A stretch of 62,682 nt of DNA, the filler included, from Rhabdomonas costata (Eukaryota), in NCBI GenBank assembly GCA_019059605.1. It is 47 parts of 47 records of this genome, joined end to end, with 100 filler letters (N's around TTAATTAATTAA, not from the genome) between each part and the next. Parts side by side here need not be neighbours in the genome. Positions count along the whole stretch, not along the records: positions 30,731 to 31,966 come from JAHMHO010022480.1; 46 more parts are not named here. One strand, written 5' to 3'. The position numbers and the translations under genes were made by a program. Positions 1 to 62,682 of this stretch are shown in pieces (the stretch's first letter is position 1; each line of letters starts with the position of its first letter). A model generated the notes under the pieces. That model was not told where the DNA came from, made no database searches, and worked only from the letters and a program-made list of their open reading frames with translations.

Positions 1-6
1 TTTGTG

Positions 7-84
7 GTGTGATGTGATGTGATGTGATGTGGTGTGATGTGATGTGATGTGATGTGATGTGATGTGATGTGATGTGATGTGATG
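7..84 (+). repeat. (GATGT)n pentanucleotide microsatellite
   Basis: Tandem GATGT units are directly visible, with one GGTGT variant. Confidence 0.97.
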
Positions 85-799
85 AGATTCAGGTTGATAA
101 ATTGCCGTTGGGATTGACGATAGCCAAATATTTCGGCCTGATATTGAACTGATGGTATTTTCGAAACAGCTCACTCCGATTGCTCACTCCGAGAGGTACC
201 TCCAACAATTGAATTTAGAATAGTGTCCTGTGCCGCTGCTTGGGGAGAACAGCGGTCGAGACAAACTGTCACCAACCTACAGCCAACAAGACAACTCCAC
301 TCGACGAGACGGGATATTGGAAGGGCCCAACTAATTGAAAATCACATGATAATGACGAGGGAACCTTCCAGTAGGGGTGCAGCAAGAAGTTCTTGTCCTT
401 GTCCGGGCCCCCGTAGTAACACGGCACATTCCGCAGGAGCTCCAGTCGGGAGTCACTTCCCGGAGATAGAATTTCACCTGCAAAGAAACCATAACGTTCT
501 GAAAAAACGCACCACAAGCTGTGTAATGAGTTCATCTAATGTGGAGATATAACGGGTAACCGTGCTCTGGAATACGGGAGAATTTCCCTTGTACAATGGA
601 ATCTGTTGAGCCTACTCACGAGTTTTATCGTCATAAGGCCAAAACGTCTTCTGACAAGAACCTTCACGTCCACAGATACGCGGCCCGTGTGATAAAGCAA
701 ATCTTGCCAACATGGCATCATTTTTTCATCCAAGCTTTTGAAGCCAGCCCACCTGTGAAGAAACCTCTGGCAGCTGGCAGCTCGGTACGGTCGGGCACG

Positions 800-949
800 C
801 GGACCTAGGGTGTGGATCCTCCCGCTGTCGCCGCAGATCGGGAGGTTCAGCGCCACCCCCTCGTACCTCCGCGTCATCAGCACCACGGCCTGGCGGGTGG
901 GCCGGAACACCTGCGTGGGATGGGCCACCAGCAGCGAGCCCACCCGGAC
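800..949 (-). CDS. Exon of a possible YqgE/AlgH (DUF179)-like protein
   Basis: After a CAG acceptor it reads VRVGSLLVAHPTQVFRPTRQAVVLMTRRYEGVALNLP, resembling the GxLLVAxP...F...VVL....G..LN.P start of AlgH. The 3' boundary is uncertain. Confidence 0.4.
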
Positions 950-1241
950 CTGCGCGAAGACCCCCCCTCCCCAATATTGACACGACAAGGATAAAAAGAT
1001 CTGCCGCCAGGATGCTTCCGGTGAGCCCTCCCCTCAGAATTAGGGTAGCGAGTTTTAAATGGTTTGAGGGTGCATTGAACTTTGAACTGACCTGACCTGA
1101 CCTGACCTGACCCGAAAAGCGTTTTTGCGCAGTCTTGACTGGGCGTCGTGGAGACTCAACAAGAGTGGAAAGCTCCTATTAAACTCAAGGCATGAGAATT
1201 GCCATCCCCATCTTTTAGGTTTTCCGATGCGGTTCCAGTCT

Positions 1242-1341
1242 NNNNNNNNNNNNNNNNNNNNNNNNNNNNNNNNNNNNNNNNNNNNTTAATTAATTAANNN
1301 NNNNNNNNNNNNNNNNNNNNNNNNNNNNNNNNNNNNNNNNN
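1242..1341. other. Artificial contig linker (N44-TTAATTAATTAA-N44); first of 46 identical linkers, last at 61348-61447
   Basis: The same 100-nt block with an all-frame stop cassette recurs every ~1336 nt, and the flanking sequences are unrelated to each other. Confidence 0.99.
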
Positions 1342-3404
1342 TGTGTTGTGCCCCCCGCCCAGTGGCAATTGCTCTGTCAGTTTAGGCTTGTGTAATGGAG
1401 ACCTCTGGGAAGAATTGCCTTGGGCCTTCGCCCTTAAACCAATGTTGTTGCAAATCTTAGAGGGGCTAGTTCTCAAGCAGCATCAATTTTTGGCGTGCAA
1501 ACGAAGAATTCACATCTAGAGCACACGACCTTCCTTGCACCATACAGGAACAAGTCAACAGTTGAACAGATACAGGTCAACCCCTTATTGATATAACATC
1601 ATTTTGAGCGTGCTGGCACCCCGTACCTTTTGCAGGTTTCGCAAGGACGGGGGGGGGCACACCGCGTGAGTCACATTAGCCACGGAGAAGTGAAACACGG
1701 GCCTCTGCGCCAGGGCGATGGTGCGCAGGCCGTGCAACGAGCTCAGGCGGTTCAGCAGCGCCGGGGTGGCGTGGCCCCCGCGGAGCTGTTGAACGGCCCT
1801 GCGGTGCTGCTCCTGTACTGCGCGGAAACCCTCGTACCACCGGTGGACCTCCCACCGAAAAGCTTCCCTAGAAAGACGGCAGCGGCGAAATGAGCATCTG
1901 CAACGTGTGCGTCTGCGTGTGCGTGTGCGTGTGGACCACTGCTGAAGTGGAATCGACCAATGGATTCCGCCAATCAGTTTCCCCAAGAGTCATCTTTCAC
2001 AAAAGCAGAAGTTGTTCTAAGACCAAAACCTCCTACGTTATGAAGAAGGCCTCATTTTGCTCTTTCTTTTGTTCCAAGGTGCTTGGGGACAACAATTCAG
2101 TCCGCAACTTCTGGCGAAGCCAATCAAGAGCTTCATTTGATTTTTTTGAAAAATTAATTAAAAAGATTAAGCCCTCAGCAGTGTACATCAACTAACGCAG
2201 TACAGAGAGAGTTTGGACGGAGGAGCAAACCTCTCAGAAGAAGAAATCACAAGTTCGAGTGTGTGTTTCGTTCACAATGAACCTGCGGGTCCAGTACAAC
2301 CCCACAACAGCGGCGTGCATCGCCTCTCGGCTGTGACAGAGCTTCACATAGGTCCCCATTTTGTATCTCACAGCATCACTGCGAACCCTGACAGGGATGT
2401 ACGACAAAAAATGGCAATAAACGCCACAGAGATATCAATTACGTTGACTCAAAATTCAAAAATTTCCTAAAATTAAACACAAAAGGCGGTAACGGAAGTT
2501 CAAGCCGCACCGACGTACACCACGGCACTCAACAAAATAAGGTGATGAAGGTGAGTCAATTCCAAAATACCAAAAACCNNNNNNNNNNNNNNNNNNNNNN
2601 NNNNNNNNNNNNNNNNNNNNNNTTAATTAATTAANNNNNNNNNNNNNNNNNNNNNNNNNNNNNNNNNNNNNNNNNNNNTGTGTGTTTTTTACCCCGTTTT
2701 GGAAGAGAGGGGAGGGAATCCCTCTACCCAAAACGGGGTAAAAAACGCTTAGCGAAGACAGGATCTGCAATCTAAAGAAGACGAAGGAGGAGGATTTGCA
2801 ATGTTTCAAACCGCACACATTCACCCGATGCGAGTTCTCATGTTTGGAAAAGGCCATCAAAATGGATGCCGTGATGCCGTGATGCAAAACCGGATGACAC
2901 CGGCAACCTGACCAGCTGAGGATTTTTGCACAAAGCGCCGTGCAAAACAGGCTTGCAATTCCGAATTGTGAACAGAATTCGAATTGCAGCTTTCGGATTG
3001 ACGAGCAGTAAAGTCGAAAGCTCACAGTCAAATTTATACCCCCAGTGCAACATGAATACCTGCGATGAGAATTGACACACATCACGAGGTGAAGGAGAAT
3101 TTGCTAGGAAAATGGGGTCCGCCGAGCCTCAATGTCTGCGAGCTCCCGCACGCACTTTCGGGCCTGAGGTCGCAGCGGCTGCGGGATAAACCTCCTCCGG
3201 CGACGACTCGCGAGCCTCTCACTGCCTCAGGCTGGGTTGCAGCTGTGCCAGGAGTGCTTCAGCCATCGAAGAGAAGGGGTGCGCAGGATGTGGTGTTGCT
3301 ACTTCCCTCCTCCGCGCCCTTATCAGGCCGACGTGGCGCGGATTACGTTGGCTCTAAGCTGCATGAAAATGATCGTCGCGGTTCGTTTCTCTCCAACAAA
3401 TGCT

Positions 3405-3435
<31 letters not shown>

Positions 3436-5606
3436 GCACACACACACACACACACACTGTTCACCTTACTTCCCCATGAAAGAGTTTTTCGTGGCATCCC
3501 TACGGTGCTTGAAACACTTGGAAACAACGCCAAGCACAACGCTTAACAAGAGGCCTGTGAAAATTAAGTGCAAAGCTCACAACATCAGCAACCGGCTGGT
3601 GCTGAAGCAGACGTCTGACGCAATTGCCGCCGAAGGCGCTTGCGAACCAGACAGCTTGTCACGTAGCTGTCCAAAAGCTGCACCGCAAAAGAGCTCAGTT
3701 CGCGAAAATCTACTGTAAGCTCCCCAGAGTTTGGAGATGCAGCTCCTCTCTGTGAAAACAACACAAGTAGCTCCTTTGAAAATGCCTTTCCACCGCCAGG
3801 ACGCCCCCGGACCACCCCAGCTTATCGTCACTTCCTTTCAGTGGTGTCTGTGGTTCATCTCAAAATAAAAGGGCAACACAACCGACGCAAACAGCTGCGC
3901 GCGTTTTAGCAACACNNNNNNNNNNNNNNNNNNNNNNNNNNNNNNNNNNNNNNNNNNNNTTAATTAATTAANNNNNNNNNNNNNNNNNNNNNNNNNNNNN
4001 NNNNNNNNNNNNNNNGTTGGTGGGTGCACAAAGTGTGTACAGGACACCGGCTGGCCACTCATCCAATATCAGGGGCCAGCCGGTGTCCTGTACACACTTT
4101 GTGCACTTGGCAAGACAAACGCACACAGACACACAAAGTTGGCCCGCAAGTTCTGCAGGAGCTGCAGCTGGTTCGCCAGGCGGTCCCGCGCGTTGTGCAG
4201 CAGAGTAGTGCTGAGCTGGACCAACTCCAGCTCCTTCAGCTCTGGGTGCCGCCCATGCAGCGCTCGCAAAGTGGTACCCTGGATCTCTCGGAAGAGCCTT
4301 TTTTGGACGGGAGGGGAGAGGGAAGTTCATTGCCGTTTCTGTCCTACTTTCGGGCGGGGTGAAAAGAAAGCTTAAGGCCTAATGTGTCGACAATCTCTTC
4401 CTCCTTCTCTCTCTCTCTCTCGCTGTCGCTTCTTTCCCTTTCTCACTTTTCTTCCTTTTTTGGTTAATCGACACGGGATGGTCCAACTGCTCCGTTTGCC
4501 TTACTTAGAACTGAGCATGCCAGTGGAGCGCACAGAATCCACAGGAAGGAAAACAGGTGTCCAGCCCCAGCGTAGCAGGCGGTGACAAAAGAGAGGGAGA
4601 GAGAAATGCAGGAATGGAAGGGGTGGCAATGGGAGGGCTTTACTTGGGTAGCTCCTCCATCGGGCTGCACTCCAGCAAGTCCAGTATTCTGGCTTCAGCC
4701 TCCCCTGCACCACCAAAAGCGATACACCTCTGCTGTTACGGGGAGAAGAGGCCACTGTGAGTGACTGAACACGTAATATAATGCAAGGGTGGATAGTATG
4801 GATTCCTCCTGGAGGCTTGCAGGCACGATGAAAATTCGCAGCATTTTCAATAGCGGCAAAGAATCGTTCTGAGTATCGATCAGAATTTGGCTCGGAGTGC
4901 AACGAGAATAGTTTAGACACAGCTTTTCTTCTTCTTAAACGGCTTTCACACCGCCCAAGAAGCAGAAAAACAGCAAAGCTTTGTCAGAGGACCAAACCGA
5001 AAAACCTTTACCTTCAGAAATAGAAAGACGGGCATTCTGGGAAGGCAGCCATTTGCCCAGAGAGCTGGCATCTCCTTTTTAGACCTTTCAGACGTGTCGC
5101 CTCTGGTCCCAAAGCCCCCCACCCATTTCACCGCTGGCACCCGCACCACAACCTTCCAAAACACATCCTAGCTATTCTCCTCCATTGCGGTAAATGAGAG
5201 CATCTCCCCCAAGCGTTTCCACCACGTATGCATCACGCGAGAACAAAAAACANNNNNNNNNNNNNNNNNNNNNNNNNNNNNNNNNNNNNNNNNNNNTTAA
5301 TTAATTAANNNNNNNNNNNNNNNNNNNNNNNNNNNNNNNNNNNNNNNNNNNNGTTTTTTTTGTAATTGTTTTGCTCGACCTGTGAGTGGGAATATTGCAT
5401 TGTGGGAGGGGCTAAACGATTACGGGGGGGTAAACGTTCAACACCCTTAAGCGATCGAAAAGTCAAACTGAAAATTTGTGGCCTTGGGCATTGTCTATCT
5501 GAACTGAAATGTGCAAGACGTTCAGTGCACTGGTTTATGTCGTGTTGCGGTTTGACCCCTCTCAGCCCGCCGCGCTTCCGCACACCCACACATGTGTGAC
5601 GCGCAG

Positions 5607-5777
5607 GTTTGAGGTGCAGAGGGTGTTTCTGGCACGGGCGGAGCAGCTGTGCTGCGTCGAGGGCTCTGCCCGGGACGGGGTGGCCCAGGCTGAGGCCACG
5701 CAGCGGCACAGCTTGCAGCTCGCGATCTCCTACACCATCCCCTGGGTCGGCACCCTGGCCCCTACAACACCCCTCCG
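5607..5777 (+). CDS. Internal exon, hypothetical protein
   Basis: CAG/GT-bounded, GC3-rich frame FEVQRVFLARAEQLCCVEGSARDG...; no family recognised. Confidence 0.5.
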
Positions 5778-6126
5778 GTGTGTGTGTGTGTGTGCGTGTG
5801 TGCGTGCGTGTGTATGTCTTGCTGTCTACTTTTCGCCTCGCGAGACCGGCGTGGTAGCCGACCTTGGTGCCTGGCAATACCCTGTTGTGTGTGTGCGTGT
5901 GTGTTTGCCTACTGGGCCAAAACAACCTATTTCCCCTCTCGCACACCGTTGGCCCGGTGCAAGCACACGATTGAGAAGAACTCAGCGAAGTGGGAGTCCG
6001 CGGCAATAGTCTTAAGTCCCGGAAATGACACAGCTACCAACAAGGTATCCACACACACAAACACGCTCACCACTGGGCTGCTGACGAGCTGGGGGCGCTG
6101 CTGCGTGCCAGCTAATTCCACGTCCA

Positions 6127-6163
6127 GCCCTTGCCCTTGCCCTTGCCCTTGCCCTTGCCCTTG
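6127..6163 (+). repeat. (GCCCTT)n hexanucleotide microsatellite
   Basis: Directly visible tandem units. Confidence 0.95.
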
Positions 6164-7004
6164 CATGCTTTAAGTGAGACCTCTCAGCCCGTTCGGGCTC
6201 GGGCGGTAGTATCACGTTCGCATGGGCACTAGGATTGATCCGTTGAGTGAATTCGGGCTCAGCTGTGCAGCTGTTTCTGGCTAATGGACCTAAATCAAAA
6301 CATAATTGATGCAGAACGTTCGTGCCCCTCAACGATTTCCTAAATTCCTGTGTACACGTCTTGCTTTCCCCTACAAAGCGTTGCATTCTCATAATAAGTA
6401 AAGTCGTTTTTTCAACATTCATTTTGGGGAAAGGGCTCTCGGGTTAAAGCGCTTTGTGGAAATCGTTGGCTGGAAGACGCTTCCACAGTGTCTTTCAACC
6501 CGTCAGAATATACCCACGCATTCAGACTCAGCACATAGCGATTGGCCTGTGAGCGGAAGGGCAGCAGGCAGCATAGGACAAAAAACCCCNNNNNNNNNNN
6601 NNNNNNNNNNNNNNNNNNNNNNNNNNNNNNNNNTTAATTAATTAANNNNNNNNNNNNNNNNNNNNNNNNNNNNNNNNNNNNNNNNNNNNGGGGGGCGGTA
6701 ACCGTCCATTCGCAAGCGTGCTTACCCTTGCTTCCCAATGGGATGATGGCCAAGCCTTTCTCCAGTAGTCCAAACCAAACCCCTAACCCGATCTCAAAGG
6801 GCACAGGTGCGGTGTGCTCTCGCCGGCATCAGACACTACTCAACGGCAATAAACGATGAACGTTGAGAAGACGTTTCTTTTGACGGTGTGAATTCTTGGA
6901 AAACAGCCTGGGAACACCCGCTGTTGGAGGGGAGCGTTTTATCCCCTCGAACTCAACAAATGACTGACTGTGAGGTTTCAGGACGTTTTGGTGCTTGGGT
7001 TCAG

Positions 7005-7869
7005 ACCCTCCCCTGCTGCTGTACGCGAGGTTCCGGATGACCAACCATCCTGGGCGCCGGGCGATTGTGCGGGCGCTGAACCAGAGCTTCCCGGAGGTTT
7101 TCGGAAATGTCACCCAGGCCGCCCGCCGCGTCCGCCGGGCGCTGTTCTTCTCCTCCATCTTGCAGCACAAGTTTGTGCTCTCTCCGCCAGGTACGCCAGG
7201 GCGCCCAATTCCACAGCGATGCCTCAAGAAGTGCGGATGTGATTACGTGCGTGCATAAAACTTCCCCCTGGTCAACTCCGCGAAGGGATGCCACCTCGAG
7301 TGGTTTTCGGGGGTCCAAGTCTTAAGTGCTTAAACCGGGCTCGGTCACTTTTCGCAGTATCTACCCGAACCGGACCGGGCGTCTCGCAATTCAAGAGAGG
7401 CAACATCTTTGTGAATTAAATGCTGTCCCAAATGTTGCGAAGAGCAGTGCCTGGTTACCAAAGTGTGATCGCAGGCACACGGAGGAACGGTTGCTGTTTT
7501 GCTCTACTGGCATGAATGCTGCCTTTTTCTGGCAGAGAGGCTGGCAGTTTGAGCCATTGAGGGGTAAGTTTGAGCTGAGCTTTGCCTGTAAATCCTGGAG
7601 AAGGGAAATCTCACCCAAGCACCTGGCCTTCTGATGTGGTGTGCACGTCGTTCTTGCCCCCAATTCCCAGGGAATGGGGTAGACACGTACCGGAATTACG
7701 AGACGCTGTACCTGGGTCGTGTGCCTGTGCTGGACAACACTCTGCCCTGCCGGATCTTCGACGGGCTTCCCGTGGTTGTCTTCACCTCCTGGGAGAGTCT
7801 GACCCCGCCCTTCCTGCTCCAGAAGTGGGAGGAACTGGCCCACCCCTCACGGCGATATGACCTGAACAG
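7005..7869 (+). CDS. Exostosin/GT47-like glycosyltransferase, partial (exons 7005-7190, 7671-7869)
   Basis: A phase-1 GT-AG join restores HKFVLSPPG/NGVDTYRNYETLYLGRVPV...LPVVVFTSWESLT, the exostosin-like FxLxPxGxGxDxxRxxExxxxGxxPV motif. Confidence 0.85.
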
Positions 7870-8025
7870 GTTTCACACACCCGTGGGGGAACCCGTGGGG
7901 GAAGGGGAAAATGCTCAGGTTCTTCNNNNNNNNNNNNNNNNNNNNNNNNNNNNNNNNNNNNNNNNNNNNTTAATTAATTAANNNNNNNNNNNNNNNNNNN
8001 NNNNNNNNNNNNNNNNNNNNNNNNN

Positions 8026-8560
8026 TTTGTCTATCACTTTGCACAGCTGGTCGGAGGAGACTGCCAGGGAGTTCGCAATTACGGGGCCTCGTAGTGAAGC
8101 TGAGTAGGCCGGCTGGGGAAACAGCTGTCGAATCTTTTCCACGTTTTCAGGTCTTCTCTCATGGATGCCGTGGGATAGCAACTGCCTGGCAGCTTTGACC
8201 AGATCCCAGCATCCACCAGATTTGCCACTCGTTTCAGCTCTTTAGCTTCCGTCTTGGAGGTCTGCGGTTTTCCATCTTGCTTGGGGTTCTGCTCAAGCAG
8301 CTTGTTCCAAAGGGCGAGGATCTCTTCGCGTTCCCACCGAAGGATGCGGTCTCTGAGCATCCTGTTTAGTGCTTCCCTGCGACTGCTTCCGCCCCGCGTG
8401 GGTTGCGTCAGCAGTGCCTTCTATGCAATGAAAACTAGGGATGGGGTAGTGGAGCCTGGGGAGTGTACAAATTGTCTCAAAGTTGCCGAGAAGATGCGCG
8501 ACCAGTCGTCTCGTACAACATTGGGGATATAGGGAAGTGTTGGCCATGGTGCAGAACAGA
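8026..8560 (-). mobile_element. Degenerate CRE-clade non-LTR retrotransposon, pre-RT region
   Basis: Frames join as PTLPYIPNVVRDDWSRIF...KALLTQPTRGG...RILRWEREEILALW...KRVANLVDAGIWSK/(frameshift)LLSHGIHERRPENVEKIRQLFP. This resembles the region upstream of the RT in CRE/SLACS-like elements. It contains a stop and a frameshift. Confidence 0.7.
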
Positions 8561-9733
8561 TATCGTTCATAGAGGGCAACTGTGAAGTGGGCCGATGTCT
8601 GAATGGATGGTAAGGTAAGCGAGGTTGAGGAGTTTATCTCGGCTGGAGCCACGGATGGGTTCCGAAATGGCGCACCCCCTCGTCTGAATACGTCAGCGTG
8701 GAATTGCCCCATCCCTCACCCCAGGGTCAGCGACTTGTCCCAACAGAAGCAGCTCCCTCCACAGCAGCAAGATCTTGCTCACACACCACGGAGCCGCTTG
8801 GAGCATGAAATCCCTGGAATCAGAGTTGGTCCTCAAAGGGGAACCCGCCAAACTTTCAGTTCATTGTAAAGTGGGGAGAAAAAGTCGAAAAATGATTACA
8901 CTCAGCAATAGTCCTTCCTGGTCGTCAACGTCGAGCCCATGAGCTTTCCCTCGTAGCTCAAGGCCTGACTAACAAGCTTCGCAGAAGGCTCATCCGGGGT
9001 ACGAGTAACCTTAAAAAGGTCCCGTGGAACCTTATTCGGAGTCTTAATCTGCCAGTTACTGATCTCGGAGACTTCCTTGATCCTTTTGCTAATTGCAAGT
9101 AGTCGAGAACCTTTTCGGGTAAGCCCGTTACTACGTCGATCCCGGCAATCCCTTGGGCGTGGGATGGATAGGTCTTCAGGAACTCAAGATCGATGTACTC
9201 ACTTGGGTCAACGCATGTCAACGCCCAGTAAACCACCGGGTGTAGATCCGCTCCCAAACACCNNNNNNNNNNNNNNNNNNNNNNNNNNNNNNNNNNNNNN
9301 NNNNNNTTAATTAATTAANNNNNNNNNNNNNNNNNNNNNNNNNNNNNNNNNNNNNNNNNNNNGGTTTTTGGTGGTGGTTGCCACCCTCTCTCTTCGTCTC
9401 TAAGCCCAGTTCTGGCATCTTGAAGCGTAGGTTTGGGCCTTTTTACGGCTTTTTCGACTTTAGCCTCGTTTGCATGGAGAGCCCTTTAACCCTTTTAGGC
9501 GTGCACACTCAGCCTACGATTCTTGCGGGGCGGCTCAGCACACCTATGGGTAGGCGAGGGTGTGCGTGCACCAGAAACAAAGCAGTCAGGTCACCTCCCC
9601 GACAGGAGGCGTGCAGGTCACAGCTCACCATTCAGACGCTTGCATCGGACCCAAAACTACTCATCCCATTCCTGTTCATCCAGCCCGATCCCATTTATAT
9701 AATTCCACCACACACACAACCACACACACACAC

Positions 9734-10022
9734 CGATGGTCTTGATCTTCTCGACGTGGTTCTCAACGCAAAGGACATCAAACAGACTGAACACGTGATT
9801 GAGCGTGCTCACGAGCTCCGTGGGGCTGACGCTGAGGCTCAGCGCGGTGAAGCCGCAGATGTCGGCGAAGCACACAGTGACGTTGGGGTGGGCCCGGCAG
9901 ATCGGGCGCCCAGGATCCCCGGCGCGCGGGCTCTGCTGCGCAGAGGAGCTGCCCAACTTGGCCAGAAGCTCGTCCGCGATGGGGGCTGGCAGGATGCTCA
10001 GCAGAAGCTTCTGCGATAGCTC
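9734..10022 (-). CDS. Class III adenylate/guanylate cyclase, exon with the first half of the catalytic domain
   Basis: CAG...GT-bounded exon: ELSQKLLLSILPAPIADEL...VTVCFADICGFTALSLSVSPTELVSTLNHVFSLFDVLCVENHVEKIKTIG (LLxxILP, FADIxGFT and EKIKTIG motifs). Confidence 0.95.
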
Positions 10023-10703
10023 CTGCGAGTGAGAGTTCGGAAGAAAGGAACGGAGGGAGGAAAAACCAAGAAGAAGAAGAAGAGCTAGGATACAGGGAAG
10101 ACGATGCTAACGAAGCCAAAGACAGACAATGGCAAAAAAACAAACGCAACCCACCACCCGTGCTGTGATCACCCCCCCCCACTCCACCGTCCACCGTGGT
10201 GGAGCAGCAACCGAATGGCTCATGTCCGTATCCTCTGAGCCCCCTGAGCACTGAGCTGTGAGCGCGCAACCCTCGGCAACACTTCGGTTCCCAAGAAACC
10301 ATTTCTAATGTCGGGGGGGGGGTTCTGGGGATTATATTTGAAAACATGCCCAGAGGTTTTCTTTCTCTTTAAGTTTTTTGGGGTTATTTTTTTTGCGTGT
10401 CCACATCATTGATTTTTTGATTATTTTGATTTTCACTGGCGAATAACTTTAGACACCAAAACACTCACGGCACTGGGGCACAGGCACAAGAGTTCGGGAA
10501 GAGTGCAACACAAAAAACAACAATTTACAGGAAGGAACGCGAGAGAGATAGCAGGGGTGAACTAAGCACAAAAGAAACAAAGACGATAAACCACAAAANN
10601 NNNNNNNNNNNNNNNNNNNNNNNNNNNNNNNNNNNNNNNNNNTTAATTAATTAANNNNNNNNNNNNNNNNNNNNNNNNNNNNNNNNNNNNNNNNNNNNGT
10701 TTG

Positions 10704-11650
10704 TTGGGGACAGTCAGTGATGCGGTAGCCCAGCGGTGCGGGCTCCGGCCCAGCACCATAGTCACAGGCGGGGTGCATGACTCCAACGCAGTGCTGGCGC
10801 CCTTTTTCGCCAAAGTGGGGCAGCAGCTCGTCGTCGTATCCACGGGGACGTGGTATGTTCACCGCCTCTTCCTTTCCTGGTTTTCCCCTTGGCTAAAATT
10901 TTCGACGCATAATTGTAGATACACGGTGCTCGTATCCATGCATTAGGTGCTCGGTCCTGTAACCTTTCAGTGCCATGCCCGCTCTTTTGGACCAAAGCCT
11001 AGAGGTTACAGTTAGGATAACCGTCATGTCCTGGTTTTGGACCTGTGTGGTCGGGCAGCCATGTCCTCGTTTTCCATTTCCATTTCCATTTTCCGGTCTC
11101 TGTGACCATGCCCCGTGTTGCGCTGCTTAGGATTGCTTTGCCCCTCATCCTCTCTCATCTTCGAATCTCTCTTCCCTTTGGCCTCTGCTGGATCTCTGAA
11201 TTGGTGCTGCCATTATGATCCCGACGCATTGGGATTTGGGCAACTTCATAGTTCCAAAATGCATTGATGCGGTTGGTCAGGCTAGCGCTTGTGCTACCTT
11301 TTCTTGCCCTGATAGAGAGCAGCACAGTGGGGGGTGCTTGGCCTCCTCCTGTTCCTCAGTGTCTAAACACCTCCCACTAGTATGTTTGAACGTTGCTTTT
11401 GACTACCAATTTTTTGGGGATGATACGGGTACCCTCGCAGACGTCTGATTTTGCTTCTGCGCGCAGGTGTGTTTTTCTTCATCCCACTAAATCCTGTGAG
11501 ATGAGCGAGGCGGAGGAGCAGCTGGGGGCCTTCCCGATGTACTCTGTGGTGTGCAAACCCGTGAAGACGGTAATCTTCTACGGCGGTGGTGAGTGGCAGG
11601 CCTGGGCGGAGGCCATGAAGCTTCCACCGGGCACCGCGGCGGATCCGGAG
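10704..11650 (+). CDS. FGGY-family carbohydrate kinase (fuculo-/rhamnulokinase-like), partial (exons ~10704-10852, 11467-11650)
   Basis: GGVHDSNAVL...VVVSTGTW joins in phase 2 (TG/G) to CVFLHP...KPVKTVIFYGGGEW. GxHDSNA and STGTW are FGGY motifs. Confidence 0.85.
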
Positions 11651-14600
11651 GTTAGCTGAGTGCGGGAGTTTGCCTCGCTCTCCTCCTGATGGTGGCTTCG
11701 TGCCACTGAAAATCAACTAACTGGACCTCCAATAAGGCGGGCGGAGAACTTGTCAGAGTAGGAAGTCTTAATTTCGATTCTTTTAAGAGAAGGGAAGCCC
11801 CCGGAGCAAGGTGAAACAAATTCTCAAATGTGAGTACCAAGCAGCTAATCGCAAAGCGGGTATTAAAGTTTGTCAGACTCCGAAGGAGTAAATGCAGGGA
11901 GCACAACGGCGAAATTTCCTGCTACCCCAACAANNNNNNNNNNNNNNNNNNNNNNNNNNNNNNNNNNNNNNNNNNNNTTAATTAATTAANNNNNNNNNNN
12001 NNNNNNNNNNNNNNNNNNNNNNNNNNNNNNNNNGGTTATGGAGAAGGTATTGAGGTAATGAGTTGTGCAGTGAGGTGTCTCTTGTCTCACTCCCTTTTTC
12101 GTTGTGACGCCTGTCCGCCTTTTAGGTTCCTCCCCTTTCATTTGCATGCCGTGGACCCCATCTCAGCACTGAGTTGGGGCTCCTATGCAGCCCTCGGGAC
12201 TCCCGCCCCTTTGCGAGGTCGCTTCACATCGCAGTGTACGGTGTGAGTGCACCTTCTCGTGGTGTCCACGCTCTCTCTTACTCCCGCACTCCGCACTGAA
12301 TCCATGAAACTCGCTTTGCTCAGCAAAGAAAAGCTACAGAAGCCTTCCTTGGACACATATAACCTTTGCAGATCCACCCGTTTGAAATTTTAATCCACGA
12401 GAGGATGGCGTGCCAGTATTCGATTGCCTCTGTAGAGTGGTTGCAAAGTAGCTGCGAATTTATTTTGTGCACCCACCCCTTCTCCTGCCATCATGCAACG
12501 TCGGAAGGGAGTTCTTAATGGATAACGCTGGAAAGTTTTATTTTTCACCGTTGCATTGTTGTGAAGAAGCGGGATGTTTGTTGAAGCCTTAAACCGTTGT
12601 GCTTTGGCACACTTGATCCAAGTCCAGTGCCACCTGCAAGTTACCCTCCGAAGGGTGTGAAGGAAAAGAAAAAGTTGTGATTGACCTTGGGATTTGGCAA
12701 ATCGTGTATACCCCCCAAGCAGCCGAACAAGGACGTCGTTTTATGGGAACGAATGGCAGGAAATACCCCTTTCCAAGGACAGACAATTTCTGGTTCTGCT
12801 TCGCAGGAAGAAGGCACTTGGCCTCCTCGCGAAGCCGCTTTCCCCTAGACGTCACACGTACTCCCCAAACACCGTCGATCTGCTCGTCATTTGGATGTTC
12901 AAAATGGTGCCGTCCGGATCGCTACCGTTTTGCTTTTGGGGAACACATTAAGACCTGTGGGAACTTGCCCAAGACATCATTCAGGTTCGGTCCACTTTCA
13001 CATCACATTCGCACCATGTGTGCAAATCATTTTTGACAAATGGTCCACGTTCACGGACCATCGCTCGACATTTCGCAAGCGATATTCCCATACGAAATGG
13101 GGTGCACCGCAAGCTGACATGGCGTACTCTGTGCTTCACCATTGCCAAGCTTCCGGAACGTGGCGGTTGGGCCTGTTCCAAGCGGAACAAGGTGTACGCA
13201 TCTTGGCGGCATGGGGCTTGCCTTATGTGAACGTAGTGCTCACCCCGAGCACGCCCACCGTTCTCCGNNNNNNNNNNNNNNNNNNNNNNNNNNNNNNNNN
13301 NNNNNNNNNNNTTAATTAATTAANNNNNNNNNNNNNNNNNNNNNNNNNNNNNNNNNNNNNNNNNNNNTGTGGGGGGTGGGCTCAAAATGAAAGCCAGCAG
13401 TGGTCCAATTTTATTTCGAAAATACCACTTGGTCGAAAAAGATAAAAACAGACCACCCGAAGTGATAAACTCATAAGGATGCATGTCTTCACTGGGTCAG
13501 CGACCTTTGCAGAATGCAATGAGCTCTGTGCTTCTGGTGGGTCATTTGTTTGGGATTGGAATTGGTCTGGCCGGTGCGGCAAGTGCAAATGAATTCCTCT
13601 CCAGCAATGCCAAAAAAACAACGCCCAAAAACTAGCCGCTGCAGCAGCTAAAGATCAAAGCATTCTGGCCCACACTGGGGCCCGCATGACGTAGTTCTGG
13701 GCTCTATGGTAGGAATGTTGAAGCTGCCGCATATGCTCAATTCTGGACATGACCAAAAAGTCCTCTAAACCGAAGTCAGTCGAAAAGGTCTCGGGAAGGT
13801 CTCTGGAAAGCAGAGCGATCGACCCAACAAGAGGCGCAAGACGTGCAGATGCAGCCGGAGGAGGAGAAGGGGAAGGTGCTATAAACCTCAAACTCATGGG
13901 TACTATCATCCCAAGGCCCCAAGGCATCGGATGAAGATTTGAGAGGAAGTAAACAGGCAGGGGGTCCCCCAATTGCAGCAAGAATATTACCCTGGCATCT
14001 CCCACCGATCGGCAAGGGGTCTGCGAAAGCCGGGCATCACAGAAGGCCTTTCGAAGCCTCTCCATCTCCGAACAGGCCTTCCGGCGCTCCACCTGGGTCA
14101 CCTGCAGATCCCTCTGCAGCTTCGCCGCGGAGTCCTGGAAGCTCTGCAAGACAAAGGCGTCAGTGCGTGCGTGCGCGCGCGCGTGACTGTACGTATAAAA
14201 TGGGAGGCAACGGAAGTTGCGGGGGAGGTGACAGTTACCAGCAGTAACAATTTTTTCTTCGGGAACATATTTTAAAAGAGTTGTTTTCAGCCCTCCCCCC
14301 CAAGTCACGTCAGCCGGCTCCTGCCGTACCGCGGACTGCCTCTTGAACCTCGCCTCATTAAACCAATGATGTCCTACTCGTTCGCACATATTCCAGCCAT
14401 GGGAAAGTCCTTAGCCAGCAATGGTTTTCGGGTGCTAAGCCAAAACACTCATCTTGAAATACTGACAAAGTTAACCTAAACCCTTTACGCGAAAATAAAG
14501 TCCTTTGGAGAGTGCTTGGATGTTTTACCTGACCGTTGATATAGCCAAGTTAATTGAGCAAAAGTTTTCTGTTATCACTGGTGACCGTAATCCCCCTCCC

Positions 14601-14755
14601 CCCNNNNNNNNNNNNNNNNNNNNNNNNNNNNNNNNNNNNNNNNNNNNTTAATTAATTAANNNNNNNNNNNNNNNNNNNNNNNNNNNNNNNNNNNNNNNNN
14701 NNNGGTGTGGGGGCAGTTTAGTTTTACGCTATTCTCATTGCACGTCAATACACAG

Positions 14756-15139
14756 GTTCACGGGGTGTGCGTCTGCGATGACCCGAAGTACTTTTACGGA
14801 GTGGTGGACAAAATTCTGGAGGACTTCCGTGTCGCCGGGAATCCCTGCGGATTGCCGGAGTCCTCCCAGGAGCTGGTCAGCGTGATCGATGGGTACGTTG
14901 GGCCGGGCTACGCCCGGTGCACGGACGACGACCTGCAGCTGCAGGGCAGTGTCGCCCGGCAAACGGGGATGGTGCTCGACCCGGCATACACCGGGAAGGC
15001 CTTCCGGGCAGTGTTGTCGGAGCCGTGCTTCCGGGGCCGCTCCGTGCTGTTCGTGCACACCGGGGGGCTGCTGGGGGTGTATGAGAAGACCGCCCAGCTG
15101 CAGGCCCTGGGGCTGGGCCGCGTTACCCCAATCCCGTGA
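14756..15139 (+). CDS. D-cysteine desulfhydrase / ACC-deaminase family PLP enzyme, last exon
   Basis: VHGVCVCDDPKYFY...GPGYA...VARQTGMVLDPAYTGKAF...VLFVHTGGLLGVY, closely like plant-type D-cysteine desulfhydrase. CAG acceptor and TGA stop present. Confidence 0.93.
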   Translation, partial: VHGVCVCDDPKYFYGVVDKILEDFRVAGNPCGLPESSQELVSVIDGYVGPGYARCTDDDLQLQGSVARQTGMVLDPAYTGKAFRAVLSEPCFRGRSVLFVHTGGLLGVYEKTAQLQALGLGRVTPIP

Positions 15140-16138
15140 CGTGGAATGGGATAACCCCGGTGACCCTTCGTCCCCTCAGTCGTGAATGGGAGCCATGGCA
15201 GGTGACGACCTCTGCACCCCCTGCACAGGGACCGTAGCGTGGCGGAGAGAGGGTGAAGGTGGGCCGATTCTTTGCTAAAAGAGGTTCTGTGATGGCACCG
15301 GTAGACCACTCGGATCGGAGTCATTAGTTGTGTACGGTGACCATGTCTTCTGTCTGTCTGCAAGCGGTGGTTACACACGTTTATGTGGTTGTGGTTGTTG
15401 TGGTTGTGGTTGTCCTTCCATGCTGATTGGGATTCTTGTTGTGCATCAAGATGGTGTCAGAAACCTTTCCTGGACCCGTTGTACTGTGACATTCAATAGT
15501 TACAAACTGTAGCAGAACATCTGAACACACTTCAATACATTGCGTGCTTCTTCCAATACTATCCTGCACGCGCAGTAGCAGCAATACCGCAAAGGCATCC
15601 TCGACGTTTCATCCACATTCTGACGCTGGCCCTGGAGGGACCTGAATTTCATCACGTCCGCGCGGTTCCCCCATGCCCCGACCGAGCGCAGCATAATGCT
15701 CGGTTGCCGGGGCAAACGCAGCGAGGCCCCACCAAAGTCAGGCAGGTGCACAGGCGGCAGAGGTGGCACAACTTCTAACGGGCTCGCCCAGGAGGCGAAG
15801 CCGGGGCCGCACCAACGTCCACGATCGGCTCATGCGCCGAAGCCAAGCCCAGTGGGGGACTCCGTGGCTACATCGTCGTTGCACAGTCTTGGACGTAATG
15901 CTGGCCACATTGCAAACGATGCCGTTTTTCCCACCAACCNNNNNNNNNNNNNNNNNNNNNNNNNNNNNNNNNNNNNNNNNNNNTTAATTAATTAANNNNN
16001 NNNNNNNNNNNNNNNNNNNNNNNNNNNNNNNNNNNNNNNGTGGTGGGTGTGTTTGGGGTTGTGTGGCTGTCGCGCGGTAACGAAGCTTTGCTTATTTGTA
16101 CGCCTTTCTTTCATTGTTTTTTTTTGTGCGTTTCTCAG

Positions 16139-17008
16139 CTTCAGCAGGAGGTGCAGAGACTCAAGGATAAGCAAGAAGCGGAGGCGGCCGTTCCCCCGCT
16201 CTCCTCCAGTTTTTCGGCTGCTTCTTCCTCACCCATACAGTCATCGTCATCCTTCTCCAACGCAAATCTGCAAGGCGTGTCTAGCGTGTTTGAGCTGAAA
16301 GAATCCGGTGGACACGGAGGGTCCCTTTCCGGATCGTTTCTTGAGAGGGGTGACGCTGATCAACCCCAGCAGCAGAGCTGTCCCTGCTGTCAGGAGTCTC
16401 ACCCACCTGCATCCATGATAAGGATCGACTGCCCTCTGAAGCATGCTCTTTGCGAGCCGTGCTTCGGCGACTTCCTGAATTCTGTGGAGCAGGACTCCGG
16501 CGTGGCCCTGGCATGCCCCTTGTGCCCGGGGAAGGCTCAACAGTACCTCCTGCAGTTTCGCGACTTCGACTATTGTGCGCATGCACTCTCCAGGGCTCAT
16601 AAGGAGAGGATGGCCAAGATGCTGACCATGCCGCACATCCTCTCCGCTCCGAATATTGTTCGGTGCCCGGGGTGCCCCGGGGGCTTTGAGGTGCCGCTGC
16701 TGAATCTCAGGAACAACCCCAACCTTCTATCCGTGACTTGCCCTTACTGCGAACAATGCTTTTGTGCGCATTGCAAGCAGCTCCCGCACGTGCTGTGCAC
16801 TTGTGAGGAGCTGGTGCGGTACGGCAATTTGTGGAATCGGTGGGTTGCGGAGCAACGCGCGGGGTTCCAGCGCTCGCAGAGGGCCAATGCGGAGGCTATT
16901 CGGAGAGCTGAGAAGGAGCAGGTTGCGGCCGGGCTCCGGCTGCAGGAGTATGAGAAAGATGAGGCCTGGAAGGAACAGCACTGCCGGATTTGCCCGCACT
17001 GCAGGCGG
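16139..17008 (+). CDS. RBR (RING1-IBR-RING2) E3 ubiquitin ligase, large internal exon
   Basis: RING1 CPCC...CPLKHALCEPC...CPLC, IBR CPGC...CPYCEQCFCAHCKQLPHVLCTC, and the start of RING2 (CRICPHC), followed by a GT donor. Confidence 0.9.
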
Positions 17009-17608
17009 GTGTGGGGCATGCACGAGACCTGTTCTCCGTCCTGCACTCGGAATTATTAAATTGTTCTTGAGCTTAATCCCCTGTCATCTGCCATCCCGGC
17101 CTTTCTCCCTGCCATCGTTTGGGCTGTTTTTATCACCGGTCTTCATAATGTTTCTGTCCCTTCGTTTTTTTTCGCATTAGGGCCGACAAAAATTACAGTA
17201 GCCCAGTAGCACAAGTGTGGCAAGGAAACGCGGTGATTCGGAAATAGAATTTAACGGCCCTAATGCAAAAAAAAANNNNNNNNNNNNNNNNNNNNNNNNN
17301 NNNNNNNNNNNNNNNNNNNTTAATTAATTAANNNNNNNNNNNNNNNNNNNNNNNNNNNNNNNNNNNNNNNNNNNNGTTTTTTGTGAGTTTGGATTTCGCC
17401 GACAGGAGTCTTTCCTTGATAGTCCGGACTCTGGGTTGGCAGCCTTGTTCAGCGGCGAACAAACAGGACCGTTGTATGGGCTCATCGGACCCAACCAATA
17501 CTTTGGGAAACTGGAATCTCTCACCCTGCCGCGGGGGGTACTGCCTATTTATTGTTGGCTGTTTTTCTCAGCCCTTTTTTATTTCCTGGGTTTGTTTTTC
17601 AATTTCAG

Positions 17609-18609
17609 GCGGCCTCCTCAATTGATCAAAACTACGACAGCTGGGTGGATGGCTACTGGGTCGTGGTTGCAGGCAATGCGGGGGGCAGAGGCCTGCAGGC
17701 ACTGATGACCCTTGGTGTGCTCTGCAGTCCTCTCCTCAAGAACTGTCCCCACTATCATCTTCCGCACCATTTGTCCTTCTGGGTAGTGGGGCAAAGCCGA
17801 CGGGTGGCTGAGGCCTGGTTGCCTATTTTTAGTTTGTGATAAACGAGGAAAGTTGTTACCATTTCCGTCCGATCCATCCCATTCCCTCCCCCCACCCTAG
17901 GTCAGCAGATTCCCCTTGGTTTTCCTCTTGGTCCTCCTTCTTGTTACCAGGCTGTCAGTTGTTTATTTGTGCTAGATGGAGGCAGCGTGAGAAGCGTTAG
18001 AAAGTTGATCTAGTTGAGCTCTTCTTTTTGGTCATATTCTTTTTGCTGAACCGAAGACTGGAACGCTACATAGGCTTCGCTCCTACCCTTGCTGACACAG
18101 GAGCGTGCTTCAGCAGCTTTGGCCTTCTAGTGGCCTACCTTTGCACAACCTCCAGGGCTTTGGCATCGATGGCCGCGATGGGGATCTTCACAGAGCGAGC
18201 TAACCACTTCCTTGGAAGGTGTGTATGTGTGTGTTGACTTTTATCTCCCACAGACGCAGAGAAACACGCTTTGTTTTGCGGTGGTTTCGGTTAGAGCCTT
18301 GCAATTCTCCGCAGTGCTCATTGCCTTCTTCCACTTCGCCCATCGGCTTGGCGGCAAGAGGCATGACACCGGGCTCTTAATTCAACCCCGTTCGTTGGCA
18401 CAACGACCCGCCCCAGCGCCTGTTTTTCGTTATTCTCGAGCGATGAGGAGAAAAATATTGGGACACCCCGCTGCCGCCGCAGCCGTATTGCTTTTTTTTT
18501 TTTTGCTACTTCTAGCATTGCGTACCATAACGTGTACAGGATCTCTCCAAAATATGGCACACCGATTACCGCAATCGTGGTGATGTCCTCGGCCACACTT
18601 ACGTTTGCC
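17609..18609 (+). CDS. APC-family amino acid/polyamine permease, partial (exons 17609-17714, 18101-18218, 18540-18609)
   Basis: Phase-consistent GT-AG joins give NYDSWVDGYWVVVAGNAGG...G/ACFSSFGLLVAYLCTTSRALASMAAMGIF...R/ISPKYGTPITAIVV, like kinetoplastid and plant LAT/PUT permeases. Confidence 0.88.
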
Positions 18610-18717
18610 NNNNNNNNNNNNNNNNNNNNNNNNNNNNNNNNNNNNNNNNNNNNTTAATTAATTAANNNNNNNNNNNNNNNNNNNNNNNNNNNNNNNNNNN
18701 NNNNNNNNNGGGTTGGG

Positions 18718-19080
18718 GGTGTCGCCTGGTCGATCTGTCGGGCTAGCTCGTCAATTTCCGTCCCATGCATAGACCTGAGGAGGTTCACAACACGGCAAGC
18801 CCCGCCGCACATCCGAAGAAGGAGAAGTGCCCCTTGAGTGTGCTCGAGGCTCAAGACACTATCGCAAAAACGGTTGACGCGGGTTTGCACCCTGCTTAGC
18901 TCGTTGCGAATGAATTCTGTAGATCCGATTGGCACGCCAAGCACTTTGAAGCCCGTACCGGGTTCCTGCATCTGGACGACCCTCACGGTCTCCAGGGCGC
19001 TCAATCCGAACACTGTGCACGACGAAGCCACAAGCGTTTTCTGCTTGTTCAGCTGGAGGCCCAACCGTGAAAGTGCTAGA
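18718..19080 (-). mobile_element. CRE-clade non-LTR retrotransposon fragment (end of RT and post-RT region)
   Basis: RLGLQLNKQKT...GFKVLGVPIGSTEFI...LEHTQGALLLLRMCGGACRVVNLLRS shows the GLxLNxxK, VLGxPIG and QxALLLLRxC motifs. Confidence 0.85.
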
Positions 19081-19189
19081 GGAGAGTTATTCAAGAATCA
19101 AGGATTGTTTTATGTCTGTTGGGGGTCGACGATGAGCGAGTTGGGAGCGGGTATTTTCCCCCCAGCAGAGGTCCACATTTCGCTCATAT

Positions 19190-19480
19190 CCTTCCAGAAG
19201 AACTCCGGTAGCTCCTCTGCACTGTTGAGAAGCGCTGGAAGAAGAACGTGGACGGAAGAGGAAGGTCACCTTACAAACTCCAGGACACTCTCTGAGGTTG
19301 AGAAATTTGGCCAAAGACGAGTCTAGACGAACTGCAGCCGGGCCAGCATTCCTTCAAGATCGGCCAGATGCTGCTCAAGAAACGCCGTAACAATAGCATC
19401 TCTCCCAACTGGGACACCCAAGACGACGATCCCTCCATCGGGTCCAATTTTAGGAATATCTGCTGGCCAGACAGATCGGT
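19190..19480 (-). mobile_element. Second, more degenerate CRE-like fragment covering the same domain
   Basis: A frame not in the ORF track reads GPDGGIVVLGVPVGRDAIVTAFLEQHLADLEGMLARLQFV*, then after a frameshift SLAKFLNLRECPGVCKVTFLFR. Confidence 0.7.
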
Positions 19481-20716
19481 CGGCGCGGGAATTTTGGCTG
19501 AAAATGGGCCCTTTCTGCGTAAAAACTGGTTACGAACCTCGAGAGTGTGTTTTTCATCAGCCAGAGAATGGAGGGAGGATAGGACAGCATTTCCGGTTGC
19601 TTGACGTCTGCTTCTTCGTCGAAATTCGCGCTGTTTTTTTTTTTTTGGAATTTTCGGATTTTCGTCCTTTGAGAGGTCCCCAAAATGGGGTGGGGGAGGG
19701 GATAAATTCCGAATTTCCATCATCTAGTTCTCCCACCATAACCTGGGAGCCGAAGACGTGTGGATGAAGGGAAACGCTGACTTCTGACAAAAAATAATGC
19801 AAAAAAAAATATGTGACGAACATCGGACAGGAACTCTGCCGCACAGAGACATCTTTTGTTTTCTCTGTTCTGCCCTATACTGTCCTATACTGCCCTATGC
19901 AAACACAACACACAATAAACTCACTACGTTCGTCCCTCACTTCACNNNNNNNNNNNNNNNNNNNNNNNNNNNNNNNNNNNNNNNNNNNNTTAATTAATTA
20001 ANNNNNNNNNNNNNNNNNNNNNNNNNNNNNNNNNNNNNNNNNNNNATTGCCTCTCTCCTTGGATGTTATTCCTGGGCTTCAGATCCTGAACACCCACTTT
20101 GGAAGCACGGAAGACTCCTCGGGGGCACTCGGCGCTGACCAGCACGGGTCGGGGGAGTTCAGGACCCCCTCCACCTGCCTGAGCCCTGTCTCTCGCAGTA
20201 TGAACGGCGTGGGTGGTGATGGGAGGGAGAGGGGGCGAATAACTGACTGAACGACTTACTCCCTTTTGTCTCACTTACTTGGGGGTTTCAAAGAAGTACT
20301 CTGCTGCAGCGTTACGGTGTGAACATTTGATTGTGTGTGATTGTGAATTTGCCTGTGGGATATTTACTAAGAAAGTCCGTTTTTTTGTGTAAATAAGGAG
20401 CGTCTGGCCAAACATCGTATTGTACTCGATTTGCCGTAAGCGCTGCTCATGAACGCGTCGTTCTTCTCTAGCGCTTGACCTCTGCCCTCCCCATGGCAAA
20501 CAGAAGAGAAGCACCGAGTACACGTGAGTCGTGCCTCGCGACATTCGGTAGAATCCCATGCATCTTCAGCTGAATTCGGCTAAATTGAGAGAATTGGGGG
20601 GACTGAAGAAGTTCGCACCCTGAATGCGAATCCTCGGACCAGTCTCAGTTCCAACCCTCCGCTGCTTCGCTGCAAAAAAAAAAAAAGAAACGGCGGGCCA
20701 TTCTTTCTCTGCGCAG

Positions 20717-20931
20717 GCAAGTGGATGCCTTCCCTAACGGGAGCTCCTGTTAAGGAGCAGGACCTGCAGGCCGCAGGAGGATATCTTGGGCAACTCCTGC
20801 AAGCCTTCACTGCGAAGGCGCGGTGCCTAGTCCTGGTAATAGATGACGCCCATAACCTGGACAGCTACTCTCAGGAGCTTACAGGCCAGCTCCATCTATG
20901 GGCCCTTGAGGGAGCTCGGCCCTTCCTGCAG
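20717..20931 (+). CDS. Exon with the Walker B region of a STAND/AAA_16-type NTPase (as in soluble adenylyl cyclase-like proteins)
   Basis: CAG/GT-bounded; LVLVIDDAHNLDSYSQEL matches hhhhDDAHxLDxxS. Confidence 0.65.
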
Positions 20932-22797
20932 GTTGTCTCGTCCCCCAGTCTCGTGGCTTCCCAAATTGGCGATGTGCAGGGCTCCCTGAAAATCCTCACG
21001 TCCCCTTTCTCATCTCTGCAATCTTCGCTTTCACCCAATGCTTTGAACATTCTTGCACATCTCTGGGTTGGGTTATGCAACACGGAGTCCCGATCCGATG
21101 GCCGCACGCGTCTTAATTTTTTCAGCTTTTGGGTGACTCGACCACCCTTTTCTTACAGCGAAATCTCGTGCCTTGGACTAGCATATCTGTGTGTGTGTGT
21201 GTGTGTGCGCGCGCGCGCGCGCGTCGATATGCATCTGGTGGTGACAGGATGGGAATAAATAGTTGGAACCCTGGTTGTGCGNNNNNNNNNNNNNNNNNNN
21301 NNNNNNNNNNNNNNNNNNNNNNNNNTTAATTAATTAANNNNNNNNNNNNNNNNNNNNNNNNNNNNNNNNNNNNNNNNNNNNGTGGGGGGGTGGAAGGGTG
21401 CCAAACTGTTCAGGCCTCTCGTTGGTTTGCGCTCATCCCGCTAATGAATGCCTCCGGCTAAAGGGAAAGCTTTGCATACTGGTACAACGGCTCTATCGGG
21501 GCTCTGCCAGCGCCGATTTTTGAATATTGTCGACGTTTGCGATTCGCTCATGCATTTTTTGTGGATGGAGTGGGAGAGGGTTTTCCAGCGGATGAGGATC
21601 AAGCGACGCCCTTCTCATTCTCAATAGGCTCGCAGTCGGCCGTCGTGCCTATGTTTTCCGAGCCTGAGGGGCGGTCAGAGCCTCCGTGTCGCAACCCCTT
21701 AGCGGCACCCCCGGGATGCCGCCTGCCCGGGCTTGCCTCGACGGGCTCCGCCCTGTTCAGCATTTGAAGCGGGTGCAGCACCTTCGTAAAGCGTGGGTTT
21801 CGGGAGTTAACTGCTGCGCAGCGCACTTGCGTTGAAACTTGCGCAGCGAGCCCGAAACACCTGAGTTTGTTGGCGAGCTGTGCGAATGGGGAGGGTTGTT
21901 CTCTTCAGTACACTGCGATTTTCTTTTTATGTTACTTTCCGCTTCGGCACGGGATTGGTCGTTTTTGTTTTTTTGGAGGTGTGTACGTTTTGGCTCCACC
22001 CTTTCCCTTCACTGCTTCTCTCGGAAAGGTCCCCCTCCTTACGGCACGGTACGTCCGCTTCAAAATCCTCCATCGGGAATATGTGACAGGTTTCTGCTCT
22101 GAAACTTGGGCGTGTTTTTGTGCTGGTCTGCGTGTGCGTGCTTGAGTGCGTGACTTGTGTCTGGGGGGTGAGGTTGTTCCAAGAGTTCTCACTTTCCTGT
22201 CCCCTGACCGCTTGATCTTTCGGCAGGCTGACGGAATGCCTTCTCTTTGCCAGGGAATGAGCTGCGCTTGTAAATGCGACCTCCTGGGTGAGAACCCTTC
22301 TTTTATCCTCTCGCTTCCATTCTGCGTGTATGTGACCAACAACCCGTGAAGACTTCAAACCTCGGGTCAAAGGACCTTGATGGGGGTGGATGTTGCGACT
22401 GTTTCTATTGGTCACAGGAATTCCTATATACCAACCGTACTCTAATCATATTATGGTCAACAGCTTCTGAATGATCCAGCATATACAGTTGTATTTTCTC
22501 GTGCTCTTGGGTATTATGCCAGTCTATCGCCACACCAGCGTCATTCTGATTGCAGCCTTCAGTGGATTGGTGGAGGCAGAGATGTTGGTCATAATGTGGA
22601 AGCGATTTCGCGTCGGNNNNNNNNNNNNNNNNNNNNNNNNNNNNNNNNNNNNNNNNNNNNTTAATTAATTAANNNNNNNNNNNNNNNNNNNNNNNNNNNN
22701 NNNNNNNNNNNNNNNNACGGCATTTGCTGTTCCGGGGGGGGGGTGTCTCCGCTGTTGCGCTGTTTCGTTTTTGTTGGGATTCCGTGGCTGCTCTCAG

Positions 22798-23468
22798 GCA
22801 ACGTTTTCCTGCTGTGCACGAACACGGAGTTTCACCCGCTGAAGGCCTGGTGTGAGTGCTGCCGGATCCATTGCGTGGACTGTCTTTCTCATTCGTCGCT
22901 CGTTCTCGGGCTCGTGGAGATGACTGTGGCGGGTGGGAGGGCGTCACCTGCACCGGAAACGGCGCGTTAACACGGACCAGCAAGTTTCAGGAAGGGAAGG
23001 TCTCAAAATTTTACAGGTCTGCTCCTGACTCGGGGCCCATCCAGCTTGGATCAGCTGGGATCAGGATCGCCGGTATTGAAGGCACCCAAACATCCATTGA
23101 TCCAGGGGTAGGGGGCGGCACCAAGTTCAAGTAAACAATGTGCTGCAGAAAGGGTCGAAAACACAGATACAAGATTCATGCGATTGCTCCGTTTCGAGAG
23201 ATTTTCTGGTATGGTTTCCGGGTGGTGTCGGAGTTGTCAGGGTACGATGGCTATTCTTCACTAGTCCTCCTTGGCTGGTGGAGTGGGCGGAGCTTTTTGT
23301 GTGGTTTATATTCTTGCCATCCATATTCCTGCTGGTTCTTCCATTCTTGCACGCAGGACTTCTCAGACTCAAGGCCTGAACGGGTTCACCGCCAGGGAGG
23401 GCTACACTGGGATTTTCATCAGCCCCCCCAGCCGTGTCCAGCGCGACGTTGTGGGGGACCACTTCAAG
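22798..23468 (+). CDS. Hypothetical protein, three phase-compatible exons (22798-22849, 23017-23130, 23357-23468)
   Basis: GT-AG joins give one open frame, NVFLLCTNTEFHPLKAW/SAPDSGP...GGGTKFK/TSQTQGLNGFTAREGYTGIFISPPSRVQRDVVGDHFK. Family not recognised. Confidence 0.55.
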
Positions 23469-23641
23469 GTTCGGTTGTCATCAACACACACACACACACA
23501 CACACACACAGTCACTCACAATTTTCTAGTCCTTTCCGCGGGGAAAAGACCACGGAAAATTACAAAACAAAAAGGACAAACGTCGTCAGGTGCACACGCA
23601 CACATGGGATGTGGAACGTTTGGCGGTGAGCCGGTTTCGGT

Positions 23642-23784
23642 TCCCCACGGCAGCGTTCGCTCCATCGGCACCTCTCGCGAGCTCCTGTGGCCAACAGCGC
23701 GTGCGCCAGGCAGTCCACAGTGATCACCAACACCCAAGCAACTAGTCGACCAGGCAACAGCCAGCACTCAATGCGCCCAACACA
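23642..23784. repeat. Short dispersed repeat, copy 1 (second copy at 38444-38578)
   Basis: Shares collinear blocks (ACCTCTCGCGAGC, GCCAACAGCGCGTGCGCC, CAGTCCACAGTG-TCACCAACA, CAGGCA-CAGCCAGC, CCCAACACA) with an unrelated contig. Confidence 0.9.
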
Positions 23785-25787
23785 CACACACACACACACA
23801 CATCAGCTGTTGCCCCGTGGGGCGCTGCCACTGCGCCAACCGTCAAGAATTCGTGTACCTATGCAGGCAATTTTCGCTGAGCGGTTCTCTTGGTCCGTCC
23901 CGTTCTGGAATCATATGTGTTTAGGCAAAAAATGCAAAAAGTGAAGAAATCGNNNNNNNNNNNNNNNNNNNNNNNNNNNNNNNNNNNNNNNNNNNNTTAA
24001 TTAATTAANNNNNNNNNNNNNNNNNNNNNNNNNNNNNNNNNNNNNNNNNNNNTGTGTGTTGTAACCTGCATCCTGAGTCTGTGGTTTCAACTTCGGGGTT
24101 CTGACTGTCTGAGTCACGGTGTGGGCTGAGTCGTGGCGGGGTCCTAACTCGTAGCCAGTGCCAGGCATTTGGCTTAGCTCTTTTGCTCAGACCTAGAGGG
24201 TTTCGGGAGCTCAAAAAGTGCGACAAATTGTTTACAACAAAGCTACGCGTTTGGTTGTGCCGTCGGCGCGTGGTTTGGTATGCGGATCATTTGCTCGAAA
24301 CTGTCAAGGTGAACCGCTCGGCCCCGGGGCCAATCTCTCTGGGCCCCGTGTGTATCTGCCTGGTTTGCTAGCCAGATAACTGGCGTTTTACTCCGTTGCA
24401 TGATTAGATTTGCCGATTGGTGCCACCTCGAAGTGTTCCCGTGGTTGGTGGTGTTTTTGCGGTGTGTATCTTGGCGCTTCCGTCCGCGAGGACCACTGTT
24501 GGGCCCGGGATTGGTTAGCTGGCCGAAGGTGGACAGGCCCGGCCGACGGGGACCTACATTTGATCTCGGTGGCGGGGGTGTGATCAAACACCTGGGAGTG
24601 TGCAAGTCTCAGATGCCCTACCGTTCTTCGAGCCGTCTTTTTGGACCATTTGTGTCATTCGTGGATGGGGATGAATATGCTCATAAATTTGAAAAGATTG
24701 CGTTTCACCCTGCCATTGATGCTGTGTGGTGTTTTCGCTGTTCCACTTCGCGCTCTAACTTCGCCCCCCACAGCAACATATAACGGGACGTTCAGCCGCT
24801 TTAAACTCCAACGCAACCAGGGATCCGTGCTCAGCGCAGGGGGCGCGAGTGGAAGGATGGCGGCAGGACCGGTGTTTCGGTTCAAAATCACTTTTAATGA
24901 TGTTTCTGTTGTTGTGGTCCTGCGCCACCTATCCAATTTCTCTACGGATGAAGGGTGGTCAAATGCGGCGGGGAAATGCGGGTTTCCCGCGGAGGTCGAC
25001 AGCACTCATTCCCAGTGTTTTGCCCAAAGACAGCCCAATATGCGCGGGCAAGGGCCATACAAATGCGAGAGGAGCATGTCCGGTGCCTGGGCACCTTCGG
25101 TTGGATGCAGTTAGCGGCCGTTTCCCCATGATTGGCCGAAGGCGGGTGACGACGACCATTAGTTAGGGCTTGCGGCCGTGCGACGCTTTGCGGACCATAT
25201 TTTGAGAGTGCTTGAACGTTAGCTTTGAAACCTTGAAGACGGCTTCTGTAATTTAGTGCTGGCGTCTTTTCTTTGGATCGGGCGCAAANNNNNNNNNNNN
25301 NNNNNNNNNNNNNNNNNNNNNNNNNNNNNNNNTTAATTAATTAANNNNNNNNNNNNNNNNNNNNNNNNNNNNNNNNNNNNNNNNNNNNTGTGTTGTGTAT
25401 GTGGTGTGTGGGTCGTGCACGTAAAAATGGTTGGCAGATGTGCTGCATCTTTTTCCATTCGGTGTTTTTCCTGAGACACCTTCCTGGTGACGCGGCGCTT
25501 TGGCGCTTCTGCGAACATGAAGCTATTTCTAAACTGTGGCAACTGTGCAGTCAAAGCGTGTCCGTTTGGTTTCGGGACCCTTAGTGCCAGCGTCAGCGCT
25601 GCGCGCCATTACTTGCTAGAATAAAATCGAACACGTAGAAAAACGGTAACCCAAAACAGTCTGGAGTCGGAACTCAAAACAGTTGTAGTGACCCAGCGGT
25701 GAGAAGGACATGCTCTGGAAGCCAGATCAGGACCCTTGCTCACCAAAACGTAACGCGCACTCGTTGTGCGCCTGGGGCCGATCAAAA

Positions 25788-26226
25788 TCACTCCTTGATC
25801 ACAGCCAGAATGTCTGCCTCCTTGTACACATAGTACTCTTCTTCATCGATTTTCAGCTGGGCCCCATAGAAGTCGGGAAGAAGGACTTTGTCTCCCTTCT
25901 TCAGCGTCATCACGTGGTCCTTGGTACCTGAAGTGAATAAAAAGAAATCACCTGGACAAAGAACAATGTAATGGAAAACAACGGAAATGTATTTATTGGC
26001 ATTTAAGCACTGTACCTGGTCCGACAGCCAAGACAGTGGCTTCATTAGCTCTTTTGACCGAAGATTCCGGGATCACAACACCAGTCTTGGTTTGCTTGGC
26101 GACCTGCATCCGCTGCACCAAAACTCGGTCACCCAGAGGAACAATAGTCTTCGCCTAAGCAAAAGCAAAAGAAGAACTGCATAACAGGGGCTTCCGTACC
26201 AGCCTCAATAGTGCAGCCCAACGCCA
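25788..26226 (-). CDS. HSP10: Mitochondrial co-chaperonin Hsp10/Cpn10 (exons 26016-26154 and 25788-25927; probable presequence exon 26200-26226)
   Basis: AKTIVPLGDRVLVQRMQVAKQTKTGVVIPE...EATVLAVGPG/TKDHVMTLKKGDKVLLPDFYGAQLKIDEEEYYVYKEADILAVIKE*, with an 88-nt GT-AG intron. Confidence 0.96.
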
Positions 26227-26724
26227 CTTGGCCCCCCCTCCCCTGGGTTTGAGGCGACCCTTCCTTTTTTATTTTGTGCCGCTTCGCTTCTTTCCCCAGC
26301 ACAGCGGAGGGTTTACCAACGACACCACAACGAAAGCGGGGGAGCTGAGCGCTGGCAGGTGGTGACAAGGACGCGCAGCGCAGAAGCACAAACCGTGTGA
26401 TTTCAGTGGCATGATCATATGCCCGTTAGGTTGATGAACGAAAAGGGGGTTGGGAGTTGTTCCTTGTTCCCATTGCTTAGCTGGTCTGGCGTGTACCGTA
26501 TACGCAGCACACAGGTGCCTGAGGCCCATACCTTAGATACCTGAGGTGTGGCCAGGGCCCGAAAACCGAACCATAACCCGCAGCCGGAACTCCAATCCCA
26601 CCACACACACCTCACACCACCCACNNNNNNNNNNNNNNNNNNNNNNNNNNNNNNNNNNNNNNNNNNNNTTAATTAATTAANNNNNNNNNNNNNNNNNNNN
26701 NNNNNNNNNNNNNNNNNNNNNNNN

Positions 26725-26797
26725 GTTAGGGTTAGGGTTAGGGTTAGGGTTAGGGTTAGGGTTAGGGTTAGGGTTAGAGTTAGGGTTAGGGTTAGGG
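26725..26797 (+). repeat. (TTAGGG)n telomere-type repeat, about 12 units with one TTAGAG variant
   Basis: Directly visible at the contig start. Confidence 0.97.
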
Positions 26798-27052
26798 TCC
26801 CAGCATAGCTTTATTTCAGTATTACGAACTTTCCGTCTCGTCCTGGAGCAACTATGTTCCTTTGGGGGAGGGGGGGAGGAGTTTTGGCGCTTTACGGTGC
26901 AAAGCGTGCATCATACAGTTTGTTTTCCAAACACTCGTTCCCAAGTGAAACTGCCACCAAAGTTTTTCCATTTGAGATCGGCACAGCCCTGCTGGATGGG
27001 TCATAAGGCCCCCCACCCCTTCCGCAGCTTTTGTGGAGCCGGGGGGCGACAC

Positions 27053-27280
27053 CGCGTTCTCGGCGTCCGCCAGGTCCACGGCCTGCCGCAGACGCTCTTC
27101 GCTGGTGCCCCCGCCGTACCCCTCGGCGGTGTCAAAGAAGGTGACTCCTGCGGCCACCGCACGGCGGACCATCGCAGCGAGCTCGGCCAAGGGGATCACC
27201 AGCCCCCCGTTGACGAGCTTGTCCAGGCGCGTGTTCCCCCACGCCATGGTGCCGATGCCCAGGGGCACAGGAAGCTCCAT
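27053..27280 (-). CDS. Aldo-keto reductase, 5' exon
   Basis: MELPVPLGIGTMAWG...AVAAGVTFFDTAEGYGGGTSEERL shows the LGxGT and FDTAExYG..SE motifs. The 3' boundary is approximate. Confidence 0.92.
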
Positions 27281-28908
27281 TTCTGCGATCTCCTTTTCTT
27301 GCTGTCCCAAAGCGAACACACGCAAGAGGACTTCTGACTCTTCCCAGTCCTTAGGGCACAATGGACTGCGACTACAAAGAAAACGGGTTGTTGTACAAGA
27401 AACAAGGCACGGTAAAAATTAGGTCTGATTTTCAGTGGAGACCCACACAAAGGGTGAACAATTGCTTGTCAAGAGACAGCCGGCGCATGATGTGATGGGA
27501 GATTGTCAATGCAGGGGTTAAAGTTAAGGCTGAAGGCTGAAAAAGAACTTGAGCCAGCGGAGCAAGGGAATTGACGACTCTCTTCATCGACATGTCGACG
27601 CTTCACACCTTGAAACTCTCAGAGAAGGTTAAGCACTGAATCCCACCCCCACAAAGACACAGCTAGACTCCCATCGCCGATTTCCCCGGAAGTCAATTGG
27701 CTAAGGCTCAAAGCACAAGAAAAATCACAGGAAGAACGTCACCAGATGAAGTGTGTGGTGGCAGTACCAGCTGCAGAGCTCTCGAAAAAAGGGAGCATCC
27801 TCCCGACACATTCATCCCGGCAACACACTATGTACAGGCCAACAAAACCCGGGGGAACAGGGGGGGCAAATACGCCCCCCCCTCCCCCACCATGTCGCAG
27901 CTCAGCACTTGGCAACGAGTGGGTACGTTGTTGCCTGAGGGAGCACGGACTTCCCCACAAACNNNNNNNNNNNNNNNNNNNNNNNNNNNNNNNNNNNNNN
28001 NNNNNNTTAATTAATTAANNNNNNNNNNNNNNNNNNNNNNNNNNNNNNNNNNNNNNNNNNNNTGGTTTTGAGGAAGAGCCGGACGGGGAGGATTCTAGTG
28101 CCGTTGGCGCCGGACACCGCGGTTTTGTACCGCAATTCCACCTCCAGCACGTTGAGAGCAGCCAGGCGAGCCTGGTGAGTCGACATCAGCCTTTGGGGTC
28201 ACCCGCGAAGAGAACACAGTTCGTTTTCACAAGTGTGTATGGAGGGCAATGCCAAAGTTGGTTCTGGGGCAGCTTCTTTCTTCGGATTGTCGAGTGCTAT
28301 CATGATATCAATTTTTTTTGGGGAGAGGCAGCAGGCATTCACGAGTGGAGCTGCCGGCGTGCCAACTGGCATGAATCCTTCTTCTTGTCAAGCACAAATC
28401 AGAAGAAAGCCCCCTTGGAAGGCACCGGGCAGCTGTAGTCTTTCAAGCTAGTGTCTGGGCCCTGAGCTCTTGAGCTGTTGCGATTTCTACAAAGTCCGAC
28501 CGCAAGGAACCCAGCGTCCCTACCGCATATGGCCCGGTAGCAGCAGTATGGTGGCAGTTACAATCTAACGAATCGTGACGTGTGGAGTACCCCGTCCATT
28601 ATGATAGGAGGTTCGGGGTTACCGAAACATAACGGACAGTGAGGACCGTGTATGTACTTCTTTGTGGTCAGGTTGAAGTCGAAGTCTTAACAATAATTTG
28701 AGCTTCGGGTTTTCCTTTCCCTTCGCTTTGCTGTGGTGAAAGCATGGGTTAACTTCAAAAAGAGAACATTTCGTCCCTATCACATGACCTAACGCCCCAC
28801 CTCACTACGGACTCGGCATTCAAAAAAAAGACCAACAGTCAGACTGACAACACAACCTGAAGTGAAAAAGGAAAAAACACAGCCGCCAGCCGCCCAAGCC
28901 CCCTTAAC

Positions 28909-29150
28909 CTCTCTGCGAGGTCGTTCATCGATGAGCTCTGCAGCACCTGGTCCACGAAGTTCACGAAGAGGTGGTTTGCCAGCGAGGGCCCCACACGGCG
29001 GTCCGCCACTGCAATCTCCAGCGAGGTCACCGCCTCGAGCACGATCTGCTCTCCGGCGCCCGGGCCGAGCTCCCCGTTGTCATCCACTCGAGTGTCGGCG
29101 GGGTAGGCCAGCACTCGGACAAAGAACCGAGTCTCTGGGTTGGCCACCCG
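28909..29150 (-). CDS. Internal exon, hypothetical protein
   Basis: GC3-rich frame FFVRVLAYPADTRVDDNGELGPG...NDLAER ending at a GT donor. The 5' boundary is uncertain. Confidence 0.5.
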
Positions 29151-30505
29151 GGGAAAGGCGCCCGAGGAGGAAGAGGAGGATGCAGCAGAGGGGACAGGAC
29201 AAGCGTACCCCCACAGGGAAAGGGCCTCACATTTCCGCGAAGGCATCCCCTTACACCTTTTTATAACGTTGGATCTTGGGGTCCGGGTACCACAAAAANN
29301 NNNNNNNNNNNNNNNNNNNNNNNNNNNNNNNNNNNNNNNNNNTTAATTAATTAANNNNNNNNNNNNNNNNNNNNNNNNNNNNNNNNNNNNNNNNNNNNTT
29401 GTGTTCAAGAGGGCTGGGCGTTGACCGAAAGAGATTCCGTTTATTCTAATCGTTGTGAGGCATCAAGAAAAGAACGGCTGAATCTTTTCCCTTGGAACCA
29501 CTAGCTTTGCTTCATTGTGCTGTTACGTCAGGATTCAGATAAGGTAATAAATTGTTTTGGTCTCTTCTCGTTTGAACAATTGTCTTGACCTCATATGCCT
29601 CCTGTGCTTCTTATTTTGGTTCAGCACCAGCTTCCTTTTGAGCTTTATTTTGGGCAGACTTTGGTTCAGCAGAGAACTTTCAACCTTGTGCCCACTGTGA
29701 GAAGGTTTGATTCCAGGGAAAAGTCCTGCGCTGTGGTCCATCCTGAATCTGCACTGCTGGCGGAGAGGATGATCGCACCTCCCGTCCGAATCACAGCGAA
29801 GCCCCCACTGCAGCGCACCCGGCCCCGGCCTACTATAGTTCCCTTGGATGAGGGCCGTGCTCCGAAGCCGGCCTCCTCTGCCGCCGCGGGCACCGCCTCC
29901 AAGAGCCCCTACGAGCGCGCTGCCGGGGGGGTGTACTATGAGCAGACCCCAAGGTCGCACGGCCGCCTGAGGAGCACGAGCTGCCCCCACCCGAACTTCA
30001 CCCCAACCTCGTCTGGGTCGGTGCTGTCGTTCAGCCCGATCTGCTCGAACTGGGCCGATGAGATGGACAAGATGGATGACCGCCTGAGTCGGAAGGTCGC
30101 TCTCACAGACATTAATCCCCACCTACTTGCCGACCCACCCTCTTGTGATTCCGCTTTGCAGTACATTGGAGTAGGAGTAGCTTTGTTAGGGAACTTCCGC
30201 ACACTTATGGGTTGTTCGACCTTTTCGGACCCTGCAAGCACAATGAGCCCATACCCACTTGCTATCATGTGGTTGTGGGTGATGGGAGCTGCAGACGGTA
30301 GATAAACCGCTGCGCACGCGTGCGCTCTGCGTCGAAGTATGGGTGGCTGTGCTGTGTGAAACTTCCTTGTGTGTTTTGTGTAAATAATCACTTTCTGCCC
30401 CATCTGCGCTCCACCCCATTGCTAGAAACGCGCCAAATAAATAGGCCGCCGTGAAGGCTCGCCTCCCCTCAGCCTACACCGAGTCACCCGCTCCAGCGGC
30501 ACCGG

Positions 30506-30536
<31 letters not shown>

Positions 30537-30568
30537 CTCTTCCACTTCCTCCTCCTCCTCCTCCTCCA
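30506..30568 (+). repeat. (CCT)n / polypyrimidine microsatellite
   Basis: Directly visible. Confidence 0.9.
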
Positions 30569-30730
30569 CTGCAACCCACCAAAGCACCCAACATACCCAT
30601 CGTTACAGCAACACCAGCATACAACCCCACNNNNNNNNNNNNNNNNNNNNNNNNNNNNNNNNNNNNNNNNNNNNTTAATTAATTAANNNNNNNNNNNNNN
30701 NNNNNNNNNNNNNNNNNNNNNNNNNNNNNN

Positions 30731-31394
30731 GTGTGGGGGGTGAGCACGGGCTTGAACTTCGGGGTGTCCTGAGTGATGCTGTAGGATGCCAGCAGGGCCA
30801 CGATCCCGGCCTCGTCGTATGTGGAGACGTCGGCCCTCCCTACCTCGGCCTCATTCTGGTCGAAGAAGGTGATCACAGGGGGACGCCCAGGGATGTAGGA
30901 GACCTCCAGGGCGGGGTACTTGGGCGCTTCCGAGTGGATGAAGTTCTTCACCTGATGCATGCAACCACTTGTTGCAGCAGCGGCATAGCGCAGTGTGGGT
31001 GATGCGTTTCCCAAATGCAAAAGTGAAGCATACAAGCTCCGCTCAGTGCTGCCACACAAGCACAAAGACAAAGCAGAAGGGTGGCTCTTCCAGATAACAT
31101 GATCATTGAGATGGGGAGGGCAGCACAAAGCAATAACAGAAAATAAAAATGAAGCAGCATTCTTTCTTTCTTAAAGTGGGGAAGAGGGAAAAATGCCATG
31201 CTCTCAAGCCTGGAAGAAGTGTGGGGGGTGGGGAAAAGGGTGAAGTAGTCAAAGAAGAGAGAGGGAACCTTCGGAAGCCGATTGAGCTGTCATCCAGAGC
31301 AAGTCTCCAGCCGGGCAAAGGCGGCAGGCTGCGGGTCCGCGCTGACTGCCCATAAGGTGAGCAGTACCAGCAAGGCAACATCCCCACCCCTCAT
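30731..31394 (-). CDS. SELENOM: Selenoprotein M (SelM/Sep15 family) with in-frame UGA at 31290-31292; exon 1 31269-31394, exon 2 30951 to contig edge
   Basis: MRGGDVALLVLLTLWAVSADPQPAAFARLETCSG[UGA]QLNRLPK/VKNFIHSEAPKYPALEVSYIPGRPPVITFFDQNEAEVGRADVS. It has a signal peptide, a CxxU motif and conserved QLNRL after the UGA, with a phase-0 GT-AG intron. Confidence 0.93.
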
Positions 31395-33511
31395 TGCTTG
31401 TCACTAACAGGAAAAAGCCCAAAAGTTTCTGTGAATAGGGTGACATCCTGGTCATCGCAAATATCAGACAGGTTCACTAATGAAAGGGAAAAACACATTC
31501 AGGTTCGCAGCAAAATATCGTTCCGTCACGTTCGATTATCTCAAAGAAAGAGATTCAGGAGCGGAAGGAAACAACCCCCGCAAAGCCATTCCCCAAACTG
31601 CATCGACGCATCATCGAAGGCAAGCAACATTGTTTCAAGTACGGTCATTACAGTCCATTGGAAAGCACATCACATACAGCAAAAAGCACAAGATGCGCAA
31701 TAGCAGCACCGCGGCACTGCTTGAAGGGACAAAGGACAAACCCACACCAGCGGTATGGAACAGAACAACCTCAGCACTTCACATCAACGTTCAAGCGCAG
31801 GCGAAGAGTGAAAATGGCAGCGGAAAAAAGCGGGTGGCCACTTGGCCCTCCCCACACATTCACAAGTCGATATCGAAGAGCTTGACTTGCTCCTCCATGG
31901 GAATCACGGGCTCCGCGGCTGTCAGCAGTCCAAGCAGCGCATGTACAGCCTGCACCCCCCCCAACCNNNNNNNNNNNNNNNNNNNNNNNNNNNNNNNNNN
32001 NNNNNNNNNNTTAATTAATTAANNNNNNNNNNNNNNNNNNNNNNNNNNNNNNNNNNNNNNNNNNNNGGTTTGTGGTCATCGACCAAGAAAAGCCTTCAAA
32101 ACCCCTTGAAATAAATCGAAGTGAAGGGTGCAGAGGCGTGATCGGGCGCTTGCCCACGCTTCTTGTCTTTAGTCTTTAGTGAAACCTTACATCCCATTTT
32201 CATGGCGCCCATGCCTTGCGGAATGTCGGCCACCACCGGTTGGGGTCAAGCTTGGAGAAGTCCATCTCGAATGGCTGCTCTGAAAAGGGCGGATGCGAGA
32301 GGAGTGCCTACAAACAGCATAGATAATGAGGAACATCGTCTTGAACATTAATGAATTCCCAACAAGAAGCATCGATAATGGTTTTACAAGAAGGCCCCGC
32401 ACTAAAGTCTTTTCCTGAGGTTGGGACATCCGGTCTCTGGTGGACTTCTGCAAACTGCTGTTCTTCGATCTGCTGAACACCCCCAAGTTGTTTTGCTTGG
32501 CCTGCTGCTTGTTACAAGTGCGGTCAACTCCCAGGTCGGAGGAAGAAGGTACACCGTAAACCGGCCTCGATGCCGTAGCCCTCAATAGCGTCAAACTTGG
32601 ACCTGCTGACAAAAAGCCTCACAGCAATGCTCTTGAACACCTCTACACGCCTCGGCTTCCCTTTCTGGCATTTTCGTTGCCTTGAGCCTTACTTATTCTT
32701 CAGATTGCATTGTATCGGCAAGGCCCCCGCACACACAAAGAGACATCCAGGTCAGGGTGATGTTAAAACTCTCATGTTGAACTCTCATCAACTCTCATGT
32801 TCAGTTCAGAAGGTTTCCGTTCAAAAGCTGATAAATAGTCTCAGGGAAGCGGCTGATGCCGATTGGCGGACATTCGCCTCCAAGACACACCTTCTTCCCC
32901 CCCACCCAAGTTCGATTTGCTCCCTCGCCCCTCACACACCGTATTTCTTCGTTGTGGTGGGGTTGATCGGGCGGAAGGCCACCCTCCGCACAAAGGAGGA
33001 GGTGGAGTGGAAGTCCCGGGGCACCCCACCCCAGCCCTTGTCCACCCACCTGAGGCGAGAGCCGTCGCGCCGAACCGTCCCATCGCCCGATTACAAATTT
33101 TCTTCTACCAAAAACCCGAAAACCGGGCGGGAAGCAGAAAAGGCGGAAATGTGGTTTGTGGCTGCATCTGGTTTGCCCTTTTGGGGCACGCACAGCCCTC
33201 TTGGAACCGGAAGAACGCACATCGTCGGCAAAGACAAGCACCAAAATATTGCGTGAAATATAGCCTACTCTGTTTCAACCTTCATTCAAAGCAAAAAAAT
33301 CCNNNNNNNNNNNNNNNNNNNNNNNNNNNNNNNNNNNNNNNNNNNNTTAATTAATTAANNNNNNNNNNNNNNNNNNNNNNNNNNNNNNNNNNNNNNNNNN
33401 NNGGGGTGGTGGGAGCCGTTTTTATTAATGACTCGTTCGTTGCCTTATCTGAACAACTAAAATCAGGCATAAAAGCTATCAAACCTCCCCGTGATTGTTC
33501 CTGTCTTTCAG

Positions 33512-33717
33512 GTCAACCTGGCCTTCTTCATGGCGAAGCACGCGAAAACCCTTGGGCTTCCCTTGCTGTGCGACCAGGGGACGTTTTCCCAGGTCGAGCC
33601 CCTGATGGTGGGGTACTTGATGGACATTGTGCCCTCTGTGGAGGGCACTGGCCTAGGGGACCCAGTCGAGCTGTACTACTTGGCCGCGGAGAAGGGCGCG
33701 GGAATCTCTGGGGAGTG
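33512..33717 (+). CDS. Exon encoding the C-terminal part of a divergent class III nucleotide cyclase-like domain (EW motif)
   Basis: VNLAFFMAKHAKTLGLPLLCDQGTFSQV...LMDIV...VELYYLAAEKGAGISGEW resembles the VNxAxR...ILxSxxT...LYxL end of the cyclase fold. CAG/GT-bounded. Confidence 0.6.
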
Positions 33718-35439
33718 GTACGTGTGATGCAGGTGAGGGAGGTGGTTCCTAAAGAAACAAGGCTTTAAGCTGCGGCAGCCCGTCAGTGCGACAGAACACG
33801 GTCAGCGTACAGGCCCCATGCAAAGGTGAGGAATTTGGCAAGAAAGCTCTAATCCCATTCTCGGGATTGGGCTTGGGACGGATGGTTGCTTTCGACCAAT
33901 TTTCCATTGCGGAACAGGGCCTCTACTGCGCAGGATGCTCAAGTGCGTTGGGCCGGGTCGGGTTGTGCTGCTAAGCTCGACCCGCGTTTTGTCTCATTAG
34001 CGCGCTCTTGTCCTTATCTTCTTTCTATATTCTCTTCCCTTATTTAAGTCTCTCGCTCGCTAGTTGCGGTGCTGCCCGCAGGTGTGTCGCTTTTGGGGAC
34101 AGCATAGCTTCCGTGGAACGTGCCGTTCTGCTTAGGCGGATGAAGCCGCATAATGTCGTCTTAGGATGTATGAGATCACCTCGGATGAGTGCGAGGAAAC
34201 TCTGCGGTGGGTCGGAAATATTAGCACTGCAGTGCGGCAGTACTGTCGCGGTGTGCACTATTCCATCCCCGTGCCTTCCATTCCCGTACCGCCCTTTTGT
34301 ACAAGCGCAGCGTGCTCCATGGTTACGAGGTCTTTTGGTGAATGAAAAGCCGAAAATGCTGCGTCGAATGACGACGGGAGGAATTTCACTATGCTTCACG
34401 CTTTCCTTCGGACGCAAAACAGGCGGTCCGCTTTTGGAACTGCTTTGATCCCTCGAAGCTGCCACTGGATGGCATCTAGGAAACCTCTCGATGTGACACT
34501 GCCTGTGTGCTTTTGCTACTTTTCTAGAACCCCAGATCTTTTTTGTGTGGTGATAGCTCTTTCGTCCCACTCGGGTGGGCAACCGAAGCGAGAACTGAAG
34601 TGCGAAAAGGGATGTCCTGAACGAAAATGCAAAAACCCNNNNNNNNNNNNNNNNNNNNNNNNNNNNNNNNNNNNNNNNNNNNTTAATTAATTAANNNNNN
34701 NNNNNNNNNNNNNNNNNNNNNNNNNNNNNNNNNNNNNNAATCAGGCATTTTCGGACTCCGAAGCTAAAAAGGGGTTGTGAGAAAACTCCTCGGTCGACTT
34801 GGAGCGTCCCGCGGCGGAGGTGAGGGGCAACTTTACTATGATGCTTCCCTACTTTAATACCCTGCTGCTTCTGATGAAGGAGAACAAGTGGATGCTGTTC
34901 GTAATGATGGACATTTTACGACCGTGCGTTCGCCCGCCCCGTGCCCCCCCCTCTCCTCTTTGGCCTGTTTCCGAAGTTTGACAGGGATTGATCTGTGATG
35001 AATAGTGTGTGGCTGCGTGATGGAAAATTAGAAAAGGGATGAAAGTGATTTGAAGGAAGGCAGGAACACTGGTGATGGGGCGTGCAGTGCGGGAGCTAAT
35101 GCAGAGGAAGGTGGACTATTAATTCCTGGCGGAGAAGAGCGAGAGAGGGGGGCTCCACCCCCGGGGGTTTGGTGGTTTCTGGCCATTAGAAAACATGTTC
35201 AGCACATATTTCGGGGCACTGGTGCATCCTGGATCCCTCCCCCCTTCAAGTGCATCCTGGATGACCCCTCCTCCCGGAAGGAAGGTGGAAAGAATCTCAA
35301 CACGTCACACCGCATGAGAAGTACCGATGAGCACATCCCACCACAGATCACCCGATCACAAAACAAGAGCTCTGCCATCAACCAGGGATCGAATGACTTC
35401 CGAAAGAGCTTGGAACCCATCCTCCACGTCCTGCAAGAG

Positions 35440-35950
35440 TTACTGCCATTGATACTCACGGATGTATCCTGGGAGATACCATGCACTGGTACTCATGCAC
35501 CACTTCCCTTTTCGAAGACAACCACAAGTTTCCCCATGCTCCATCTATTTCTTGCGTCCCTGCGATGAACTTCTTCTTGTCCTTCAACTCCACAACGGTA
35601 GTGAACTCATAGCGGCCGTGACGAACATATCCGTGATGCAACTGGTTTTCCAGGTTGGAGATTACCCGGTAAGAACGCAGACCCTCAATAGGTAGCACCG
35701 TGTTAGGCTTGATCCACTTCTTGATCAGTGGGATCACTTCGTCACTGCTGGCAGGGCCCATGCGCTTTTTCTTGGGGAGCTCTTCCGTCACCAGCACATT
35801 CTGCGCACCGTAGCTCCCCACCACTCTCCATGGAGAACCGCAAAATTCTTCTTCTTCTTCTCATTTACGTTTTGCTCGTGAGGCATGACCTGGTTCATGG
35901 ATTCCAATAGAAGCTTTTGCAGGGGGTTAGGAGGCGATGCACGCTTCCCA
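35440..35950 (-). mobile_element. Degenerate Merlin / IS1595(ISXO2)-like DDE transposase
   Basis: EVIPLIKKWIKPNTVLPIEGLRSY...HGYVRHGRYEFT...AGTQEIDGAW, then frameshifted YLPGYIREYQWQ*. This matches the Merlin LxPxIxxxIxPGxxIxTDxxxxY...HxxVxH...TxxIxxxW...YLxExxWR pattern. Confidence 0.8.
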
Positions 35951-36457
35951 GGATTGTTGATTGCCCCCAACAANNNNNNNNNNNNNNNNNNNNNNNNNNN
36001 NNNNNNNNNNNNNNNNNTTAATTAATTAANNNNNNNNNNNNNNNNNNNNNNNNNNNNNNNNNNNNNNNNNNNNGTTGTGTGTGGAGGGGTTTCGGTGATT
36101 TTCCAATCTACTAGTGAGGACTGCTGGGCGGTTTCTTCTCCACCACTCTGAAAAAGGCCTTTAAAATGTGACCAAACCAGCAAACTGGTATCTCCGCCAA
36201 CCTGAAGGACACCGGAAGAGCCAGTTTCAATAAAAAACAAAGGTGACTATGCTCCTTAAATGCACAAATCTGTGAACCCCAAGCTCAAACTTCTTTCTGG
36301 CTCGCAAGCAAAGCAAAACTGGATAATCAAAAGCACTCCAAAAAAGGAGGAAGTCAGCGTGCACTACCCGCTTGCACCCGCAACCCAAGTTCTATTTAAA
36401 TTGGGACACCATCCATCGCCAAAATCAATAAAAAAGCACTCACAGAAACGGACGTAC

Positions 36458-36637
36458 CGGTGCAGCCCGACAGCACAAAAACCCCACGGGAAGTGGAGCA
36501 CCTCACGGTGGGGGTGCCGCCATAGCCTGTGGCGCAGGACAGACCGCCACAGCTTCCTGCGGTCACGTAGGAGTCACACCCTCTGCCGGAGTAGCTGTAC
36601 CCCAGCGGCAGGGGGAAGGGTAAGGCGCACGTCAGCG
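36458..36637 (-). CDS. 180-nt symmetric (phase 1-1) exon encoding a cysteine-rich extracellular module
   Basis: LTCALPFPLPLGYSYSGRGCDSYVTAGSCGGLSCATGYGGTPTVRCSTSRGVFVLSGCT; six Cys; CAG/GT boundaries. Confidence 0.7.
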
Positions 36638-38443
36638 CTGTTGGGATATAAGCCGCAGAGGAAAATAAAAAAAGAGCCAGCCCACGACCCGGAGAATGTG
36701 GCAGCACAGCAAACACATCCCCGTTTTCAAAAAAGGGGCTACCTTGCGTAAAAAAAACGATTACCACCAACCAGGGAGCTCCCCGCCATCACCAGCAAGG
36801 GCGGCTGTCAACAGTAACCTGGTGACAGCTCATCGTCCGAACACTAAGGTAACAGTCACGCGAGGTGGGTGCCCATTTTTGCCACTGCAGTTAAAGAGCA
36901 GAGACCATTGTGTGACAAGACTCGACCTAAAAAGGGGGACCTATTAAAATGGACCTCAAACATTTAGGAGTTTTTCACAGTGTTTTCGATGTCTGTCGAC
37001 GTCCAGTATTGGGCCTCTTCTATAACCTTTTTTTGCGTTAAACTTAGCACCGGTGAACGTTTAGCAGTACTAAACGGAGCATCGCCCACCCCAGGAAACG
37101 TCCGAACCATCCATCGCGGCGGGCGGGCCTCCGCGGTACTGGCCTCTACACCTAAAAGAAAATTGAATCCCTTTTGTAATGCCATCTCCTGGATCCGCTC
37201 ATCGCTTCTGTGTTCTGCTTACCCACACGAAAGTGAGTCCACGTTCTTTGATTTTGAAGCGACAAGATTTTGATACCAAATTTAAATTTAGATTATGGAA
37301 CCAACCACNNNNNNNNNNNNNNNNNNNNNNNNNNNNNNNNNNNNNNNNNNNNTTAATTAATTAANNNNNNNNNNNNNNNNNNNNNNNNNNNNNNNNNNNN
37401 NNNNNNNNGGTTTTGTGTGCCAAGAATGTATTGAAAAATAACAGGTTGGGGTTGAACTAGGATGGGTTCCAGCGGGGCGGGTTCCTGATTCGCGTCAATG
37501 AACTCTGTACAACATTTTTCGAAGTAGCAATGCGCGTCCACAACCAGACAATTGAGGAGGCTGACGCTGAAACATGCCAGGGGTCTTTTGTAAACAGAAA
37601 GCCTCCAGGAACGCTGCACAGAGCCAGTTCTTTGATGCTGCGACAAAACCTGTGAGATAACAATGTCCCTATTACCAATACGACCCCTCACGCTGCGGGT
37701 GAGCGAGGCCGAGGCTGAGTTCTTAAGCAGTCCATCCCGCGGTGCAGCAAGACAGCTACTGCCCCCCACAATGAGGCCATGAATGCACCAGCGCCCCCGA
37801 ACTGGAACCCCTGCGGTGAGTTCGCTGCCTCTTGGAATACAGCTCTCGACCTCTCTATTCCTCTTTTGTTTTTGAGACTGAAATCCAAAAATTACTGTGA
37901 ATACTTAATGCTTAATACTTAATGCCCAAAAATGTGCGAAACCGGTGAGCTTTAAATGGGGGCGCACGTATGTTGCGCCCTCCGCAGAGTTCTTTGCCAG
38001 TGGGATTGCCTTCGTTGGGAAGGCGTGTGATTCGTCGATGGAGAGCCTTGATGTTCTGAGTCGCCCCACTCTCTGGCCAAGCAGAAAGAGATGGTTACGG
38101 TCTTCGGTCACACCTCACTTACAGTCCGGTTTGTCTGTCAGTCCGGTTCACTTGTCATGGGATTCCGTGTGCATGCACAGGTGGTTCTACTGCTACAAAA
38201 CTCCGCAGCAGTCTGCTAGCCCCACAGGGCCCCTCTCTCCCTCGGACATCCCCTCCTCCGCCACACGGCTGGACAACAAGGCCATCCGCAAGATCCGCAT
38301 GGAGTTCTTCCAGGTCCAGCCGACACCACACTCTCTTTGATTCTTCACGTGTTTTGTAAGCTTCGATCGCCCTCCCGTTGCTATAAGACGTGAGTGTAGT
38401 TGTTAGAGGCTCACTGTCTGGCTGGCTGTTTCACACACACACG

Positions 38444-38578
38444 TCCCCAAGGTGCCGTTCGTTCCAGCGGTACCTCTCGCGAGCACCCCGAATGTGCCAA
38501 CAGCGCGTGCGCCCGTCAGTCCACAGTGGTCACCAACAGTCAATCAGGCAGCAGCCAGCGCGTTATACTCCCAACACA
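38444..38578. repeat. Short dispersed repeat, copy 2 (first copy at 23642-23784)
   Basis: Collinear similarity to copy 1, with substitutions and indels. Confidence 0.9.
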
Positions 38579-40609
38579 TATCGAGCAAGAATCTTTCTCA
38601 CACCTCCCACAACATTTCGGGCACAGTGCACTCCACACAACAACNNNNNNNNNNNNNNNNNNNNNNNNNNNNNNNNNNNNNNNNNNNNTTAATTAATTAA
38701 NNNNNNNNNNNNNNNNNNNNNNNNNNNNNNNNNNNNNNNNNNNNTGTGGTTTGGAGTGCGAATTTGCAGTGTGACTGTCTCAGCAATCTATAGCGGACGA
38801 GGGGCAGGCATGCCCCTGGCGGCGAGAGCAGGCAGCAGATCTGTAAGATTTTTTTAGCGCAGCTCAATTGTTCTTAACAGTTTGAAGCCCAAGTCCAAGG
38901 GAACCAGCTGTTGAGGACGAAAAAGGGCCCGCAATTCGGAGTGAATACTTCGGGTAGACTGTAGGCTGTCTTCTGCCCTCTGTATTTGCGCAAACGTGGT
39001 CAATACCATTTGACACAGAAGAGGGCAAAGTACCGCTTTTCGCCCTGGCTGATGCGAGCTATGGGGGGGGGCTTGACTTCGATTTTCGACGCCTGCACCA
39101 TTCCTTTCGATTCGAGCTTTCAAAGGAGATGTGTTGCTTTCCGTTGCTTTCAGTGAGCCCTAATGGCCACTTTTGAGTGCAGTGTCTCGTCCTAAAATTC
39201 CACAGTTGCCTCTTAGTCCTACTAAGGCGTCCACTAATTACCCTCCCACCGCGACCTTTCCATCACAACAGAGCGCCCAAACTTCCTCCTCCGACCAGAC
39301 CTGTGTGGAACCTGTGAAGTCAAAAGAGGACAAGCGGTCGTTTTGCACTCAAGGGGGCTTCTTCCCCTGCTCACTCTCTTGTTTCGAGCTCAAGTTCCAG
39401 GACTGCACCGAAATCAATCATCGGGCAGAGGCAGAGAGGCTTGCCAGAGTATACGTCACCCAGCTCAGCAGTAACCCCTCCTTTCCCGTTCTGCGCAAAC
39501 TTTTGTTTAGGTGTGTCTGGAGGTTTTGTCTACGGTACGCAAGACGAGGGTTGTTGCGACGACTCTCTCGTGTTGCAAAAAACCAGCTCTTCAGCAGAGT
39601 GCCCTGTCAGTTTTTGCATTCGAGGTGAACAATTTTTTAGCAACTTCGAAATCCACAAAAATCGTTTCCGTTGCGGATGTCCAACGTGCAGTAAAAATCT
39701 CCCGAAAAGTGATGTCGTCTCATCGACCAGGCGCTTGAGAGGAACATGAACGTCGACCTTATTCTCGCTTTTGCGAAGTTGCTCCTGATTCCAACTTCAC
39801 GTCGGATTCATGAGCACAACCATTCACACCGGACGTTTACATGGCAAATTGATCTTTCTCGGTCGCAGAGGCTGCAGCCCGTGCTTCCCACCACACAGCC
39901 TCTACGAGCCCCCCTTAGTTTAGAGAGTGTCATCATCAAGGATCCGGCTCCAGCAGCCCAGCTACCTGCGCCACCACACCNNNNNNNNNNNNNNNNNNNN
40001 NNNNNNNNNNNNNNNNNNNNNNNNTTAATTAATTAANNNNNNNNNNNNNNNNNNNNNNNNNNNNNNNNNNNNNNNNNNNNGGTTGTTATATGAGCGAGCC
40101 GATTGGCCTGATTCTGTATTGGGGAAAAAGGTGTGTCAAAGATGTGGATATTGGTGTCTTTTTATTGCTTGCAGTTCAATCTGATATTGGTTCCCCGTTT
40201 TGTTCCTGCTCTAGCGTTTGGTGGGTAGGGTGCGATGCGGCGGTCCTGCCTATGGCGGGCGATTTACAAGGAGGTGGGAAGGAAAGGACTCAATGAAATC
40301 CTGAAAATGGAGCTGGTCGAGCGAGTGAGCCCCAAAGGGGTGCGTTACGGCGTTTTCCTTTCATTACCCGCAAAGCATTGATTAAAACTGAAAATTGTGC
40401 ATTGATAATTGCATAATTCCCCCATCCCTTCTTTTTACGGAAACGTTTTGCAAACAATATTACCGCTCTTGCTATTATTGAATGGACAATTCCAAGCAAG
40501 CTGATAATTGACACTGTATCAGAACCAGAACTTGAAGTTGAACAGAGGAAGGTACCCCGTGGGAGCCATCTCAGGGGCACCTTCCTTCAACATTGGATTT
40601 GCTGTTTAG

Positions 40610-41273
40610 ATCACGAATATGTGGCTGATGCACCACGAGTACGCGATCCAGTACGTTGGCAAGGTTCTCAGCGCAGCGGCCTACTCAGCATTGTCCCCTC
40701 GGCTGCTCGGGAAGTATGCGGCCCGTGCCCCCGCAACGCAGGATAGTTTTCCAGGGTTCGGGGCCTCCTTTAGGCTCTCCCTTTCTCTCTGAGGAAGGGC
40801 ATCGGCCACGCGATGTAGGAGTATGGCTCCAGTATGGCTGTCAGCAGATTGGAGCAGATGTAGCACTTTTGTGTCTTACGGGGAAAGTGACGTTTCGCCG
40901 CAGAGCTGTGTGTGAATCATGTGTTTCAAAACCCTGGTTTACAATCCAGCGATTCGGCAGGTTCAGTCATTTACCTCAATGCACCACTCACCGTGGACCT
41001 CTGTATGGACTTTGACTGGGAGGGGCAGGTTTTGGGATCTATATTCTTTGGGCGAGTTTTTTATGCTACCTGGGTTATGCACTCACCTGCTGAACGGGCT
41101 CCTGTGGCCGACTGCATTGATGGGAATAGATAAACTTTCTTCAACACAGCCCGTTCTTTGTGGTGCCCGTGTTCCGTGAGAAGGGTCTCTTCAACGTGAT
41201 GCTGAACAATCAGAAGGACCTCACTCTGGTCGCCCCTCTGGGGGAGTTCCAAAAACAAGGAGACCTATGTCAG
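40610..41273 (+). CDS. ATP11: Mitochondrial F1-ATPase assembly factor ATP11/ATPAF1, partial (exons 40610-40713, 41150-41273)
   Basis: A phase-2 join gives ITNMWLMHHEYAIQYVGKVLSAAAYSALSPRLLGN/PFFVVPVFREKGLFNVMLNNQKDLTLVAPLGEFQKQGD, with the ATP11 PxFVxPxxR motif in kinetoplastid-like form. Confidence 0.8.
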
Positions 41274-43894
41274 GTTCACATCCACTACACTCCCATTTGT
41301 TATCATATCCGGCACANNNNNNNNNNNNNNNNNNNNNNNNNNNNNNNNNNNNNNNNNNNNTTAATTAATTAANNNNNNNNNNNNNNNNNNNNNNNNNNNN
41401 NNNNNNNNNNNNNNNNGTGGGGGGGGTAGAAAGGCCTGGTAACCTTACTGCAGGGCTTGCCTCTTTGCTTGGCCAGGAATTTGTGCTGGTGTATTCCAGC
41501 CCTTTTTCAGGATAAGGAGGGAGAGAGAGAGGGAATTACGGTAGCCAGGTGTGCGAGGCCTGCACGATTCCATTGAATTTCCTGTATTTCCTCATAGGAG
41601 ACCGTGCTTCTTGGTTTTCATTGCAGGAGCGAGATAAAGGAGTCACTGTTGGAAGGAAAATCTCTTGATGCAAGAGGTGGTGTCAAGATGAATGGAGGCG
41701 TTGATAGAGAGATTGAGTTTTGGTTTGTTAGGCAAGGGATGGGCTTTGGAGGCGGGTGAGTGTACACGGAGTCCTCTTGTCATGCCTTTGCTCTCGTTTC
41801 AGCGTTTGCGAACTGCCGTTCTTTTTTTGTGATGTTTTTTGCTGGTCAATCATTGGTTTTTTGTGTAAAAAGAAAATCCTTTAGGAGTAAAAGTGGGGGT
41901 TCCTGTGCACGGTGTAAACTTTTGTTCTCGTGCAAAGTTGGAGTTGGAGGGCACACACGTGTGTGTCTCCTTGAAGGGGGCGGGGGTCAGCACAAGTCCT
42001 CTGCCCCAGTTGTGCTCTGTGGAGAAGAGTCTCCAAAGAGTGTTTTGTTCTGTGTCTTTTTCAGGATGTGCTGAAAAGATAGGGGGCCGCTGGTTCGGCC
42101 CTCTTACCTTTCATTTTTCAATGCAAGTGGGTTGCTTTTGTTTCCTTCTGGTCGTGCCAGAGCGAGAGCAGCCCGTCTTATCTCCTTCTCTGCGCCCCTC
42201 CCCTGCTCATTTGTGTCATGTCTTGTTGTCAAAACCGTGGTTAACCGCAGATCACCTGACTTCCGCTTGGCTGTCCATGTCCTGTCACCGGAATACCCCT
42301 CCCCCCTTTATATTCGTCTCTTTTTCCTTCTCTCACTTCTTTGCATCCTCCGGAACCAGCGATATTGACAGCCGATAACGAAAGATCGGCCTTCTCGGGC
42401 AGTTCACACCTATATAACCATCACCATGAATGCGAAGATTCGTTGAGGGAAGGGTAGACACATTGGTGGCAGCACATTGAGTTCCTGGTTTTTTTGGTGG
42501 AGGGGTTGGTTTTCAATGCTTCTAACGTCTTTGAGTCAGCCCATCCTTCGCCCTTTCCAGCCTTGGGCCGAATGTTACTGAATCTGCAGGACTGGAAAGG
42601 GCGAAGGATGGGCTGACTCAAAGACGTTAGAAGCATTGAAAACCAACCCCCCNNNNNNNNNNNNNNNNNNNNNNNNNNNNNNNNNNNNNNNNNNNNTTAA
42701 TTAATTAANNNNNNNNNNNNNNNNNNNNNNNNNNNNNNNNNNNNNNNNNNNNGTGGTGGGTGTGTTTGGGGTGTGTGGTGAAATACAACTCGCTGAACTG
42801 GTGTGCTGACCTGAGGCTTTTCAGATCATCTGAGGGATGCACCCGAAAGAGAAAGAGAACCTTACATTTCTCGTGTGCTTTTTGCTTTTCTGCTTTCCGT
42901 GTTTGGGCGTTTGGGCACAGGAAAAGCCAAAGCCAGTTCCAATAGAACATCGACGTTTCCGGAAACAAGGCCAATTTACTGCTTGTACCTTCTTCGTTCA
43001 TGTTGTCAATTTTACAGTTTCTCTTCTTTCATTATCGTTGCACTCGCTTTGCATCCAGGCAAACTTTAAACATCGCTATTGTGGACTTTTGGAGTGCATG
43101 CAGTTTTTCCAGGCCAATGCCATAATTGCACATAAATTCGCTCCGTCTTCCTCCTCCTTCGTCTTTCTTGTCGTGTAGGACCCGTCCACCCCTTTGAAGA
43201 CGCCGCATATCATATAGGCGATACTTCCATTCATTGTCATCTTCGCAAACCCACATCTGTGCACGTGTCGGGGGACTGTTGACTGCTACCCCCCCCCAAA
43301 AAAATGAGGTTCGCACAATGGCTACCCAAGCTCAGATGTGCTCTCCACCCGAGCAGGGGCCGCACCGCTCCGGGTGGCCTTGGAGGGCCAGTCACCCCCA
43401 GGAGATCCGTCCCTGAGCATGGCATCAATCTGCTGAACCTCCAGCGCTGTCTGGTGCGAAAGACAATGAGCGAACGAGCGAGCGAGCGAGAGAGGTCTTT
43501 CGCTTGGACAGTGGACAATTCGTCGCTTCCGTTATGCAGCGACGATTGCCACTGATGAACTGGAAAATTGTTCTGAACCCCAGATGTGCTCTGTGTGTTC
43601 TCAGGTGCTCTCAGTGGATATGTGGGTGTGCATTGCCTCCGCTTTGCTTCTTGCAGCCCATAAGCCATAGGCCTAGATAGGGGGACCTTTAAGTGGACCT
43701 ATCTACCTAGCTTGCACAGCCCCACACCCACACCATTGTACAGCCTCGGGGCCTTGTGGGGTTCTGAGTAAAGGGAACCCTGGTGAACTGTGGTTTATCC
43801 GTCCTATAGGGCGGTCCCGCAGGGCAGTAGGACGGAGACGCCAGAACCCGCGGACCTGGCGTCAAGCCGATTTCTCGGGAACCTGTGGACACTC

Positions 43895-43941
43895 TTGCTT
43901 TGCTTTGCTTTGCTTTGCTTTGCTTTGCTTTGCTTTGCTTT
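43895..43941 (+). repeat. (TTTGC)n pentanucleotide microsatellite
   Basis: Directly visible. Confidence 0.96.
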
Positions 43942-44320
43942 AATATGCTATGCTTGCTTCGCACGAGAATCTCAGCCTTCCCCACCACCNNNNNNNNNNN
44001 NNNNNNNNNNNNNNNNNNNNNNNNNNNNNNNNNTTAATTAATTAANNNNNNNNNNNNNNNNNNNNNNNNNNNNNNNNNNNNNNNNNNNNGGGGGTTTGGT
44101 GTCAGTAACAACACCTCTATCATCCTTGGCCATGGGTGGAGACCAACCATTTATAACAGTCTTCCAAGTCTCTGGACAGCAAGACTTGGAAGACTGTTAT
44201 AAATGGTTGGTCTCCACCCATGGCCAAGGATGATAGAGGTGTTGTTACTGACATCAAACCCGAAAAAGATTGGGATTCCACTGAGGATGAAGCTGCTCTG
44301 GGTAACTCTCGTGCTCTTAA

Positions 44321-45325
44321 TGTGACGACCCGACTTTTCGGACCGTCATACTTATCTTAATTCTTTTACTTAAAAAAAAAAGTGGATAATTTTTTTTAAA
44401 TCGTCATTTCATTTATAAAGTTTAGACTCTAAAATATAAACAACTTTGATATAACCAGCACTTGAAATCTTACAAAACATTTGATGAAGATAAGAGAAAT
44501 ACTTAATTCGGAATTCCAAACTAAAGTAGATGGTTGGAATATTCAACGGAAATAAAACCATAAAAATTCAACTTCAGTTTTTCAAAACTAATTAAACTTG
44601 GAAAATATCTTAAGCACAAAAATCTCAAACCGAGTGTTTAGAAAATTTCGTAGCGGAAGTCTTTTAAATAAGCGAGCGGAACCACAACCCAACCCCTTAG
44701 CCATCGAACGCCGCTGATCCACCCTCCTCACTTGTTCATTTGTTGCTTACCTACAATACGGACGAATACACATAATATGAGCTAACGCTCAACGAGAATA
44801 ACTATGACTCACAAAAAGAGATGAGTAATGCAATGCATGACGGATTAATTAGTGTTTTAGTTCTAACAGTGTCATGGTCTTTCGTATCATAAATCTTATC
44901 ATATTTTATTCGGGGTGCCCCTAGAGTAGTCGTACCGATTTCAGTGTACACTTTGGAAACGAACTACGGGGCTGCGACCTCCCATAGTTCGCACCATCTA
45001 ATAAACATATCATATGAGAAAACTCCCTTTATGAGCGCGTAGGTCGGCTTGAAAGAATTCTCTTATTACCTCCGTAGCTCGAGGCGGTACGGCACTCTTA
45101 CTTATCTTATCACTTGATTATTTGTGTTACATACAAATATGACATATGACATATGACATAAACTTAAATAAAACATGCTAATAATTAGAACATGTTATGC
45201 CAAAGTTGTACTAAACCCATACATAAACTCATCATAACAAGACATAACATAATAATCACAATTCACTCAATAACACGTATACGCATCTAAGAAATATCAC
45301 ACAATCAATCATATAACACAACACA
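44321..45325 (-). mobile_element. Probable plant-type Ty3/gypsy (Tekay/Del-like) LTR in an AT-rich contig; likely contaminant
   Basis: TGTGACGACCCG terminus (reverse complement ...CGGGTCGTCACA), TACCTAC...ATGAGCTAACGCTCAACGAG-type motif, CATA/ACAT-rich tracts and no ORFs. Composition is unlike the other contigs. Based on pattern recall only. Confidence 0.55.
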
Positions 45326-45684
45326 NNNNNNNNNNNNNNNNNNNNNNNNNNNNNNNNNNNNNNNNNNNNTTAATTAATTAANNNNNNNNNNNNNNNNNNN
45401 NNNNNNNNNNNNNNNNNNNNNNNNNGGGGTTGGTGGTGGAGACGAAAGCGAAACTTCTTTGAAATTTCGTAATGTGTTTTGTGGGAGGCATATCACCGAA
45501 GTAATCCTTCAACCTCGCGGGGCAATAAACGAAATTAACGGAAAAGAACACGAACAATGTGAGACCTCCAACTTGATTTGACTTAGGGGCGTGGGGGTAG
45601 GGAGGAAAAGTCTTTGCTTCCACCTCCACCTCCACGTCGCTTTATATTAACTGGAAACGATAGTGGTGGTGGCGCGGGTTGCAG

Positions 45685-46561
45685 GGGTTATGCTGCACTG
45701 CCAGTCCCACACGCAGTGGTTCACCCGGCAGTGTGAGAAGTTGCTAAGCCACCCGCAGTGCTGCCGGGTGGTAGCCTCGGGGTTGGTCTTCCGTGACCCC
45801 TCCATTGGGGCGTACCGCCCCGAAGACTACCCCATTGAGTACAACTCATGGATCATCTTCCGGTGTGCGCCCCCCTCTCACTTTCCTGCCTCCTTTTTCT
45901 TCCTTGCACTCACCTCACTTCGGCAGCGCAGCACAGCACCGCACAGAAGAGAGATAGAGAGAAGCCAATAATAAAGGCCACCGGAAGCGCCGTGATTTTG
46001 ACAGAAGGAAATTATTTGGAAAAAATTTCTCATTTTAAAAGTGATAATTGCATTCGTTTTGTGCTTGGCCGGTTAACCGGTTCCAAGCTGGCGTTTTTTT
46101 TTGGCATGTTTTGTGATGCATTACCACATAGATATACACATACACATAAATATACCTGTATGCCTATATATGTACGTTCTTAATTTTGGGAAAGTGATGA
46201 GCCAGCCGTGCAAAAAAATCGGATGCCAATTAATTGCGTTGTTGCACCGGAAAATTAGGAGGGGGGTCGTCAATCTCATGCCCATACTCCGACAAAAAGC
46301 CAACAACAGCGAGCACAGGCTCGCACCGATGGGTGCAGTGCTTGCCCTGCCCAGCAACAGAAGCTCCGCGTGATGTTGCTCGCTCAGGTTTCTGGTCAAC
46401 ATTGTGCTGGGTTGTGACCTAGCCAGCTACCTGGTAATGTGCGTGAGGTACCTCGACCCGCCGAAGTCCTTCGGGGGGATGGACCTTGTGCTGTATATCC
46501 TGGGTATCCTGCTGACGATCTTCGCTGTGTGGGCCAAGTCAGACGCCCACCGCGTGCTGGG
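45685..46561 (+). CDS. CHO2: Phosphatidylethanolamine N-methyltransferase, CHO2/PEM1 type, partial (exons 45685-45862, 46388-46561)
   Basis: YPIEYNSWIIFR/FLVNIVLGCDLASYL...GILLTIFAVWAKSDAHRVLG matches the CHO2 PxEYNxWxxFR...D...WxKxDAHRV motifs. Confidence 0.9.
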
Positions 46562-46849
46562 GTAACCCCCCCACACACACACACCTTCCTGCCCGTTCAC
46601 CCATCCGAAAGAAAGCTCCAAGGGTCGTTCCCGCGAGAAAAGGCCCAGCCCCCACACCACNNNNNNNNNNNNNNNNNNNNNNNNNNNNNNNNNNNNNNNN
46701 NNNNTTAATTAATTAANNNNNNNNNNNNNNNNNNNNNNNNNNNNNNNNNNNNNNNNNNNNGTGTGGTTTTATTTTTTTGTTTGCAATTCCAAGAGTTGCA
46801 AGAAATGTGAGCAGCTTCTCGCATTTTTTGCTGGCTCCCACCCCCTCAG

Positions 46850-47427
46850 ATTGTGCTGAAAGTCCAGTACAAAGGCTCCCAAGAATTTCGTCGAATTGTT
46901 GTCCCACGCAATACCTCCTTTGAGGAACTCATGGTGATCCTGAAAGCCGAGATCGGGTCCTTTGCAGGCCTTGCGTATACCGATCAGGTTGGCAGGCCTC
47001 AAAATACCTGTTGTGTGGCTGTGTCTCAGAGTGCAGACGCATTACCAGCATTTTGTCTCTGGTACCCAGCATGTTGTCTTGCTTTCCTGTCTGTTTTGAT
47101 TGGCAGTTTCTTGGAAGTCAAGGGATTCCTGCTGACTTTTTTTTTCAGACCTCATGGCAAGTCCGGTTCCGGTTTAACGGTGACTTTTATGGGATCTTTC
47201 TGTTCCTTGTTGAACTCAACCTGTGCAATCGGTTTGCGGGGCCGCGGAGAAGTGAAACAGATTAGATGATGCAGCTAGGTGCATCTAATTTGTTTCTATC
47301 GCTCTCTGCTCTTTTCCAGGAAGGTGATCTCATCTCTATTGTGAAAGAAGGGGAGCTCTTGGAGGCCTTTGAGTTTTACGAGAGGGTCCTCCTGCCTCGC
47401 GAGCACGGCCTTCGGCTCACTTTACAA
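46850..47427 (+). CDS. PB1-domain protein, partial (exons 46850-46987, 47320-47427)
   Basis: IVLKVQYKGSQEFRRIVVPRNTSFEEL...LAYTDQ/EGDLISIVKEGELLEAF has the basic Lys and the OPCA motif YxDxEGDxI. Confidence 0.88.
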
Positions 47428-48649
47428 GTTTGCAGCTGTTTCTGTTTCGATTCTTATTGGGGGCTCTCGTTTCTGGGACGTCATACACAGTCGATAACTT
47501 CATTTCAAACCCGGGACCAGGCCACCTGCTTGTTTGGACTATATTCCTCCAGCTATCGCGTGAAAGCCACGGTTCCAATTCCTGAAACCTTCAGATGAGA
47601 CAGCAATTGGACCTGTCTTTGGACTTATACTGGTCATAACATGTACCAGGGAAGAAACGCTGCAAAAGGGCTGTTCTCCAGCAGAAGTGACGCGCCTATG
47701 TGGGCGAGAGATCGCTACAGTCCCACACTTCCCGTGGTTTGTACCTTGGCTAGCTTGGCGCTTCTAACTGCCTTGATGTGTTCGGAGCACGGTGCCCTTC
47801 AAAAGAAAGGAAGTTATCAAGCCTCCTGGCGGACAATATTCCCTTCCCTGCCTTGCCTTCACTTCCCTTTTTCCCAATCTGTACTCTTCCTGTGTGTCCA
47901 TTTGTTGTATCCATGTCGCCGCAACAATTGTGCAAATCGTGCGAACATGGATGCCCATGGATCTGCTTCAAAAAGGAATGTGCTGCAACACAAAACNNNN
48001 NNNNNNNNNNNNNNNNNNNNNNNNNNNNNNNNNNNNNNNNTTAATTAATTAANNNNNNNNNNNNNNNNNNNNNNNNNNNNNNNNNNNNNNNNNNNNGGTT
48101 TGGGGTGGTCAGTCTGTTACTCTGTCCTCTTCCTTCTGTCGTCTCGCATGATGCTGCTTTCTGTCTTGGTGGAGGGGATTTCGGATGCTAGCAGGTGGGA
48201 ACGACTTTTGGATGCCACCCCATGGATTTATCCTTGAGAAGTATCCTTGTGTGTTTTGCGTGTATCCTTCTTTGTGTCTGGCAGGTTGACTTTTTGCTGA
48301 CAACATCCCCCGCTGCGTTTCCGGGGCCCCAGATGGTTCACCTCCCGTTCATTGTGCACCCTATGGTAGTGAAATAGAGAAGGGGAGAGCTGGATGTTTT
48401 TTTGCTCGTTATTTGCATGTCTCTGGTGCTTTTTGCGGGTTTCTGTGTTGTGAATGACCGACCTACCGTATATTGATCTTCCTCCCTAAACCGGTGTGCT
48501 GCATTATTCGACCCCACCACGACCATCGCGCCCTTTCCCTTTGTCCATTGTAAGCATCATTCAACAGGGGGAAGGCTGCATACTTTCTAAGGTATGTGTG
48601 ATAGTGCAGGGACCATTTACGAGGGAGTTTGCTTCCTGTTATGCTCCAG

Positions 48650-49045
48650 GTCCTTGTGTACAACATCCCCAACGCCACGGCGCGGCTTTCGGTTTCTCGT
48701 GAAGCCCTGGCGCAGATTTGGGCCGGTCCGCACCCTCTTCGCGTTTCTGTGTTTCTACGAATGCCTAGTGCAATGCTGTTTTTTTTTGTTTCTACCCATT
48801 CTCTCCGCTTTTCTTTTTTCCTTGGGTACCTGTGGTAGTGTTGCCAGCAACCGGGTCTGTGGTTCCACGGGGCCTCGATCGGGACACTGCACACTTGATT
48901 GTGTCTGCACCGCTTCCTTGCCAGTTTCCATCTCTGGCATCTGCTCTTCCCAGGCAATGTTTCTTCATGGGCAGACCCCGTCTTCGCAAACTTGAATCCC
49001 TCGCTGGTCCTGCCCGACGTGCCCATCGCTCTTGTGGCGAAAGAG
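48650..49045 (+). CDS. Possible DHDPS/N-acetylneuraminate-lyase family aldolase (exons 48650-48725, 48975-49045)
   Basis: VLVYNIPNATARLSVSREALAQI resembles the YNIPxxT motif. The phase-compatible next exon ends ...IALVAKE (candidate Schiff-base Lys). Confidence 0.45.
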
Positions 49046-52000
49046 GTATGGCTTGCTTGCGAGCGGTTGTTGTGGGCGGGCGTATTCCCTTCACCCCCAA
49101 GCGCGCTTCTTTGCTTCAAGGGCTGAGCGCGGTGGACGTGGGATTTCAAGGTGTTCGTATTTGAGCATCTGATGCATCTGAATGTATATGAAGGTGTATG
49201 TATCTCACTAGGTGAACGACAGCAGGGCTCGGGTTTTTCTTTCCAAAGGGCCATTCCGAGGACACCACGCTGCTCACGGCGACGCTTTCCCAGCTGAGCG
49301 GTGCCTGGCAGTCCTCCTTTGGGAACAAAAACNNNNNNNNNNNNNNNNNNNNNNNNNNNNNNNNNNNNNNNNNNNNTTAATTAATTAANNNNNNNNNNNN
49401 NNNNNNNNNNNNNNNNNNNNNNNNNNNNNNNNCCCCCCTCCCCGGCACATCCACTTCACTGTGAACGCTGAGGTCACTCTGACCGCGTTGCGCTCTGGGT
49501 TCCCCCACACCCATTGATTTCCATTTCGCGACACTGCTTTCACGGACACCCGGAGTGGACTCAATCTTGGTCGATGACTGCGTTCAAGTCGATGTCGATC
49601 TGAGCTGTGCCTCTTCCCCCTCCCTTTCATGCACTCTTTATTGCTTGGCTTCGCGTTGTGATGATCGGTAATGATGGTCGTACACCTGCACACACTCTCG
49701 TACACTCCCACATTCCCTGTCCACTGTGGATGGGGCGCAAGACCACCACACCAACCCGTCATGCCTCACCTGCTCCCCACATTCACACAGTAAACACTCA
49801 AACGAAAGACTAGGATCAACTCCGCCTCCTCTTCTTCTGCGTTTTTGTTGGTGAGTCACCATTTTTTGCTGTGCTTTTTTTCTCTTATTTTGGTGCACCG
49901 GCGAGCAAACTCTTTCTTTTCAGCCGATCGCGGATGTGGCTTCTCACTCCGCTCACGAGAGGACCTCTCTCGCTGTTGGTAATCCTTGGTCACCGTCAAA
50001 ATGTGTTTGTGTGTGTCTGTCCGGTGTAACGATTGCTGGCGGGAGGTCGAGATGAGGAAGCTCGCTTCCTCATCATCCCCACCACCGGTTTTGGGCCGGA
50101 ACCTATGCTACTGCGTTGCGGTGGGTGTGGTGAGTTCAGATTGCTTTCCCGGCAGCGGGCCTTTTTGGGGGAGACTGACGGTGCTGACGAAGGCTGGTGT
50201 TTCTTGATTTGCTGAAAACAATTCGTTGTTTACAGGCAGCTCGTACGTGCCCAGGGGCAGACCTATTCCAAATCTCAGCAGCCACGTTTGTCTGTTGTGG
50301 TTGAATCGCTTGGGCTTGCGGGACAATATACGGGTGCTGTGCAGTGCAAGGGTCGGGGACCTTCGCCCCCCCAAAATCGGTAATTTTCCGGTTTTTGACT
50401 AGCCCCCTTTGGGCGAGTCCCGGTTGTCCAAGGACCAAGAATAGATAAGGAAGCGCTACGGGACGTGACACCGGCAAGACTTTGACGGTCCATTGCTCCA
50501 AAACGAGCTCCTGGATTGAACTTCGAAATTCGACTGTGCTGTGCTGTGCTGTGCTTTTTCCTGGTGTCCTCGTTTGAGGTCTCATCAAACGCCAGCAGTC
50601 GCGGGCACTTCGTTAGAAAAAACATTGCCACACCGCAAATCTGCGTAAACTTTTCCCCCACAACCACCNNNNNNNNNNNNNNNNNNNNNNNNNNNNNNNN
50701 NNNNNNNNNNNNTTAATTAATTAANNNNNNNNNNNNNNNNNNNNNNNNNNNNNNNNNNNNNNNNNNNNTGTGTGGCGATTGGCTGATGGACGCCAAGGCG
50801 GGGGTGCCTCCGGTGCGCCTGCTGACTCCGCGCTGGGTGCAGATTTCGGAGTGCCCCGTGCAGCCCCAGGGCCGCTGCTGCAACAGCTGCCCTGACGTGG
50901 CGTGTGGCGAGGAGGAGGCTAAAAACGCTGTGGCTGTGCTGAAGCATTCCGCAGACCTCACCACTGTCACGCGGTAGCTTTTTCCCTCCTGCCTGCCCCC
51001 CCCCCCTTTTTTTTGAGCTGCCCTGGGTCGAGGGCATCGTCGTTGTGCGTGCATTGCACAGCGGTTGTATCGATTTAGGGTCAGATTCCTGTGGCCCGAG
51101 TTTGGAGATGTGGATGTGTGTGGAAGTCATCTGGGTCGTTGTGAGTTGGCCGACAAGGTTGGGCACCGTTCTTTGACTGGCCAGTATGTCCGAAGTCGTG
51201 GTTGCTTCACGATTTTCTGTTTCTCGTTGTCGTCATGCTGTCGTCCAGTTCTAGTCAGAACGTTCAGAAACCACGCCTGCATTCCTTGCCGTTTGTCCTT
51301 TTGTTGTATTTTTTTTGTGGTCTTTTCCTCACGTGAAGGACCAGAACAGTAGGGGCTGAGTGCCCTACCCCGGTGGTAGCCTACTGCAGACTGCTGATGG
51401 AAAGAGTATTTTTGTGAAAGGATGGGAACTTAAGTGAAGTTTTCGGACGGTCACCCAAGTGCTGAATCGGTTTCGGTGTGCTATTCCCTGCCTTCTTTAC
51501 CACTCAATTACGTAAATGCACTGGCGGTTTGTGGCACAGCACCACGGCTACGGCGCACCAGCTGCACATTGTGAAGTTCAGCCCGCAGGCCCGTGAGCTC
51601 ACCACCGCGAGCTTCTCTCTTCGAACGGGCCGCCTGGTAGGTTGGCAAGTCCAGGTGTGCCTCACGGCTCCCATCATCACACTTCACACCCGCTACGCTT
51701 CATTCGCACCCATTCTCACATTCACACGTACACATGCATTGAAATAATTTGTCCTTTGCTTTCCTTCTGTGTGTGTCCATGGTATGAAATCGGGCAGCAT
51801 AAATATTTGAGGCACAGCTTTCCTTTTGTACTCCCAGAGATTTAGAGGATGTTGACGCTTTATGATAATAGAAGATTTGCACAGGGGCCAGTACGCCTGC
51901 AGTGCTGGCTGCTGTGCCGCGTCCAGCATGGCACCCATCGTGTGGGAGATCTCAAAGGCAGTGCGGGGGACTCTCCATACTCGAAGCTCCAGCATCTTTC

Positions 52001-52130
52001 CCTNNNNNNNNNNNNNNNNNNNNNNNNNNNNNNNNNNNNNNNNNNNNTTAATTAATTAANNNNNNNNNNNNNNNNNNNNNNNNNNNNNNNNNNNNNNNNN
52101 NNNTTTTGGTTTTTTTTTGAGGCGTCCCCG

Positions 52131-52508
52131 GTGAGACAGCGGCAGGAGGAAGCTTTGGGTGGGAAGGGAAGCGTGACCCTCTTCTCGCAGCGTGTGGGCA
52201 ACATCCCCTACACCACATGGAAGCTGGAGTGGTACCTCCAGGCAGACGCCTCGGCTCGGGCGGGCTTCTGGAAGAAAGCCCAGCTGGAACAGAAGTCAGA
52301 GATCGCGCAGGCCATCTCCCAGAACTTCCGGGAGCGGGAGGACGTCCACCAGGAAGCGCGAGAGTTGGGAGTAGAGGCCTGGGGCTTGGGACACTGGCGC
52401 GTTTCGCCAACAGCTTGTGTGGCAAATGGTATGGAGTTTGAGGAGGCGGGTGTAACGGCAAGCACCAGTGCAGATGAAGGGGACAGTGTGGTGGACAGGA
52501 GTGCGTGA
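52131..52508 (+). CDS. Probable last exon of a hypothetical protein, convergent with the neighbouring cyclase-like gene
   Basis: GC3-rich frame SVTLFSQRVGNIPYTTWKLEWYLQ... ending at TGA. Family not recognised. Confidence 0.5.
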   Translation: MRQRQEEALGGKGSVTLFSQRVGNIPYTTWKLEWYLQADASARAGFWKKAQLEQKSEIAQAISQNFREREDVHQEARELGVEAWGLGHWRVSPTACVANGMEFEEAGVTASTSADEGDSVVDRSA

Positions 52509-53052
52509 TGGGGCGGGGTAGGTCACCCCGAAGAGCATGGAGGAAGTGGTGATTGTGATGGTTGGGGTAGTGGCGGGTTCGAATTGGGTTGTGATGAAAG
52601 GCGGGTGGGTGACGCTGCAGGTGTGCCAACTATTACAAATTCCTCTTTATGTCACGCAACTGAGACCGAAAAGGAATCACAAATATTCCAAAACAAGTCT
52701 TCGGGGAAAATTCTGGTGCCCCTTTTCTACCCGCTGCCAGTGCTTCTATGGGCTCGCTCACGAAGTAAAGACAGCACGCTTCGGCTGAGAGTGTGCTCAG
52801 GGTCCGCCACCGCAGCCAAAGAGAGCGCTTTCAGCGCCGTCCTGAGATTTTCTGTGATAGGGAAACCCAGGCGCGAATGTAGGGAAATGCGTTCAGCAGT
52901 GCTAGACAGTTAGCAGTCCTAACCGACCTCCCCATCCCTCGCCATGCTACCTGACGTTGAAACACAACCTTCCACATAACTGTCATGAGTAAAAGCAAAT
53001 AAAGCACAGGAAACAGTCATCTTCCTGTGTGGGCAAAGGTGTCGGAAAGCAC

Positions 53053-53219
53053 CTTCCTCGTACACAGCCATGGCGTCGGCAAACGCCGTGTCCGCTGGAG
53101 ACCTCGAGGGGCCCACTCCGGGCTGAATGGTGTACATCCACTCGTCGTTCACACGGCATCCATCCCGGGGAAGCAGCTGATATACCGCCAAGGAAATCAG
53201 GGCCTTGGAGCTCGACCTC
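53053..53219 (-). CDS. Exon with VYQL...DEWMY motif (post-cyclase region of a divergent nucleotide cyclase-like protein)
   Basis: ISLAVYQLLPRDGCRVNDEWMYTIQ...AFADAMAVYEEG; CAG/GT-bounded. Confidence 0.55.
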
Positions 53220-53439
53220 CTGAAGTAAAGCAAGATGCCATGCCAAACAAGCTGCAATGCAAAACATGAGAGAAAATGAAAGGGAAAACACTCCTTGAAA
53301 CCAAGAAAGCAAATGGTCAGCCCTCCGGCAAATTCTTGNNNNNNNNNNNNNNNNNNNNNNNNNNNNNNNNNNNNNNNNNNNNTTAATTAATTAANNNNNN
53401 NNNNNNNNNNNNNNNNNNNNNNNNNNNNNNNNNNNNNNA

Positions 53440-54099
53440 GGTTTTATGGTCGAGGCCCGGACAGCCTCTCGCACGAGTGGTCGTGCATGAGCTTTGCGGG
53501 CGGAAGCAGCTTCCCGAGGCGGAGTGGATGTACGCCATCCTTTTTGTATGTGCGGCCAGGACTATTTTTGTTCGATGGTTGGGGTGCAAAGAAGTTAAAC
53601 TGTGATGCTGTTTGCCTCTTATTGGTCCTTCACGCAGATATTTTTTTCTGAGTGGGTGCTGAGTTTTGTTTTCTTGCTGAGTGGGTGAACCTTTTGACTT
53701 GGTCAGAGCTCGTGTAACAGGGGGAGGTTGCCTTGAGCGTGGGTGTGGTGGCAATGCACATCAAAATCGACGCGTTTAGGGTTTCTAGGAGGGTTTACAT
53801 CCCTGTGTTTTACTTTTTTTCCCGCCCCACATCCCACCTCATACCCAATTGTTTTGGGCTTCTGGATTTATGGTGAAAGACACGAATAGGCAGAGCAAAT
53901 GACATGCACAGAGGGGTCGGCTGTTGTTTTCAGCACTGCGTCTCGTCTAAAAATGCAGCAAAGTGCCTCGGACGAGTTCGCTGAGTGGCGACGAATGTTT
54001 GCCCTGATGATGGCCGGTGAGCACGAGGTCGCTGCCGGGCTGCTTCGTGCTCACTTGGAGGCCAAGCCCCTAGACCGTGCCGCGCGATGGCTCGAAAAG
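53440..54099 (+). CDS. EWMY-motif protein with a TPR-like C-terminal hairpin (exons ~53440-53545, 53959-54099)
   Basis: VVVHELCGRKQLPEAEWMYAILF/QSASDEFAEWRRMFALMMAGEHEVAAGLLRAHLEAKPLDRAARWL; phase-0 GT-AG join. Confidence 0.6.
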
Positions 54100-54773
54100 G
54101 TTGCTGCTCTTGCTAGTCTTGCTAGTCTTCCCTGTCTTTCTGGGTCACTGCAGTTCCTTGGCCCAGACCTTGACCCCTTTTTCCAGACCTCCTTCGCAAC
54201 CGAGATGTCAAGGACATGACGGTCACTGCTTGCGTTCACACTGAGGGCTGTGGTGACCAGATTGTCCTAGTAGTTGGCAGGAGCGGCATGTGCTGTGGAG
54301 ATAAGAGGCCTTTTTTCCATTTTAACCTGGTATAGCCCTGTTGTAGATATTGGGGAGAGTGGGTGGCACGCGGGGCGTTCGACTTTGGGTCGGTTCGCCG
54401 TTTACCTCTCCCACTCACCCCGAATAAAGGAGGGAGTACATCGGATCCTACCGTCTATTGTTCAAGTAAGCTGCTGAAGTGTTCCCAGTTCTGTTGAATC
54501 TGAGCAGTGTTCACATGACTCATGTCCACACCTGCAAGCATTTGTTCCAAAATGATATTCACCCCTCGCGAGGGGGTGGGGTTTGTGTGTTAGTTGGTCG
54601 GAAGATCCACTACTCTAACCTCCAATATGGTGACAAATACGCATTAACGGTTCTTTTTTCATTCCAAACCCCCNNNNNNNNNNNNNNNNNNNNNNNNNNN
54701 NNNNNNNNNNNNNNNNNTTAATTAATTAANNNNNNNNNNNNNNNNNNNNNNNNNNNNNNNNNNNNNNNNNNNN

Positions 54774-55748
54774 GTTGGTGTTGAAGTCGGAGAACAGCTT
54801 GCGGGTCTTGTTGGGGGCCACCTCAATCATCTTGCGGTGGATGCTGTCGTGGATCTGCGTCATTGCAGGAATCAGGTCACTCTTCTGCCTCTGGCTGTTC
54901 AGGTACAGCACCCCGATCATCTTGTTGTACATCTTCTCCAGCTCCGACGTAGCGAGCTTCACCTGCGCAAGAGAGAGGGCGGGGCGTAGGGTGGTGCCGT
55001 CAGAAAGGGGGAGATGAGAGAGGGTACAACTCCACTTGATCGATGCATTTAAGCTCACTAGCCGGTGGGGGCTCTTCATTTTGCCCGAGAATGAACGCCC
55101 GGTGGTGACGTGGTACTTGACTTCCGTGTGGCCGGCTTGAAACGATATGAGCATGTGTGTCTGCGTGGGTGGGTTGGAGGCAAAAAGGCACTCGCCGATA
55201 AAAGACTCTGCTGCTACCTTGTCAGCAGAATTAGAAGAGTCATGCAAAAGAGAGATGGTGGCTGCCAAAACTCAACAAACACCTGGCTGGCAGCACTTTA
55301 TGCCTTGGTGCCAGAATTTTTTCCTTTTCCTGATCTGATGATGGCTTTCGTTGTGTCACACACACTGAGAGCCAGAGCATAAAATCCGTCAATGGGTAAA
55401 AGAAAGCCGTGCAGAGAGGAAGAAGCGTTCAAAAAGCAATCCCTTCGCGTGCCTCCACACACCTTCTTGAAGTACTTCGAGAAGTCCGAGTGGCTGAGCT
55501 GAGTGAAGTCCACGGTCTCCCACCGGGCCCACTCCGCGGGCCACTCCACGTCCACGAAGACATACCATAGCCGGTAGGCCTCGTAGCTGCGGCTCACCCC
55601 GGCGGCCTCCAGGAAGTCCGTGTGGATCAGCTCCACCGTCTCGTTGCGGAGGCTCTTGTAGCGGTGGTCCGCACGGATCGCGCCGCCCACGCTGAACGTC
55701 TTGGGCTGCGCCGAGAAGTGCACCTTCAGGGGTTTCAGGTAAATCAAC
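54774..55748 (-). CDS. Large helical protein, possibly an axonemal dynein heavy chain N-terminal stem (exons 55463-55748, 54774-54962)
   Basis: Strongly GC3-biased, phase-0 joined exons: ...FSKYFKK/VKLATSELEKMYNKMIGVLYLNSQRQKSDLIPAMTQIHDSI. The coding status is firm; the family call is tentative. Confidence 0.5.
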
Positions 55749-58058
55749 CTGTGACCAGCCCCCAATAGCATCCATCGAGTGCGTGTTGACAGGTGGGCAG
55801 ACAGATGTTGCTGTTGTGGCGGCCTAATACCGTACTCTTTGCTGATTTGTCGAGCCCGGGGTCCTGGAGTCAAAACTACGTGCAGGCCCATGTTTTCAAC
55901 AAAATCCATCACTGGGTTAGCGGACGCGTTGGAAGTTGCTGTTTATCTACGAGTCCACAACACGGAAGCAACACTCAAGTCACCCGGTACGCGCCCCCCC
56001 CCCCTTCCNNNNNNNNNNNNNNNNNNNNNNNNNNNNNNNNNNNNNNNNNNNNTTAATTAATTAANNNNNNNNNNNNNNNNNNNNNNNNNNNNNNNNNNNN
56101 NNNNNNNNAAGAGGGATCACGCATTTGCCCCGTTCTCCACGTTCAAATGCCCAATCTCTCAGTCACATCACTTCTTGATGTAACCTACACAGTTGCAACA
56201 ATTTCGTTCCTGTCCCGCTGGATTCAGCATTGGGAGACATGAGGTGGACATAGTGAGGGCATCTTCAGCAGTTGTGCGTTGTGCGCATGGAGGGCAGTGA
56301 CTGAAAAGAAAGCCGTGTGGGGGAATGTATCTGCGCACAAAAGTCAATCAGTCGCCACCGTCTGCGGTGTCAGATTTGTAAAAGGGGTTACAAAAGAAGA
56401 CCCCAAAGAGCAACCAAAGCATCTCCAGGTGCACTGGTCGTCTCCACCATTCACCGAAGAACAGGCTTTGGGAGCAAAGTAGTGAAGCAGGTTGTGAATG
56501 CGCACCCAGTGAGTAGAAAACAAGTGAAGAAAATGAATTGATAGAAAGATGCAACCACGCAACCACACAATCAAGTTCATCTGGGCACACGGAGGCATTG
56601 CATTTCGTTTGCCACTGGAGAAGTGGAAGACAGACGTATCGGCAACCGCTTCGCATTTCTCAGTACGTACGGTGTCTTCACACACAGGCTTACATTTCTT
56701 GCCCTTCAGTGACCTTTCCATTTCTTTGCTGCAAGCCTCAAGACTACGAATGAACATGACTTCCTCTTTTATCGTTTCATGGAATCTTCCAGCAGGTCGA
56801 TGCAGCCTCGTCTTCTACGACGAGTGGTGCTGAGGAGATCAGACTGGTTCACTTCAGGCATACTAGCCGGCTGAGTCCAGTTCTTGTTGGGATGGCTTCA
56901 CACCTCGATTCACCCGAATTGGACACATGAAGGGCTTGAAAGACCAATTTTGGGCTGATGAGGGTGAAATGAAGGCCATAAAATTCAGAACATATGCAAA
57001 CAGGATGAATACGCACTTCAATTTGAATTCGTGCAGCTTCCTAAACTTTCGCGAAAAGAGGAAGTCATGTTAGCTGGGGCACCGGTAGCTGCCTCAAAAC
57101 AACCAATAATACCTCCGAATGCTACAACCAATGGTGTGCGTGCTTGTGTTTCTGCCCTTCAATATGCGCGCGAATACAGGTCATCTTTGAGCAAGCGGTG
57201 CCGTCCAGAAATTCAGAATTATCCGGACTTTGCGCCGTCCGCACGGGACTAACTCCGGGTGTTCTCTTTATTGTCGTGCACAGCAACTCTTCGTCCTTGG
57301 TGTGGGTGTGGGTGTGCACGACAATAAAGAGAACACCCCCCCCNNNNNNNNNNNNNNNNNNNNNNNNNNNNNNNNNNNNNNNNNNNNTTAATTAATTAAN
57401 NNNNNNNNNNNNNNNNNNNNNNNNNNNNNNNNNNNNNNNNNNNGTTGGGTTTTTCTTCCTGTGTGGGTGGACGAGATAGATAATCGTGTCAGGATCGCTC
57501 CAGATTTGTTAAAACTAAGGGAATACTATGAGAATGTTCATTTGAGCAGAGAAGCAATTTGAGGGTGAACAGGTGTGCAACTCGTGGCCTCACCTCCATA
57601 TTGAAACCCCGAGCGATAGTGTGAGTGGGAGTACAGTGCAGTGGAAGTTGGCTCCGCCACCATCTCCAGTATGGCAAGTTGTCTGGACAGCGTCGGATTC
57701 GTCGTCACTTGCTGTGAGTTTGTTTTGGCCTCCCTTCCCCTTGCCTGTTCTCTTTATGAATGCGGGTCCTGCGCAGTTTTGCCTCTGCCGAAGGCGCAGT
57801 TCACTTCCCACTTCTCCCTCTCTCACCAGCTTCCCTCCCTCCTAACTTATGTCTGCGTGCCGTGCCGGTTTCTGCGGGTCAGGCATTTCAGTTTCTCGCG
57901 AGTCAGAAAAGTTCTTCTACCGCATTGCTCCGATGATAGACAAAAAGCAACACCACTCCCCAAACGCGGCAGCGTCCCCCAACTGTGGTGATGGGGTACT
58001 CAGTCAAAGCAGTCGCCCGCGCGAGCAGCCCAGGTGTGGGGGGCCAAAAAGTGCGTGC

Positions 58059-58241
58059 TCACTTCGGAAGGTGAGTCAAAGGGTCCTGAGAAGGCGGGGG
58101 GAGATTCTCCGGGGCCTTGATATGCAGCACCCGAAGCAGAGTATAGGGGTGCCTTGTCTCGATCCATTTCTTGCGCCGCATGGCCATCTTGAAGTTGATC
58201 ACCACTGGGGCCTGGCCCTGCTCCTCCACCTCGGCCACAAC
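58059..58241 (-). CDS. Mitochondrial ribosomal protein bL21-like, last exon
   Basis: VVAEVEEQGQAPVVINFKMAMRRKKWIETRHPYTLLRVLHI resembles the bL21 VxAxVEEQ...VIxFK..RRK......TxLRI pattern. Confidence 0.62.
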   Translation of the reverse strand, partial: VVAEVEEQGQAPVVINFKMAMRRKKWIETRHPYTLLRVLHIKAPENLPPPSQDPLTHLPK

Positions 58242-59048
58242 CTGACCCCCCACATATGAACGACTAACAAAAGGAAATCCCGTCCTCTCGTACGCTGTTC
58301 TATTCTTTCTCATAAATTACTACCCCGACAGAATGGAAAGTACGGAGGTGACGCGGCACAGGCGCTGCTGTGCTGGAAGCAGGAAAACCAAACTTGCAGA
58401 GCACTCCTCCGGCATATCCCATATCCCCCCCCCCGGCAGAGTTGAGCCCTTCACGTTCGTCTTTGCCTCGCCCAAGTCAGTGAAGTCACCCCACTCCTCC
58501 CATTTCCACATTATTGCTGAGCAGGGGCCAGTTTACACTCTATTTAACGACTTAAAACGACTCTGTTTCAACTAGTCTTTCTTCTGTTCAACAGAACCAC
58601 ACAATAACGAGCCGAGCTGCGGGAGAGAACCAAACCTCAAAGCCCTCCAGCAAGGACCTTCCCACGGCGGTCCACCTCNNNNNNNNNNNNNNNNNNNNNN
58701 NNNNNNNNNNNNNNNNNNNNNNTTAATTAATTAANNNNNNNNNNNNNNNNNNNNNNNNNNNNNNNNNNNNNNNNNNNNAGTCCCGTCGATCACCGGTGGC
58801 TTAATTTTTGTGTCCCTTCCCCCACACAAAACTACAGCAAAAATTCCTCGAAATCAGGGTTCGATTACCGGTCCACCCCGATCACTGACTCCAGACGAGT
58901 TTTACTGTCAATCACCAAAACGCGAAATCACTGGTCGATTGCTCATTGCGATACCTGGTGAAAGGTGAACGGTGTCGGGAAGCGTCTTGGTCTCCTTGTG
59001 ACCGTGCTATTGTCGAACTGAACTGAATATTAATTATCGGTGAAACAG

Positions 59049-59198
59049 GGAAGAGCCACATCACGTATACCGAGGAATACACCGAGGACGAGAAGTTTGA
59101 ACTGCAGAGGCAAGTTCGGGACTTCGTCGGCGGACGCGTGTCTGAGATTGACGTGAAGAGCCTGCGGCAAGTGAAGGAGATGTTCAAGATTTTCAAGG
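59049..59198 (+). CDS. KIF9: Kinesin-9 (KIF9/KLP1-like) post-motor exon
   Basis: KSHITYTEEYTEDEKFELQRQVRDFVGGRVSEIDVKSLRQVKEMFKIFK matches the KIF9 VTY...QVxxYLxG...EIDxxSLRQxKExF region. Confidence 0.78.
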
Positions 59199-60740
59199 GT
59201 GTGCCTGACTTTTTCTGTCCTGCTTAACGTTATTGGCCACTTACTGGGACGTCGGCTTGATGGTCAAATGTTGTTTTCATTCTGATCGACCTCTATCCTT
59301 TTCCAGTTATGATCGAGAGTGCCGAGCTGGAGGCTTCCCGGGCTGGCCGAGCTGCCGCCCAAGGTGGGACCATGACCCCCTCGAAGATGGTGCGGATGCC
59401 ATACTGATATTGACACCGTGTTCGTCTTCTTCTTGTCGTTACTTTTTGTGACTGGTCTAATCCTTTGCTGAAGCCGTACTTTGCATTTCCTGTCCAGGGT
59501 GCTTTTTTTCAATTTTCCCGCTGAGTCTGGGGATTTTGTTGGGAGAGGTTTCTCTGATGGTCAATCTTAAGGCGAGAGGTAAACTTCATTGTCGAGCCTA
59601 CGCTGCCTTTTTTTCGCCCTGATGTGTGTACTTATTAGCTGATAGCTTCTTAGTAATTGTTTGTATCCTTTGAGCAGATAAACGACGATGGAAGAAGGGG
59701 GTGGGGTTATAAGTTTGCGATTCGAGAGAGAGAGAGAGAGAGAGAGAGACTTTAAGCGCTGGCACACCGTTGAGTGGCGGCAACGATTTTATTGGTGTTC
59801 AGACTGGCTCTGCCCCCAGTTCATTCAGAGTGAGACGATATTGGCCGAATCGCTGGTTTACTTGTCGTCGCGTATGTGTGTGTGAGGCGGAGCGGAGGGG
59901 CTCGGCGCATTGCTCTTTGTTATCAACCCATGAAAGGCATAGTGAGTTTGGGGTGGTTTCAGACCCGCGAGAGCAACCTCTCCCAACAAAATCCCCAGAC
60001 TCACCAAAAAANNNNNNNNNNNNNNNNNNNNNNNNNNNNNNNNNNNNNNNNNNNNTTAATTAATTAANNNNNNNNNNNNNNNNNNNNNNNNNNNNNNNNN
60101 NNNNNNNNNNNTGAACGGTCCTATTTTTCACTCCAAAGGAATATTGGGCCGATTCTCGCGCGCACGCTTCCCTCATCCATCTTTTGGGCCTGGCTTGACA
60201 ACCCGTGATTTCAACCCGCACCTTGGTTCGAGGGCCCTTTGCGTTTCATTTCGCCTTTCATCCCCTTATCCCATTTGTACAGTGTTGCGTGTTTTCCCCT
60301 GTCCTGTATCCCTTTCACCGCGGCCTCCGTCCTCTCTGATTGTGATTTTCTTGTCCCCCTCGCCCCCGCACCGCGCGCATTTGTGTTTCGGCGTGGGCGC
60401 TCCGGAACATGAGCTCAGCCCTCACCATCGGCCCCTTCCACTTGCATTGGCCGGCCGTCAAGGCCATGTCTCTCTTCCAGCCTCCAGTCCCAGTTCCCGT
60501 CGCACGCGCGTTTTGTTTGATCCCAGCTGGCTTGATACGGTCGTGTACCCCACCACCGCGAACGCTCTTGACTACTTTTCCGTCTTGCTCTCCTGGGTAT
60601 TCTGCTTCGGGTCTCAGAAGTGCGTCGCTTCCTCTTTGCATTCCACTTCAACTTTGGCCTCCCTTGCTCAAGTGCTTTATCCTTGTGCACCTCCCTGCTT
60701 TTTTACTTCTCCTCCATATCCACTTTCCTTCCCACCCATA

Positions 60741-61091
60741 TTTGTCGACGCCGCCCACGATCCTCATTTCTTTTGCATTGGCACAAACCAGCACTCTAGG
60801 ATGCTGACCTCAGTTGTGGCGCCAATCTGGGTCAAAAGCCAAAACCAGGCCGAGCTCTATGGTCTCTTCCACAGTATACGACAAGCTGGCCTGCGGAAGT
60901 TCAGTAATCTGTGCCTCATAACGGACTCCACCGCCGCATACCACGCCACCTGGAGTGGCCGCGCGTCCACTCGTCACCCTGTCTTTCTTCGTCTCCTACG
61001 CATAATCTGGCGCACGACGCACCAGTTTCAGCTGAGGCTCTCCCTCGCCCTCACACCCTCGCACCAAAATGCCGCTGACGCCGCCTCCCGT
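60741..61091 (+). mobile_element. RNase HI domain of a DIRS/Ngaro/VIPER-type retroelement (within intronless ORF 60144-61220)
   Basis: Catalytic D-E-D-D pattern FVDAA...QNQAELYGL...ITDSTAA...SGRAS...PSHQNAADAASR; the SxxNxADxxSR tail is typical of tyrosine-recombinase retrotransposon RNase H. Confidence 0.82.
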
Positions 61092-61624
61092 TTGCACCAG
61101 CTACCTCCTGCTCTTGCGTTGTTGCGTTCGTGCGACCTCTCATGTGTCACTAAGCCCTTCCGCCACTCCGCTTTCATCCCTCTATTCTGGCAGCGTTCTT
61201 CTCCCTTACATACTTTTTAGTAAGTTCGTTTTTTGGTTGTGAAAATGAAAACGGTTGTGTACCTTTCCTCCAGTTGCCTTCTCCTGGGCCCCTGGAAAAG
61301 GCAACGGGAGGAAAGGTACACAACCGTTTTCATTTTCACACCACAAANNNNNNNNNNNNNNNNNNNNNNNNNNNNNNNNNNNNNNNNNNNNTTAATTAAT
61401 TAANNNNNNNNNNNNNNNNNNNNNNNNNNNNNNNNNNNNNNNNNNNNGTGGGGAGGAAAGAATTTTGATTTGAATTTTGATGTCCGATCAGCTGAAAAAA
61501 CGCCACCGAGGGCTTTTGCCGCTCGCAGCCAAAGTTATCCACCCAGTTTTTCTTCAGCTGATCGGACATCAAAATTCAAATCAAAATTCTTTCCTCCTGA
61601 CCCACTCCCCCAAGTCCACCATAC

Positions 61625-62604
61625 CTTGCTGTCCCAAATGCATATCGTGTTGTCCGCAGAACCGGAAAGCAGAAAATCACCGACGTTGACCAACACCGTG
61701 ACCGCACTTTTGTGATGGCGAAGAACTTGAAGGCAAGTGAAATTCTGTTTATCAAAAACGAAAAGAAAAACAGAAAGGAGGAATTTTCGAAAATCTCGAA
61801 AATTGCTGACGTAACAAACGGACGCCAAATGCAAAGGAAAGCGAAAAAGCCTGAGTACCTTGACGTCCCACAGCCCAATGGTATTGTCCTCTGATCCACT
61901 CCAAAGGATGTTGTCAAAGGACAAAGCCAGGGCTAAAAGGGCGTGCTTGTGGGCCTGAAGCTGAAACTTGGAACTGAAATCCTGAGAATTTTACAGAATG
62001 CAAAAGCCGCAATAAACTCAGTGGAACAACGCCACAAAAAAAGAACAGAAAAGCAGAGCCGTGTCTACCGGTAAGCTCCAAACGTACAGTGCTCCATCCT
62101 CAGAGCCACTGCAAAGTGCGTCCGGTGTGACAGCCAGACAGCGTACTGCCGCACGGTGCCCTTCCAAGCGATGGGTAAGCTGAAATGTCTGAACGAAATT
62201 ATGCACACAACAGTCATGCTTAAGGAAATGCCGTGAAACGTCGTCATAAGAAGGAAAACGAGAAACTGCTCCGGCAGCGACCTCAGCATTCCAAACAAGA
62301 ACTGTGGCATCGTTGGCCGCCGAGAACACCCAGTTGCTTGAGGTGGCGATGGAGCGAACTGCGCCCGAGTGCTCACGCGCCTCGTGAACCACGCCAGCTT
62401 CCTGATAGCACACAGAGAAAGAAATGAAAGGTATGGTATGACAAGATATATATGCAGCTCATATTCAAAGGGAAAGCATACTGAAATATCGTAAACGCAG
62501 AGCAGTCCAGAGCTACAGCCAATCCAAACTTGTGCGAAACGTTTCAGAACGACGGTAGCGACTTCTTTGTGTCCAACGCGAAGAACAGACTCCACAATGC
62601 CACC
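61625..62604 (-). CDS. WD40-repeat protein, partial (exons 62482-62604, 62282-62401, 62069-62188, 61859-61981, 61625-61744)
   Basis: Each exon is one repeat, e.g. HRLEGHRAAVRCLAV...CSGSEDGALYVWS and HHKSAVTVLV...LSGSADNTICIWD. All introns are phase-0 GT-AG. Confidence 0.94.
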
Positions 62605-62682
62605 CTAAGGAAAAAGTACTATTCTGGAACGAATCCAGAACGAAAATTGTCTGTCAAAATTTGGCCAATTGACACACCCCCC

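Follow-up and report, generated by a model that had tools for sequence, protein, structure and literature searches.

An in-frame TGA within an otherwise conserved gene can be a codon for selenocysteine (Sec, U), a corrupted Cys codon or an ordinary sense codon of a variant nuclear code, and a gene on a short contig of Rhabdomonas costata raises the question of which of these it carries. The gene was found in a stretch of DNA of 62.7 kb (hereafter, the window), which consists of 47 contigs of 1232–1241 bp each, joined by N runs around TTAATTAATTAA (e.g. 30631–30730 and 31967–32066). Because the window is a concatenation of separate contigs, features on different contigs are unlinked, and the genomic context of the gene is confined to its own contig, 30731..31966 (1236 bp). 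A sequence-only reading had proposed that this gene encodes selenoprotein M (SelM, SELENOM) with UGA recoded as Sec. Its basic elements, namely the ATG at 31394, the motif ARLETCSG-TGA-QLNRLPK, the phase-0 GT-AG intron and the frame still open at the contig edge, all hold in the sequence, and comparison with homologs indicates that this is a SelM gene of the CxxU type, very probably read with Sec at the TGA.

Exon 1 (31269..31394, minus strand, 42 codons) runs from the ATG at 31394–31392 to ...QLNRLPK, as read in the sequence and aligned with mouse SelM and homolog N-termini, and is translated as MRGGDVALLVLLTLWAVSADPQPAAFARLETCSG-TGA-QLNRLPK; another in-frame TGA stands three codons upstream of the ATG (31403–31401). 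The redox motif C-S-G-U (CxxU) occupies 31290..31301 on the minus strand, with the TGA at 31292–31290, as seen in the sequence and in the mouse SelM and homolog alignments, and no Cys precedes C32 in the exon. The table-11 ORF list ends its first ORF at this TGA (31290..31394, 34 aa), in agreement with the earlier statement that ORF calling breaks the gene there. Ahead of the motif, the N-terminus (31335..31394, minus strand; MRGGD / VALLVLLTLWAV / SAD) has the shape of a signal peptide: its start is charged, a hydrophobic core of 12 residues (6–17) comes next, and the small-residue stretch SAD follows. Kyte-Doolittle hydropathy, by which this putative signal-peptide-like segment was recognized, reached 3.17 over residues 4–11 in 9-residue windows, and in the alignment the N-termini of full-length homologs are likewise hydrophobic over a comparable length. 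Upstream of the ATG, a pyrimidine-rich stretch (31417–31406) is followed by an AG (31405–31404) that stands 9 nt before the ATG (31404..31417 in total, minus strand, read directly); the sequence-only reading had pointed to both as a possible spliced-leader acceptor, and they are indeed present, where they could represent a trans- or cis-splice acceptor or could have arisen by chance.

The two exons are separated by a CT-rich, phase-0 GT..AG intron of 317 nt and of spliceosomal type (30952..31268, minus strand), recognized from the sequence and from colinearity with homologs; its GT lies at 31268–31267 and its AG at 30953–30952, and the donor sequence, GTTCCC, falls short of a strong canonical 5' splice site. 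Exon 2 (30731..30951, minus strand), which is supported by the Pfam match to Sep15_SelM and by 29 homologs, comprises 73 codons plus 2 nt, starts at 30951 with VKNFIHSEAPKYPALEVSYIPGRPPVITFFDQNEAEVGRADVSTYDEAGIVALLASYSITQDTPKFKPVLTPH and reads VKNFIHSEAPKYPALEV...ITQDTPKFKPVLTPH up to the edge at 30731, which is a real end of the contig and cuts the gene. It contains the body of the Sep15/SelM thioredoxin-like domain (30787..30951, minus strand; Pfam positions 17–71 of 75) and, according to the homolog alignment, a linker TPKFKPVLTPH (30733..30765, minus strand) that is cut by the contig end. When both exon translations were aligned with 19 of the 29 phmmer matches, the homologs read ...C..C.LNRLPKVK.F... 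uninterrupted where the gene has LNRLPK-intron-VKNF; since they read LNRLPKVK.F across the junction, the proposed splice from 31269 to 30951 is supported to the residue by this comparison. Likewise, tblastn matches of most homologs to exon 2 began at 30951–30954, five homologs aligned across the TGA, and the start of exon 2 is where Pfam coverage picked up, at profile position 17. No remainder of the gene was found on another contig of the window by tblastn of the 29 homologs (best match outside the SelM contig, E = 0.068).

The family of the gene was established separately from each exon. The HMM search that the sequence-only reading had put forward as a check gave a clear match: exon 2 alone scored 43.7 bits against Pfam Sep15_SelM (PF08806; cut-off 26, E = 2.9e-11, positions 17–71 of 75), and this match was unchanged when a longer ORF was used. 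Exon 1 alone, with U stored as C, found mouse SelM (2A2P, residues 15–30) as its best PDB match; AFARLETCSG[U]QLNRL and ARGRVETCGGCQLNRL of 2A2P are identical at 12 of 16 positions, counted from the alignment, and the TGA lines up with the Cys at the redox site of the 2A2P chain, which we take to replace the natural Sec in that construct. An exhaustive phmmer search with exon 2 over 1.84 billion representatives returned 29 matches with E ≤ 1e-3, the best of them at 51–57% identity, and word-index searches at near and longer lengths found no near-identical protein. In the ESM Atlas, all that exon 2 retrieved were clusters of Sep15/SelM, belonging to Rhodophyta, Arthropoda and Chordata (0.90–0.91), which confirms the family for this exon and says nothing about the taxon. 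The two exons thus identify the Sep15/SelM family independently, an agreement at the sequence level that is far beyond chance.

Within this family, Sep15 (SELENOF), a redox protein of the ER, is characterized by the motif CxU and by a Cys-rich, UGGT-binding domain at its N-terminus. That the gene could be a Sep15 rather than a SelM is suggested by the fact that the Pfam family is common to both and that exon 2 alone weakly matches fly Sep15 (2A4H, E = 0.75), and the two proteins share domain and fold. The gene, however, has CxxU instead of CxU, its redox motif follows directly after the signal region without any N-terminal Cys-rich domain, its exon 1 matches SelM 2A2P and not Sep15, and any extra module that it possesses would be C-terminal. 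A profile of 14 close relatives searched against the PDB preferred mouse SelM (1.7e-9) to fly Sep15 (2.2e-5), and these two were also the top two PDB fold matches of the AlphaFold model (pLDDT 90.6) of P0004, a full-length Cys-form relative with 43% identity. Because of the CxxU motif, the lack of an N-terminal Cys-rich domain and the preference of the relatives' profile for mouse SelM, assignment to the SelM type is supported, as the sequence-only reading had it, and we regard a Sep15 identity as very unlikely; it was rejected on motif, N-terminus and profile scores. The traits of SELENOM found in the gene are the Sep15/SelM domain, the CxxU motif with its in-frame TGA and a signal-like N-terminus directly before the redox motif, whereas the Sep15 traits, a CxU motif and a Cys-rich N-terminal region, are absent.

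Given that the gene is a SelM, how is its TGA decoded? Conservation continues in frame on both sides of the codon (ETCSG and QLNRLPK), matching homologs such as IETCSGCRLNRLPK, and the alignments with 2A2P and with the homologs agree in placing the TGA on the Sec/Cys redox column, as had been claimed. Among the 29 homolog gene models, the motif is included in eight, with C at the Sec column in seven and W in one, and is missing from the other 21. Of these motif-less models, 15 have their first residue, encoded by a Leu, Val or Met codon, 2–8 positions beyond the Sec column, their N-termini reading MNRLP.., LNRLP.., VK.F.. or MK.F.., and such starts would be expected of gene callers that had been stopped by an in-frame TGA. 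Since 15 of the 21 motif-less models begin just after the column, the distribution suggests that TGA at the Sec column is frequent in this subfamily.

The decoding machinery was sought throughout the window. Rfam at the gathering threshold gave 0 matches over its whole length, and at an E-value threshold neither the contig nor the window yielded a SECIS element or tRNA-Sec, but only sub-threshold miRNA-like hairpins; for SECIS the search reached E ≤ 10 in the SelM contig, from which the 3' UTR is missing. No tRNA of any kind, tRNA-Sec included, was found in the 62.7 kb by ARAGORN and Rfam, and none of SPS2, PSTK, SepSecS, eEFSec and SBP2 was present among the 201 Pfam-scanned ORFs, a sample too small to speak for absence. 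Because the 3' UTR lies off the contig and the real sequence of the window amounts to ~58 kb of random fragments, far too small a sample of a large genome, the missing SECIS and tRNA-Sec weigh little.

The main alternative to Sec is a Cys-form SelM in which a TGC or TGT appears as TGA through an error of sequencing or assembly, or has turned into TGA by a recent nonsense mutation that made the gene a pseudogene. The TGA is documented by one base triplet of an extremely fragmented assembly (contigs of 1232–1241 bp), Cys forms are common among the relatives, as the seven of eight motif-including models with C illustrate, and the lack of a SECIS in contig and window also points in this direction, with the limit that the contig does not reach the 3' UTR. 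On the other hand, both exons are otherwise intact and conserved, with start, signal region and splice sites in place, and the 15 models that begin just after the column suggest that TGA is frequent there. In animal SelM, moreover, Sec occupies this same redox column, which counts against a Cys form. Taken together, we consider a Cys-form gene with an erroneous or mutated codon to be improbable, roughly at the level of an outside chance.

Still further from expectation is a variant nuclear code that assigns TGA regularly to Trp or Cys instead of Sec, which we judge to be extremely unlikely. With Trp at this codon, the CxxU/CxxC redox motif, a conserved feature of the family, would be lost; the TTAGGG telomere array and a GC content of ~52% in the window do not fit Euplotes, a lineage that reads TGA as Cys; and exons in the window run for as many as ~300 codons without a stop of the standard code, the RBR-like one for example, which is a weak argument since the ORFs are stop-delimited. 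Such codes do exist, and the homolog model P0021 has W at the column. According to PMC12153298, UGA is read as Trp in Blastocrithidia, and dual use of UGA for Cys and Sec or for Trp and Sec is found in ciliates and a dinoflagellate. Besides the W of P0021 at the Sec column, the first Cys column of the motif is occupied by W in P0025, and these residues may be TGA codons translated under a table with TGA as Trp. Once the SelM identity is accepted, Sec decoding of the TGA is, in our estimate, highly likely.

The sequence-only reading had further suggested, from the frame that is open beyond the core domain, that the protein has a C-terminal extension, and the relatives make this plausible. A Cys-rich module follows the SelM domain in the top five matches and in 12 of the 29 homologs in total (P0003–P0008, P0010, P0011, P0015, P0020, P0023 and P0024, all 50% cluster representatives). 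It is ~65 residues long with eight conserved Cys (C.AWRQTG.C.P.G.RE...D..C...I..G.SGYCEC...C.H..F.C...C), and 11 of its 12 carriers end in a KDEL-like tail. All 12 carriers have a TPK-type linker ahead of the module, as is found at the contig edge, where the reading frame of exon 2 breaks off inside this linker; TPKFKPVLTPH aligns with TPKFVPLMTTTEFC, TPKFMPQIVPTPEC and TPAFIPVISPTAEC of module-bearing homologs. Seven homologs have a TPK-like motif and no module, most of them being short or aberrant models. In a tree of the SelM domain, exon 2 fell on the side that holds all 12 module rows, the other side consisting of nine rows that have none, the split itself being weak (53/91). From these alignments it is plausible that the gene continues past the contig into a C-terminal extension. 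Among the other homologs, P0009 has two tandem SelM domains.

The module of the relatives matched no Pfam family, VHL and ShK included, no PDB sequence and no usable ESM Atlas entry. Its predicted structure is confident (pLDDT 96.7), and a PDB fold search with it gave nothing significant (best E = 1.2, TMq at most 0.36). To our knowledge, it bears no similarity to the Cys-rich domain of Sep15. By analogy with that N-terminal domain, the module could serve as a partner- or client-binding domain.

Compared with animal SELENOM as represented by mouse 2A2P, the Rhabdomonas gene shares the signal-type N-terminus followed by ...ETC(G/S)G-U-QLNRL..., the thioredoxin-like Sep15/SelM domain and the Sec at the second redox position of CxxU, but the identity over the domain is only about 25–40%. 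The mouse chain has no counterpart of the module, only positions 2–74 of the 158 in the profile having matched 2A2P, whereas the Rhabdomonas gene probably continues into it; within its cut sequence neither a SECIS nor an ER-retention tail can be seen. The closest resemblance is to the 12 module-bearing homologs, which are the best matches to exon 2 (37–57% identity) and agree with the gene in the LNRLPKVK.F stretch at the junction and in the linker of TPK type; they differ in being visible to the C-terminus, whereas the Rhabdomonas gene is cut before the module, and in that several of them are Cys forms or models truncated after the Sec column. Sec-containing SelM is also known from other unicellular eukaryotes, since PMC7539508 counts SELENOM among the Sec proteins with the widest distribution in algae, and PMC2375036 reports Sec-containing SelM from Ostreococcus and Thalassiosira. 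C-terminal fusions of SELENOM are recorded in the former source as well, to pVHL in Aureococcus and to ShKT in Emiliania, and the module of the present relatives, unlike those, matches neither VHL nor ShK.

Euglenids go unmentioned in the main text of PMC7539508, and neither a SelM or selenoproteome of any euglenid or euglenozoan nor a Cys-rich SelM fusion was described in the literature that we searched, which lies outside the subscription journals. The restriction of trypanosomatids to SelK, SelT and SelTryp, which the sequence-only reading had taken as established, agrees with PMC1557815 and PMC12153298. Its attribution of the gene to a probable euglenozoan, and the wider selenoproteome that it inferred for that lineage, stand as conjectures. 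We offer only tentatively, as an idea that is more doubtful than not, that the gene belongs to a SelM subfamily, absent from the searched literature, which is composed of a Sec domain, an 8-Cys module and a KDEL-like tail, and that, if the host is a free-living euglenozoan, SelM existed in this phylum and was lost in trypanosomatids.

The remainder of the window was surveyed for its gene content. Out of 246 ORFs of at least 85 aa, 201 stop-to-stop ORFs (53 + 148) were scanned against Pfam, the 45 shorter ones falling outside the scan; most of the window had no Pfam match, and the families found (IBR, WD40, class III cyclase, aldo-keto reductase, PALP, the central region of acetyl-CoA carboxylase and Cpn10) are all generic eukaryotic ones, with no lineage-restricted family among the 201 ORFs. 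On the plus strand, Pfam matches identified an RBR/IBR E3-ligase-like exon of ~300 codons (16136–17056), for which a word-index protein search found no close protein, and a PALP enzyme fragment (14705–15136). Those on the minus strand are fragments of a class III adenylate/guanylate cyclase (9660–10106), Cpn10 (25791–26072) and the acetyl-CoA carboxylase central region (28842–29297), and WD40 repeats in two frames with an intron or frameshift between them (61538–62458).

At a contig end (26725–26798), TTAGGG is repeated 12.3 times in an array of telomere type, the unit being given as GTTAGG in the repeat search. An aldo-keto reductase exon (26855–27418, minus strand) lies on the same contig, and its gene is therefore subtelomeric. 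A TTAGGG telomere array together with a cis-spliced intron is compatible with a euglenid and also with many other eukaryotes. The contig at 44090–45325 is a GC outlier (0.367 vs about 0.52) with a hairpin or palindrome of ~146 nt, especially at 44104–44249, where many sub-threshold matches to miRNA families occurred on both strands; it was examined as a possible organellar clue, and no coding match was found in it. Three other hairpin-forming stretches (4020–4111, 42533–42619 and 61240–61337) matched miRNA models on both strands well under the gathering scores and are probably not miRNA genes but inverted repeats. Simple repeats were seen at 30506–30567 on the contig adjoining that of SelM ((CCT/GAG)n, ~21 copies), at a contig start (3–88, (TGTGA)17) and at 43895–43959 ((TTGCT)13).

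The picture that we propose, and hold to be likely on the whole, is that the contig carries the 5' two-thirds of a nuclear SELENOM-homolog gene with a signal-like N-terminus, a CSGU motif encoded through TGA, one intron and a Sep15/SelM domain, of which the Sec recoding and the C-terminal module are what we infer. From what is established for the SelM family, the 3' UTR of the mRNA would contain a SECIS element, by means of which SBP2, eEFSec and tRNA-Sec would recode the single UGA as Sec. The product would be a lumenal thiol-disulfide oxidoreductase of the ER, presumably cycling through a selenenylsulfide between Cys32 and Sec35 as expected of SelM proteins. Judging from the closest relatives, the protein would run on into the ~65-residue module with its eight cysteines and would end in a KDEL-like ER-retention tail.

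The gene adds to a known and widespread family that is already recorded in algae and protists. That standard ORF callers break selenoprotein genes at the Sec codon is a well-known pitfall, and an annotation of this assembly would overlook the SelM gene described here or cut it short. The more open question concerns the Cys-rich C-terminal module of its closest relatives, which has neither a named family nor a solved fold. If the host belongs to the euglenids or to other free-living euglenozoans, the gene would provide a data point for the reduction of the selenoproteome in parasitic kinetoplastids, one that accords with the trend, already published, for aquatic protists to have large selenoproteomes and would leave that picture unaltered.
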